A stretch of 63,542 bases of DNA, filler included, from Rhabdomonas costata (Eukaryota), in the NCBI GenBank assembly GCA_019059605.1. It is 55 parts of 55 records of this genome, joined end to end, with 100 filler letters (N's around TTAATTAATTAA, not from the genome) between each part and the next. Parts side by side here need not be neighbours in the genome. Positions count along the whole stretch, not along the records: positions 42,817 to 43,873 come from JAHMHO010030946.1; 54 more parts are not named here. One strand, given 5' to 3'. The position numbers were made by a program, and so were the translations under genes. Positions 1 to 63,542 of this stretch are shown one piece after another (the first letter of the stretch is position 1; the number at the start of each line of letters is the position of its first letter). The notes beneath the pieces were generated by a model. It was not told where the DNA came from. It ran no database searches and saw nothing but the letters and a program-made list of their open reading frames with translations.

Positions 1-1058
1 TTTTTTTGGTGAGTGCCACAAACAGACCTTTAACAAGACAAGCTGCCGCAACCTATTGCTCACTATTGCTCAGCACGCATCGAAAAAGAACAACGTAGTC
101 CTTCACAAATTTCTGGAACCAGAAGCCTATCGCATCCTGGAAGCACAAAGAGGAAAGTCCACTTTGAATGGGATGGGTATGCGGAGGTATAGCTGAGGCA
201 ACAAGTGATGGGCATACATCCCGTGAGTGCGACTGTGCGTGAGTGTGTTGACATTGCCCAGCGTATTGCCTGCAGTGGGGCGATGACGCGTGAGGCGGCT
301 AGACGGGTTGTGTAACGGCCGAAAAAATGAAGGCTGCGGACGATCCGATGCGTTTGCTCTCCAAGCGCAACGACGGTGGCGGCGCTTCAACAGGAATGAG
401 AGAGGGAGACTGCAAGCAAAAACAGGCATTGAGTCTTCCAGCGTAACGGCGGGCAACCTGCGGCAAAGCAGTCATCTAATTAAGGTTCGTCACTCTCAGA
501 AAAAGCTCCCCTCCCCATCGCCTCATACTGGGAGCTCCTGGCAAGAGAATCAGCGGTGGGGTACATGGCACACACGGCGGCTTCCACGATATTCCGCACT
601 GGCTGATCCCTGCGCAAAAAAAAAGCGGGCTCTGAGGGGACGTCTGCCCATGCCACATCAAGTATCGCCAAGAGCCTGAAGGATACGAAAGTATTTCAAA
701 ATGAGCAGGTGGCATCAGAAAACCGGGTCCACAGAGAGACGAAATCATACTAAGCATCAACACCAAACCGCAGCTGACGACGAGATAGCGCAGAACTCAT
801 CACAAGAAAAGAATAAAAACAAAAAAGGAGGACATCAGCCATACCAGCGGTGGCTTATTTGACAAAGCTCCGCACGCCAGGTGTCCACGATGGACTTTGA
901 GACGTCAACGTATGTCAGACCCTCCTTGCGGTCGACGTGCAACACTTGCACGGGGAACTGTGAGCACATACCAAGACCCACCAATATCGCTGTGCAGGGT
1001 TTCCAACAGCCAAAATTATCATTATAATTTACAACACCAAGACCTTCTCCAAAAAACA

Positions 1059-1158
1059 NNNNNNNNNNNNNNNNNNNNNNNNNNNNNNNNNNNNNNNNNN
1101 NNTTAATTAATTAANNNNNNNNNNNNNNNNNNNNNNNNNNNNNNNNNNNNNNNNNNNN
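1059..1158. other. Artificial 100-nt scaffold linker (first of 54; recurs about every 1,157 nt)
   Basis: 44 N + TTAATTAATTAA + 44 N, identical at every junction. It separates contigs of near-identical length (1,048-1,059 nt), as expected of a length-sorted concatenation. Confidence 0.99.
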
Positions 1159-1752
1159 AACATCAGCGGGCCTCATACAGTGCTTGAAATTCGGCTGGAA
1201 CCACGGCCGTGGAAAAAGGGTAGAAAGTGTGGAAAACCGACGCAGCGCGTGAGTGCAGGTAACCAGGCAAGTAACCAGGCAACTTTGGAATACCTAATTA
1301 TTCAATGATGTCTTAAAATGGAAGAAGAACCGGGAGGGAAATGGGGGCGGGAGTGGGGAGACGAGACCCCAGAACTCGTCGCGCCGAAACTCGCGACGAG
1401 AAATAAATAACAGGAAGTAGTACGCCAGGAGGCACTCCTTCAAATCCTCCACGGCAGCCCGGTCGCATACCAAGTTCAGGACGCCCTACACGCGGCATTG
1501 TAAAAGGACAACCCGTCACACCCGAGCTACATTCGAGATTTCCGCGAAGGCATCATGGAAATTTCACAAATTCACGGTGACTGCTGATTCTGCTATTGCA
1601 CCCTTTTTGGTAATCTTTCCTCTGTAATGTGGGTGTGGTTCCTGATTCACGGAAATTTTACTGTGGTCAAAAGTCGCTGTTACTTCGACGAGTAGTGAGA
1701 TGAAGGGCTTTTATTTTCTGGTTTCGGAGGAGCTGAGGCAAAAGGATTCACC

Positions 1753-1862
1753 TCATCTCATCTCATCTCATCTCTTTTCATCTCATCTAATGTAATCTGA
1801 TCTGATCTGATCTGATCTGATCTGATCTGATCTGATCTGATCTGATCTGAGCTGAGCTGATC
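1753..1862 (+). repeat. Compound pentanucleotide microsatellite (TCATC)n-(TCTGA)n
   Basis: Direct reading: tcatc units followed by about 11 tctga units, decaying to gctga. Confidence 0.95.
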
Positions 1863-1900
1863 AAATTTATTTTCATCTCTTCTGAGGTAAGGGTGCAGGC

Positions 1901-2057
1901 CTTGTTGCTGGCCATGAGGTGGTGGTAGTGGCTGTCCACGATCTGCACCATCATCGCGTTGCGCTTGTTGACGTATCCCCACCACGTCTGCAGCCCCACG
2001 TAGGCCAGCACGGCGGGAATAGCGTACTGCAGCGGCAGCGAGACCATCTCCCGCAGC
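1901..2057 (-). CDS. Internal exon, TMEM143/DUF3754-like membrane protein
   Basis: GC3-rich frame LREMVSLPLQYAIPAVLAYVGLQTWWGYVNKRNAMMVQIVDSHYHHLMASNK after an AAG acceptor. It resembles the post-TM segment of DUF3754 proteins by eye. Confidence 0.4.
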
Positions 2058-3001
2058 CTTTTGTTTGGGCCAAAACTTTTCATAAAATTTTGCGGGGAGA
2101 AAGAGAGGTCCCATTTGACTAGCGTTTAGAGCGTTTAGAGCACAAACCAAAAGGAGAGGTGCGGGAAAACATCATACTTTGAAAGGGGGCACGTGGGGCA
2201 TGCTTAAACAAAAAAANNNNNNNNNNNNNNNNNNNNNNNNNNNNNNNNNNNNNNNNNNNNTTAATTAATTAANNNNNNNNNNNNNNNNNNNNNNNNNNNN
2301 NNNNNNNNNNNNNNNNGGGGGTTGTTGTTTCTGATTCTCACTGTAGGCAGATCTGTCATTCTCTGCTTCCCATATTACTGGCTTGCAACGAACACTGCTC
2401 TGTCTGAACTTCGTCGACAATAGTCTTGATAATTCTGTTATTACGCGAGCGGAAGCAGGACTCTGGACGGCTTAGTCGCGAAAGCTATTGATGAGCAGCA
2501 AATCAGCCTCGCCTCGATAATCCCGGGGGAAGGACGAAGAGTCCAATAATAACAGAATTACAAGAACCAAATTTCAAAATCGCGCGTATGCTGCTTTTCC
2601 TTCAACTCGAATTCCCTCCCCGTCCCTCCCCTCCTTCCCACTTTGGTTCTCTCTCCTTTCTGTTTTGCCCATTGACGTGTTGAAAATTGTTCCATCGCAA
2701 AGATCCCATTCTTTTTCTGTGGTGGTTGCTCTTTTGTCTGACCCGAAACAAAGAGCAAAGGGGAACGCTTTGCACCCCCCACCCCACCCGCTCACCCTCT
2801 CTGCTTACTTTTCCTTTTTCACTTTTGTTTTTGTCGTGTTCCCCTCAGATCTGCCTCGCGTTCTTGTAAATTGTAAATTTCAGCCCCTGTGCCGAACATA
2901 TGCGGGAGTTTAAAAAGCGAAGAAAAGTGGAAAGAAAAGGTCCATCTATTCTGTGTGTATTGGGTGTCCCTGCTTGGGTGCTTGTGCGTGCTTGGGTGCA
3001 G

Positions 3002-3247
3002 GAGTCGATGGGCCAGCTCTCGCGCATCGCCCTGTCAAACGAGCTGCTGCGTGTGGTGGAATCTGCACAGGTGGCAGCGCACCTTTCTTTTTCTCAGTGG
3101 ATCTCTGTGCAGGCATAGCATTGCAGAAGTTTTTTTTTTTACCGTCTTCCTTTGTTTAGGTGGAGGACGGCTCTGCGCATCGTCGGCGAACTATTTTTCC
3201 TTACTGCTGCGTTTCTTTTTGCGGCGACCCACTTTCGCCATTCTTGC
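3002..3247 (+). CDS. Two exons (3002-3070, 3160-3247) of an unknown protein
   Basis: Canonical AG/GT boundaries; the exons join in phase 0 to give ESMGQLSRIALSNELLRVVESAQ-VEDGSAHRRRTIFPYCCVSFCGDPLSPFL. Confidence 0.45.
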
Positions 3248-4163
3248 GTAAGTCCTGAAACTTCGAACATTGGCTTCTGTGCACAACTACTGCCGTGGAA
3301 TGTGGAGCCCTGCTCTGTGGGAATACAGACGTTTCTGAAGGAAAGCAACGCGTTTTTCTTTAGCAACCAAACCCNNNNNNNNNNNNNNNNNNNNNNNNNN
3401 NNNNNNNNNNNNNNNNNNTTAATTAATTAANNNNNNNNNNNNNNNNNNNNNNNNNNNNNNNNNNNNNNNNNNNNGTGGTTTTGTACAAGAGTTCCTTTCC
3501 TCTCAGTATCTTTCCCCCTTCACACAGAATTGGGAGGGAGAAAGATACTGAGAGGAAAGGAACTCTTGTACAGAGCAGCCAAGCGCTCAACCTAATTCAG
3601 AAATTTGGGTGGTGACAGAGGTCGGCACACCACTTACTCCCTAACTTTGGATCTCTGGTACTTTGGGTTGACAGCCGATGCACTCCACGAGACTGCATCG
3701 GCTTTGTGGACCACATCATGACAGTCACAGAACATCGGAGAACCACAACACGCACACAACTCACACTACGAACACTGTACTCCACAAACAACAGTGACTC
3801 TGTGTGAGATATGTACAGACACAAAGAGGAGACATGTGGAGAGCAGCCAAGCGCCCAATGTGTGTATGGGTGTGTCTCATGATGTTGCAGCACGCCTCCG
3901 TGTCTCTGACGGAGAGCCGGCCCCTTTACTTTGGTAATCATTGCCCGTTGCCCAGAAGAAAATTTCATTGCCCTGAGAGAACAAATGTCGCCACAGGACA
4001 GCTTGAGACAAGCGAGAACTCTCACACTGTAATGCTGATACTCATCGCCTCCGGTCTCTGGTCGTCTTGAAAAGTAAATAAGGTCAGCAAAACTCCAAAC
4101 CATAGGGTTAGGAAGTTGTGCCAGCACTCCCAAAAGAACAGCTTGTACCCATTTCCATCTCAC

Positions 4164-4431
4164 CAATCGGACCTCGACGGTATCCAAGCTCGAAGGGTGA
4201 CGGAGCTTGGGGCGGGTGGGAGGACGGCGTGTTCGAATGGAGCTACAAAACCTTATGAAAGAGGCAGAAGTTGAGTTCAACCTGTGGGAGCAATCGGATC
4301 GGTCTGGCTGAAGCCGTCCCACACGCATGGGATGGGCTGCAGGTCGTCAAACTGGCAGAACGAGGACTGCGACTTGCCACAGAACCCGTCAATCAGCCCG
4401 CTGTCCAGGTCAAAGTGGGGGTGGTCGTTGG
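4164..4431 (-). CDS. Exons of an unknown Cys-containing protein (4282-4431, and probably 4164-4251 or 4164-4242)
   Basis: CAG acceptor, GC3-rich codons (NDHPHFDLDSGLIDGFCGKSQSSFCQFDDLQPIPCVWDGFSQTDPIAPT), GT donor at 4281, and an in-phase continuation after a very short intron. Confidence 0.4.
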
Positions 4432-5497
4432 CTGAGACCCACACCACCAGGAAGAAAAGACAGGACAAATGTTCCCCAATATCCAATTACACAGCACATT
4501 GGATCGTGCAATCTTTCGGTGAGGCCTCCGGTNNNNNNNNNNNNNNNNNNNNNNNNNNNNNNNNNNNNNNNNNNNNTTAATTAATTAANNNNNNNNNNNN
4601 NNNNNNNNNNNNNNNNNNNNNNNNNNNNNNNNAGGCAACCAGCAACCAGCAACCAACAAGTAGAACCAAGTTTTTGAGGGACTAAACTCGACAGGACAGA
4701 TATGCTTACATGTGTGGTATGGAACTGTCTAACTGTTTTCGGGTGTTTCTGTATCATCGACGAACTAAAGCATGCCTTTTAAAAACAGAAGCACCCGAAA
4801 ACAGTTAGACAGTTCCATACCACACATGTAAGCATATCTGTCCTGTCATCACATGAGATTTTGTCTTCGCACGTCTTCTTCAGCGAGTTTCATTTTTGAT
4901 ATTGGCAAGGCAACCAGCAACCAGCAACCAGCAAGTAGAACCAAGTTTTTGAGGGACTAAACTCGACAGGACAGATATGCTTACATGTGTGGTATGGAAC
5001 TGTCTAACTGTTTTCGGGTGCTTCTGTTTTTAAAAGGCATGCTTTAGTTCGTCGATGATACAGAAACTCGCAACCACACACAGTGAATGTCAATAAAAAT
5101 ATCCCAAACCTTGAGGAGTTTTCATGGTCTGATGTCGCAACGACGTGGGATGCTTCGAAACACGTTTTAAGAAAGTTAGTCTCATGATGATGGTGGGCCC
5201 CTCTAACGCCACCACAGCTAACGACGCTTCGCTCTGGCGGCGCCGTTGAACTTCAAGTAATCCTGTCTCCTCGTCTCGCCCACTTTGCTAAGGAGACTGC
5301 AGTGGGAAAATGTCAAATGCAGACGCATACACGTCGCCATTACCCTGTTTTTCTTCGTCATCATTGTTTCTCTTCGGTTTGTTGTCAACCTGCCCGCACT
5401 CTCCCAATAAAACACACTATGTCACACGCCCTCTTACTCCATTTTCCCTTCCGTTTGCAGTCAACTTTCCAACAACCTCCGTTTATAAGCGAGAAAA

Positions 5498-5591
5498 ATG
5501 ACTGTTCTAGGGGTGCGCTTGGTGATTGGGCTACTCGTGGTGGCTGCCGCGCTACCGCTGGAGACCGCGGTCGAGGGAAACCCCCTTCGAG
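5498..5591 (+). CDS. First coding exon with signal peptide (secreted or membrane protein)
   Basis: ATG at 5498 gives MTVLGVRLVIGLLVVAAALPLETAVEGNPLR, then a GT donor at 5592. It has a hydrophobic h-region followed by small residues. Confidence 0.5.
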
Positions 5592-5799
5592 GTCGCTTTC
5601 CTGCACCTCCCTTCCCCCCTCCCCAGGCCAGCAACTAGTGCCCCGAAAAATTACACCTGCCCATTACCCGCTACATACGTTTCTGCATGTNNNNNNNNNN
5701 NNNNNNNNNNNNNNNNNNNNNNNNNNNNNNNNNNTTAATTAATTAANNNNNNNNNNNNNNNNNNNNNNNNNNNNNNNNNNNNNNNNNNNNGGTGTTTGG

Positions 5800-6675
5800 G
5801 CGCCGCAGCAGCTGGATCTCCTTGCGGACCAAGTCCCTGCTCTTATCCGAGCACCTTGACATCCTAATCTGTGGGCAGGATTGAAAAAGCATTTGACGGC
5901 GGGGAAGGCAGGAAACAGGAGAAACGGGTTAATAGGATAAAACAGATGGAGATGGTGATTCTTGAGGGAAACTGGCGAGCCCCCATCCTTTTGGACATCA
6001 AGATTCGTCATTGGAAACCAACTCAACCCGGCGGTCCATTTTTAGGGGGAGGGGGTGTTAAACAGTTTAAAGACGTTAAATCGTTCACGTTGTTAATCAG
6101 TGTGTAACAATACTGGACGTTATATATATCTCGGTTTTTCCTGTGTGTTAGAGGCTGACTTCGGTAAATTTGCCCTGGAAGGGCGATGAACGGTTCCCAG
6201 GAGACGCCATACAAGCGCGACAGAGGTATTTTACTGGCGAAGGCCAGCTCCGCGGAGGCGAGCCCGCGGGTCGGCGGAGCGGGCGTCTGAGTGGAGAACG
6301 TTGTCTGGGGAGTTGGGGAGTTGTCGTAGTCATGCGCCCGAAAAGCGACACTTGAAGGGGGGTTTTCTGGCGGCGACCCTATCAGCATAGTTTTGAACCT
6401 TATCGCCTTATCGTTTATTTAACCGTTTAACACCCCCCCAAAAAAAAATATCGGACCCCAAAACGAGAGACAGGGAGAGAGACGAAGTCCACATCGTAAA
6501 CGGGATGATTTGATGATCCAAGATAGAACACTCGCGTGGGGTGCACCTGCTTCACCACAACAACCTCGGGGCCTTCCTTGCGGCGGAGCTTCCATACTTT
6601 CCCGAACGAGCCCTGGCCAAGAGGGCGGTCCTGTAGCCAGCCCAGCTCCTCGAGTGAGGATACAGGCCTGAACAT
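5800..6675 (-). CDS. NEK-like Ser/Thr protein kinase, exons 1-2 (6547-6675; about 5800-5868)
   Basis: MFRPVSSLEELGWLQDRPLGQGSFGKVWKLRRKEGPEVVVVKQ contains GxGxxG and the VAVK-type Lys. A GT-AG intron (5869-6546) joins it in frame to IRMSRCSDKSRDLVRKEIQLLRR (alphaC Glu). Confidence 0.85.
6031..6459. mobile_element. MITE-like insertion within the kinase intron
   Basis: Imperfect terminal inverted repeats: gcggtccatttttagggggagggggtgttaaacagtttaaa ... tttaaccgtttaacacccccccaaaaaaaaatatcggacccc. A related terminus occurs at 46720-46777. Confidence 0.55.
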
Positions 6676-7178
6676 TGAAGAATAAGCACACACAACCCTA
6701 ACAGAGAACTTCACAGGGTCGACCAATAAATTCTGACGCATACAGGTTTTCAAGGCACAACGAGCTCATTGCAGACTCCATCTGTCAGAAGAAAAGCGTG
6801 GATGGAGGGGAACGCAAAGAAAACCTGACAAAAGCTCGCGCAAAAACANNNNNNNNNNNNNNNNNNNNNNNNNNNNNNNNNNNNNNNNNNNNTTAATTAA
6901 TTAANNNNNNNNNNNNNNNNNNNNNNNNNNNNNNNNNNNNNNNNNNNNGTGTGTTGGAGGTAAACATTGCATTTATGTTGTTTCTGTTTGTTTTGATCGT
7001 GTTTTGTCCCATGCTTCTTGGGACCTTTGCTCACTTTTTCGTCTTGCTGTCACTCTCCAAATAAAATAATTGTTAATGTCACATCCTTTCGTTTCATCCG
7101 AATCAGATTTTTTCTAGGATTACCGAAGTAGCCGTGTGCATTCATTGGTCAAGACTGTTCTGAACTTCACTCCTGCAG

Positions 7179-8004
7179 GCGCTGGCACATCTAGAGGAAG
7201 GGAGGTCCCGGGCTTCCGGTGGTCTGCGTCCCCGGGCGCTTGCAGAGCGCACCGCTACGCAGTGGCAGGCTCTTGAAAACTCGCTCCTTCAGGTGAAATG
7301 CAGTTATGTGCCATTGGTAAGATCTGTGGAATCTATTATGCATTTAAAACTTATGGACTTTGTCACCATATGGATCTTTTGGCCCATCGCTTCCGTTTTT
7401 CTTGTGAAAACCAGGTCAGGACGCTCTGACGGCACCTTCTGCGTTCTCTGTATTATGCGCCCCGAAAATGTTCCAAGGCACCTTGATCCCTTAAAGTCAT
7501 CTCATTATCGCCTTTTTGCGCTTCAATGTTTTGTTGAATAACATGCGCTTTGGTGTCCATCTCCTGTCAGCAGTTCTTGTTCTCCCTCAGGCAAGGCAAG
7601 CGATTCTACAGCATGAAAGTACTAATCGCAACCTGCTGGCCCGAATTGTTGACCTCACCGCGGAGGGTAGTGCTAAAGACTCCGAACTTTCCCAGCTTCG
7701 GTTGTCTTCTCACCCAGCCGCCCTGGTACAAGCCTCGGCAGTTAACTCCCAAACCCTTGCCGAGACCGACCGCCGTCGCACAGAGCTGCTGTCCACCCTG
7801 CAGGATACGGCTTCGTTGAATTCCAAGCTCGCCGAGGAAGTCACACAACTTAAGCAGTACCTCGCCGAAAAAGACCGCACCACGGAGAAGTTGCAGCACC
7901 AGCTTCGCCGGGTGGAGTCTGAGCTCGAGGAGCGTGAGACTAAGATTGACAGCTTGAATGATAGCATGACCCAGAAGCAGGCCCAGCTTGACTCGTTGCA
8001 CCAA
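7179..8004 (+). CDS. Coiled-coil protein, exons 7179-7292 and 7591 to contig end
   Basis: AG/GT-bounded 114-nt exon joined in phase 0 to a stop-free, heptad-rich frame (KLAEEVTQLKQYLAEKDRTTEKLQHQLRRVESELEERETKIDSL). Confidence 0.75.
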
Positions 8005-8250
8005 ACNNNNNNNNNNNNNNNNNNNNNNNNNNNNNNNNNNNNNNNNNNNNTTAATTAATTAANNNNNNNNNNNNNNNNNNNNNNNNNNNNNNNNNNNNNN
8101 NNNNNNTTTTTTTGCGTTTCTCGGGAACCCCGGGATTTGCGGATACGTTTGCGTTTTTTCTTTTACGCTCACAGAAAACTGGACAACACTCCACATCCTA
8201 CCGTGACTGCAACTACCTCACCCCACCACACCACCACCAGCTCCCCTCCA

Positions 8251-8625
8251 TCAGTCCGTCTTGGGCCTGCTACGACCGCTCCGGCGCAGACCAGCGGCGC
8301 CATCACTAGCCGCCTCTATCCCTCTCCCGCTTATCCTCTCCCTGTCCTTCTCCCACTGCCTGTCCTCGGAAAACTCCGCGAGGGCGCGGTCGAAGTTCCA
8401 GTCATTGCTGCTGAGGTAACACTGGGCCTCCTCCGCAGTCACTCCGCCGCCGGGCGCGGCCAGCTGAAAGGCACGCACGGCGCTCAGGTGCTGATGCTCC
8501 TGGGAAAGGTGCTCCGTGGTGAGGACCACTGGGGAGGCACCGCCCAGGCGGGGGTCCTTCGGCACTAGAAGCACACTGTCCTTGGGAAGTAGGTCGAGGT
8601 CTCCGCCGTAGATGTTGTTGGGTTT
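8251..8625 (-). CDS. Terminal exon: end of a LysM-like domain plus a UBA-like helical domain
   Basis: KPNNIYGGDLDLLPKDSVLLVP matches the LysM C-terminal N..L.....L.IP pattern. EEAQCYLSSNDWNFDRALAEF is a UBA-like signature. CAG acceptor at 8628-8626; stop at 8251-8253. Confidence 0.6.
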   Translation of the reverse strand, partial: KPNNIYGGDLDLLPKDSVLLVPKDPRLGGASPVVLTTEHLSQEHQHLSAVRAFQLAAPGGGVTAEEAQCYLSSNDWNFDRALAEFSEDRQWEKDRERISGRGIEAASDGAAGLRRSGRSRPKTD

Positions 8626-9374
8626 CTGCACCCACAGTGCGCATGAGAGTGAACGGTAAGATGTTGTGCTGTCTGCGCCATCGTGCCCTCTCCATTTTCT
8701 TCACCTCCAGTTCTTCGCAACGGCTGTTTGCACCACAGAAACAAGACATTGGTTTTTCCTTCCTGAAAAGGTTGTTGTGACCTGTTGAAGTTAAGCGTTA
8801 GTGGTCAACTTTCACTTTGTTGCAAACGGCAGGCTGCCGAATGTGACTGGTGATCAGCGCGCTTCCGTTGAGTGGCTAATGATGTGCCTTGGAATAATTC
8901 GAACACAGGGGGTGGCTGCTGGATCCGGAGCAGATCTAAACGGGTCCGAGCGGCGGCGGCAGCCCCGCGAGCGAGTGGCAGGGACGGGGAGCGAGCTCGT
9001 CATGCACGTGTTTGAAAATAGGGAGGAAAAGGAGGAGGCACAAAGAGGGGGAGTTTTACGGCACCACAATGTCTCAAGCAGACCGGCAAATGCTGTCTCC
9101 ACACTCAGGGATCTACGCAAAAAAAGAAGTGGCTTCTAAACATCTTCACCAGCCCACCACCAACNNNNNNNNNNNNNNNNNNNNNNNNNNNNNNNNNNNN
9201 NNNNNNNNTTAATTAATTAANNNNNNNNNNNNNNNNNNNNNNNNNNNNNNNNNNNNNNNNNNNNTTTTTGTTGCCAAGGCGATCATAAGCTTTTTTGAAG
9301 CTCTTTTGATTTTGAGCAAGCGTTTCAGTGGAATCCCGCGCGTACCCACCCAGAAAAGTAGCGAAACAGTCCAC

Positions 9375-10301
9375 CTGAAGCCATCATAGCTGGCGGTGAA
9401 CTTCTCCATGGGATGCCCTGCGGGGCATGGCGCGGGGCTCCTCTCGGGGCTCAGGCTGTGCTCAAGGCAGTCCGCGCTGAAAACCTTCACACAGCCGTCC
9501 TCCGTCATCCGCAGCTTCACGGTTTGAGGGAGGTGGTCCTGTCCCACCACCACCCCGGAGCGGCCTGCCAGGGGCAGCAGGGGCACGGGTTCCAGCCCAG
9601 CCGCCGCGAGAGCCTCGAATAGCGGAGCTACAGGCTTCACCTTCACCGCCGTGCCCAAGGCGATGGGAGGGGGGTTGACATTGAGGATCGTAATCTGCAG
9701 GAGAAGGGACGAGGGAGAAGAATGGACGGACAGCTGCCCGCAAGTCAAAGAAACCAAGTTGTTTTGGATTCGTAACGGCAATCAGGAGGCAGAGAGATCC
9801 ACGCAAACACATCGAGAAATTCTGATCTACAAAACGCACACTTCCCCAGAACTCAGCAACACAAATATACCACATTCCACGACGGGCATCTCAAGTAGAA
9901 TTATTTCATTGTCGAGCAAGTTGCATCATTTCATGTGTGACACCCAGTAGATTAAATACAGCCACACCGGCAAAGTCGGAAAAGACGACAAAATCCGGAC
10001 TCTCGGGCCGGAGGGACCAGGCGGAAGGCTTGGGAACCACATATGGAGGCGACGGGTAAACCCACTACGACACCATCCGAGCGTAGGCGCTGAGCTTGGG
10101 TTGGCTAAGCAAGAATTAATCGGCTCACGCGCACTTCTCCAGTCCCCCAAAACAGGGCTCTTCCTCTCCCTCTAGGACCTGCTGCCCGAACCCCGTCAGA
10201 GACACCCCGAACCGCAGCAGACTCTCAAAAGGACCGTGGCCCTCTGACAGAACCTCCCCATTGCGCCAGAAGCTCACACGCCCCGCCGCCAGCTCCACCC
10301 G
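9375..10301 (-). CDS. SPRY-domain protein followed by a probable zinc-finger start; exons about 10179-10301 and 9375-9694
   Basis: VELAAGRVSFWRNGEVL...LRFGVSL..GQQ|ITILN fits the SPRY/B30.2 C-terminal pattern. Exon 2 ends CPAGHPMEKFTASYDGFR, the usual lead-in to a CxxC finger. The GT-AG intron is phase 0. Confidence 0.6.
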
Positions 10302-10734
10302 CACACACACACACACACCCGTNNNNNNNNNNNNNNNNNNNNNNNNNNNNNNNNNNNNNNNNNNNNTTAATTAATTAANNNNNNNNNNNNNNNNNNNNNN
10401 NNNNNNNNNNNNNNNNNNNNNNAAAATGATAGTGTTAACAAGTACATGTTAACACTATCATTTTCCACAAAACATCTCATCTATTTTCACAACATTTCAC
10501 AAAACGTTTTGCATCAATGCGCCGAGAATTTATAGGATCACTCACAGAGATGGTGCAAAACTTCAGCAAGAGCTTAATGACTTAATTAACAGCCAATACA
10601 TTAAAGATTTTACTTCTCAGTATGGCTCAGAATATGTCCAATACAAATCTACGCATAGTGGTGGACTACTGACACATCAAAAATCTAAAATCTTCCCTTC
10701 CAGCATCCATTCCCTTCCAGCATCGAATAGGTGC

Positions 10735-10955
10735 TCAGTCAAGATAGTGACAGTAATTACTCCTCAAATATTGATCTTAACTTGTGGTTTTACCAAATCA
10801 TGGTTTTACATGTAGAGTTTTATGGGACTGTGAGGCGTCTAACAGATTAATTGCTAACTACGCCACCGTTGCGGCACCTCTGACTGACGTAATGCAAAAG
10901 GTACGAGATTGTGCATTGTTTCCAGTGCAGCAGCAGGCGTTTGATTTACTAATGT
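10735..10955 (+). pseudogene. Decayed Ty3/gypsy LTR-retrotransposon pol fragment (RT thumb / RNase H connection)
   Basis: Across a frameshift it reads SFMGL.. and RLIANYATVAAPLTDVMQK...VQQQAFDLL, versus the gypsy consensus RSFLGL..YYRRFI.NYA.IAAPLT.LLKK......QQ.AFD.LK. Confidence 0.75.
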
Positions 10956-12204
10956 ATCTCATTCATTCGTACTCATACTCATTCACACGTACATAAAAAT
11001 GCATTTTCTGTTTCACACGAATGCGTCAGAGGTTAGCATTGGTGCCAAACTGTTGCATTTGGATTCAAATGCCGTTCCATGGTGCTTTGAATTCATATAA
11101 CGGAAGATCCAAATGAACAATGTGCAAAACAGTACACCGTGCACAAAAATGGAATGCTTGCACTGATCACAGATCCACATCTTCAGCCAGCAAGCAAGCA
11201 ACAAAATCTTCAGCCAGCAACAAATCTAAACTCCGGAAGCACGTACATTAACGCTCCGTTTGCTTGATTGGGAGACCTTCCGCTGTACATACCGTTGAAA
11301 ATCTCCAAAATTGCAAGGCAAAACTAACAATGAAGCTGAAGCGTTGTCGCGTATCCAGTTTCTGCGAGACAATTACCACACACTCACTTGGTCTGTTTCA
11401 ACTCAGCCAATGCCAACACATCTTGTTGCAGTCCTCTAGGAAGCCACTTCACTGCGTTTGTCTGTTTCAAATCCGGTTCTNNNNNNNNNNNNNNNNNNNN
11501 NNNNNNNNNNNNNNNNNNNNNNNNTTAATTAATTAANNNNNNNNNNNNNNNNNNNNNNNNNNNNNNNNNNNNNNNNNNNNTTTTGGTTTGGCTTCCCCCT
11601 TCCAAACCTGAGGTACCTCAGCTGTGGTCTGAGCCGCGTCTGTGCCAGAGGCTTGGTTCCTCTGGTTTCTCCGCTTTGTTTCTGTTTTCTTTGTGATTGT
11701 GTGCTTATTCTTTAGAGGCCGAGGATGTTTTTATAACACCCGAATAGGTTCCTCTAAGAGTTTGGTTCCTGTGCAGTAAGCCTTTGTCTTTGTGGTGCAC
11801 TCCAAACAGAGGCTTTTGTTTGTTTGTTTGTTTGTTTGCTCGTGCTTTCTGTGGAGAAACTTTTGCGGTTCTCCTGGATTTCGGCTCTCTTGGGGAAGGT
11901 GTGCCAAAGGAAAGCCAAAATGGAAAACCCAAACTGTTCTCGTGATGATGCCATGCTTTGGAATATACGTGCAGCCAGAGCAAGCGCTGGGCCTAAGATC
12001 GGGCGGTTTCCCTGTGTGTGTGTGTGTGTGTGTGTGTTGATGGGCACGGCGCACACTCTCACCCCAATGCCCGTCGTGTCATCCAGCACGAACAGCAGCA
12101 CCGTTAACGCGCCAAAAAAAACCAACAGGTGTGCAGCACAAGGACACGCCACAGCACACCGCGCCAAGGCGCCCTGCGTGTGTATGCGTTTGTGTGTGTG
12201 ATTG

Positions 12205-12606
12205 CAGTCGAGACCGCCTTGATCGACGCGTTGAGGGAGAAGCGCGCTTGCAATTGAAACGGCACTTCCTGAAGGTGACCTTCCTGAACAACCAAACCGT
12301 TCACCTGCAAGCTCTCTCACGTGCTTCGAGACCCGCAATTTACAGCATGCACCTTGAGCCTGAGGCTGCAGCAGCAATCATGGTCGTGAACAAGCTCCAG
12401 CCTCAGATTCAGGCGCTGCTGTGTAACTATGCGAAGGCGGCTCAATAATTGACAGTGGACGACGCACTCCATGACACGCTGGAGGTTTGCGCGTGCCACT
12501 GGGCTCTGTTGAGGCCCGACCAAGAGCATTTGAACCAGGAGGGCCATGTGTGCACCGTAGACACCCGTATTTTGCGGTGGCCTTACCTCAGGACCCTGGT
12601 TCAGCG
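12205..12606 (+). mobile_element. Penelope-like retroelement fragment (N-terminal RT extension), disrupted
   Basis: IMVVNKLQPQIQALLCNYAKAAQ*LTVDD...CACH.....EGHVCTVDTRILRWPYLRTLVQR matches the pattern I...I.NY...C.C....GHV.TGD..I....LR.L..KG found upstream of the RT core in Naiad/Chlamys-type PLEs. There is an in-frame TAA at 12446-12448. Confidence 0.6.
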
Positions 12607-12740
12607 CAAAATACGGGTGTCTACGGTGCACACAACACNNNNNNNNNNNNNNNNNNNNNNNNNNNNNNNNNNNNNNNNNNNNTTAATTAATTAANNNNNN
12701 NNNNNNNNNNNNNNNNNNNNNNNNNNNNNNNNNNNNNNGC

Positions 12741-13007
12741 TGGCCCGTGGTGCTGTTCGCTGCGGCGGTGGGACTGGTCTACCCCGTGACCCGGGCCAAG
12801 GCCTACGACAGCCCAGAGGATAGGCACAGCTTCTCGAGATTCTTCGGGCGGCCGCTGTTTAACGGGGCGGTGGACACCCACGTTGCGGGGGTTGCGGTGA
12901 GGTATGGGTTCCAAGCCGCGCCGTTGGAGGAGGTGGAGTACTTTGAGCTCGTTAGCGCGGAGACGCACGCCTTGCACCCCTTGGCTGTGCTGTGGGTGAG
13001 GAAGTAA
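12741..13007 (+). CDS. C-terminal coding exon of an unknown protein
   Basis: GC3-rich open frame from the contig start to TAA at 13005-13007 (…FSRFFGRPLFNGAVDTHVAGVAVRYGFQAAPLEEVEYFEL…WVRK*). Confidence 0.55.
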   Translation, partial: WPVVLFAAAVGLVYPVTRAKAYDSPEDRHSFSRFFGRPLFNGAVDTHVAGVAVRYGFQAAPLEEVEYFELVSAETHALHPLAVLWVRK

Positions 13008-15807
13008 ATGATGGTGGAGAAAGCCAGTTCCCTCGCTGCGATCAAAAAGTAGCCGCTTTTACTACCCACCCACCTTTTTTTAGGCAGCTTTCTTTTTCCA
13101 TCTTATAAACAAGCGCAGTGTACTCATTGTGTTCTTTCCTTACCTCATCAGTATCACCATTTCTTTCTTTGCCTCTTTGCCTCTCTTCAGGACGAGAATA
13201 GTAGGTTCTATGGGCGCATGTCTTTTTCTTTTGCCCGCCACTATTCTCCGGTTCGAAGAGTATAGATCTCCCTCACACTGTTAGTGCTGACGCGTTGCTG
13301 TGCGGTGGAGTGCCTCAGTCTGGTCACCGCGGAGACGCGACGTTCTGCACCCCTTTGCTAGGCCAACCCTGGGCAATCTGCTAACTGGTGGAGTGGACTC
13401 TGACATGCCTTTGGGTACCTTTCATACTAATCAATGTTATTCTTTTTCTGGTTTCCTATTCCAACGTTTGCAGTCTTGGAAACTTCCTGTTTCCGTGCAA
13501 CATTGGGCGTGTAAGGTGATCTCTTTTATCGGATAGCACTGTGTTTGTTCTGGATGCTGTGCTTTATGTGCTTTTGTGAGGACCTTGCAGTGTGGGTTCG
13601 GAAGCACTGTCGGGTTCCGTGAAGGTTAGGGTTTGATTGTGGGCCTTTTTCTCGAGATTGACGTGCACCATGTCTTCCAGCTGACTCCAAAAATCGAAGT
13701 TTCACAGGCAGTTTGACGGATACCGAACATTTCCATTAACCCTCCACCCCACCGGCTGCCGCTTCTCTTTCATTTTACAGGTTCAAGTTCATAGAANNNN
13801 NNNNNNNNNNNNNNNNNNNNNNNNNNNNNNNNNNNNNNNNTTAATTAATTAANNNNNNNNNNNNNNNNNNNNNNNNNNNNNNNNNNNNNNNNNNNNGTTT
13901 GTGTGTTATTTGTGCCGTTGATAAACCGTCCACTGCGCTTCGGAAAGAAACAAGAGAGCCAAGGTGGGTGGTACCGGGCTGAGAGTGTTTGTACCAGGTT
14001 TTGCCCTTGGTCCTGTTTTACGTTTATCCAACACGTGGTTGGTTGAATTTTTTCCCCCTCCCCAACCTTTATGAATACGGCTTGTGCGTCTTATAAAAAA
14101 TGAGATTCGGACAAATTGGAAGTGCCGACTAGACGTCTTGCCAATGCGCAATCACCTCATTTTCATTCGATTTTGCACGGGGGGCGTTCGCCAAGCGTTT
14201 CAAGTGGTATCGTCCAGTCTCCAAGCTCAACTCGCGCCTCAATCACTCGCTTGCACGTGTGGAGGTCCGTGGGGGCAGCTCCGTGGTTGGTTCTGGGATG
14301 CCCTTTGATTCGCACTCTCGCTCCCTACGGAGCTCTGGAGGGAGAGGGTGGTGTTTGCGCCATGTCGAATGTAATTGGCCACCAGTAAACCTGCTGGTGT
14401 AACAGCAGCCGTCGTTGGTTCCCTTTCGGGCGTAAGTTTAGTTTCCAACACACAATTTGCAAAGTAACACCTTTGTTTTCTTTTTCGTGTCTGATTGCAT
14501 GGCTTACCCCTTCTTTCGTACAATGGTTCCCCTCACCAGAATCCTGCTGGTGCTTGTTCTTTCGCTCTGGATCCAGGTTTGCCGGTTTGACTTTATAACT
14601 GACTCCCGCTGGCTTTACGGCAATTCCCAACCGAATCTGTGTCCTTTAATTCTGAGTTCGTCACGACCGCTTCAGTGAGGCGGTCGTTTCATCCTTTTTC
14701 ATCCGGTCAGGAAAAGGCACTTTGCCCATATTGTAACAGTGCTGGGGATGGTGGGATTCCAATAATGTATTGATGAGAACTTGGAAAAGCAGCCGGAGGC
14801 TTCTCTGTTTGCAGGTTTTCCTATTCTCTGTGTGAGAGAGTACTTATCATGCACCTGGGGGTGTCTGCCTTGGTGGCAAACCCTGAAACTGACACATACA
14901 AGTGCTGGATCCGAGCACTTGTATGTGTCAGTTTCAGGGTTTACCACCACCCCCNNNNNNNNNNNNNNNNNNNNNNNNNNNNNNNNNNNNNNNNNNNNTT
15001 AATTAATTAANNNNNNNNNNNNNNNNNNNNNNNNNNNNNNNNNNNNNNNNNNNNTCCCATTGTAGGACTTCCTGTAAGCGTCCCTGGAGGGATAACTTTG
15101 CATATGGGTGGGTAGTAAACCTGGCATTAATACGTCTGCAGCAAAGACTGCAATATCCCCCACCCCCGATGTTGACGTTCCCTCCCCAATATCTACCGTC
15201 GCATGATGCAAAGCACATGGGAACATCCGCTCTTCTTGAAACTTCGCGGTTATCACAAAAGAGTGATTGTTTTTGTTGTTCATTGCTTTGTTGAATCTGG
15301 ATTTGTGGACATTAAGGTAAGGCTCATCTTCATTTTGTTCTTTGTTTTTCTTCTTTTTTTTGTGGCGTGGTCTATTCACCCTGAGCAATAAAGATGCCCT
15401 TCTCTTTGGGACGTCCCTCTCTTGGCCGAGTCTCTCGGGTGGCCCCTCGGCAGGAGATTCCCCTCGCTGCCCCGTTCTCTGCCAAAAGTCCTTCCCTGAC
15501 CACCGTAGGTTCGTGTCCTGTGCTCCCCCACATATTTTCACAATTACCTCACAACGTCTCTCATCCGTGTGAAGCGCATTCACTCCAACGCGAATCGGGA
15601 GAATGTTTAGCAAGCAAAGCTGCGTGAACCCGAAGCGGTTTAGGATGTACGGTTTAGGATGTATTTAAGTGGTGCGTTACAAATAAGCAATAACTGCTTG
15701 TTCGAAGCTCTACGGCCGTTGATCCGTGCCACTTTTTTCGAGGCTTGACATGATACGGGCAGCCACGACCTGACCTGCCCCCTCCCACGAGCGAAACCGT
15801 CATTTTT

Positions 15808-16112
15808 GTGGGCTGCCTGGCCCCGTTCGGCGTGAGTTGGGTGTGTCACTACGTCGTGGGTGCTGTGTGTGTGTTACCCACCAGGAAAGCGGGTCTAAGC
15901 CCGTAGTGGGATGGAGGACCCAAACCCAGAAGGGCAATAGTGCCCAAAGGGAAGTGTACGAGCGCGGAAGGTTGGGTACCCACAAAGAGATCTCTAAACG
16001 CGCCAATCGGGGTTCCCAAGGCCCCGCGTACACTGTGGATCGGGGGTCACATTGGGTAAACCAACCCTACGTGACAAGACAGCGGGACAAAGTACCATGG
16101 GCTTACAAGGGT
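15808..16112 (+). ncRNA. Candidate structured RNA element, copy A (truncated by contig end)
   Basis: Shares ACGAGCGCGGAAGGTTGGGTACCCA (25 nt) and CCCGCGTACACTGTGGATCGGG (22 nt) exactly with 43073-43152. The flanking stems are conserved in structure but not in sequence. Confidence 0.55.
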
Positions 16113-16212
16113 NNNNNNNNNNNNNNNNNNNNNNNNNNNNNNNNNNNNNNNNNNNNTTAATTAATTAANNNNNNNNNNNNNNNNNNNNNNNNNNNNNNNN
16201 NNNNNNNNNNNN

Positions 16213-16720
16213 TCGTTCCCAAGCTCCTGCCTGTAAACCCGCAAAGACTCCTCATAAAGCGGCTCCGCGGCAGCGTACTTCCCTTGGTCTCCGTACAGAA
16301 GCGCAAGATTGATCAGGCTTTTCGCGACATCGGGATGGTCGTTCCCAAGCTCCTGCCTGAGAATCCGCAGCGCCTCCTCATAAAGTGGCTCCGCGCCAGC
16401 GTACTTCCCTTGCTCACGGTACAGAAGAGCAAGATTGTTCAGGCTGGCCGCGACATCGGGATGGTCGTTCCCAAGCTGCTGCCTGCGAATCCGCAACGCC
16501 TCCTCAAAAAGCGGCTCCGCGGCAGCGTACTTCCCTTGGTCACGGTACAGATTCGCAAGGTTGTTCAGGCTGGACGCGACAGCGGGATGGTCGTTCCCAA
16601 GCTGCTGCCTGAGAATCCGCAACGCCTCCTCATAAAGCGGCTCCGCGGCACCGTACTTCCCTTGGCCGCAGTACAGATTCGCAAGATTGTTCAGGCTTTG
16701 GGCGACAGATTGATGCTCCT
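16213..16720 (-). repeat. 126-nt tandem repeat encoding the TPR units
   Basis: The tcgttcccaagct motif recurs four times at about 126-nt spacing between 16213 and about 16591. Confidence 0.95.
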
Positions 16721-17270
16721 CACCAAACGTGCGCTTCTCGTCTTCGAGGCGATTCTGGATGATCTCCTGCGCCTCTTCGAGGCTCCCCCCATCAAGAAAA
16801 TAATCTCCAGCCATGCTCCAGAACTCGTCAACAGCCTCAATCTCCACCACGCACATCCGCTGACCACCATTCTCAACCACACCACGCGTGTTCACAAGTT
16901 CACTCAGCTCCCCAATGCTCATCCAATGCTGACGCGTCACCCGGAACTGCTGCCCCATCGGGAACAAAACTTCCTCCTCCTCGGGATACATCGACAGATG
17001 GGCGATTCTTGCCGCACAGCATCGGGGATTCTCCGGGTTGCGGATGGTGATCAATAAAACAGTATTTGCTTCGAACTCAGGTATCAAGGTCAGCATTCGC
17101 TCCGCTGAAGTCGTGCACGACACGAACCCTTCCATCGAGAAGACGTTGCGATCAATATCCTTCTGCGGAGTATACTGGGCCTGCTGCTCTGGGCTCAGCT
17201 TCAGGGTGCGGTAGCAGGTCGAGCAGTGAGGTTGCCTTTCGGTCAGCCTCCGCAGCGCGCTCTGAAGTAC
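16213..17270 (-). CDS. R-S-E class ADP-ribosyltransferase domain fused to 42-aa TPR repeats (kinesin-light-chain/NPHP3 type); partial at both ends
   Basis: The whole contig is one stop-free frame: TCYRTL (R), GFVSCTTS (STS), MYPEEEEVLFP (ExE), then four SLNNLA.LY..QGKY..AEPLYEEAL repeats. Confidence 0.9.
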
Positions 17271-19084
17271 NNNNNNNNNNNNNNNNNNNNNNNNNNNNNN
17301 NNNNNNNNNNNNNNTTAATTAATTAANNNNNNNNNNNNNNNNNNNNNNNNNNNNNNNNNNNNNNNNNNNNATCATCAAGAGCCGGGTTTTGGACCGAGAC
17401 TCCGGTCCAGCCGCCATCCTTCCACTTGCTCCCCGATGCGTTGAGCAGGGGTCGCTCGTTGCGGTGGAAAGTGATGCGGCTGACCGTACCTATGTTTCTT
17501 TTTTTTTCTGTTTTTATGTTTCTTTTGCGTCAATCGTGGCCTCAATTGTGCCTTGCCCTTGGATGGTTAGACAGAATCCGACTGTTGAGATTGTGTTGTT
17601 CTTAATTTCGTCCGGCCGAGGAAAAACCAGAAAAACGAAAGAAAAATAAAGAAAAACTAGGAAACTATTGGAGATCTCTCCCAGGAAACCTGGCTGAACC
17701 AGGAACAGGTGCAAACGTGCAATGGTGGTTGAAGTCTTGTGAAACATGAAATCAGTCGGAAGAACCGATTGTTTACCTATATATACCTATCTCGAAAGAA
17801 ATCTGTAGTCCCGTGGGGTTGATGATACCGAAGCGGTCAACACATCGGAGTACAGATTGGGCCGTCATTGTGATCTCGACGGTGATGATAGACTTCGGGT
17901 CGCCCAGGGATCCGTGATCCGTGATCTCGATGAACATGAGAAACTGTAGGAGATGTAGTACAGGTCGGTGGTGACTCAATGGATGAATGGTTCAACATAA
18001 TGGACTGGTCATCGCGCAGGACGTCGGTCAGCAGATGGTAGGTATTGACCAAGTCCTTGGTGAACGTCGCCTATTGGTCGAAGTGGGGTCGGTCAGGGTG
18101 AGGTTGTCGCACAGGTTGCCGGTGAGGTCTTCGGGGCTTTGGCCGTCAGTCGTTGAATGGTTCATCTCGTGGAGCTTTTGCGGAACCTTCTTGAGTAAGA
18201 CTTTGTGGTGTTGGGCGTGAGCATGGTAATTTTACTGTCTGTTTCAGATTCCATGTCGACGGAAGCCAGTACGAAAAACGGGACACTTTCTCAACGTTCA
18301 AGGCTCGGAGTTGTTTGAGAAGCTATAATGGTCTAGATAAAAATACCATGCTCACGCCCAACACCACAAAGTCTTACTCAAGAAGGTTCCACAAAAGCTC
18401 CACGAGATGAACCATTCAACGACTGACCCNNNNNNNNNNNNNNNNNNNNNNNNNNNNNNNNNNNNNNNNNNNNTTAATTAATTAANNNNNNNNNNNNNNN
18501 NNNNNNNNNNNNNNNNNNNNNNNNNNNNNTTCTCCTTCTCGCCTTATAACTTGGCACCGTTCGCTCCTAAAGTACCTTCCCCAGCACTTTAGGAGCGAAC
18601 GGTGCCGTGGGGTACCGGACCACCGTGCAACAACGTCTTTTCTGCGGCACGGTTCCCCGCCATTGTCGCAACTGCCTTCTCGCAGCGGCTCCGGTCACTG
18701 TCCCCGTCCTCCTTTTCTTCGGGCTTCCTTTGACCTTCTCTTATTCACCTGTGGGCTTCCATCGGGCATGTGAACGAGCAGCAACGGTATCTACAGGCGT
18801 CGCCGTGCGGCGGCGTGCTGCATATTCTTGTCCTTTCGTGCTCAATCTCCACTCCCTAGGAGATGCCTGAGCGGCCATCCCACGGCGAAAGAAGACGACA
18901 GAACGATCAGCAGGTAAGTGTGGGTACGATTCGCGCGATGCGGACCAAACCCCTCGTTTCAAGTGGCAGCCCAGCAGCCCTGCCACAGCCCAGCGCAGCA
19001 AACAAGGAGAAAGAGAGACCAGAAAAAAGGAAAAGAGGAATGAGCCAAGTGTGCGTATGTGTGTGGTGGGCGCATAGCGCGCTG

Positions 19085-19338
19085 GGACTGACGGGCGCAC
19101 GCGCTGTTGGCCACGGGAGCTCGAGAGAGGTGCCTTTGGAGCGAACGACGCCGTGGGGTACCGGCTCAACGCTAAACGTCCCACACACGGTGACCTCCCT
19201 TCAGCCCCACAGGTCCCGGGCCTTTGTCAGGCAGATACTTTTCTCCAAAATACCCGCGCTGCTCCATTGCTGCTCGGGCCTTTGAGACTCCGTCCTCCTT
19301 AGGGGGGGGGATTTCTCTCGCGGAAACGCTTTCCTTAG
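19085..19338 (-). repeat. Dispersed repeat family B, copy 1 (retroelement-like 3' end)
   Basis: Aligns in reverse complement with 47884-48153 (e.g. gcgcacgcgctgttggcca, cctcccttcagcccca, gctccattgc). A second short copy of gagcgaacggtgccgtggggtaccgg lies at about 18593-18619. Confidence 0.8.
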
Positions 19339-19435
19339 GTTGAGTGCATGGGCAGCAACGTTATCTAGTGGCGTTGCCGTGCCAGTACATTACTCTATGT
19401 TTGCATTGCGGCCTCTTCCTTTCGTCAAGCCACAC

Positions 19436-19580
19436 CTTGTCCAACGTCCCGCCCGACTTCACGATGATCTCGCACATTGCCGTAAGGTAGTCCTGCGTCA
19501 GCCGCATCAGCTGCTCAGCATCGATTGCCTCACATAGTCCGCTGAACCCCGCGATGTCCATGAACAGCATCGACACCACC
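19436..19580 (-). CDS. Class III adenylate/guanylate cyclase catalytic-domain exon
   Basis: VSMLFMDIAGFSGLCEAIDAEQLMRLTQDYLTAMCEIIVKSGGTLDK then a GT donor. This is the classic F.DI.GF ... GGT.DK motif pair. Confidence 0.9.
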
Positions 19581-21314
19581 CCCCCACNNNNNNNNNNNNN
19601 NNNNNNNNNNNNNNNNNNNNNNNNNNNNNNNTTAATTAATTAANNNNNNNNNNNNNNNNNNNNNNNNNNNNNNNNNNNNNNNNNNNNGGTAGAAAACGCT
19701 GGGTATGTGCTCTGAAAGCCTCAACAGTTCGGCAGTGATAGCGTTTCCTCTGCTCACAAGTCGCAACAGAGTCTGCCCACATATGTCCTCACTGATAACA
19801 AGAGCCAACAATCACGAAACAGGAAAAACAGCGACTTTATTAATTGCGGACGAAACGGAAAACTACTGGTTGCTGAAGATTGATCCGGAAAATTCTTTAT
19901 GGGGATATATAGAACCCTGCTCATCATCGAGTGTCTGAGCACGAATGGAGTTAATCTAAATGGAGCAAAGGCATTTTGGCACTCCTCCTTGAAATGAAAC
20001 CAACCATACTGCTTACTTTCCATCATGAGTGAAGGTCCGGTGATGAGTGGGAAAAAGAAACCAGAAAAATTTTGCTGTGTTGAGCTTGATATCCTTCACA
20101 CAGCAGGCACCGTGCGGCATTAGGACGAGGTAAAGAAAGGTCAGAGGGCTTGCTTATTTTCTCGGTTCGGTGACCTCCTCGGGTTGTGGGCAGGGGGAAG
20201 TTGTTTCTGGTCCCGCCTTCCAGCCGCAGGATAGGCGGGAGCTTTTGTACTTCTTCCCGGCTTTCTTTCCGGTTTGGGCAGAGAGGGATAGCCTCATGGC
20301 CGTGCTAAATCCCACTTTTGCGTAAATTTCGCGCCCTAGTGTTGGGCTTCTGACAGAGGATGAGGTGTAAGCGCGTTTTCCTTCAAGCCTGGAACGCGTG
20401 GGGCTGGCGGGGCATTCTGGTCTGCCTTGTGGTGAGCCGGCACCCCGCGGCACCTGACAGTGTTATAGGACCCCCGTGCGAGCGCCCAGGCTGCGCGCGT
20501 ATTGACCAGGACACCTTTTTCTTTTCTTCTTCTTTTCTTTCCCGTTTCCCCCTTCTTCTATATGTAGAAACTTACACACTGTCCCAGTCACCCAAACCAA
20601 AAGCCAAAAGGCTTCCATTTTTTTGAACCAATCGTTTTTTGTAGCTCACAGTTCAACGGCTCGCAAATCGTGGCCGTTGGCGTGTGCGTGAGCTAAGACA
20701 CTGGGGCTTAAGCTGACGCACAGGAAACGGATGCGACACACACAANNNNNNNNNNNNNNNNNNNNNNNNNNNNNNNNNNNNNNNNNNNNTTAATTAATTA
20801 ANNNNNNNNNNNNNNNNNNNNNNNNNNNNNNNNNNNNNNNNNNNNTCTCCTGAACTGATCTCCGGTCCCGCTCGCGGACCTAGCGGTACTGTGAGGTGCC
20901 GCATTTGTTCGTTTTTTCACATGTGTTTCTCGCGCCCAAAGCGAGAGAGGGGAACGGGGTACTGAGGAATTGTAATTTTGAAGTTCTTTGCGACAGAAAG
21001 ATGTTCATGCCGTTATCACCCCCCCCCCCCCCATCCGTCCTCACCTCACTTCACCTGATCTCACCAGGAATATTACGGATGGCGGTGAACGTAAGAGCGG
21101 CTGCAAAGCTTGAGGGTGGATGCCTCAGAAATTTTGCACGAACATGAAAGCGCACACCCTCACACACACCACATGCACATGCATCTTCAGGCTCCCGCTA
21201 CTTGTTTTTTGTCCCCTTCCATATTCTGTGTGTTGTGTGTGTCCCCCTTGCCCGTTTTCTTCGCTCGGCTTTGTGCGGCTGTTGGGGACTCCCGGAACCC
21301 GAAACTCGCTGAAA

Positions 21315-21467
21315 ATGACCGATCCTGAGGTGATCATGCCCAAGGGGAGCTTCAAGGACACCCCGACCCACCGCATCGCCCGGATCGAGGTCGACCCCAC
21401 CCACCCTGGCTTCGAGGAGCTACGCCAGGCCGCCGCGGCCTCGTTCGCCTTCTGCTGCGACGCCAGG
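21315..21467 (+). CDS. Probable first exon of an unknown protein
   Basis: ATG at 21315 followed by strongly GC3-biased codons: MTDPEVIMPKGSFKDTPTHRIARIEVDPTHPGFEELRQAAAASFAFCCDAR. The 3' boundary is uncertain. Confidence 0.55.
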
Positions 21468-23499
21468 GCGGATGGCGGGTTCATGCCGCAGGCCCACGAG
21501 ACTGTCCCTAATCCCCCTCCTGAGCCCCTGCGATGCAAAGGAGGTGCGGTCCTGGATGCTGTCTCGGAGGGGAGAGGGGCATCCAACCCATTGTGCTCTG
21601 CCAACTTTGGGGAAGTTGCTGGACCCTGTGCACCTTCTCATCCAATGGACCTGTTGACTGAGTGACGAATACCAAGCATTCCAAATCACGGTTACGGCAC
21701 AAACACTCACACTTTGGAATGACTGTCTTTTTTGCTATCGATACGGCACCTTCGATATTGACGATATGCAGCCCGACGTTCTTTCCGCGGCTTCCTTTTT
21801 AGATGTCCGTATTTTTTTTGAAGCCGACCTTAGAATTACATTCATTTCGTGCGTGGTATTGCAGGAAATGAATGTAATTCTAAGGTCGGCTTCAAAAAAA
21901 CANNNNNNNNNNNNNNNNNNNNNNNNNNNNNNNNNNNNNNNNNNNNTTAATTAATTAANNNNNNNNNNNNNNNNNNNNNNNNNNNNNNNNNNNNNNNNNN
22001 NNTGTTTTTTGGACAAAGGGCACGCCGAAAAAGACCTCTAAACGTTCACCGCCGTGATTTTTCACGGGGATGTGTTGGCTATGCAGACGAAAAGGGCGAC
22101 CTTTCACCCACTTTGAGCTCACTCCCCACATTACATGTTTGACATTTCACATTTCGGGAAATTGTGGGGTTTAGGTTTTTGATCAGAAGGATTTTTTGAT
22201 TTTCTGAGTTTCTCGCCGCGATTGGATCAGGCTCGGCGGAGATGCAAGCCATGCTTCTCGAACATGTTCGAGTCCAGAAGGAGCTTCTGGATCAACAGCA
22301 GGTGCGCCACCCACTTCGTTTTATCCTTTTTGTTCGTTGGTGTTCTCATTCGTTCCCTTCCTGGACGTCCGTTCGAACATATACATAACCACATTTTTTA
22401 TCACAGGAGTTCTGTGTGTCGTCATGGGTGCAACACTCTATGCTGTACTGGGTACTTGTGCGCATATATCCAAAATGCTCTGTATCAGCCCGCCAAGCGC
22501 CAAAGTACGGTTTTGACACAGACGCAAATGGACACAGGGTTCTGCGTGATTTGTTGCGTCTTCCTGCCTTCCTCCCTCACCCACGCGTAAACACTCTTCC
22601 TCCTTCCTCACCAAATCGTACCCCCCCCACACACACTCAGTATCACGAGCCCCTCTTAAATCTCGAAATCTGATCAGAGCCTCACCGCGTCCGAGATAGG
22701 CTGCTCCTGAGATAGTTTTTGACCATTATCGGTTGCCTTCCTTCTGTGCCCCCCCCACTTCCGGCGGCTTTTTCGTCTCCCCGGCGCTTCGTGCCTTTCT
22801 CGCGCTTCAAGGCCTAACCAACTGTGCGATGTCCTGGAACAATCACGCATCTTTAGCACACATTAACACTCATGAGGTCGTGGGGGATCAGCAAGCCCCG
22901 GATATAGGTAGAGTCCACATCTAACACCATCTCCACCTTTCACTTTGCCTTACTGCTTTTCCTTTGTCGCCTTTGCTCTCTTTCCGTTCTCTCTGGAAAC
23001 GTTGAAGCGAACCCCCATCCCCCTGCCTCCCGCTCAGAAATCCCCCCGTGGCCACAAAANNNNNNNNNNNNNNNNNNNNNNNNNNNNNNNNNNNNNNNNN
23101 NNNTTAATTAATTAANNNNNNNNNNNNNNNNNNNNNNNNNNNNNNNNNNNNNNNNNNNNGGGGTTTGTTGCCGAGGTGGAATTTGGGCTGGACCTACCTT
23201 AAATGCTAATCGGGGCATTGTTGCCTTCAGTTGGTCTCTTTTTCTGTGTCACATTTCACCGGTATTTCGAGCGCCACTTAGGGGGTGATTGTGCCCTTTC
23301 GATCTTTAATGGCCATTTTTTTTTGCTGTGGGCTTATGGTTATCCAGGAGCTGCAGAGCACTGATTGATTGCTGGGAAGACTGTGTTGTCGTATTGTGGT
23401 GGGGTAGGAGCCGTTCTCGCGAGTATGTGTGTGTGTTGTTGCGTATAATTCTTCCTTTTCGTCGGTCGGTCGAGAGACAGTGTGATATTCCATCCTCAG

Positions 23500-24211
23500 A
23501 TCAATCCCTTTGACAGTCCCGAGGCGAAGCCCTACAAGGACAACCCCGCGATCGTTGCCATGACCAGCCTCCTCGCCAGGTCCGTGCCTTACCCGCTTTC
23601 TTCTTGTTCGGGAAAAAGCTCAAATGAAAGCGACCGTGGATGTCTGGGTTGCTGAACAAACCTTCGAAGAGCTCTACCTGTGCTGCGGAATGGCAGTGCT
23701 GGGTTGCGGGCAACAGGAGCAAACCGCCTGAATTGCCGATGGTTCCCCAGTCATTGCCTCGGAGTTCTTTTCCTTGCTTACAGTAGGTTTTTGCTATATT
23801 CTTTACCATTTTCTTTCATTCAATTGCCCAATTGCCCAAACCCCGCCTGTCATTGCTTTCGTACACCTGCGCGCCAAAACGGAAAACGAAAGGTGGCAAC
23901 GCGTGAGAGTGGTGTGTATGTGGTCCAACTCGGACCCCAATCTCGTGTGTTCACGCTCCCTCCATCCTTCCCTCGCTGCTTCACGGGGCGGAGGGACTGA
24001 GTTCAGCTTATCTCACTGAAATGTCCAATGGATTGCTGTCTGCCCCTTCAGCTATGAGCAGAACCGGATCAAAGAGTTCGAGTCCATCCTACGGGTGCAC
24101 CACGGCTCGATTATGGGCGACCCCTTCATCCGGTTGTACATCGAGGACCTCCTGCGCACCATACGCACTCAGGTCCTGCTGGAGCTGATCAAGCCCTACA
24201 CCAGGATCACC
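23500..24211 (+). CDS. CSN2: COP9 signalosome subunit 2 (PCI domain), exons 23500-23579 and 24052 to contig end
   Basis: [79 protein letters not shown] closely matches CSN2. The phase-2 GT-AG intron is 23580-24051. Confidence 0.95.
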
Positions 24212-25938
24212 AACCCCNNNNNNNNNNNNNNNNNNNNNNNNNNNNNNNNNNNNNNNNNNNNTTAATTAATTAANNNNNNNNNNNNNNNNNNNNNNNNNNN
24301 NNNNNNNNNNNNNNNNNACCTGCGGGGTTGTTGGGGATCATTGCTGCTGAAGGCCTGCCCAGATGCCTGCCACTCCGGCCACCGGCTGGTCACCCGAACC
24401 CTCTTCACGTGCGACTGCAGCCATGCTGAACTTGTATGACGTGGGGTTTGTATGTGTCTGCTTTTGCCATTGCTCAAAGTTTTTGCTCACAGTTTTACAA
24501 CCCCCCGCAACCCCGTAAACTTGGTACCGGGTGTCCCACGAATTTTACTAGTGCATCCACTGGATTCTCTCGTAACCGAGCAGCGCCATACTGTGATGTG
24601 TGACGCGTACTTCTCTGTTGCTGGAGCAATGGGTTTTGGTTCACTGCCCCAAAACGCGGCAGTCTCGCTTGGCAACCTCGCCGTCCAAACGAATCTTAAA
24701 CTTTTCCGTCATGAGATTCAGAACCCCAGGCTGCACAACTTGTCGGCCATCCAGCGGCGGAAACGTTTGTCCACGTGTCTGAGCTTTTGTGCCAACTGAA
24801 CCGTGTACGCGAACGAAGTCTCAACTAACCATTTGTAGAACAGTTGCGCTGCTCACATCAACTCGGGCGCCAGCCGTTGCGGATGATTGCTCGTCGTTTC
24901 GTCCTCACTTCCGGGACAGCTGTCTTCAGTCTGCCACGTGTATGTGCTCTGGCATACACACTTCCGCTCTCCTAAAAACGAACTACCAGCTGTGTTATGG
25001 TGCTCGCAGTGGGGCCTCGGCGAAAGTTACACTTTTTTGCGTGAGTTCTGCACATGCAAACGCCCGCACGCCCACTTCTCTCACGCTCAGCGGACGTTCT
25101 CGTTTGTTTCACTGATGTCTCGATGTTGGGTTCTGATGAAGAGGAGGGCTTCTAGTCGGTAGGCATCGCATCGGTACCTCTGTGCCTCTGCACCCTCATC
25201 AATGGTTGCGATCCTTGGGTTTTGGGAAATCCATTACCCACGCATTTGATTGTTGGCATGCCCTCAGGATGATTTCCGGACCAGACCAGAGACCTAAGTA
25301 TGGCTTCAGTTCAAGATGGAGCTTCAGTACAAGTGGGCGGGTCTGCGAACTGGCCTATCATTCAAACCCAACAANNNNNNNNNNNNNNNNNNNNNNNNNN
25401 NNNNNNNNNNNNNNNNNNTTAATTAATTAANNNNNNNNNNNNNNNNNNNNNNNNNNNNNNNNNNNNNNNNNNNNAGAAATGCAGAGGACTTATTACCGCC
25501 GGGGTTAACAATCTCTTGTTGCCTTGTGGGTGTCTCCTCATTCACTGTCAACGCACACCAAATGCCAAGTGTGCAGGTGAGCGCGTCCTGACAACTGCCT
25601 CAATGCATCTCTCCCTCGGTGACGGGGGTCAAACCAAACAGAAAAAAAGGCCTGCATTCGCATTTTTGCCAAAATCTGGTTCGCAAATATTTCCCACCCC
25701 TCAAAGGGTAGAAAACGAGTAAATTGGGATCCTTGAAAAAGGGATGGCTTTGGTGCCTACGCTCTGCTGCGCAGCGCACTGGTCGAATGGCTTTTCTGGA
25801 TGGTCTTGGACAGGGGATGGAGCTGGAACTCCTTGTACAGCTGTTGCAGTTTTCACGCGTGACATTTTTTCGTACAGAGGGGTCGTGTGACGATGAGAGG
25901 TTGTTCTTGGCAGTGGTGCGGGTATCGGAGTAAGTCAC

Positions 25939-26016
25939 CTGGGCGGCCGTTGGGGCCTGCGTGGTGAGCACCCACAGCACGCACACCACTGCAGCAGGGG
26001 CACTGTTGCACAGCAC
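25939..26016 (-). CDS. Exon of a DUF92 (TMEM19/PGR-like) membrane protein
   Basis: AG/GT-bounded 78-nt exon VLCNSAPAAVVCVLWVLTT, resembling the QVLCNS/QVxxNG motif of DUF92 proteins. Confidence 0.4.
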
Positions 26017-29000
26017 CTGAGAAGGGGGAAATCCAGGCCGGGGTGGTGGGGGTCCCGACAGAAGGTGCACAGCACATGTGACGGGATGGTGGGGGAGAGT
26101 CAGGTTTCCTTTTTCTTACACGGCTTCGCTCCACCCAAGAAAAGCAGAATAACAGCAAAGCTCTGTCAGAAAACCTACGGGTTGAAAACACAGGAATATC
26201 ACACTGAAAGAAAGGTACCTAGGTTTTCTTCGTTGTTCACTGTCCTCTAAAGTTCCGGGCCACGGTGCAAAACGCTTCGCAGCGCTAAACAGATAACACC
26301 CGTATACAATTGTCCCAAAGTTCCAACACCGTGCATCCAGCACCCCACCAAGGCAGCGTGCATCGCCACAAGGGGCGGGGAGAAACCCGTGAACGGGGAG
26401 CCCACAACCACAGCACGCCGCAGCAGCCTTTGTCAGGGCATTAATATGGGTATGACCAGGTGCTAAACCTTCAACAGTTCTTGATAGCACAGCAGCATGC
26501 CAGCAAGAGGATGTTTTCAACCTGCACCANNNNNNNNNNNNNNNNNNNNNNNNNNNNNNNNNNNNNNNNNNNNTTAATTAATTAANNNNNNNNNNNNNNN
26601 NNNNNNNNNNNNNNNNNNNNNNNNNNNNNGGTGTGTGGTAAGCGCGGGTGTGTGAATGGAATTTTGCCAACGGATATTTCGACGCCTCCGTCTCCCACGG
26701 ACGCATTAGGGTGAAATATTCAACGTTAATATGGTTGATGGTGCGTGTGGACGCGACGCATACGCCGAGCCTGCCGAGGGCTTGCCGTATGTCTGCAGAA
26801 GAGCTCGCAGCAATTGCCCGTTAAGGTCGCGGGGCTCATTACCGCAAAGGTTTCCATACAATGGGCCCTCCGGAACACTGCCAGCCTCCTGCTCGCTGGT
26901 CATGTACAGCACGGCCCCAAAAAGGGAGGGGCGACGCAGGGGACGGGAGGGGGGAGATCAAGCCAGGAATCAAAACTCGTCACTGCGGGAAAATTCCGCA
27001 TGGGAAGCAACGAAGCACCCTTTCCTGAGCGTCGGGCCACACATCGCAAGGATAGGTGTGTCCGCTGCTCTTGAATTTAAGGTGGCTTTGCGTCACCAGA
27101 AGTAACATCAGAAACGGTAATCTCCCCAGGTAGCCGTCGTCCTTATCCCACAGTGCTAACAAGACCTTTGGGTAGGCGCGCACAGTTGAAGCGATGTGCA
27201 GGGGTCTCTGCCTGCCTCATTGGGTATAAAGACCTTACTGGGGGCTTGGGGTACCAGCCGGCGCGAAATTCCTCCAATTCCCTTTATGTATGCGGGTACT
27301 GTCGTTCAAACGAAAGGGGGAGGGATCCTGCCCGTAAGTTGAAAATCCCACAGAAAATACCCCACGGCGGTGTCTCTAACGTCGTCCCTGCGAAGGAAAG
27401 AAAGGTCAGGAAGTGGCTGGAGTGGTTGCTGGAGTGGTGGCACGAGTATAATGAGGCATTTGGGTCCGAGCCCTTTCAGAATTAACCCCTACGACATATA
27501 TGCCCACGGGACGACAAGGTCACTGAGCAGTGGGCACCAAAGACACAGTCACAGGAGACAAGCAATCGCAACTGTCAAGGCACATCCCCTAATCCAAGGG
27601 GCTGAACACTTCAGAGGAAGAGGAAGAGGTAAAAAAAAAGGGAAGAGAAGGAGGAAGGGGAAGGGGATAGTCGCCCACCACCCACCNNNNNNNNNNNNNN
27701 NNNNNNNNNNNNNNNNNNNNNNNNNNNNNNTTAATTAATTAANNNNNNNNNNNNNNNNNNNNNNNNNNNNNNNNNNNNNNNNNNNNGTGTGGTTTGCAAT
27801 CGCTAAAATGGTCAGCCTCTCCCTGCCTTCCCGGCTACTCCTGTCTGCAATGCTCGAAGCATTTTGTTTTCAGCCTTGGGCTAACATGGGGGAGGGGAAG
27901 GCGGAGTCCCTTTGACCAAAGAAGCCAAAATCTTTGCCTGAAGGAGCCTGATCCTTTGCAACAGTCCGTTGTTCTTTCATTCTCCATACGCACTCGTCTG
28001 GGAAAGTCCGACGAATCCTAAAATGGAGTCGCTACCCTCCTCCCCCCGTCAAGCAATCAAAGCGTTGTCTCACTTGAGGTGAACGAAATCGAGTTTTGCG
28101 CTCCACATAGCACTATGCTGTGGTGCTCAGATAAAGGTCTATGGCGGGTTTGATGGGGGATGCTTAGTCCCAGTTTGGAACCATTGAGGTAAACAAATTG
28201 ATGTGAGTAGACTCCAGTTGTTTTTGTATACTGTGAGAGTAAAAGTGTGTATTGCGGGGGAGGGGGGGCACTAGTTCATTGGAATGAGCTCGTGAACCTC
28301 AAAAAGAGACGAGCGAGCTTTCTTGGCTTTCGGTTCGGATGCTCAGGTCGGTTGAGGTTGTGCACCGCTGTTGTCGAATTCTTGTGTGCCCCTATTCGCT
28401 TCAGCGTGGAGGCCTCACTGCTGGAGGACGGCAGCCTGGACCTCGGAACCTCGGACTGGCTCGACCTCAGCCCGGGGCCGCTGACGTGTGCCTCCTTTCC
28501 TCCCCTGCGCCAACTAACTCTGCCCTTCTCTCCCATTGCCCCACGTCAACTTGGGTCGTTCACAGCGCTCTTCACAGCTTGCTGGTTTTTCTGGTTCCCT
28601 GGTTGGTCTTCGGTTCGATGGATTGGTGCGTTGACGCCACTAGCTATATTATGGCCCCGTGCCACCAAAAATGCCCCAAAAGATCGAGACAGCTGAAAGA
28701 GTTTTTTCACCACCCTTTTTCGCCTGCACCCAAAAAGATGTGATTTAGCGTGAACTTTTCGGCTGCGATTTTTTTGATTCGATGCGGTCAGTATATCGTT
28801 CCCCCCCCCCCTCCCGAAGTACCCCAAACTCTTAAACACCTCNNNNNNNNNNNNNNNNNNNNNNNNNNNNNNNNNNNNNNNNNNNNTTAATTAATTAANN
28901 NNNNNNNNNNNNNNNNNNNNNNNNNNNNNNNNNNNNNNNNNNTTTTGTTGGGAAAAAGGTTCTTGAGTTTTGATTCTGTACTACTGCTTCATGTTGCATG

Positions 29001-32000
29001 AGGTATTTTGTAAGTCACGGTCGCTCGAAACAAAATACCTCATGCAACATGAAGCAGTAGTACAGAATCAAAACTCAAGAACCTTTTTCTCAACAATCTC
29101 AATCTATTTTTCTTTTTCAAGAATCAAAACTGAAGAATACAGACAACGTCTGAGCGCCGGGTTATTAATTGCTACCTCTTCCAGACAAAGCCACGCTCTC
29201 TTTGTTCATCTTTCAAATTCCTTCCAAATGCACCATGGAGAGAGAGCTTCCATTTCCTTGCGACGACACATTCCATGATAAAAGTACAAGAGTATGATGG
29301 ATTCCCAACGAAAAATAATCGGAACAAGCCAAGCGCTTCAGGAGAAACGGGCGCCCTCCTCGAGGCCACCACACGCACACTGCCAACCCACATGGACCTT
29401 TTCAGCAGAGGCTTCAGCTCTGCGGCGGCGGTGTGGGCCCACTGCTGGGCAGCGAGCACAACTGGGGGTGAGGTCCGGCCCAAAGACTCCTTCCGCGCCC
29501 GCCTGGCGATGAGATGGGGGGGGGCGTCTACAGACGGACAACAAAACGCAAATCAGAGGTATACGTGGGATTATGAAACCCATTTCCCCTCTCCACAGAA
29601 GAAGAAACTGTCCCCTTGCCACCAGCGAGACTAACTCGTGCCCCACCCACAACAACCAGAGCTTCCCATGTGAAACCTGGGAGCCACCGGGTGCCCGGTC
29701 GGGTAGATACAATGCCTCAGTGCGAAGTGCGCGAGTCTTGTTCAGTAGGGAAGCTTAAGATGACTGCTAAGAATGGTCTTACACACACATTGCCGGAAGA
29801 ACGAACACTCACAACCACGTGACACCTTGGTATATTGCTGTCAAATGCGGATTTGTTTCACTGATGAGATTTCCATTTCTTCTTTTTCTCGCCGCACGTC
29901 CACGCTTGAGTGAAACGAAAGAGCAACCACCACAGAAAAAGACACCGGCGCACTCACCCCCAGTTGTGCTCGCTGCCCAGCAGTGGGCACACAAACCACN
30001 NNNNNNNNNNNNNNNNNNNNNNNNNNNNNNNNNNNNNNNNNNNTTAATTAATTAANNNNNNNNNNNNNNNNNNNNNNNNNNNNNNNNNNNNNNNNNNNNT
30101 TGTGTGTGGGCTGGATGCCCTTGACGGCATGCATATGAAGGTCCTTGGTTTTTTTTGGAGAGCATCAATTTGATCGCGGACGCATCTGTCCAGGCAGGAC
30201 TGCCAACAATCCTGTCGGAATTGGTTGAAAGCACTACGTGGACCTTGCCCCGATGGATTTTGTTTCTCGCCATTCACTTAAGTGCCCAGTGCCGTAACCT
30301 CCGTCTCCCAGGCCCACGGGATGCCTGCCCTGAGCCCCTATTTTTGCCCTGCCGCTGCCGAGATGCAACAAGCTGTCTCCAGTCTGTGCGACTGTGTTTT
30401 CCGTCCATAACTCCAGGCGCAATCCCTATGGTGGACAGTCTTCAACCAGACTGCCAAGGACCTGCTATGCGGACATTCCTCCACTTGTTTTTGAGGGTAG
30501 TCGGAAGAGTAGCATGCACAGCCTATTTCTCCAGCTCTTTAAAACCGCTGACTTAACTTTTGTAAAAATGCCTTCATCCAAAGCGAATGCGTGGGCATGA
30601 TTAGAGCGGCTACAGTAAGATCGTAGATCAGCCTGGGCGAACATTTCGTGTGCCGCCGCCTCGACCGATGGCGTGCTGGAAAAATAGCAAAGTTGTGGGC
30701 CGAGACGATGATGTACTGGAAAAAGCACGGGGCCCGAAGGCACAGAAGGCAGAGGTCTCCCGCGAAGCAGCAATGATGACGGTGCTGGTACAATGCGTAG
30801 AACGTGGACGTGCTGCCCGCGGCTGCCGGCTGCCACCTGCTGAACTCCAGGGGCCTCGTGGAGATCCGGCGAAATTTGAAAAAAGATCAACGCCATATCC
30901 ACTCGACTTCACGACTCGGCGGATCCCGAATGGGGTGCGACTGAGAGATGTCTTCTATGGGCGAGCGATACTGCGGTCGTGGAGAGTCGCCGGTTGCATG
31001 GAGGATGCTGACAGCATGCCAGCGCTTTCCGTCAAGACCGTTCTATTTGGAGCGGTTTCTATGTGGTTTCTGGAACGGGGCCTGTTGCCAACTGTGCGAT
31101 TAATCACAGCAGCTGTGACACTGTTCTCAAAACAAAACAATGAGTTTAAAACCAACNNNNNNNNNNNNNNNNNNNNNNNNNNNNNNNNNNNNNNNNNNNN
31201 TTAATTAATTAANNNNNNNNNNNNNNNNNNNNNNNNNNNNNNNNNNNNNNNNNNNNGGGTGCTGTCGTAAACCTTCCGCTTCTTGCCCACGCAGCGGAAG
31301 GTTTACGACAGCACCCACAACATATTTACATAAAACAAACCCACTCCAAACGGGGCCAGGCAACTGGCTCCTGGCCTCCGGAAGACCACAAACATTGTAT
31401 TACTCGTCGGAAGCTTCCGAGATTACGAGTGGTAAGCTTCGTGGAAAACAGATAAGTTTCAGCATCTTCATGAAGGTATTTTTGTATGATCTTGGAATCA
31501 CATCATAAATCCATCAAATTGAGCTGAGAAAAAGTTGTTGTTGGCGTGTGACCAACAACGGCAACAGACGGGTGCGCAAAACTTGACTATACTGAACCAA
31601 AAAATATTTAACAGGAATTAGCTACTTCTTACGAGAAAAATATGTGCTGACTCATGTGCCACGTGACGCTGGAAATTTATTAGGAATAAAGCGCTGACGC
31701 AAGCATACATCATATGACATTCTTTGTTCAATATGACTTCTTTTTCGTGACATTATTTAAGAAAATTCGGTTTGCACAAATTTTACATTGCGTTTCCTCT
31801 TAACAAAGTGCTTGTGACTTCCAGAAGTCAGACAGCTTTTGCAGATAACCCAGGGAACCCAGTGCCGCTGCACCATAGAAAGAAAAGTTAGATAGTGCTT
31901 TAAAGGGCAAAGCTAGAAAGAGGAATGGAAGACATGCCCGCCACTGTTTCTCGCTTCCCTTGCAGCTCCCCGCGAACCAACTCGTGACTTGTTGCAGATG

Positions 32001-32111
32001 GGCCCTCCCATTTATGACAAAATTTTTGGACTTTGCGACCAAAATAAACTCACCTCGGGGACACGTGTACCGCCCCTAAGCCCCTGCGAGGCCAAATAAA
32101 CTCACTTTAGG

Positions 32112-32313
32112 GACCCATTTTCGGAGACTGCAGTGCACTAGCACCTGGATCTTGGGCCACTCCGCTGCGCTCCGCGGCCAAAGACAACCCGGACAAGCAA
32201 AACTTAACTCGACCCAAGTTGACAGCATATAAAAGACCCATTTTCGGAGACTGCAGTGCACTAGCACCTGGATCTTGGGCCACTCCGCTGCGCTCCGCGG
32301 CCAAAGACAACCC
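32112..32313 (+). repeat. Direct repeat, 79 nt identical, period 123 nt; part of dispersed family C
   Basis: gacccattttcggagactgcagtgcac...ggccaaagacaaccc occurs at 32112-32190 and 32235-32313. The upstream motif at 32075-32099 recurs inverted at 52952-52976. Confidence 0.85.
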
Positions 32314-34050
32314 NNNNNNNNNNNNNNNNNNNNNNNNNNNNNNNNNNNNNNNNNNNNTTAATTAATTAANNNNNNNNNNNNNNNNNNNNNNNNNNNNNNN
32401 NNNNNNNNNNNNNCCAGCGATTCTTGCGACAATCGGGAAGGACTTAGATGTGGGTTGGTCTTACTCTTTATGTTCTTCATTGCTTTTTTTGCCATCAAAA
32501 GGCAGAGATTATGTTTAATGAAGAGGTGATAAAGTGAACTATACCCTTAACGTTCGTTTCCCTGACAAAAGAGGTTCGTATGTCATCTTATTGCAGTTCG
32601 TTATTATTTCGTGTTGGTCAACGGGTGGGCAGCTGATCGAGAATTAATAAGGAGGGGGGGGATTAAGAATAGAAACCAGTTCTATCGTCCGGGATTATCT
32701 CTTATCTTGCAGTTTTTCATAGCAGCGACAGCGATGATGGAGCTCAAGGAGCCAACAAATCATTCTATTAATTGTGTGGGGGGGTCAGGAAGTTGCTGTC
32801 CATTCCGTTGGATTCACCCACAACGGCAGAATGTTATTTTCCGACGGGCATGCAATTTAAGAGGTGCTGAAAGCGTAAAGTTGTCGACAAAAAAGGAAAT
32901 GAGGGAGAACGGTTATATACAATGTGCTTCGGCCATCTGCTGAGTGGGGCGTGTTGTCGCAGAAGACACCAGCTACAGTAAAAAAAAAGCCCCCGACATC
33001 TTCAATTCCTGTGACAACTCAGCATGACAAGCATTTCCTGTCAATGAGTGGAATTTGACCAAAAGATGACTAAAATAATTCGAACTGGGTTTTCTGTCTC
33101 TGCTGACTCGAAAAAAATGCACTCGTATGAGTGGTGGGCATCGAACAGGGGAACAGGGGGTAATGATGCAATAGTTCGACAACCCCAGGGCAGATCTCGG
33201 CCTCGACTGTTGGTTCGGTTGCGATGGAGGTGTCCAGGGACAAGGCTGTTCGGAAGTGAGGAGGCCAGCGAAACTGAGAAGCCCATGTTGACGAAGAGTA
33301 TGATTGCCCCCCAAAATCCAAACCAAAAAAGTATGTTTGTCCTGGAAAATGGGGCGACACCGAAATCGTCAACCTGCAAGCACGGGAGACCTTCAGGGAG
33401 ATAGCCACGCCTCCGAACTGTTCCCAGCCGGACAATGTGTGTCTGCTCCCAACATCTCTTCACCAACACANNNNNNNNNNNNNNNNNNNNNNNNNNNNNN
33501 NNNNNNNNNNNNNNTTAATTAATTAANNNNNNNNNNNNNNNNNNNNNNNNNNNNNNNNNNNNNNNNNNNNGGGGGTGTGTGGACCCGACCTCCTGCGCCA
33601 CCACTCATTTCCACATTCCTCACCCAAAGAGAGAAAGGGAGAGAGAGATGGATAAATTTGGCTCTGGTGGACCTAACCTCCACATATTCCTCACTCTAAG
33701 TTGCTGAAGTGGACGGGCGCTTTTTGACCTGCGGCCCCTTGCACAGCCCTCCACACCTCTTGCATGCTCCGCATACCGCTGCTCTTTCATTTGGCGTAAC
33801 GCATAGTCTGCTTCCTTTCATCGCATCTGGTGACTTGTGAATGACACGTTTTGATTCAAATCAGGCGTTTTTCAAACGTCAGTCTGCAATCGCATCTGCA
33901 TCCCGTGGCCTTTTTCTGTAATATCCTCAGTTTCTCAGCCCATTACCGCAGATCCCTACAAAACTCTGACCAAAGATTCAACAGCCTGCTCTCCACCCAT
34001 GCTATTTTGCTCCTGCTTGGACGTCATTGGTTGCTTTCCGGACATTCCAG

Positions 34051-34282
34051 GCCTGGGCCTACGCCAGCTTCCGGGTCCACAACCCCGCTATTTTCGAGGC
34101 GCTGGCCGTTCGCGCGGCCGATCCTCGGGTGCTGGCAGGTTTCACGGCCAGCCAGCTGAGCAACCTGGCGTGGGCCTTCGCCAGCCTAGGGGTCGGTAAC
34201 CGCACTCTGATGGCCTCCCTGGGAGACCGCGCGTTGGCCCCAGAGGTGCTGTCGGCATTCCAGCCCACCGAGCTGGCCAACG
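34051..34282 (+). CDS. Exon of an OPR/RAP-family helical-repeat RNA-binding protein
   Basis: AWAYASF...LAGFTASQLSNLAWAFASLG...LSAFQPTELAN contains the F.pq.LsN.aWAfA.L repeat signature, with CAG/GTATGG boundaries. Confidence 0.85.
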
Positions 34283-35149
34283 GTATGGATTTGGGAAAAG
34301 CAGCGCTGGGGCGGGGAGGTAGGGGAGCCGTTGAGTGCTTCTCTGCATTTCCAGAACCGTGGGGTGTGGGGATAGTTAGATGGAATGTTTCCGGGACACA
34401 GCAGCGTTGGTTTTTCCCGCGCAGCACATGGGTTCCAGCGACAGGTCCTCTGGGCGCGTCCATTTGCGGTGGACAGGAATTTGGTATCCGGCCATTGTAT
34501 GACTTCCGCGGACCCACCGCGACTTCACCGATCGGTGTCGAAGCAGGTCAGACTCATGCATTCTGCTGCATTGCACCGCAATGCTCCACGCAAAACTGTT
34601 AATAAGATTGCCCCCGCCCCAACACCCNNNNNNNNNNNNNNNNNNNNNNNNNNNNNNNNNNNNNNNNNNNNTTAATTAATTAANNNNNNNNNNNNNNNNN
34701 NNNNNNNNNNNNNNNNNNNNNNNNNNNTGTGGTTGGGCATGTAAGGAACAAGCTATGCCTCGATGGGATCGATGGCCATGGGGGCGTTTTCACCTCCGCT
34801 CTTCTTTGCGTGCGCGCTTCCAGCAAAAGAGCGGAAGTTCGTGGGCACGGTCCACCTACATAAAAGGAGCTTCCTGGTCATATTCCGTTTCATAATCTAC
34901 CTGCATGGGTGGTTCTCCAGGTCTCTGTGGTTTGGGCTGGTGTGGTTGGGCTGAATGGACCGCGGCGGCGGCGTGGGGCTGTGGGCTGCTGCTGCTGCTG
35001 CTGACGCTGTCTGGAAGGGCTCCTGGGGCTCTCGCTGCGGGTGTTGGATTGGAGTGTGTGGAACGCGGGACCACAAAGAAGAAACCGTATTCCGCAGGCG
35101 GCCTGCAATGATGGCGCTGGCTTTGTCAGCTCGTGACCTGGTTTGCCTT

Positions 35150-35784
35150 CCTTCATGAGAATGAACGCCCAGACATTGGTGAACAGTATCCGAAGCTCCT
35201 TCACCCGGATGTAGACGGCGTGCCACCTCTCTCCGCCATACTTTCTCGACCATTTGCTTTGGATACCAAGGCCAGATGGCATTCCTAAAGACCGTAGCCA
35301 CGGATTCCTTGAAGTCCTCCGTATGGCTCCCCTGGAAATGCACCAGTGGCCACATAATATCTCCGCCAAGTTGTTCTTGTGTGAGACTGTGGCGTGGTCT
35401 GGATAGCTCACGATGTGTTGAGTGTATGATCCCTCACGATCATGCACTGTGGTGTGGATGACATTTGTGCCCTCCTACCAAACCTTCTCATAGACGCGAA
35501 CCCCGAGATACACAACCGAGCTCCCCTTTGCTGTGGTCTTGAATTCCATGCCATAGGCTTCTTTCGAGTTGATTGGCACGCCTGCCGAGTAAATATCGTC
35601 GATGTAGCGGCAAACCGCAAGGGACCTTCCGGGCCCGAGACGGTATGCCTGCTGCGCCTTTTTGACAGGGTGCCAGATTGGCAATCTGCGGGGCAGCGGG
35701 CATTCACATGGGCATCACTTTGATTTGTCGCAGAACCAGACAGCCGACGTTGACGTAGTTGTGCTCGATCAGGTAGGTTAGGAA
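35150..35784 (-). mobile_element. Penelope-like retroelement reverse transcriptase, pseudogenised
   Basis: FLTYLIEHNYVNVGCLVLRQIKVMPM*MPAAPQIANL, CRYIDDI (YIDD at 35595-35606), VVYLGV, TTVHDREGSYTQHIVSYP and DFKESV match the PLE RT motifs Q..G.PMG...AP..ANL / YIDD / LYDKR..F...I..FP. Stops and frameshifts are present. Confidence 0.85.
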
Positions 35785-35984
35785 NNNNNNNNNNNNNNNN
35801 NNNNNNNNNNNNNNNNNNNNNNNNNNNNTTAATTAATTAANNNNNNNNNNNNNNNNNNNNNNNNNNNNNNNNNNNNNNNNNNNNTTACGCCGAGCTAAAC
35901 GGGGGCTTTGTTGCTTCATTTGAGTTTTGGAATTTGGAATCTTTGTGCCGTTCTCAGCGCATGTGTTGATGGTGTCTTTCTTGG

Positions 35985-36549
35985 ATGCCATCCTCCTGGG
36001 CTCCGGTGGCGGCTCTGGTCATGGGCATTGGGGCGCTGGGTGCCGTGCAGACGGCGATCAACGTCTGCAACACTCGGCAGTTCTCCTCCTTCCTGGCTTC
36101 CACGTTTCTGTCCTTCAGTGGAGGGGTTGCTGCCCTCGCCCTGGCGGTACTCACGGAGAAGCTCCGGAGGAATCTGTCCATTGGCTTTCTGTCCCGTCCC
36201 AAGTGGTGGGAGCTCACCGGGGGCGTCCTTGGGATGGCCTACGTGGCCATCGCGGCCTCGGTGTCTGGGCTGCTTGGGTTGGCACTGTTCTTCATTGCTG
36301 TGGTGACGGGGCAGCTCGGGGTGAGCTGCCTGCTGGACCACTTTGGATGGTTATGGGGTGCCTGTGGTGAGGTTTTCCCGCTGCCGTGCCTTATGGCTGG
36401 TCGTGGTGGTCTCCGGGTGCGCCTTGTCAGCGATGGACCGTCTCCGCACAGTGGGGGAGAATGAGCTCCCCGTGGCCGAGGTTGTGGGCCTTTTCGGCCT
36501 TTCCATCGGCTGTGGGGCGCTGCTGCCGGTACAGGCGGCCATAAATCGC
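35985..36549 (+). CDS. YdcZ (DUF606)-type DMT transporter, two tandem domains, with a 1-nt frameshift near 36354
   Basis: GALGAVQTAIN, PKWWELTGGVLG and VVTGQLGVSCLLDHFGW in one frame; then GVPVVRFS... and the start of a second repeat, GALLPVQAAINR, in the +1 frame. Confidence 0.8.
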
Positions 36550-37240
36550 TGGGCTCGGGCTCTGAAGAGAATTCCACCCTGCAACGTTGCCCAGAATGTT
36601 TTTTTACGTGGAATCCAGTAATGAGGAAGAGTATTCGCCAACACTATGGTAATGCAGATACTCAGCTCTATTGGAGATTTCTGGTTAAATCTTGACCTTG
36701 TTATTTGTGTTACAGGGTTGAGAAGACACCGTCGCACGAACTGCCGTCGTCTTGCCGTCCAAGTCATGCAAGCGATTTCGATCAATTAACAGAGCCAGAC
36801 CTTCTCAGGACTGTTCTTTGTAACCCACACTGCAATTGTTACCCTGCAAACCAGTGTGGTGGTGAGAATGCTGAAAATTAAAATAGCAGGTTGCAGCTTG
36901 AGTCTTCCTTCCGAACCCAAGCCAACTGCTCGATGGCTGGGNNNNNNNNNNNNNNNNNNNNNNNNNNNNNNNNNNNNNNNNNNNNTTAATTAATTAANNN
37001 NNNNNNNNNNNNNNNNNNNNNNNNNNNNNNNNNNNNNNNNNGGTGTGTGTGTGGCTGATTCTTTCACCACTGTGAGAGCAGGCCTTTCAGGGAGTTTAGT
37101 AACACAGGTCACGACTTAGCGACGAGACAGGTCTCATCGCTAAGTGCGTGCGTGCCTAAGCCTCCATCATCTGCTGACGTCTGCGTGGCGATGCCCCGTT
37201 TTCCACCTCTCACTTCAGACCTGACACGGTCTGACCATAC

Positions 37241-37549
37241 CTCAACTGGGTCCACATCACCCAAAAGGGAGTTGCAAACAGCAATAGCACCAATATCGAC
37301 CCAGCCATTCCTCACCACAAACAGGAAGGTAGGAAGGTACGAAGGTATCACCTCCTTCAGAAAGTCGTCGAAGTTCTGCAGGGTGCACTCGGCGACGGCG
37401 ACAAAGTTGACTGGGGTTCCTGATCCCCCCGCCCTCACGGCGGCGACCACAGGAAGGGAAAGCATGCTAATCCCCTTGGGCCACGCCGAGAAGAACACGG
37501 ACCCAAACGACACTGCCGTGGAGCTGCTCATTGCGGCTACCCACCACGA
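37241..37549 (-). CDS. Exon encoding a dCache-like extracellular sensor segment
   Basis: 309-nt AG/GT-bounded phase-0 exon: SWWVAAM...FGSVF...LSLPVVAAV...FVAVAECTLQNFDDFLKEV....FLFVVRNG. This follows the Cache pattern PWY..A...W...Y...PV...GV...D..L..L..FL...F.V..G. Confidence 0.5.
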
Positions 37550-38329
37550 CTGGTGAGAAAGAAACAGGAAAAGAGGATGGGAGACGATGGGACGGCGGAA
37601 GGGGGGAGGAATGGCTGAAAAAGCAGGAAAGCAAGACACCCAAACACTATTTCCGGGAATCAGTGATGCAGTGATCACAATGAGTCTTCAAATATTCTCT
37701 TTCAATCATCGCAACTCATACTCTGCTATGATTCAACAAGAAGCCTCATTGCAAAAAAAATGTACTGAAGTATTGAAAATGGAAGGTGAAAGCAATTCCC
37801 ATACAGATAAGCACCAAGTTCGACAGACCGCATTCGTACGGAAAGTCTTACCCTTCAGAAAAACGCGCTCGGGACGCAGTGGGGAAGCAGTCTTTGACCT
37901 CACAACAATATGGACTTGGTGGCCCCTTTTGCTCTTGCTCTGTCGTGAGCCGCGTGAGTACACGGTGATCTGCAAGGATCCCGCCACCAGATAGGCCCCT
38001 GAAAATAAAAAACAAAAGATACGTGAGCAGGCTGAAATGCGCATGCACACCCGAAGTGTGGAATTGAAGGGGTCACCATATTTAATCTCCCCAACACANN
38101 NNNNNNNNNNNNNNNNNNNNNNNNNNNNNNNNNNNNNNNNNNTTAATTAATTAANNNNNNNNNNNNNNNNNNNNNNNNNNNNNNNNNNNNNNNNNNNNGG
38201 GTGGCACACCTTCGCCACCTCGTGCTTGGTGATCCCTGTGAGAGACTTATATCGAGAGAGGTGCTTCGGGAGATGGTGACGAAGGCCCGTACGGTTCGGG
38301 TTTTCAACCATTTCCCGTCTTATAGGGCC

Positions 38330-39200
38330 AAACTGTTTTATGTCGCCGCGGAGAAGGGACAGGTGGAGCGGTGCGGTGCTGGTGCTGCTCAGCGAGGCGG
38401 ACATCAACTTGGACACGGTGAACAAGACTACACCTCTTCGTTGCTTGCGGGAATGGTCACCATGAGGTCACCTGTCCTTGCAGAGGTGCTCCTGTCAGAC
38501 CGGGCGGACGTCAACCAGGCTATGGATAACGATGTCTCCCTGCCTGTGAGATTTGCCACTGTGAGATTGCTGAGCTTCTGCTACAGAACCAAGCGGACGT
38601 CAACCAGAAAAGTTTGACGGCTCCTCGCCTATGGGTGCTGCTTGTGACAGAGGTCTCTTTCAGCCTGTTGAGCTTCTGTTGTGTAATCAGGCGGAAGTGA
38701 ACCATGCCAAGGAGAACGGCGCATCCCCACTTTACCTCGCCTCCGAGGGCGGGCATCGTGAAGTTGTGGATCTGCTGCTGCGCAATCAGGCGCAAGTGAA
38801 CCAGGACATGGAGGACGGCGCCTCCCCTCTGAGCGTGCTTGCCAGGGTGGCCATTGCGATGTTGTGGAGCTGCTCCTGCTGAACCGGGCTGCCGTGAACC
38901 TGTCCACAGAGCGCGGTAGTTCCCCTCTCACCTCTCAGCATTGCCTGTTACAATGACCGCAGTTAGGTTGCAGAACTGCTGCTTCGCAGCCCAGCGGATG
39001 TGAACCAAGCCGCGGAGGATGGCGCTTCGCCTTTATATTGCGGCGGAGATGGGCCATCGTGAGGTTGTGGATCTACTGCTGCACCACAGGGCGAACGTCA
39101 ATCAAGCCGAGGAGGCGCCTCCCCTCTTTGTATTGCCTGCCAGAAGGGCCATTTTGAGACTGCGGAGCTCCTTATGCAGAATAGGGGAGGCGCCTCCTCG
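38330..39200 (+). pseudogene. Multi-frameshifted ankyrin-repeat gene
   Basis: Repeated AEVNHAKENGASPLYLASEGGHREVVDLLL / LYIAAEMGHREVVDLLLHHRANVNQA units spread over different frames, with stops. Confidence 0.85.
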
Positions 39201-39509
39201 GCTTGATTGACGTTCGCCCTGTGGTGCAGCAGTAGACCCACAACCCNNNNNNNNNNNNNNNNNNNNNNNNNNNNNNNNNNNNNNNNNNNNTTAATTAATT
39301 AANNNNNNNNNNNNNNNNNNNNNNNNNNNNNNNNNNNNNNNNNNNNTTTTTGGGGTGGGCACCGGCTATATGCATCTATACAGCCCTCTTGACAGCGCCG
39401 GTGATACGGGCGACGGTGTAGGGATTCGAGGGGTGGGGAGGGCGTGCGGTGCCACACACCGCGCAAAGCAGCAAAGACCACTAAAAAGATTCAGAATCCA
39501 GATGCACAC

Positions 39510-39689
39510 CTCTGTGGCCAGGAGCGGCCGTATTCTCAGATAGACTTTGATGTTCTCTGCGGAAGCACCCGCGGCCGAGGCAGCCGCGGAGCGGGAGCTG
39601 GACGGGAGGTCCTTCTCTGGGGATGTAAACAGAGTCCGGCTGACCTGGGAGCTGGGCACAGGCTCCTCTGGAGGGCCTCCGAAAGCCAT
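39510..39689 (-). CDS. Kinesin, first exon (start of motor domain)
   Basis: MAFGGPPEE...AENIKVYLRIRPLLATE then a GT donor. ENIKVYLRIRP is the kinesin beta-1 motif. Confidence 0.85.
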
Positions 39690-40502
39690 CCCGAGACAAA
39701 GCTCACCCACAAAGGAAAAAAGGGGCAGCACAGGGCGAATGGGCAACGGTGGGAAGAAAAACCCCTGGAACGGCACGGCACATTAGGTGCAAAATAACCC
39801 ATCAGTAGATCAGTAGTTAATCAGCGGATACTTTTGGGGGGGAGGGAGGGCACCGCATGACAGCAGTAGACAGAAGAATGCGAGCGTTTGCTGGATTTGC
39901 ATATGCGTAGCAGCCACCTGTTCGGCAACCTCTCTCTCATGCATCCCGCAGCCCCAATTGTAATAGGGGTTGGTCATGCCTCTGGACGACGTTGTTTCCA
40001 GACGAACACCAGCCACGGGATTCCAAACTTGAATTTGATGGATGCAAGACTAAGTTGGAGACGGTCCGGAAGGGAACAAATGAACAGTATTTAAAGCGAA
40101 ATGCGTGAAATATTTCTGGCTTTCACAGACATGACATGGCAGTCTGCCAACTTATACAGAACCCAATGAGGAAGGCATGCATGTACAGATCACACGCCCC
40201 ATGTGTAGTCATTACCGCCCAACGCACCCCCAACTGCTCTTCGTTGGGCAGCAAGGAAGAAGAGAGCTGCACGGACGGTTTTGCTGTTCCCGCATCCGCA
40301 TCGGTCAGAACAGGAGGGACACACTCAGATCACCAGGATCCAAGGTACACTGTCTGTAAACCAGAAACCGTCACGACGGGCGCCCAGGACCAGACGCTGA
40401 GANNNNNNNNNNNNNNNNNNNNNNNNNNNNNNNNNNNNNNNNNNNNTTAATTAATTAANNNNNNNNNNNNNNNNNNNNNNNNNNNNNNNNNNNNNNNNNN
40501 NN

Positions 40503-40667
40503 TGTTGTGGCAGAAGTCGCCTCTTGATTCGAGGAGGAAGAGACGGACGCCACAGCAGCGAGGCCCTGGCGAGCGTCGTTTGTGAGCGACTTCAGAACCT
40601 CGGAGACCTGGTCGATGCGACGGAGGTAGTCCTCGAGGTCGCGGGTAGTTTCGGGGTCAACAGCCAT
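40503..40667 (-). CDS. First exon; N-terminus resembles TTC12-like proteins
   Basis: MAVDPETTRDLEDYLRRIDQVSEVLKSLTND resembles the DL..FL..VDEI..LI..M pattern. The frame is open to the contig end. Confidence 0.4.
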
Positions 40668-41710
40668 GCTCTCAAGGACGCGAAACAGATGTAAGAGTTT
40701 CTTGGGAGGAAGGGATGTAAACGACCTCGTACGGGGAGGAAGGCCCTCCCTGCACTCTGCAAACCACGTTGCGGCATTGCAGACAAAAACGACTCGGTAC
40801 TGTCGCGGCCCTATCTTCCGTGCTAGGAATAAAAGATACCAGAAATGGGGTCAGCAGGCAGTGCAAAAGTGTTCAAGCCTTTGCACAAAGAACAAGGTCT
40901 GACAGCCAGAAGTTTGGGAAAGCAGCTGAACTCACACTGGTTTGTCCTTCAAGGTCGGAAAACGTTGCGACTGAGGCAGAAGATGGCGTCTTCTGTGTAA
41001 TCAGCTCAAATACAGGCGATAGCTGAACTAATCGATTGGTTTCTATGTTATTTGGCGGTGACGGATAGATCAATCAAACGTTCAGCCATAACACTTTCAC
41101 ATCGAACTAGGGTTAACCAATTAACCAAGTCTCACGGCAGAAGTTGCGGCAACAAGCCAAAGTGAGTTGCGTAGTAGTCCAGAGCCACACTGCCGGGGCC
41201 GCACGAAAAGTGGACGGTCTCGGACAGTCCGGCTCAAGGAGGCAAAGCTACCCAAATGGTGCTCTCAAAAACGGGGCAACGTCGTTGTAACACTGCTCCC
41301 ACACACTGCCGATGTAGCGGAAGGCCCTGAAGCGGTAAAACAAAAGTTTCGCCCCTCCCCTTGGTCCCGAGCAGAAACCCAGTCAGTCAACACCTTTATT
41401 CGGGAAAAAAAAACGGGCAAAAAATGGTCCGTGGTGTGACGTCTGGGAAATAAGAGGTGAGAAAACCGACGCAAAACATCTGCCAAAGGATAATTATGAG
41501 TACCATACCGCAAGCTGTCAAGGTCTTCCCAGCATTTTCCAACACCCCACCCACACCACNNNNNNNNNNNNNNNNNNNNNNNNNNNNNNNNNNNNNNNNN
41601 NNNTTAATTAATTAANNNNNNNNNNNNNNNNNNNNNNNNNNNNNNNNNNNNNNNNNNNNGTCCGCATGAAAGGAAAGAAGCACAGAGCACATGCGCACGC
41701 CCACACGCAC

Positions 41711-42628
41711 TCGAAGTGCTTTGTGGGGTTCTCTTTGATGGCACGGATCTGTTCCTCCAGAGTGGCGATCTGGCGGCTGTACCTCTTCGCCACTCGGCTC
41801 AGCGAGCGCTCCTTTATCTCTGCGAAGGTTAGGTTTTGAATGAATGCGAACGGGTGCTAGCAAGAACCGCAGCAAAGAGGGCAAAACAAAAACGCTCAAA
41901 GTCTCCACAGAAAATCTTACCTATCAATTTGTCCCCGGGTCGATCTTCCGGAAGAAAAAATTTCAACCCCTTCCTTGTCAATCGTCGGGGGAAGCACCCC
42001 TTGGCTGGGCTCGACATCTTGCCCTCCTATTCTGACCGAACCGAAGGGCATAAGTGCATTTGTGCCCCCCCCCTCCTCAACCCGCTGTAACCCGCACGTG
42101 CATCTCCAACAATGAAAGCACCTAGGATCTTGGGTGGGGCCTCCATGAATGCTCTTGATAGGGGGGTGGGCACAAATGCGCCGACCGAAGAAACTGGAAC
42201 CGCTACCATTCTTGAGCAAGACTGAGTTGTGACCAAACCTGGACACTTGAGTTGAGTTGAACTGATGCAATGCTGTGGTGTACTCACCGCGAGGCAGGAC
42301 AGCTAGGTTCTTCAGATCTTTTTTCTATTCACGTTTATTATTTGACGCTTCGGGTAAGTTTGGAATGTGATTAGTAGCACATCTGCGAATACTCTCGTTC
42401 ACATTGAAAGAGGGGAGAGAGACAGGGAGGGCAGTCAGTGCACGCACTCTCTGGCGCGAAGCGGTTCACCACGGCGGCCAGCTTGGGCCCAAAGGCCTGG
42501 TCCAGCTGATCGGCCCACTGCGAGAAAAGATGAGTTGGGCCGTTGTACAGCCGGCAGTTCGCCCAAACCTGAGCCACGTCAGCCGCCACCTCCTGCGCGC
42601 TGCCGTACTCCCCACGCTGAAGCCCTTC
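41711..42628 (-). CDS. Bromodomain protein, exons 42448-42628 and about 41711-41819
   Basis: LQRGEYGSAQEVAADVAQVWANCRLYNG matches the bromodomain Y.S...F..D...I..NC..YN motif. A phase-1 GT-AG intron joins it in frame to KIKERSLSRVAKRYSRQIATLEEQIRAIK. Confidence 0.88.
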
Positions 42629-43010
42629 CTGCGAGAAAACAGTCAGTGAGGGGACCCAACCACGCCCACCACGCCCACAGCACACCTTCCTCAGCGACCC
42701 CCAACCACCCAACACANNNNNNNNNNNNNNNNNNNNNNNNNNNNNNNNNNNNNNNNNNNNTTAATTAATTAANNNNNNNNNNNNNNNNNNNNNNNNNNNN
42801 NNNNNNNNNNNNNNNNGGGTTTGGTGACCTTCGCGAAAAGGGCTGCTGTAGTCAGTGCATGCGGCGTTGGGGGGGGGGGCACGCATGCGGCCCATATGCC
42901 GTCTCACGACAAACCCCCCTCTGGGTTCCGGCCTCCGTGAGGGCTCAACCTTACCTCGCGGGTGTTGGGGTACCCCACTTTGCTTGCCCTTTCGCGGACT
43001 GCCCCCATTC

Positions 43011-43303
43011 TGGGCTACTCTGGCCTCCCTACTCCGGCACGTTGAGTTCACCTCGGTGCCTTGGAGAGCCCAACGAGCGCGGAAGGTTGGGTACCCAGAT
43101 CGAAAAATGGGCCTGTCGGGTTCTCAAGGTCCCGCGTACACTGTGGATCGGGTCACGGGAAGGGCGAACCCCACGTGACAACAGAGAGGGACAACCACCG
43201 TGGACCGACAAGGTCCACGGGGTGAGGTGAGGCCCGATGGGCCCATGCCACATCCAAAGTCAGTAGCCCAAGTGGAAGGGGAAGAGGACCTCGAGTCTTC
43301 CCC
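43011..43303 (+). ncRNA. Candidate structured RNA element, copy B (apparently complete), followed by (GT)n
   Basis: Closing stem tgggctact (43011-19) / agtagccca (43262-70), several internal hairpins, and loop cgcgg (43078-82) complementary to ccgcg (43132-36). Homologous to 15808-16112. Confidence 0.55.
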
Positions 43304-44877
43304 AGAAAAAGGTCATCATTGCCGTTTGCACAAAGTGTGTGTGTGTGTGTGTGTGACCACGGTCGTGGCGTTTCCGTGGTCAGAAGCAGATGGCCGGAGA
43401 GTCCCAGGCAGAAAGAAGAGCAAAGAACAGAACCTAGCCCCGGGGATTAACCGAAATTCCGATGCGAGTATGTGGGTGTGTGTCCAAGACGCAATGCATA
43501 TGTCCTTATGTGGTTGTCTGTTGTCATTCTGTGTTGGTTGTTGTTGTTGGTGGTGGTGATGGTTGGCTGGGTGATGTTGTGGTTTTGGAAATGAATGGGG
43601 TACAGGTTCAGCAGCAGCTGGACGCCGTCATGGCCCGCCGGCCTGCCTCCTACAGGACCTCCGCACGGGGGCGGCCCGATACGAGCTGAGTTTCTGCCCC
43701 GTGTGGTGGGTTTCTATCCTCTTCTTCTTCTTGTCGTGTGTCTTTCCCCGCATGGCCCGACGGTCCCGCCTGCCCCCCTTCACTGGCTCCAAACCTTGCA
43801 CTTCTTTGCCCCTCCCGCCATGGATTGAAGAGAAGGAAGAAAGCAGGCGCTGTCTCTTTTGCCTTCGCTGCCGNNNNNNNNNNNNNNNNNNNNNNNNNNN
43901 NNNNNNNNNNNNNNNNNTTAATTAATTAANNNNNNNNNNNNNNNNNNNNNNNNNNNNNNNNNNNNNNNNNNNNTTGTGGCTTTTACTTCGGCAACCTCAC
44001 CGTGCTCTCAGACTGCTTCGTGAGGCCCGTGGTGGTGGTGCCGATCTCCTCCCGAGGTGCACCCACCAATGCCCCTACAAGACCTGACTCACCAAAAGTT
44101 GCAGGCGAGTGGGTGGGGGGACGGGCAAAGAGACGGGCACCACCCTTGTGTGGTATCCAAGCCTTTTTCTTCTCAACACAAGGGTGGCCTTGGTTGCCTG
44201 ACCTCGAAGCAAGAGCTAACCTGGACCCGCCGCAAAGCACACTCTCCCCAGCTTCATCTCTGCTGGAGCTGCCCGACACCTCCTTCCCGGCAAAAGACAA
44301 ATGTCGGAGCTACGTGACCTGCCACTTCCAGCATCAGTCTAAAACTTGGGGGGGGGGGGTGCGAAGCTTACTACGTTCAATTCACTACGTATTGCATTCG
44401 TGCCACCGGCTGGGTGGAAAAACACCTCACAGCAAGCGCAACCTCAATGCAAGGCCAAAAATGACGAAATTTTTTTTTTGGCGAAAACAGTATAAAAAGA
44501 TCACTCACCAATCTTCTCCACCGCACTTGGGGAAACATTGTAATCATTTTTTCGGTGTAAATCTCTTCCTCTCGGAAGGTCCGGCAGCCTTCGGCTTCCA
44601 ATGTTTGCAACCCGAAAGGGTTCCTTTTTCTTACCATCCCCAGTACTTCCTACAAAGAAAAGCACCTCGTCCCAAGTATTGCTTTGCGGTCTGGCGCCAT
44701 TTTTTTTGGACTGGGAGTGCCCCTGCTGCCACATTGTCCTCTTCTCGATTCTCGATTTCGGTGCAACCTTCATCCAACTTCTCGTCGTTCTGCGAGGGCG
44801 AAAGTGAAGCCTGCTATGCCATTTTGTTGACCGCGTGGTGCCGGGAGGCGCTCGCTTCACTTGCACGCCGCTCAGTG

Positions 44878-45024
44878 ATTCTGTATCTGGACCGGTATTC
44901 CGACAAGAACCTCAACATTACCCTCCTGCCGCCCTACGCTGGGCTGCCGACCACCGTGCAGGTTGCGGTGCGCACTGCAGTCACGGGGCTACCCGTGAGA
45001 GGTGCCGTGCAGCTGGACTTCCCC
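44878..45024 (+). CDS. Exon of an unknown beta-rich protein
   Basis: GC3-rich ILYLDRYSDKNLNITLLPPYAGLPTTVQVAVRTAVTGLPVRGAVQLDFP after a CAG acceptor. Confidence 0.4.
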
Positions 45025-45979
45025 CCAAAANNNNNNNNNNNNNNNNNNNNNNNNNNNNNNNNNNNNNNNNNNNNTTAATTAATTAANNNNNNNNNNNNNN
45101 NNNNNNNNNNNNNNNNNNNNNNNNNNNNNNCGGTAGTCTATAATCATTGGTTTAACAGAAAGATCTTCAAATTCACTCATTATCGATATCAAGTTGCGGT
45201 GCTTCCACACCAATCCACTGCGAGTGGCAATGAGTCCTCGCATGCCGTTTTTTTGATACGGAGACATTTCACAAGAAGAGTTTCCTCCGGTGGCACTGAA
45301 ACCTTCTCCGTATGGGTGAGCGCGCTGGGGGTTGACTGCTGATTCATTCCTCCTGCTTTAGAGAGCAATTTGGTGACTCTAAAAATGAATGCATTCCATT
45401 TTTCCTTCTGCATCTGGCCCATGATGGCGAGCTCTCCTCAGGCTACCCACGCAGTACCGACAACTCACGTAGGGCTCGTTCAGCACTGGTTCCTGTGGAA
45501 ATGTCTGATCGACAATTCCGATCTCAGCGTCATCAGCTGCTGCGACTCCACGACATAAATGTGCACTGCCAGAGTGAGCTGATGCGCTCCGCTGGCCAAA
45601 CCCAGTCATTTGTGTGCGTTGTGGCGTACGCAAACCCAGCGTTACGATATCAGAGAGTCTATTTCCCGAGGAACATGCCCAATCAATGGATACACGTTAC
45701 CAAACTGAAACGGTGTTACGGTAGGGCGGCGTTTAAATTCTCGGCGTAACGAATTAAAGAACAATAGAATACACCGGTGATTTCAGTGGTACTTCAAGCA
45801 GCTAGCTGGTGGAACTTTCTACTTTTTGCCTGGGCGGAAGCCGCACCTTTAACAGCTGTAGAGTCTCAGGATAAACTCTGGTGCCGTCGATAATGGCAAA
45901 CCGTTTAGATCACGTCGGGTTTATCCCCACTTTACCGTGGTAGTCAACGGAGCAGTGTCAGTCACACACAAAAGACTTT

Positions 45980-46187
45980 CCTCTAGTTGTATGGCAGCGT
46001 GGTACCAATAGGCATTCGGCCAAACTGGAAAGACTAGCATGATCCGGCAGGGCTCGATGCAAACAAGGCGAAGAAATCGAGGGAGGATGGACCAGAGGGT
46101 GGTTTGCATACCCACTCTCTAGGGCTCGGTAGTTGAACGCATTGACGCCACTTGTCTCAGCTCGTTGGCGCGCACTATGGAACCGCC
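45980..46187 (-). mobile_element. Decayed DIRS-type retrotransposon (methyltransferase-like domain C-terminal to RNase H)
   Basis: RFHSARQRAETSGVNAFNY...GYAN / WSILPRFLRLV.....IMLVFPVWPNAYWY matches the DIRS motif RF.S......GVDAF...W....YANPPW.LI..VL.......LV.P.WP...WY. Confidence 0.65.
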
Positions 46188-46336
46188 NNNNNNNNNNNNN
46201 NNNNNNNNNNNNNNNNNNNNNNNNNNNNNNNTTAATTAATTAANNNNNNNNNNNNNNNNNNNNNNNNNNNNNNNNNNNNNNNNNNNNGTTTGTGGGGGTT
46301 AGGAAGGCGACACACGCGTCCCCTGGGATTCCAACA

Positions 46337-46490
46337 GAAGGAGCGTGGGTTACACGGATGTTAGACGTCTAACACCGTTAAGTTAACGCCGTTAGACATA
46401 TAACGGTCGTCTAACGGCGTTAGACGGGCGTTAGATGTCTAGCACCGTTAGACGTCTAGCGGTGTTAGACGTCTAACACCGCCCCCCCCC
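46337..46490. repeat. Array of short palindromic GTTAGACGTCTAAC-type units
   Basis: gttagacgtctaac and variants repeated about 8 times in both orientations, ending in a poly-C tract. Confidence 0.85.
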
Positions 46491-47761
46491 TCCAACTGTG
46501 CATGACCCCCATTGGGTGCCATCAGGCAAATGTTTACTTTTGGCTGTTCAACGTTGTTAAACGTTTAACACGAATTTTTTCTGTTTGGGGGAAGTTATAT
46601 TCCGGGCACGGGGGTTGGGTATAGTGTGCATATTGATGATGTTTTTGTTTTCCGAAAACGGGTTAGGTAAAAGGGGTTATGTGTTTCTCTGCCCAATAGA
46701 TGCCGAGTTTGAAGTTTTTGAACTGTTTAACACTGTTAAACGTTTAGCCCCCACTCCTCCAAAAATAGTGGCCGCTGAATTGGTACCGGACCCGTTTTAC
46801 GTTTTTAAATCTCTGTCGCAGTACACCTCTTGTGCGCTGAGTCGTGGGTTTGTTGCCAAGTACTGGGAAATCGAGGGCCCCACGTTTCGGTGAATACTCC
46901 TGGACTCCAGGATGGCACCCGTGGCCTATCAAACCCATACAAGGCGAGACATGATTTTTCTTCACAGTATTAGCACTCTGTTCGGGCACGGCGTGACTTT
47001 TTTTTTGCTCGTCATAAACCTCAGTGGGGATGACCAGGGCAAGGGGGGGATCTACACCCGCTTCGCCGGAACCTCTGCTAACCAAAACCCAAAGTATCTC
47101 TAGAAGTATCCATTACTCCACAAAAACTCGAAGAAAAAATGCGAGTTTTCAAAATTTTCGAAAACATCGAAACAGTCGAGTTTTTCTCGAAAATTCTCGA
47201 TTTTTGTGTGCTCACCTAGCTGGCGCTTAAGCGGCAAGTCAGTTGGCGCCTGAGTTGGACCCGTTGGGTCCGTTCCGCCCTCCTACCCCTCACTCCCGTC
47301 TCCACCCGCTTCCCTCTATATAATATAGGCTATATTTTTAATAGGNNNNNNNNNNNNNNNNNNNNNNNNNNNNNNNNNNNNNNNNNNNNTTAATTAATTA
47401 ANNNNNNNNNNNNNNNNNNNNNNNNNNNNNNNNNNNNNNNNNNNNTTTTTGTGATGACATGGTGTCACATTTCTCTCCTCGAAAATAATTATGTCCGAAT
47501 TGCGAAGAGAGGGACCCTTCAACTGAGGGGAACGGAAGGCTGGGGCACCAACTGGTACGCCACGCTACGAGACACAGAGCCCATGCTGACCTTCAGCATG
47601 GTAGAGCCGCAGCTTGGCAAGCCCGCAATGAGGGACCCAAGCAGGGGCCTTGTTCGGGGGTTACCCAGTGGAGGCCAGTAGGCGACGTTCCCCGATTGCC
47701 CTTGGTGGTCCGCATCCACACACCACACACACAGACACACCACACACACAGATACTGCGCA

Positions 47762-48195
47762 ACAAAGGCCCGGGACCCGTGGGGCTGAAGGGAGGTTACC
47801 AGATGTGGAACGTTCGGCGGTGAGGTGCTGGCACGGCGACGCTTGTAGATACCGGTGCAGCCCTTTCACCCATCCGAAGAAAAGCTCCAAGGGGCGTTCC
47901 CATGAGAAAAGGTTCCAGCCCCCCAAGGAAGGAGGGTTGAATCGCAATGACCTGAGCCGCAATGGAGCAATGTAGGTAGCCGCTGGAAAAGAGCAGCTGC
48001 GCGAAAAAAAACCCGGGACCCATGGGGCTGAAGGGAGGTTACCAGATGTGGAACGTTCGGTTGTGAGCCGGTTTCGGTTCCCCACGGCACCGTTCGCTTC
48101 AACGGCACCTCTCGCGAGCACCATTGGCCAACAGCGCGTGCGCCAGTCAGTCCACAGTGGTCACAAACAACCAAGCAACCAGGCAACCAGGCAAC
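47762..48195 (+). repeat. Dispersed repeat family B, copy 2, with partial tandem duplication and (CAACCAGG)n tail
   Basis: 47884-48153 is homologous to 19085-19338. The segment ggggctgaagggaggttaccagatgtggaacgttcgg occurs twice (about 47781 and 48024). The tail is caaccaagcaaccaggcaaccaggcaac. Confidence 0.8.
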
Positions 48196-49917
48196 AGCCA
48201 ATGCGCAATGCGCCCAACCCCCCCTCCTGGTACGCAACCCAGATCTTCCTCAGCGCAGTCGAGGCTATCCCACCAGATGGTGGCTGCGCCCTTTGACGTT
48301 GGCTGCTGCGCTGATGCAGGGGTGTGCAGGTTGCATTTTTGCAAATGGCCTGTTGAAGTGGTTGTGTTTTTTTGACACTGCAAAAGGCAGTTTTGCTTAA
48401 GTGCGTGTGTTCCGGGATGCAGGGATTCTAGTGTCAAACAAGCAAGCAGAAGGCAAGCAAGCAAACGCATCCATCAGTTTCTAAGTACACTACCTTCCCA
48501 CANNNNNNNNNNNNNNNNNNNNNNNNNNNNNNNNNNNNNNNNNNNNTTAATTAATTAANNNNNNNNNNNNNNNNNNNNNNNNNNNNNNNNNNNNNNNNNN
48601 NNTCTCTACTTCCGAAATAAAGGAGGCCGGGGAAGTCGCAGAGCTGTACGAGTGGCACGACTGCCGGGCAGCCGCCGTTGGGATGAGTGCAGTGGGCATC
48701 CCAACCGAAAGGGCACCGAAACTATGCGACTTCCCCGGCCCCCTTTATTTCGGAAGTAGAGACCAGAAACAACAAAGCAGCGCCAGCACTGCTCGCAGCA
48801 CAAAAATGCAACGTCTGCGCGCCCTCCACGGCTAGGACTCCGCAAAGCGAGCCAACCGCGATTGAGGCACGTGCAGGAAAAAGTCATGTTGGAGCAAAGG
48901 AACCCTGAGCCCCCAAAACACGCCTAAAAAGAAAGGCAGGCAACGGCACAGTGCTGCAGTACAAGAAAAAAGAGAAGAGAAGTCACAAAACTATTTCTCG
49001 TGGTGATGGCAAAATAGCGATCACGACAAAGAATACAAAATCTGATGCACAAGGTGGGCAGGAAGCATTGGGAGGGGATCCTACCCACTCACTCCCCCAG
49101 CAGTGTGCCGACTCTCTTCCGATACTGTGTGTGACACTGGAGAGCTCAGTACTAAGGCACTCCACTGCTGATAAAGCGACAGCCCTCGTGTGTCTGGGAA
49201 AGGCACAGAGGAGAGGCACGAGGGGATGGGGAACAGGGCTGCTCACACCCTCCCGCTGCAAAACACAACCCGTGAAATGGAAAGATCGAAGAGAAAACGA
49301 TAAGGGGAAATCATCACAAAGACGCTGGGAATAAGTTGGCAGCGGCCAACCACAGGTCAGCTCAGCAATGCAAAGCCCTCCGAAAAAGCCGTGCCCGCCC
49401 CGTATGCAGTCCGTCCCTCGCAATCAAAAGAACAAGCAACACTCAAACACCCGCACGTCAAAAAGAAACGGAAGAAAGGACCAGCGGGGCCACGCCCGGG
49501 CTGCATCCTAGCTCGATGCAAACACACAGAGCTCAGTGCATATATCAAATGGAATCCATCCAAGCAGTGCAGTGGCGCATTGCCCTGCACATGCTCACTC
49601 GAATGCAGCAATGCAGGAGCCGCGGGGCCATGCCCGGGCTGGCTCCCACACCCCCAACNNNNNNNNNNNNNNNNNNNNNNNNNNNNNNNNNNNNNNNNNN
49701 NNTTAATTAATTAANNNNNNNNNNNNNNNNNNNNNNNNNNNNNNNNNNNNNNNNNNNNGGTGTGGGGGGTAAAGAAGAACTCCAGCTGTTCAAAAATTTT
49801 GGCTGGGAGGATACTGTTTCTGCTTTTCCTGTAAATTTGTGAACACTGCTGACGACATCAAAACCATGACACTTTTCCGGAGCCTTTTCAAAACGCACAC
49901 GGGTGGAGGGTCGAGAC

Positions 49918-50088
49918 CTCCAGTTGGAGCTGCAGCTGGCCCTGCAGCTCCCGCAGCGCGTTCTCGAGGTGCCCGTTCTGCGTCCGCTCCGCGTCCAGCT
50001 GCCCCCGCACGGAGTGCTCGGATCGCAGCAGCTCGGCCTGGTGCACCAGGGCCTCCTCCAGAGTTGCGTGCAACTCAGCCAGCTCCTC
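49918..50088 (-). CDS. Coiled-coil protein exon
   Basis: 171-nt TAG/GT-bounded phase-0 exon EELAELHATLEEAL...LENALRELQGQLQLQLE, GC3-rich. Confidence 0.7.
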
Positions 50089-53000
50089 CTAACGTGGGCC
50101 CGTACAATAGCATTTGCAAGCCAAGAGGATTCTGCTCGCAGTTTCTGAGCTTCTTGAATGTTTATGGGCTGACTGGAAACCCCGAACGAGACGAACGAGT
50201 CCATTTCTTGGGAAAACTCAAGCGGTAAAAAAAGCGGTAAACTAACCATTCTCTGACGCGACCTCAGACAAATTTCTGCGATTTTTTCGCGTGTTGTTCA
50301 GTTTTATTTTTCAATGATCAGATGTTCTTTCAGTGGTGGTGAGTGAAGAGGCACCCTTGCGGATGGGAATTGTCGGCCGACGACCCGCTTGAGGCCGCCC
50401 CTCACGACCAGAAGGCCAGAGAGGGCATCCTGACGCGTTATCAGGCGATGCGCACTTGGATGCATACTGGCTTCATTAAAATGGGTGGACAAACAATATG
50501 ACCCAGCCAGAATTCACGCAACTTCGGGAGTCGCGGGTGCGCTGACCCCTCCGTCATGAAAGAGTGCTATCGTGATGCCAAAGGCTACAAAATGTGACAG
50601 CAAGCCAGATGGCCGGACCCTGAAATATTTTCCTTTGTTTACAATTCTTTGTTCACCGTTTTTTTTCATACATTTTCTCTCTTTCGTTTAAAAAACCGGA
50701 ACTCCATTTAAAAAAAAATTCGTACAACTTTTACAGCTTGTAAATAAAAAGGAATTGCGGCAAACTGCCAACTACCCGGACCCGGACCAACCCCCCCCAA
50801 ACACACACCCACACCNNNNNNNNNNNNNNNNNNNNNNNNNNNNNNNNNNNNNNNNNNNNTTAATTAATTAANNNNNNNNNNNNNNNNNNNNNNNNNNNNN
50901 NNNNNNNNNNNNNNNGGGGGGGTTGTCCATTTTCATCACGATTGATGTTTTCTTTTTTTTGAGTTCGGCAACAAACAAATCGACTCAAGAGCTCACAGCA
51001 TCCCCGAAAATGTTCAGAATTTTTCAAACCGATAAATGAAAGGCATCACAGAACTGTGGCACAGGCGCAGGTTTTGGTGAAGAGGCCCAGAAACAACGCC
51101 AGTGACAAACAATTAATAACAAGAAGGAACGCGAGAGAGATCTGCAGGGGAACTTAGCAGGGGAAAACTTAGCACAAAAGAAACAAAGACCAAAACACAC
51201 AACACATGGTGAAGTGTGGAGTTGGTTCCTCCAGGTTGGAATTCGGGAACACCCTGTTGTTCAAAAGGTGAATGCTGAAGGAGCTTTGCCGCTAAGTGCT
51301 CGAGATTTGTGGAAATTTCCATCAAATAACACGGCTTTTATGGACAAGGGCCCATTCTTTCTGCTTCAGCCGTAGCCACTTTTCACTCTTTCCCCTTTTG
51401 CTGCTAAACTATCTGCGTGCCTGCGCTGCGGATGAAGCCTTTCTTCCTTTTTTTTGTGTCGTTCTGCATAACGGGAATTCTTTGCTCTGGTCCTGCCACG
51501 TACACCATCAAGGACATCTACATCCCAGGGCATCCTTTGCCCCCACCATCCCTTTGTAACACTTTGTGCTTTCCACTGGCTATGATGAAACGAGGAATTT
51601 TCAGCTCGTGTTGAGCAGCGAGGCTATTGAAAACTCTCCTGTGTCCGGGACTCTTAGGATGGAAACCGAAGCGTTTCGGCTTGAGCCCCCGTAGAAGAGC
51701 TGGAACACCAAAAGTACAACTGCGATTGTTGGAGGCGCGATTTAAGCGAAAATACACAGATCGCACTGCGTCAGACATGGGGCGACCTCTGTGTGAAGAA
51801 GAGGGGAGGAAGTAATGAAGATGAATGCACGTGCTGTGTGTTGACATTGGGGCATTGGGACATTGGGGCGACTGGGGAAGGCGCACCCCGTCGAGTTCAT
51901 CAGTTAGCTCAGTGGTCTCTTCCCTTCCGGCGCCCACGTCTATGTTGTGTTATTGGGTGCGGAAAAACACCCNNNNNNNNNNNNNNNNNNNNNNNNNNNN
52001 NNNNNNNNNNNNNNNNTTAATTAATTAANNNNNNNNNNNNNNNNNNNNNNNNNNNNNNNNNNNNNNNNNNNNGCCTTATGGGCGGTGCTGGGATGGATCA
52101 AAACTTCGCAAACCCGCCAGCGTGAATGTCAGGGGGGAGGGTCAGTCTGCCATTTAGGAGTTACGGCTGCTGCCTGAGCTTCTGAGCTTCTGATGGAGCG
52201 CCAGCTCTTTTCATATCGCCGGTGCTGTCAGTGAGTGGTCCAGTTCCTATGTTGGCAGGATTCCAGAAACACACAGTACCGGTCGGCTTTCTTGCACATG
52301 CCGGGGGACGTTCCACGTTTGTCGAACGTTGCCGAGTGATGATGACAGATGGTAGTGGTGGTGCCTGCAGTTCTGCTTGGAAAGGGGTCGGCTCGTGAGC
52401 ACTTAAGCTTTCGAGCGCACGCATTGCGCCACAAATGCAAGACGGTCAGTCTTGCTTTCACTACCGCGGAGAGGCAAAACGTGTTTCAAAGATCTGGCGA
52501 AACCTCCCAATGGTGACAAATCATTCTCATCGCTTCCGCTTGCGTGTATGTGTGATGACAGCCGCGAGTTGTCGCGAGAGTGCTGCGGAGATGGTGAAGG
52601 GCATTGCCTCGTGGCTGCAGAGTGCCACTGGCCTCGCGGAAGAGGACAAGGTTCACCACTGCACTCACTGACGCGCTCACATGCACACACGGCACGTTTC
52701 ACTTCAAAAATAAGAAATCGTTGAAACTAAAATGCTGAATAATTGGGATTTTGTAATTCTCTGGAAGCCTCGGCCCCGGTGAAGTATAGGGGGGAGTCCT
52801 TTTTACATATAATGTCGTTACCCGGAATTTGTGTGGCGTATAACGGCATTATACTTGTCCAATAAAATTATGTTGCTGTCTTCCCCTGGTTTTTCCGGGA
52901 TGCGCTCCGCGCCCCAAGATCCTAGGCGAAACACGTGCCCACAGAATCAGATTATTTGGTCTCGCAGGGGGTTAGGTAGCCCTGACCTGAACTGACCTTC

Positions 53001-54464
53001 ACCTTTCGGCATACGCACCACACCAGCATACGCTCAGTGCAGAAGGCACGTGACCTCCCGAGGACATCCGCTACCACACCGTGCACTCAAAACACGTATA
53101 GTGCACTTGGCAAGGGTCCATTATTTCTTNNNNNNNNNNNNNNNNNNNNNNNNNNNNNNNNNNNNNNNNNNNNTTAATTAATTAANNNNNNNNNNNNNNN
53201 NNNNNNNNNNNNNNNNNNNNNNNNNNNNNGTGTGTGAAAGTCACATATCTCAGAGATACTGCGTCTTTGCTGTTTGCGAATAGGCCGCGCTTCTCAGCAC
53301 AGCCTATTCGCAAACAGCGAAGACGCAGTGTCTCTGAGATATGTGACTTTCACATTAACGGGCAAAATGCAGCAGCGACTTCAGCGTGACTCTGCAAGAG
53401 TGCTAAATGAAAAGGAGTTACACTGCTGCGCTTCGGATTTGGAGGTGCTACAGGACGGGCAGGTGTTGCATCAAAACCGCACGATGAAGCACAATCCTTG
53501 GCCAGAACACTGACAGACAGTCCCGCTCCTCTCAGACGAAACTAAAAAAATCTGTCCGCTAGACAGTGCGTGGAGGTGAGAGGTGGGGACAATGAACACG
53601 GAGGAAGGGGGAAAGGGCACATCGGGAGAGGGTTGGTGGGAGGTAGATGATCTAGGGAGACGGAATAGAGCGGTGTGAAGTGCAGAGAAAAACAATAAGA
53701 GATAAAAGCTGGAAAAGACGTGCACTAGTGTGCAAGAAAAGACGGAGGTTGTCGGTCAGAAGTGACTCTACTTCCCAATGGAGAGCGGAAGGGAGTAGCG
53801 GAGGGGTGTGATTGGAAACATTTGGTTTCTTTTTTGCTTTCCTGGTTGTTTTTCCTCTTCAGAAAATTCAGCTTTCCACAGGGGTGGGCAGTGAAGCCAT
53901 GCGTGAGTAAAAGGAAAAGAGTTGGGGTGGGATTTGAGAGAGAATGCGCGAGAGGGGCGGAGTGGGAGGGGAGCAGAGGAGAAGGAGAAGGAGGGGAGGA
54001 GAGAAGTAGAAGCACGAGAGGCCTGAGAACCAGAAGGAGCCAATGGATGGGTCCGGAATGGGTTCAGAGGGGACTTGCAGGGACAAACACACGTTGGGAA
54101 GGAAACGAGGAGGGGAGGGAGCTTGCAGCTCAAGACATAGGGGTGGCGAGTATGTGTGTGTGGTCTGACTACACAACGAAAAAAGCACTTGGTGTGTTAG
54201 TGGTGACTGGGAAGAGAGGGGAACATACCACAAGAAGGCATACCGCTCAAAGACGATGTCCATGTACCCGCACTTACACCAAAAAANNNNNNNNNNNNNN
54301 NNNNNNNNNNNNNNNNNNNNNNNNNNNNNNTTAATTAATTAANNNNNNNNNNNNNNNNNNNNNNNNNNNNNNNNNNNNNNNNNNNNTGGTGGAAAACGGG
54401 GACTCTTTGGTCTCTAACCTCTTTTCACATCCCCACGCTGAAACCCTGCATTTCTCACCCTCAG

Positions 54465-54540
54465 AGTCCCCGTTTTTCACAAAGTTAGACATCGACATCG
54501 CCAACTGCTTTTTTCAGTTGAATTACCCAACAGATTGGTG
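54465..54540 (+). pseudogene. Possible reverse-transcriptase motif-A remnant (DIRS-like)
   Basis: FFTKLDIDIANCFFQLNYPTDW resembles F.KLD..N.F..I.LP..W. No YxDD motif was found downstream. Confidence 0.3.
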
Positions 54541-57500
54541 TCAGTTCTCGCTGCAAAACCCTTCCGGCACACTTTCACCAGCCGTTTTCATTTTGTCTCG
54601 TACTGGAGACCACCACGATCCTTATTTCCTGACATTTTGCACATACACACACACACTACACCGTGTATCTTCTCCAAGGGGTGATCCCGACAATTTCACG
54701 CACCCAAATTTCTCCCTTGGCAGTTCAACCTACACCACAAACTTAAACATCTCCCTCCTCGTCTCGCCTTTCCTCCTTTCTTGGTGGACGCTGCACTAGA
54801 GCCCCCGTTTCCGCGTCGGTACCAACCAATCTTCTTTTGCGCACTTCCAATCGTGCACCTTCCTGAAATCTCACACAAAACCGAGCCGAACTTTACTCAA
54901 TCTTTCACTCCTCACGGCCGGCTGGAGTGCAATTATTCAACCGCGTATGCATCATCCACATCCCCTTTCAGTGGCAAACATACTTAGCGGCTTTCTACCT
55001 GCACAACTATACTCTTATCTGCAATTACCGCCGGTGCTTTTGATCTCGAACCGCTGCGCCCGTAGGCCTCCATAGCGCTTTCCATTATGGCTTTGACCGC
55101 TTTGATTTGGACGGCGCGCAATCTTGAGAGCGATAACGGTCGACATGAGGACCAGGCAGGACATAATCGGACATAAACAGAAAAAACTGCATGCCCTTTT
55201 GCCTTAAAAGAAACGCGACCATTCAGAAAGCACAGAATTCGAGGAAAGACGGGGAAAAAAGGTTAACAAGAAACCGTCCACAGCACGGCGCCAGGATGAA
55301 GCTTTGCCTAAAGGATTTGTCGATTTGGGAAAGTTTGGGAAAGTGCTTCGAGATGGATAGTTCCCAGGTTTTCATCCCACGGCCTTCCAATTTGGTTTGG
55401 GGGTCTGTCGTCTGCACGTCCTAACCTCATTTGATAACCACACNNNNNNNNNNNNNNNNNNNNNNNNNNNNNNNNNNNNNNNNNNNNTTAATTAATTAAN
55501 NNNNNNNNNNNNNNNNNNNNNNNNNNNNNNNNNNNNNNNNNNNGTGTTGGTGTGTTTGGGGGGTGGTTTCCTTATTATCGTAGAATCGTAGTAAGGCTTT
55601 CATCCAGGGTGCCGTGGTAGAGTTGCACACCAAAATGGCCGAATTTCACTTGTTTTTTTTTCTTGTTGAATTGATGTATGACTGTTTCCCTTGGAGGCCT
55701 GGTCCATGTGATCCGTGTGGTCTCTGGCAGGTATGGCCACAATTTCAGGAATGCCTCTGTCTCCCGCTATTGATGGGTCGCTTTCGCCGGCTTCGACTTC
55801 CCCATCCAGCCCAAGCTGCAGGCACCACGATGGGTATGTCTCCTAGATTTCTTTTATTTGCAAGGGGTCACCCGTCTCCGACCCCAAGATAGTTCCACCC
55901 CAAAACCCAGAGTTAAGCGTTGGACCAATTTAACCTCCTTAGACCTTATATAGTTGTGATCGTCATCAGCAGACTGATTATACGGCCGCGCGATTTTTGC
56001 CGGCCATTTTCATTTGCAGCAAAGTAATCAACGAGCGTTTTTGGTGGTTCTACGCGAGCCTTTTTTTTTCGCGAATTTTGTGGAAAGCCCCCATTGACAT
56101 CATGAAGCTTGTACATATGGGTTGATTTCTTCAGTTCTTCATTCAGCCCCAAAACATTAGAAAAGCCAAGACTTCCCTGAAAAGGTCAATTGTACCAAAC
56201 GGGCCGATACCTGACCCGCAAGAAGTGAAGGGCGAAAGGCAGGGCTGAATCGAAGTCAAACCACAGATATGTCAGTCCGAAGTGAGGCAAGGCACGCTCC
56301 GCGACGGCCGATAGTTAAAATGAGTCCCCATTCATTCTCAATGTTGTGTCCATCCTTTTCACTTTTTCAGTCGAGAGTCTGCTACCAATGGAATCTAGCA
56401 CTGTCACAACTCTGCGCTCGCCCACTTAGGGAGGTCCTGCAATTGAGGATTTCGGTCAAGAAAGTCATACTGCCGCGAGAGAATGTGCTGTGGTGGCGAC
56501 AACACGTCCTGAAGTCAACGTCGCCCCTACTATTAAGGAACACTTGTAGTTAGATTTTAATTTTGTCCACATGGCAACATCCCTTTCAGACCACAAACAC
56601 NNNNNNNNNNNNNNNNNNNNNNNNNNNNNNNNNNNNNNNNNNNNTTAATTAATTAANNNNNNNNNNNNNNNNNNNNNNNNNNNNNNNNNNNNNNNNNNNN
56701 TGTGGGTTTTCAGGAGCCAATCCCTCTTTGCTTGATATATGCTCTCCGATTTACGGAAAGCCCATACACCTGAAAGGGGTCTTCTTTCTTCTTTCTTCTC
56801 TGTGGAAGAACAGACTTTCGGAATTTCACAGAGTAATTAGAAATTATTTGCTTCATGGATGGTTGGGAAAGAGAGGCACGGTGCTCGCCATTGAACGCGC
56901 TGTTGCACCAGATTATGGGACCCAAGGGGGAAAATGTTTCACCCTTCGGCTGGTTTGTGCTGGTGCATCTGCGCTTCTGTTGCGCTTCTAGTATGACTGA
57001 TCTGAAGCGAAGCGGTGGGCTGGGTGGAACGTTTTTGGCCCTCCTCGACAACGTTGCCTGGCCCGCCATCACCACGGTTGCGGGAATGGGCGAATCTTGT
57101 CCACTAACGCTATGTGACTCCTTCTAGAGCCATCTATCTGCATTCAGCGCAGTCCACACCATCCTGCTCGCTTTCTCTCGCTTTTTTTCCAACAACTCTA
57201 CCCATTCCCCCACCCTAACTTTAGCGTGGATGACTATGTGGACCTCTTCCTTGAGCCCTTCCAGGCCTTCCGGGAGCTCATTCTGTGGTTCCGGCCGGGC
57301 CGGACATTGCTGTCCTTTGCGGTGCGGTGCCCCTTTTGACTTGCATGGCACCCTAACTGCCCCCGTTTTCTGTTACCATTATGCTGTGTGCCACGTGGAG
57401 GCACTATTTGTGGGGAACCACAGAGCAGCCAACCTCTCGGGGGGGTTTGTGTGTTTTGGTATGGACTGAGTTGAATTGCGGATGTATTCGGTTCTGCGCT

Positions 57501-58485
57501 CAGTAAGAGGACTGCGTAGGCATGGGTCATTTGAGATGCGGAACAGTCATAGGCCCCAGGCAGCCTCAAATTTGTGCGCTGAAATATGCATTCCCCACCT
57601 CAAAAACGGTCAGCCTCCGCAAAATGACCAATTTAGTTACTCATTTGAGGTGGGTTGTGGTTGTTTCCTCTGGTGATTTCTAGCGAAACGTAACGATCTC
57701 AGCAACGTGGTGGCGGTGGTAGGTTTGTGTCACCCCCCCACCACACACACCCAACACNNNNNNNNNNNNNNNNNNNNNNNNNNNNNNNNNNNNNNNNNNN
57801 NTTAATTAATTAANNNNNNNNNNNNNNNNNNNNNNNNNNNNNNNNNNNNNNNNNNNNTGTGTTGGGTGTGGGTGGTGGGTTGTGTTCTGTCAATGTTAAG
57901 GGAGTGCAGTGAGTGGGTGTTCTGCTCGAGTTTTCCGGCCTTTTCCCCTGAACTTGGTGCGAACGAACATTTTGCAGCAGGGATTTATCGCCCTGGCGGA
58001 TGGGGTTCACATCAATTTTTTTCGTTTGGCTCTGAATGTTTGCAGCGTTCTTTGGGAAAGGCGTGGACGGCTTTTTGGTCAGACCTACTGCAGCCGCATC
58101 TGCAGTTTCTCGTTTTTGTTTTCTTGGGAACAACGTGGACATCTGAATGAGTGCCGCGGAAGATTGGACGCCCCTGCGGCATGCCGTGCGCCCTTGCTCT
58201 TCTTATCGTCTGATCTTTTCCTGATCCTGTTTTGCATCTACCTATTCCAATTAATTTGTGTTATCAGACATATACTTCCTGGGGTGATGTATAATTTTCA
58301 CTGCTGTACCTGCAGAAATGATTTGCATATTTCTGAATTACGCATCTTCTAGTACCGGAGAGCTAGCCCCAACATATAACATACCTTGCATTGGCATGCG
58401 AAACGAAAGATTGCTTTCCTACACGCTCCATAATCTCTCCTGTGTTTCGTATCGCTTCGTTTAACGCTCTCCGCTCGCTTTACAG

Positions 58486-58556
58486 GCTGTACTGTGCAGA
58501 GTCTGAGCAGAGCCACTTTTCTCTTCCATTGGAACGGTTCTGCGAGTCACTGATAG
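58486..58556 (+). CDS. Short exon, possibly DENN-domain protein
   Basis: AG/GT-bounded LYCAESEQSHFSLPLERFCESLI resembles the DENN LY.......PLE.YI.NL motif. Confidence 0.3.
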
Positions 58557-60846
58557 GTGAGAGTTTCCCTCGGCTTTCCGGGATCCGGTCTGCGCAACCG
58601 TTCCAGGAGTCTCTCGTGGTTTGTGTTTCGGCAAGGGGTGTGGCTGCTGCGGTGGCCGCCCGTTATCCTACTTTAAGTTTCGTGGTGTGCTGCACGGACG
58701 AAGCTGAGTCTCGTAAACCCGAGCGGAGACTGACTTCTGAAAAATGGGATGGCGCTGTTGCAGAGTTCATGCGTGCCCGGCAGCAGACGCAGACGCAGAC
58801 GCAGCTACCGCTTTCAGGCTCCTCCAGCGAGAACCTTCTCACACTTCCATGTCACTTGGACCTTAAGGTTTGCTTCAGATCCAGTGCCCCACAACATGTA
58901 GGATGTTATAAAGGNNNNNNNNNNNNNNNNNNNNNNNNNNNNNNNNNNNNNNNNNNNNTTAATTAATTAANNNNNNNNNNNNNNNNNNNNNNNNNNNNNN
59001 NNNNNNNNNNNNNNGTTTGGTAGGTCAAGATGAAAGAAAATGAGAAGTCACACTAGGGGTTGGTTGCGGATCGGTTGGTCAAGGAAGGCTAGTAACACCA
59101 GGTCTGTGATGCAATGTGGGAAGCCATGTCGCAGTGAGACAAGAGGCCGGCAACCAGTGCTAAGGTGATGCACTGGAGTACAACTGGATTACAACCGGAC
59201 CGATTTGAACGGCTCTTTAGTTCATCAGCTGCCATCCAGCATGATTACCATATAATCGATGAGAAAGTCCATTAATGGCAGCTCACATTCACTGAGGTCA
59301 TAACATTGTACAGCCATGGTGTGCGCATCAGGCGGCATTCTTACACTCTGAATAAGGGAAGTGGTACGACCTTCAATCCTGGTCCAAGGAGAAGAGTACC
59401 TTAGTATATCTTCCAAAATATGCTGTCTCGCCATCTGCAGATGATTTTGATCTTGATCTGAAAGTGGCAGATCAAGCACCCGATGCGGCAGTGACAACTA
59501 TGAAGAACAGGAATGACAAAATCTTCGTTCAAAAGGCAACCTACTCAGCACGTCAGAAATACTTGAAGGCGTGCTGAATTGCTCAGCTGGACAGGAACAA
59601 GATGTACGGCAGTGCGACAACGAGATCGACCGGAGAGAGAACTGGAGCTACAATAACTAGCAAAGCACTCGTGGGTAGCGGGGTATTACCTACCTGCGCC
59701 GGTTCGCGTCCTCACAAGCTTTGAAAAAAGAACAACCACAAGGCAAGACAAGCATGGAAACAATATGCTTTGTCCGTCACAACCATCACCACCAGAGGGG
59801 CAAGCGTGGCGCGACCACCCATCACTGGAGATTTGACCTCTTCCCTGGGAACAAATTGACAAACCAGCCAACACCAACGACCACCACCACACCACTGAAA
59901 TCTGCAGGGAACCGCTCTTGACGGCTCACACATGAAAACGTTTGCCACAGAGGAATCAACATCCAAAGCGCGCCGGCATCAACACGTGTCACCGCAACTA
60001 CGCGGACTCCGTGCGCCGTCGTCCTTCCGCACACAAACACACACACACACACCCCCAAACACACCGAACACNNNNNNNNNNNNNNNNNNNNNNNNNNNNN
60101 NNNNNNNNNNNNNNNTTAATTAATTAANNNNNNNNNNNNNNNNNNNNNNNNNNNNNNNNNNNNNNNNNNNNTGTGGTGGGTGTGGTTGGGGGGGTTGGGG
60201 TGTGGCAATGAAGGCACAATGTCGGGGAAGGTTACCGCACATGCACACAACAGGGAGGATTGAAATCAGTGTAGTGGAGAAGCGTTGCTCCGAGCCCATC
60301 TTCCGTGGCTGACCCCTCCTTTACACCACCTGTTTGGTAAACTCACCCTTCTTGTTGTGGTTTTTGGCCCTAACCTTAATGTTAATAAATGAGAATGAAA
60401 AAACAAGAATGTTTTTGATATTGCACATTTCGCGCACTTTTTCCGTGGTGCTTTTCGTATTGTCGCTGACTCACCAACATCCTGGACTCAAGTGTAATGT
60501 GCATCCAGTAGAATCTTTTATTCTCACGTTTTTTTCGAACCTGGTTTCTCCGTTCTGCTCCCCAGCCCGTTTTCACTCACCTCCCCTACTCTTCATCCCC
60601 GTTCATCCCCCTTCATTACTCTGTTTACAACCACACCACATGCCTTTTTCTTTGTGCTACATGGTTCTGCTGATTAGTGCCACATGAGACTCCGTACGGT
60701 AGTGAAACCCCTGCCTCTCAACAACAACCTCAGCAATGGAGAGCGCGCTGGAATTCCGAAACCACGAGTTGGACGCCACAAAAAAATCCCGAAGAAGCAG
60801 CTGAGGGGAGGAAGCGGGCAGGGAAAAAGGAGGGCGGCACGACAAC

Positions 60847-60979
60847 CTTCATGACGTACTTTCCCTGCATCACCTGCCGGCGCACGCTCGTCATGTTGCG
60901 GCCCCGGTCGTAGAACGGCAGCGTGCCAGAGGCCATCGCAAAGAGAATGACCCCACAGCTCCACATGTCGGCCTTGAAC
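60847..60979 (-). CDS. CAMK-group (SNF1/CIPK-like) kinase exon, subdomains IX-X
   Basis: FKADMWSCGVILFAMASGTLPF with TAG/GT boundaries. Confidence 0.9.
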
Positions 60980-61489
60980 CTATTCAAAGATTGCCAGTTT
61001 TGTTTTCTTTTCTTAAAGTGTAAGTATATTTTCCATTGTCAGACGCGTTGGTTTGTGGTGAAGCCGTTCCCAGCTTCCTCTCTTTTCGGGCAAATGTGGC
61101 AGGGCAGTATCTGAGCAAAGGATGGACCAGAGGAAATTGTACTGGGCTACGTGTTAATGCCCAACGCTTGAATACATCCACAAAAACCAAACCACCTCAC
61201 AATTCTCCTCCCCCCGACCGCGAACGAGNNNNNNNNNNNNNNNNNNNNNNNNNNNNNNNNNNNNNNNNNNNNTTAATTAATTAANNNNNNNNNNNNNNNN
61301 NNNNNNNNNNNNNNNNNNNNNNNNNNNNTTGTGTTGTGTGAAGACTCTGGACGGTGAAAGACGAAGTCAACATTTTTAATTGTAGCAAGCAGCAATCGAA
61401 AACCTTCCGTATTACATAAAGAACGACCGGTACCAGATGTGCGCGAGAATTACCGTCGCGGAAAAAAATGCCAGATTGCAGATGCACAC

Positions 61490-62334
61490 CGAGCTGGGGC
61501 ATCCCGCGCTTGCGAGCTCGGGTGGAGACCTTGCTGGGGTCAGCGGTGAGCATCCTGCCGTACTCCTCACAGTGCTCCTTGTCCTCCGCCCATGCATACC
61601 CCTTGTGGGGACAAGTATTCATCAAAGAAATATGGAAAACGAAAGCACCGGAGGGGGGGCAGGCAGGACACTCCTTCAGCCAAGCTACAGGCACCCGTCA
61701 CGTGTACTACGCGCAAGTAAGGGAGAGAGAGAACCTCTCGGACGCTCCACTCCATTCCCAGCTCAAGCACGTCGACGAGGATCTTGTTATTTGTCGGAAC
61801 TATGCCCATCGATCCCACGCCAACGGGAATGTGATCGTATAGCGCTTGGGCGAGAGGCTCCTGCAACGCCCCCCCCCATTCTGCACCACAAAGCCGAGCT
61901 AAAATGACCATGCAGAAGGTAAGCACACATGTAACCTTCACATCGTTGATATCCTTTTCAAACAAGTTGGTTCGGATGAGCCGAACCCCACAACTGATGT
62001 CAAAACCCACTCCTCCGGGTGACACCACTGCTTCAGGGTCGGCCATGTCCATGGCAGCGACATTCCCAATGGCAAAGCCATACCCCGCGTGCATGTCCTA
62101 AAATTATTGAGAAGGGGAAGGGGAGTAAGAACGAATTAGTAGAAGAGCAAGATTGAGCAAGTTTGGAAAGACGATACCGGAAGGCCTATGGACCACTTCA
62201 CGATGCCCGGCAAGCATGCTACATTGGCCAGCTGCTTCACGCACGGAAGGAAGCCAGCTGCCACACTGGACCGACCGGCATACTGGGAGAGCTCTGAGTG
62301 CATCAAATCGTCCATGGCATCAGTCATGTAATAT
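61490..62334 (-). CDS. RTCB: RNA-splicing ligase RtcB; exons 62178-62334, 61936-62097, 61735-61860 and about 61490-61601
   Basis: [41 protein letters not shown]...[16 protein letters not shown]...|[17 protein letters not shown]...|[17 protein letters not shown]...[12 protein letters not shown] introns of 80, 75 and 133 nt all preserve frame. Confidence 0.97.
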
Positions 62335-63065
62335 CTGGAGGAAGGTAAGTTAACTAAGTGATCCCAGTGGAGTGGACAAACCACANNNNNNNNNNNNNNN
62401 NNNNNNNNNNNNNNNNNNNNNNNNNNNNNTTAATTAATTAANNNNNNNNNNNNNNNNNNNNNNNNNNNNNNNNNNNNNNNNNNNNGGGACTTGCTGCGTG
62501 GCTGGACAACATAGACAGGTCGCTGGTCAAAGTCGCGGGCTTACCCAGGAATGCGACTTTGACGAATGGCCAATCTATGTCACGGACAGCACACCGTCTG
62601 TGCGTTCATGAAGAAATGGCGTAAGTCATAGTTGTTGTGCTTTGAGTGTCCAGCCCATCTAATTCGTGTTGACAGGGTGTCACAAGCGTAATACACTAAT
62701 AGGGTAGGGCTGTACATAGCGGTGTGTTCAGTGGATCATTTGCATAGGGTAATAGCCTTGTAAGCCCACTGGTGTGTTGGATATGTCCGTGATGTGGTGT
62801 GGGTCATAGCACAACCATGGCACTGCATTACGTCTCAGCAATAAGGTGTCATAGCTTCAACTTAGCCAAAGTGATGATGGCGGTACCCGTGTGGAGGTCA
62901 GCCGGTCACTACACGGTGGTGGCATCGGCAATAAGGTCAGTAAGTCTTGTGTGCTGCTGCTGGGTGTGGTCACGGCATTAGTGCAACATGGCGTTATGGC
63001 ACTGACCCCCCTCTCTGTCGGTAGTTTTCCTTCTTCCTTCTGCATCGTAAGACATCAACGCTCAG

Positions 63066-63542
63066 CAACCGCCACCGCCTCCGTGCAGCTTGGAGTGGGG
63101 CTGGTGCTGAAGATCAGCCGCCACGAGGTGGAGTGGCCGCTGATCGTGAACCTGCTGGTGCTGCTGTTCACGGCGGTGGGGATCACGCTGCTGGGGATGG
63201 TGGTGATGGTGGTGGCGGCGCAGCACATGCTGGCGACGATAGAGGAGGCCTGGGAGAAGGGCAAGGAGGCTGTGCAGCAGCAGAAGGAGAGCTTTGAGGC
63301 GCTGCTGTCGTCTCTGTTCCCGAAGTTTGCTTCGGAGCGGCTGATGGCTGGGGACCACCACATTGCTGTAGATGTGCCCAAGGTGTCTGACCCCGTCCTA
63401 TCGCCGTGGTCCACTCCACCCCCCGGCCCCATTGCCGTCGCCGTTTTTGTATGTGGTGGAAGTGCTGCAGATGCAGGCAGGGGTTACCTTCTCATTGTAG
63501 GTTGCGGTGGTGATGTCGAACCTGGTCAACTTTGCCGAGATT
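63066..63542 (+). CDS. Receptor-type nucleotide cyclase: TM helix, signalling helix and start of cyclase domain (exons 63066-63382 and 63501 to end)
   Basis: LGVGLVLKISRHEV (end of a Cache-like domain), a long TM segment, then FEALLSSLFPKFASERLMAGDHHIAVDVPK|VAVVMSNLVNFAEI, versus the consensus LL..ILP..VA..L........VTVLFSDIVGFT. Confidence 0.85.

What the first reader, a model, noticed from the sequence alone, without database searches (positions are those of the whole stretch)
43011..43303. Dispersed element that looks like a conserved, pseudoknotted structured RNA (best candidate for an undescribed system)
Seen: two unrelated contigs (here and 15808-16112) share invariant blocks ACGAGCGCGGAAGGTTGGGTACCCA and CCCGCGTACACTGTGGATCGGG, while the sequence between them diverges but keeps its stems. 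The stem before TGGAG..CCCAA is GGCAC/GTGCC here and CCCAC/GTGGG in the other copy, a double compensatory change. GTCAC/GTGAC closes different inner hairpins in the two copies. CCCAAC/GTTGGG presents the loop GAGCGCGGAAG, whose CGCGG can pair with the invariant CCGCG about 50 nt downstream (pseudoknot). A 9-bp stem (43011-19/43262-70) closes the domain. A hairpin (GGGGAAGA/TCTTCCCC) and a (GT)n tract follow. G-U wobbles favour the + strand. Inference: selection is acting on RNA structure, as in a ribozyme-like or promoter/IRES module of a non-LTR retroelement or SINE. From memory only and unverified, the motif string resembles 5' UTRs of animal I/Nimb-clade retrotransposons. It lacks hammerhead, HDV and group II domain V cores.
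Basis: partly seen in the sequence, partly recalled or inferred. Interest (0 to 1): 0.78.

Follow-up and report, generated by a model that had tools for sequence, protein, structure and literature searches.

The report
Two-copy non-coding repeat, structure unproven
Two short contigs of a fragmented eukaryote-like assembly share a roughly 150-base non-coding repeat with two perfectly conserved blocks, but two copies are too few to show that it is a structured RNA.

Summary
The window is a chain of 55 contigs of about 1 kb. No whole genome, reads or earlier notes were available.

**What is real.** Two contigs share a non-coding core, 43073-43213 and 15958-16110. It has 117 identical columns of 154. 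It includes an exact 25-mer and an exact 22-mer. Runs that long are unexpected under even decay (P about 6e-5).

**What it is not.**
- It is not protein-coding.
- It matches no Rfam family or tRNA.
- It was not found in the metagenome, prokaryote or viral collections, nor in paper text.

**The structure claim is undecided.**
- Against: the shared core folds no better than shuffles (z -0.38 to +0.85).
- Against: 0 of 32 consensus pairs change on both sides.
- Against: the 9-bp closing stem is at chance level.
- Against: the low energy of the 293-nt interval is the same on both strands.
- For: the consensus fold beats column shuffles on the + strand only (z -2.0 and -2.3).
- For: the upstream hairpin with two flipped pairs is rare in control pairs (1 of 3000, a test defined post hoc). 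The homology of that flank is not significant.

Best reading: an unclassified short interspersed repeat.

The parts
43073..43213 (+). Copy A, the demonstrably shared core of the repeat
   Evidence: The local alignment to copy B has 154 columns: 117 identical, 23 mismatched, 14 gapped. BLAST gives 76% identity, E 4e-22.
15958..16110 (+). Copy B, shared core, cut at the 3' side by the contig end at 16112
43073..43097 (+). Invariant block 1 (25 nt) in copy A. The same block lies at 15958-15982 in copy B.
   Evidence: 2 exact matches in the window, 0 expected from shuffles.
43131..43152 (+). Invariant block 2 (22 nt) in copy A. The same block lies at 16023-16044 in copy B.
   Evidence: 2 exact matches in the window, 0 expected from shuffles.
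43077..43137 (+). Predicted consensus hairpin (15962-16029 in B). It pairs GCGCGG with CCGCGU (G-U at the base), UUGGG with CYCAA, and ACCC with GGGU, around a variable apical region of 21 nt (A) or 28 nt (B).
   Evidence: RNAalifold on the + strand and pair counts. The hairpin is no more stable than shuffles: z +0.33 and +0.39.
43036..43073 (+). Upstream hairpin GGCAC/GTGCC followed by TGGAG..CCCAA in copy A. The counterpart CCCAC/GTGGG + TGGAG..CCCAA lies at 15877-15923 in copy B.
   Evidence: Coordinates. An 18-nt patch is 13 of 18 identical, and MAFFT with cheap gaps aligns it. The configuration is rare in controls, but flank homology is not significant.
15924..15957 (+). 34-nt stretch present only in copy B, between CCCAA and block 1. 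It holds its own small palindrome (GGGCA..TGCCC).
   Evidence: Read. Shown as a 35-column gap.
43198..43220 (+). 9-bp hairpin CCGTGGACC/GGTCCACGG at the end of the shared core. Copy B ends inside its counterpart.
43278..43303 (+). 8-bp hairpin GGGGAAGA/TCTTCCCC, seen in copy A only
43335..43355 (+). (GT)10 microsatellite downstream of copy A. It could be an element tail or an unrelated repeat.
43011..43019 (+). 5' arm of the 9-bp inverted repeat TGGGCTACT. The 3' arm lies at 43262-43270.
   Evidence: Such repeats occur at chance frequency in the window's contigs.

Best explanation
It is a short, non-coding interspersed repeat of a repeat-rich, eukaryote-like genome. Most likely it is a non-autonomous (SINE-like) element, or a fragment of a larger mobile element, copied to at least two places.

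**Shown**
- There are two diverged copies on separate contigs.
- Sequence similarity starts sharply at block 1.
- There is no shared reading frame.
- Two invariant blocks of 25 and 22 nt sit in a core that is otherwise about 75% identical.

**Inferred**
- The invariant blocks are cis-acting sites that the element needs to be transcribed or copied, for example an internal promoter or a recognition site for the copying enzyme.
- They are read on the + strand. There, GCGCGG in block 1 and CCGCGU in block 2 can close a hairpin of about 60-70 nt whose tip is free to vary.
- Whether that hairpin forms or matters is not shown.
For: - Two copies and no more appear among the 55 contigs: all-against-all BLAST, and nhmmer --max, where the next best hit has E = 1.
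- The blocks are exact and the identical runs are longer than even decay predicts (6 of 100000 permutations).
- It is non-coding. Block spacing differs by 7 nt, so frames shift between the copies. 0 of 10 ORFs on the two contigs reach a Pfam cut-off. The word-index search found no relative. The 4 hits of the exhaustive search are internally repetitive proteins matched in 5-14 weak stretches.
- In the first 72 alignment columns, 14 of 16 variable or gapped columns fall in the predicted apical region. One is a G-U/G-C change in a helix and one lies in an internal loop.
- The consensus fold is favoured on the + strand only.
- The surrounding sequence looks like repeat-rich, gene-poor eukaryote DNA. 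Only 19 stop-to-stop frames of at least 180 aa occur in the window. Microsatellites and a second dispersed repeat are present.
Against: - No element ends, target-site duplication, poly(A) or RT-type tail can be defined. Copy B is cut by its contig end, and the (GT)10 tract lies about 120 nt beyond the last comparable base.
- ARAGORN found no tRNA. Rfam gave no tRNA, 7SL or 5S match even at E up to 10 on either copy. By my own reading, the blocks fit the Pol III A and B box consensus (recalled, not taken from any call) at only about 5-6 of 9 specified positions.
- No RT, ORF1 or transposase lies nearby.
- Two copies would also fit an old segmental duplication.
- Copy number in the genome is unknown.
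Confidence: 0.45

Rival explanations
1. It is a conserved structured RNA read from the + strand, either a stand-alone multicopy RNA gene or the RNA module of a retroelement (processing, ribozyme-like, promoter or IRES-like). The upstream hairpin, the block 1/block 2 helix and the GUCAC/GUGAC hairpin would be kept by selection.
For: - The + strand consensus fold gives z -2.00 (12 of 500 shuffles as low). The extended alignment gives z -2.28 (5 of 300). The - strand gives +0.31 and -0.13.
- The structure conservation index is 0.68 on the + strand and 0.49 on the - strand.
- 3 of 3 one-sided changes in helices preserve pairing as G-U on the + strand.
- Indels fall in predicted loops, and the B-only 34-nt insert is itself a small palindrome.
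- The upstream 5-bp stem with two flipped pairs, next to a shared TGGAG..CCCAA patch, recurs in 1 of 3000 control pairs under the strict definition.
Against: - The shared core folds no better than dinucleotide shuffles: z +0.85 and +0.11 on the + strand, +0.44 and -0.38 on the - strand. The hairpin module gives +0.33 and +0.39.
- The separately folded copies adopt different minimum-energy structures.
- 29 of 32 consensus pairs never vary and 0 change on both sides.
- Column shuffling does not keep dinucleotides, so its z-scores are generous.
- The control for the upstream stem was defined after seeing it. It rises to 34 of 1200 and 452 of 1200 under looser definitions.
- Upstream homology is not significant.
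- No Rfam family matches. By my own reading, the HDV-like layout fails: no G-G follows the 3' strand of the would-be P1 to form P1.1.
Confidence: 0.25
2. It is an old segmental or paralogous duplication of non-coding DNA, such as a shared UTR, intron or promoter piece of a gene family, and not a mobile element. The invariant blocks would be regulatory protein-binding sites or patches of gene conversion.
For: - Only two copies are seen.
- No transposon hallmarks are present.
- Conservation is uneven, as in regulatory DNA.
- A degenerate block-1-like 19-mer (79% identical) lies 121 nt upstream in contig A (family D2).
Against: - Similarity is confined to about 150 nt, and the flanks are unrelated on the side that can be compared.
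- No recognisable gene lies on either contig.
- Two hits in 58 kb of sampled sequence would, by extrapolation, suggest many copies genome-wide. That is inference only, and small contigs are enriched in repeats.
Confidence: 0.17
3. It is a miniature inverted-repeat DNA transposon. TGGGCTACT / AGTAGCCCA (43011-43019 / 43262-43270) would be its terminal inverted repeats, and the folding would be a DNA-level palindrome.
For: - The 293-nt interval folds equally well on both strands (z -3.54 and -3.51).
- Copy B has a similar left-end patch (TGGGCTGCC at 15809).
- Contig A is one of 3 of 55 contigs with three or more 8-bp local hairpins.
Against: - A 9-bp inverted repeat within 300 nt is expected by chance: mean 1.8 per contig.
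- No target-site duplication flanks the putative ends (read).
- The right end of copy B is not available.
- The consensus fold is strand-specific, which a DNA palindrome would not be.
Confidence: 0.08

Closest known systems
SINEs and other short non-autonomous retroposons, including families that share a conserved central domain under different heads (CORE-, V- and Deu-SINE types; recalled, not from a call)
   Same: It is short, non-coding and dispersed. A sharply bounded conserved segment sits next to unrelated or barely related upstream sequence. Two short invariant blocks lie about 58-65 nt apart start to start. A simple-repeat tract lies downstream in copy A.
   Different: No tRNA, 7SL or 5S relationship was found. 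The A and B boxes fit poorly by my own reading against a recalled consensus. No defined tail or target-site duplication is seen, and the copy number is unknown.
Pr77 / L1TcRz, the 77-nt 5' module of trypanosomatid L1Tc/ingi retroposons that is both an internal promoter and an HDV-like ribozyme. For PMC3383444, PMC3185411 and PMC1874656 I saw the search listing and abstract starts. For PMC4035085 I read passages.
   Different: No Pr77 sequence was printed in the passages read, so no sequence comparison was made. No Rfam family of any kind, ribozymes included, matched either copy at E up to 10. By my own reading the HDV-like topology is not met. No retroposon ORF or poly(A) lies downstream. Low ORF density argues against a trypanosomatid source.
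3' stem-loop plus simple-repeat tail of stringent-type LINEs and their partner SINEs (for example eel UnaL2; recalled, not from a call)
   Same: Conserved hairpin-forming sequence is followed by a microsatellite, (GT)10 in copy A. Copies that begin at different 5' points would share only their 3' parts.
   Different: The best-conserved blocks lie at the 5' edge of the similarity and not next to the tail. About 120 nt of copy-A-only sequence separates the core from (GT)10. The tail of copy B is off-contig.
MITEs and hairpin-forming DNA transposon relics
   Same: It is small and dispersed, rich in palindromes, and copy A folds equally on both strands.
   Different: The 9-bp terminal repeat is at chance level and there is no target-site duplication.

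Membership tests
Any described RNA family (Rfam 15) | Covariance-model match at or above the family's gathering score | tested here: not met
   There were 0 matches in the whole window at gathering score. At E up to 10, only hits far below gathering appeared: KCNQ1OT1_2, sR28, SOX2OT_exon2 and PyrR208, with E from 1.4 to 9.4. Only the PyrR208 hit (11.8 bits against 64, E 9.4) overlaps the shared core.
HDV-like self-cleaving ribozyme | Nested double pseudoknot: P1 starting at the cleavage site, a 3-bp P3 with a short L3, P1.1 between L3 and the bases after P1, and P2 closing the fold | tested here: not met
   No Rfam HDV-type hit. By my own reading, GCGCGG/CCGCGU could serve as P1 with G-U at its base. 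However, 56-63 nt separate its strands, ACAC and not GG follows it, and the candidate P2 strand differs between the copies. No formal descriptor search was run.
Hammerhead and other small self-cleaving ribozymes | Conserved catalytic core recognised by the Rfam models | tested here: not met
   No hit at E up to 10 on either copy.
tRNA-derived SINE | tRNA-like head carrying Pol III A and B boxes | tested here: not met
   ARAGORN found 0 tRNAs in the window. No tRNA-model hit at E up to 10. Old heads can decay beyond detection, so this lowers the claim but does not exclude it.
SINE or non-autonomous retroposon in general | Many dispersed copies with defined ends, a 3' tail and target-site duplications | not testable with these tools
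   No genome or reads were available. Only two copies are known, and one is cut by a contig end.
5' UTR of an autonomous non-LTR retrotransposon | ORF1 and/or an RT-endonuclease ORF downstream on the same strand | tested here: not met
   Of the 10 ORFs tested on the two contigs, 4 lie in or overlap the 660 nt downstream of the core in contig A. None of the 10 reaches a Pfam cut-off. A truncated copy would also lack such an ORF.
Protein-coding exon | A shared open frame with indels in multiples of three and detectable protein relatives | tested here: not met
   Gap runs between the copies are not all multiples of three, and the block spacing differs by 7 nt. Block 1 and block 2 fall in different relative frames in A and B. 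No relatives were found.
MITE | Terminal inverted repeats flanked by a target-site duplication | tested here: inconclusive
   A 9-bp inverted repeat exists in copy A, but at chance frequency. No duplication is seen at its flanks. The right end of copy B is missing.

The most novel reading that the evidence does not exclude
The two copies sample an undescribed family of + strand structured RNA carried by a dispersed element. Its parts would be an upstream hairpin kept by two flipped base pairs, an optional inserted hairpin, and a hairpin of about 60-70 nt closed by the two invariant blocks with a G-U at its base. The module would act at the 5' edge of the element's transcript as a processing or promoter module, in a lineage where no such module is known.
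Probability: 0.12. Interest if true: 0.7.

Novelty: new member of a known kind. Interest (0 to 1): 0.3.

Why it matters
If the full genome holds many copies that covary, this would be a new structured RNA module of a mobile element in a poorly studied eukaryote. It would then be worth a cleavage or promoter assay.

As it stands, it is an unclassified repeat. Its main use is as a seed for repeat annotation of that assembly. It also illustrates that apparent compensatory changes between two copies cannot by themselves establish RNA structure.

Tried and rejected
- **More copies.** Exact-pattern scans with a 20-mer from block 1 gave 0 hits in metagenome contigs, genome contigs and viral contigs. 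A 19-mer from block 2 gave 2, 1 and 0 hits. The 3 loci match over only 20-33 nt and lie in bacterial-type contigs, so they are chance hits. A two-block gapped pattern gave 0 hits in viral contigs.
- **Own genome, sequencing runs, earlier findings.** None was available.
- **Paper text.** 15-mers from the blocks matched 0 papers. 12-14-mers matched 3 papers on unrelated topics, each holding a single 12- or 13-mer (listing only).
- **Protein route.** I translated the element to look for hidden coding or for copies inside predicted proteins. The word-index search found no candidate in the near-length band of 67-216 aa, and other lengths were not searched. The 4 hits of the exhaustive search are repeat proteins, which I judge spurious.
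- **Source organism.**
  - A recalled dinoflagellate spliced-leader motif gave 0 matches.
  - The ART part of the ART-TPR frame found no relative among longer proteins.
  - The atlas placed a FASTK/RESC6-like ORF among algal clusters (score 0.95).
  - The atlas placed the ART part of the ART-TPR frame nearest rotifer clusters (scores 0.80-0.84, leads only).
  - The source stays unidentified.
- **Trypanosomatid Pr77 idea.** This came from my own recall. The passages read print no sequence, so I dropped it.
- **PBS/LTR, RNase P/MRP, SRP, H/ACA and miRNA-precursor readings.** I considered each by eye and rejected it, because the supposed motifs are not shared by both copies or do not fit. No call tested them beyond Rfam.

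Full report
**Setting**

The window is not one locus. It is 55 contigs of 1048-1059 nt joined by N runs and a TTAATTAATTAA spacer, with GC from 0.41 to 0.59. No whole genome is held. Everything below therefore rests on the window and on public collections.

The DNA looks like gene-poor eukaryote sequence:
- Only 19 stop-to-stop frames of at least 180 aa occur in the window.
- Microsatellites are present.
- One contig holds an ART+TPR frame.
- One ORF is FASTK/RESC6-like by language-model features, nearest to algal clusters.

The source organism was not identified. A recalled dinoflagellate spliced-leader motif is absent.

**The observation**

The 25-mer and the 22-mer each occur exactly twice, at 43073/15958 and 43131/16023. 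None is expected by chance. All-against-all BLAST of the 55 contigs finds this pair at 76% over 154 nt, E 4e-22, and finds no third copy. A profile search with all filters off finds none either; the next hit has E = 1.

The best local alignment runs 43073-43213 against 15958-16110. It has 117 identical, 23 mismatched and 14 gapped columns. Copy B stops two bases later, at the end of its contig, so the 3' extent of the element is unknown.

Conservation is uneven. The two longest identical runs (24 and 22 columns) are equalled in 6 of 100000 permutations of the alignment columns.

**Where homology starts**

Upstream of block 1 the two contigs are not demonstrably related:
- A local alignment scores 24, against 23.3 +/- 3.5 for shuffles; 125 of 300 shuffles do as well or better.
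- A global alignment scores 62, against 55.9 +/- 8.9 for real-sequence controls; 64 of 265 do as well or better.
- Chain-type alignments with cheap gaps are matched by 78 to 386 of 1500 control pairs, depending on the scoring.

In both copies a perfect 5-bp stem ends one base before TGGAG-NN-CCCAA. The stem is GGCAC/GTGCC at 43036/43056 and CCCAC/GTGGG at 15877/15906. The 18-nt patch is 13 of 18 identical, and MAFFT with cheap gaps aligns it, placing a 35-column gap in copy A before block 1.

I asked how often unrelated contig pairs from the window show the same configuration:
- Strict definition: 1 of 3000 (one search shows the real pair passes it).
- 12-nt patch with 5-bp stems: 34 of 1200.
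- 4-bp stems with one difference: 452 of 1200.

These definitions were chosen after seeing the pattern, so the small numbers overstate the case. It is a lead, not a proven compensatory change.

**Not coding**

- Gap runs between the copies are not all multiples of three, and the spacing between the blocks differs by 7 nt. Block 1 and block 2 therefore sit in different relative frames in the two copies.
- Ten ORFs on the two contigs give no Pfam domain above cut-off.
- A translated frame found no word-sharing relative in the near-length band.
- The exhaustive search gave 4 hits at E up to 0.001. All are internally repetitive proteins matched in 5-14 weak stretches at 31-43% identity. I read these as summed chance matches.

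**Structure tests**

Its reverse complement folds equally well (-133.9 kcal/mol, z -3.51). Most of that stability comes from parts that cannot be compared with copy B:
- a 12-bp long-range helix whose 3' arm lies beyond the shared core;
- the 9-bp hairpin at 43198;
- the 8-bp hairpin at 43278;
- the 9-bp 'closing' pair.

The shared core on its own is no more stable than dinucleotide shuffles: z +0.85 (A) and +0.11 (B) on the + strand, +0.44 and -0.38 on the - strand. The first hairpin module gives z +0.33 and +0.39. The two copies also take different minimum-energy folds.

*Chance level of stems.* Perfect inverted repeats of at least 9 bp within 300 nt average 1.8 per contig, and 16 of 55 contigs have three or more. 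The closing stem therefore carries no weight. Local 8-bp hairpins are rarer: only 3 of 55 contigs, contig A among them, have three or more.

*Consensus fold.* On the + strand RNAalifold pairs GCGCGG of block 1 with CCGCGU of block 2. It then pairs UUGGG with CYCAA and ACCC with GGGU, around a variable tip. That stem is absent at the homologous position in copy B, which has GTGTAC there.

Of the 32 consensus pairs, 29 never vary, 3 vary on one side (G-C/G-U or U-A/U-G) and 0 vary on both sides. The structure was derived from these same sequences, so its 100% pairing is not evidence.

*Shuffled alignments.* The + strand consensus energy (-30.6) lies at z -2.00, with 12 of 500 shuffles as low. 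The - strand lies at z +0.31, with 302 of 500. The structure conservation index is 0.68 against 0.49. With the upstream patch included, the + strand gives z -2.28 (5 of 300) and the - strand gives -0.13 (129 of 300). Column shuffling does not preserve dinucleotides, so this is a generous test.

**Known families**

- Rfam 15 gives nothing at gathering score in the whole window. At E up to 10 on both copies it gives only noise.
- ARAGORN finds no tRNA.
- By my own reading the HDV-like layout is not met, and the blocks fit the Pol III A and B boxes poorly. Both consensus forms are recalled, not taken from any call.
- Block strings are absent from the searchable paper text.
- They are also absent from the three sequence collections, apart from three chance matches of 20-33 nt in bacterial-type contigs.
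- Dfam and Repbase could not be searched. Supplements of papers were closed and might hold repeat libraries.

**Verdict**

The repeat and its two invariant blocks are real and are not explained by chance, by coding or by any family I could test. The step from there to 'selection on RNA structure' is not established:
- The one apparent double compensatory change lies in a flank whose homology is unproven.
- The comparable part shows no two-sided change and no excess stability.
- A weak + strand-specific consensus signal keeps the idea alive.

I rate the readings as follows:
- An unclassified short interspersed repeat whose blocks are cis-acting sites: 0.45.
- A genuinely structured + strand RNA: 0.25.
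- An old non-coding duplication: 0.17.
- A MITE-like element: 0.08.

Collecting all copies from the full assembly and testing covariation would settle it.

Noticed in passing
window 16215-17270 (-): An open frame spans a whole contig. It holds a C-terminal part of an NAD:arginine ADP-ribosyltransferase domain (PF01129, E 4.9e-9) followed by four TPR_12 units. The TPR units are a 126-bp DNA tandem repeat (16213-16697, 89% matches). Atlas features place the ART part nearest clusters that are mostly from rotifers (scores 0.80-0.84, leads only).
   Followed up: partly
window 33973-34602 (+): A 209-aa frame has no Pfam hit. Its first 110 residues resemble FASTK/RESC6-type helical-repeat proteins by language-model features (score 0.95). 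The nearest clusters are mostly from green algae, haptophytes and diatoms.
   Followed up: partly
window 19085-19388 and 47825-48153 (opposite strands): A second dispersed repeat lies on two other contigs: 72% identity over 329 nt, E 2e-44, plus three shorter matching pieces. The 47519-48160 frame contains an internally repeated peptide. It is not classified.
   Followed up: no
window 42957-42975: A degenerate block-1-like 19-mer (79% identical to 43078-43096) lies 121 nt upstream of block 1 in contig A (family D2). Copy B has a loosely similar stretch, interrupted by (TG)n, about 108 nt upstream of its block 1 (read). This might be a decayed upstream half-copy, but it is not significant.
   Followed up: partly
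window 43354-43382: A third local hairpin (TGACCACGG/CCGTGGTCA) begins at the last bases of the (GT)10 tract. It shares the CCACGG/CCGTGG core with the hairpin at 43198-43220.
   Followed up: no
whole window: The window is an artificial chain of 55 contigs of nearly equal length (1048-1059 nt) joined by N runs and a TTAATTAATTAA spacer. Distances and synteny between contigs are therefore meaningless.
   Followed up: yes
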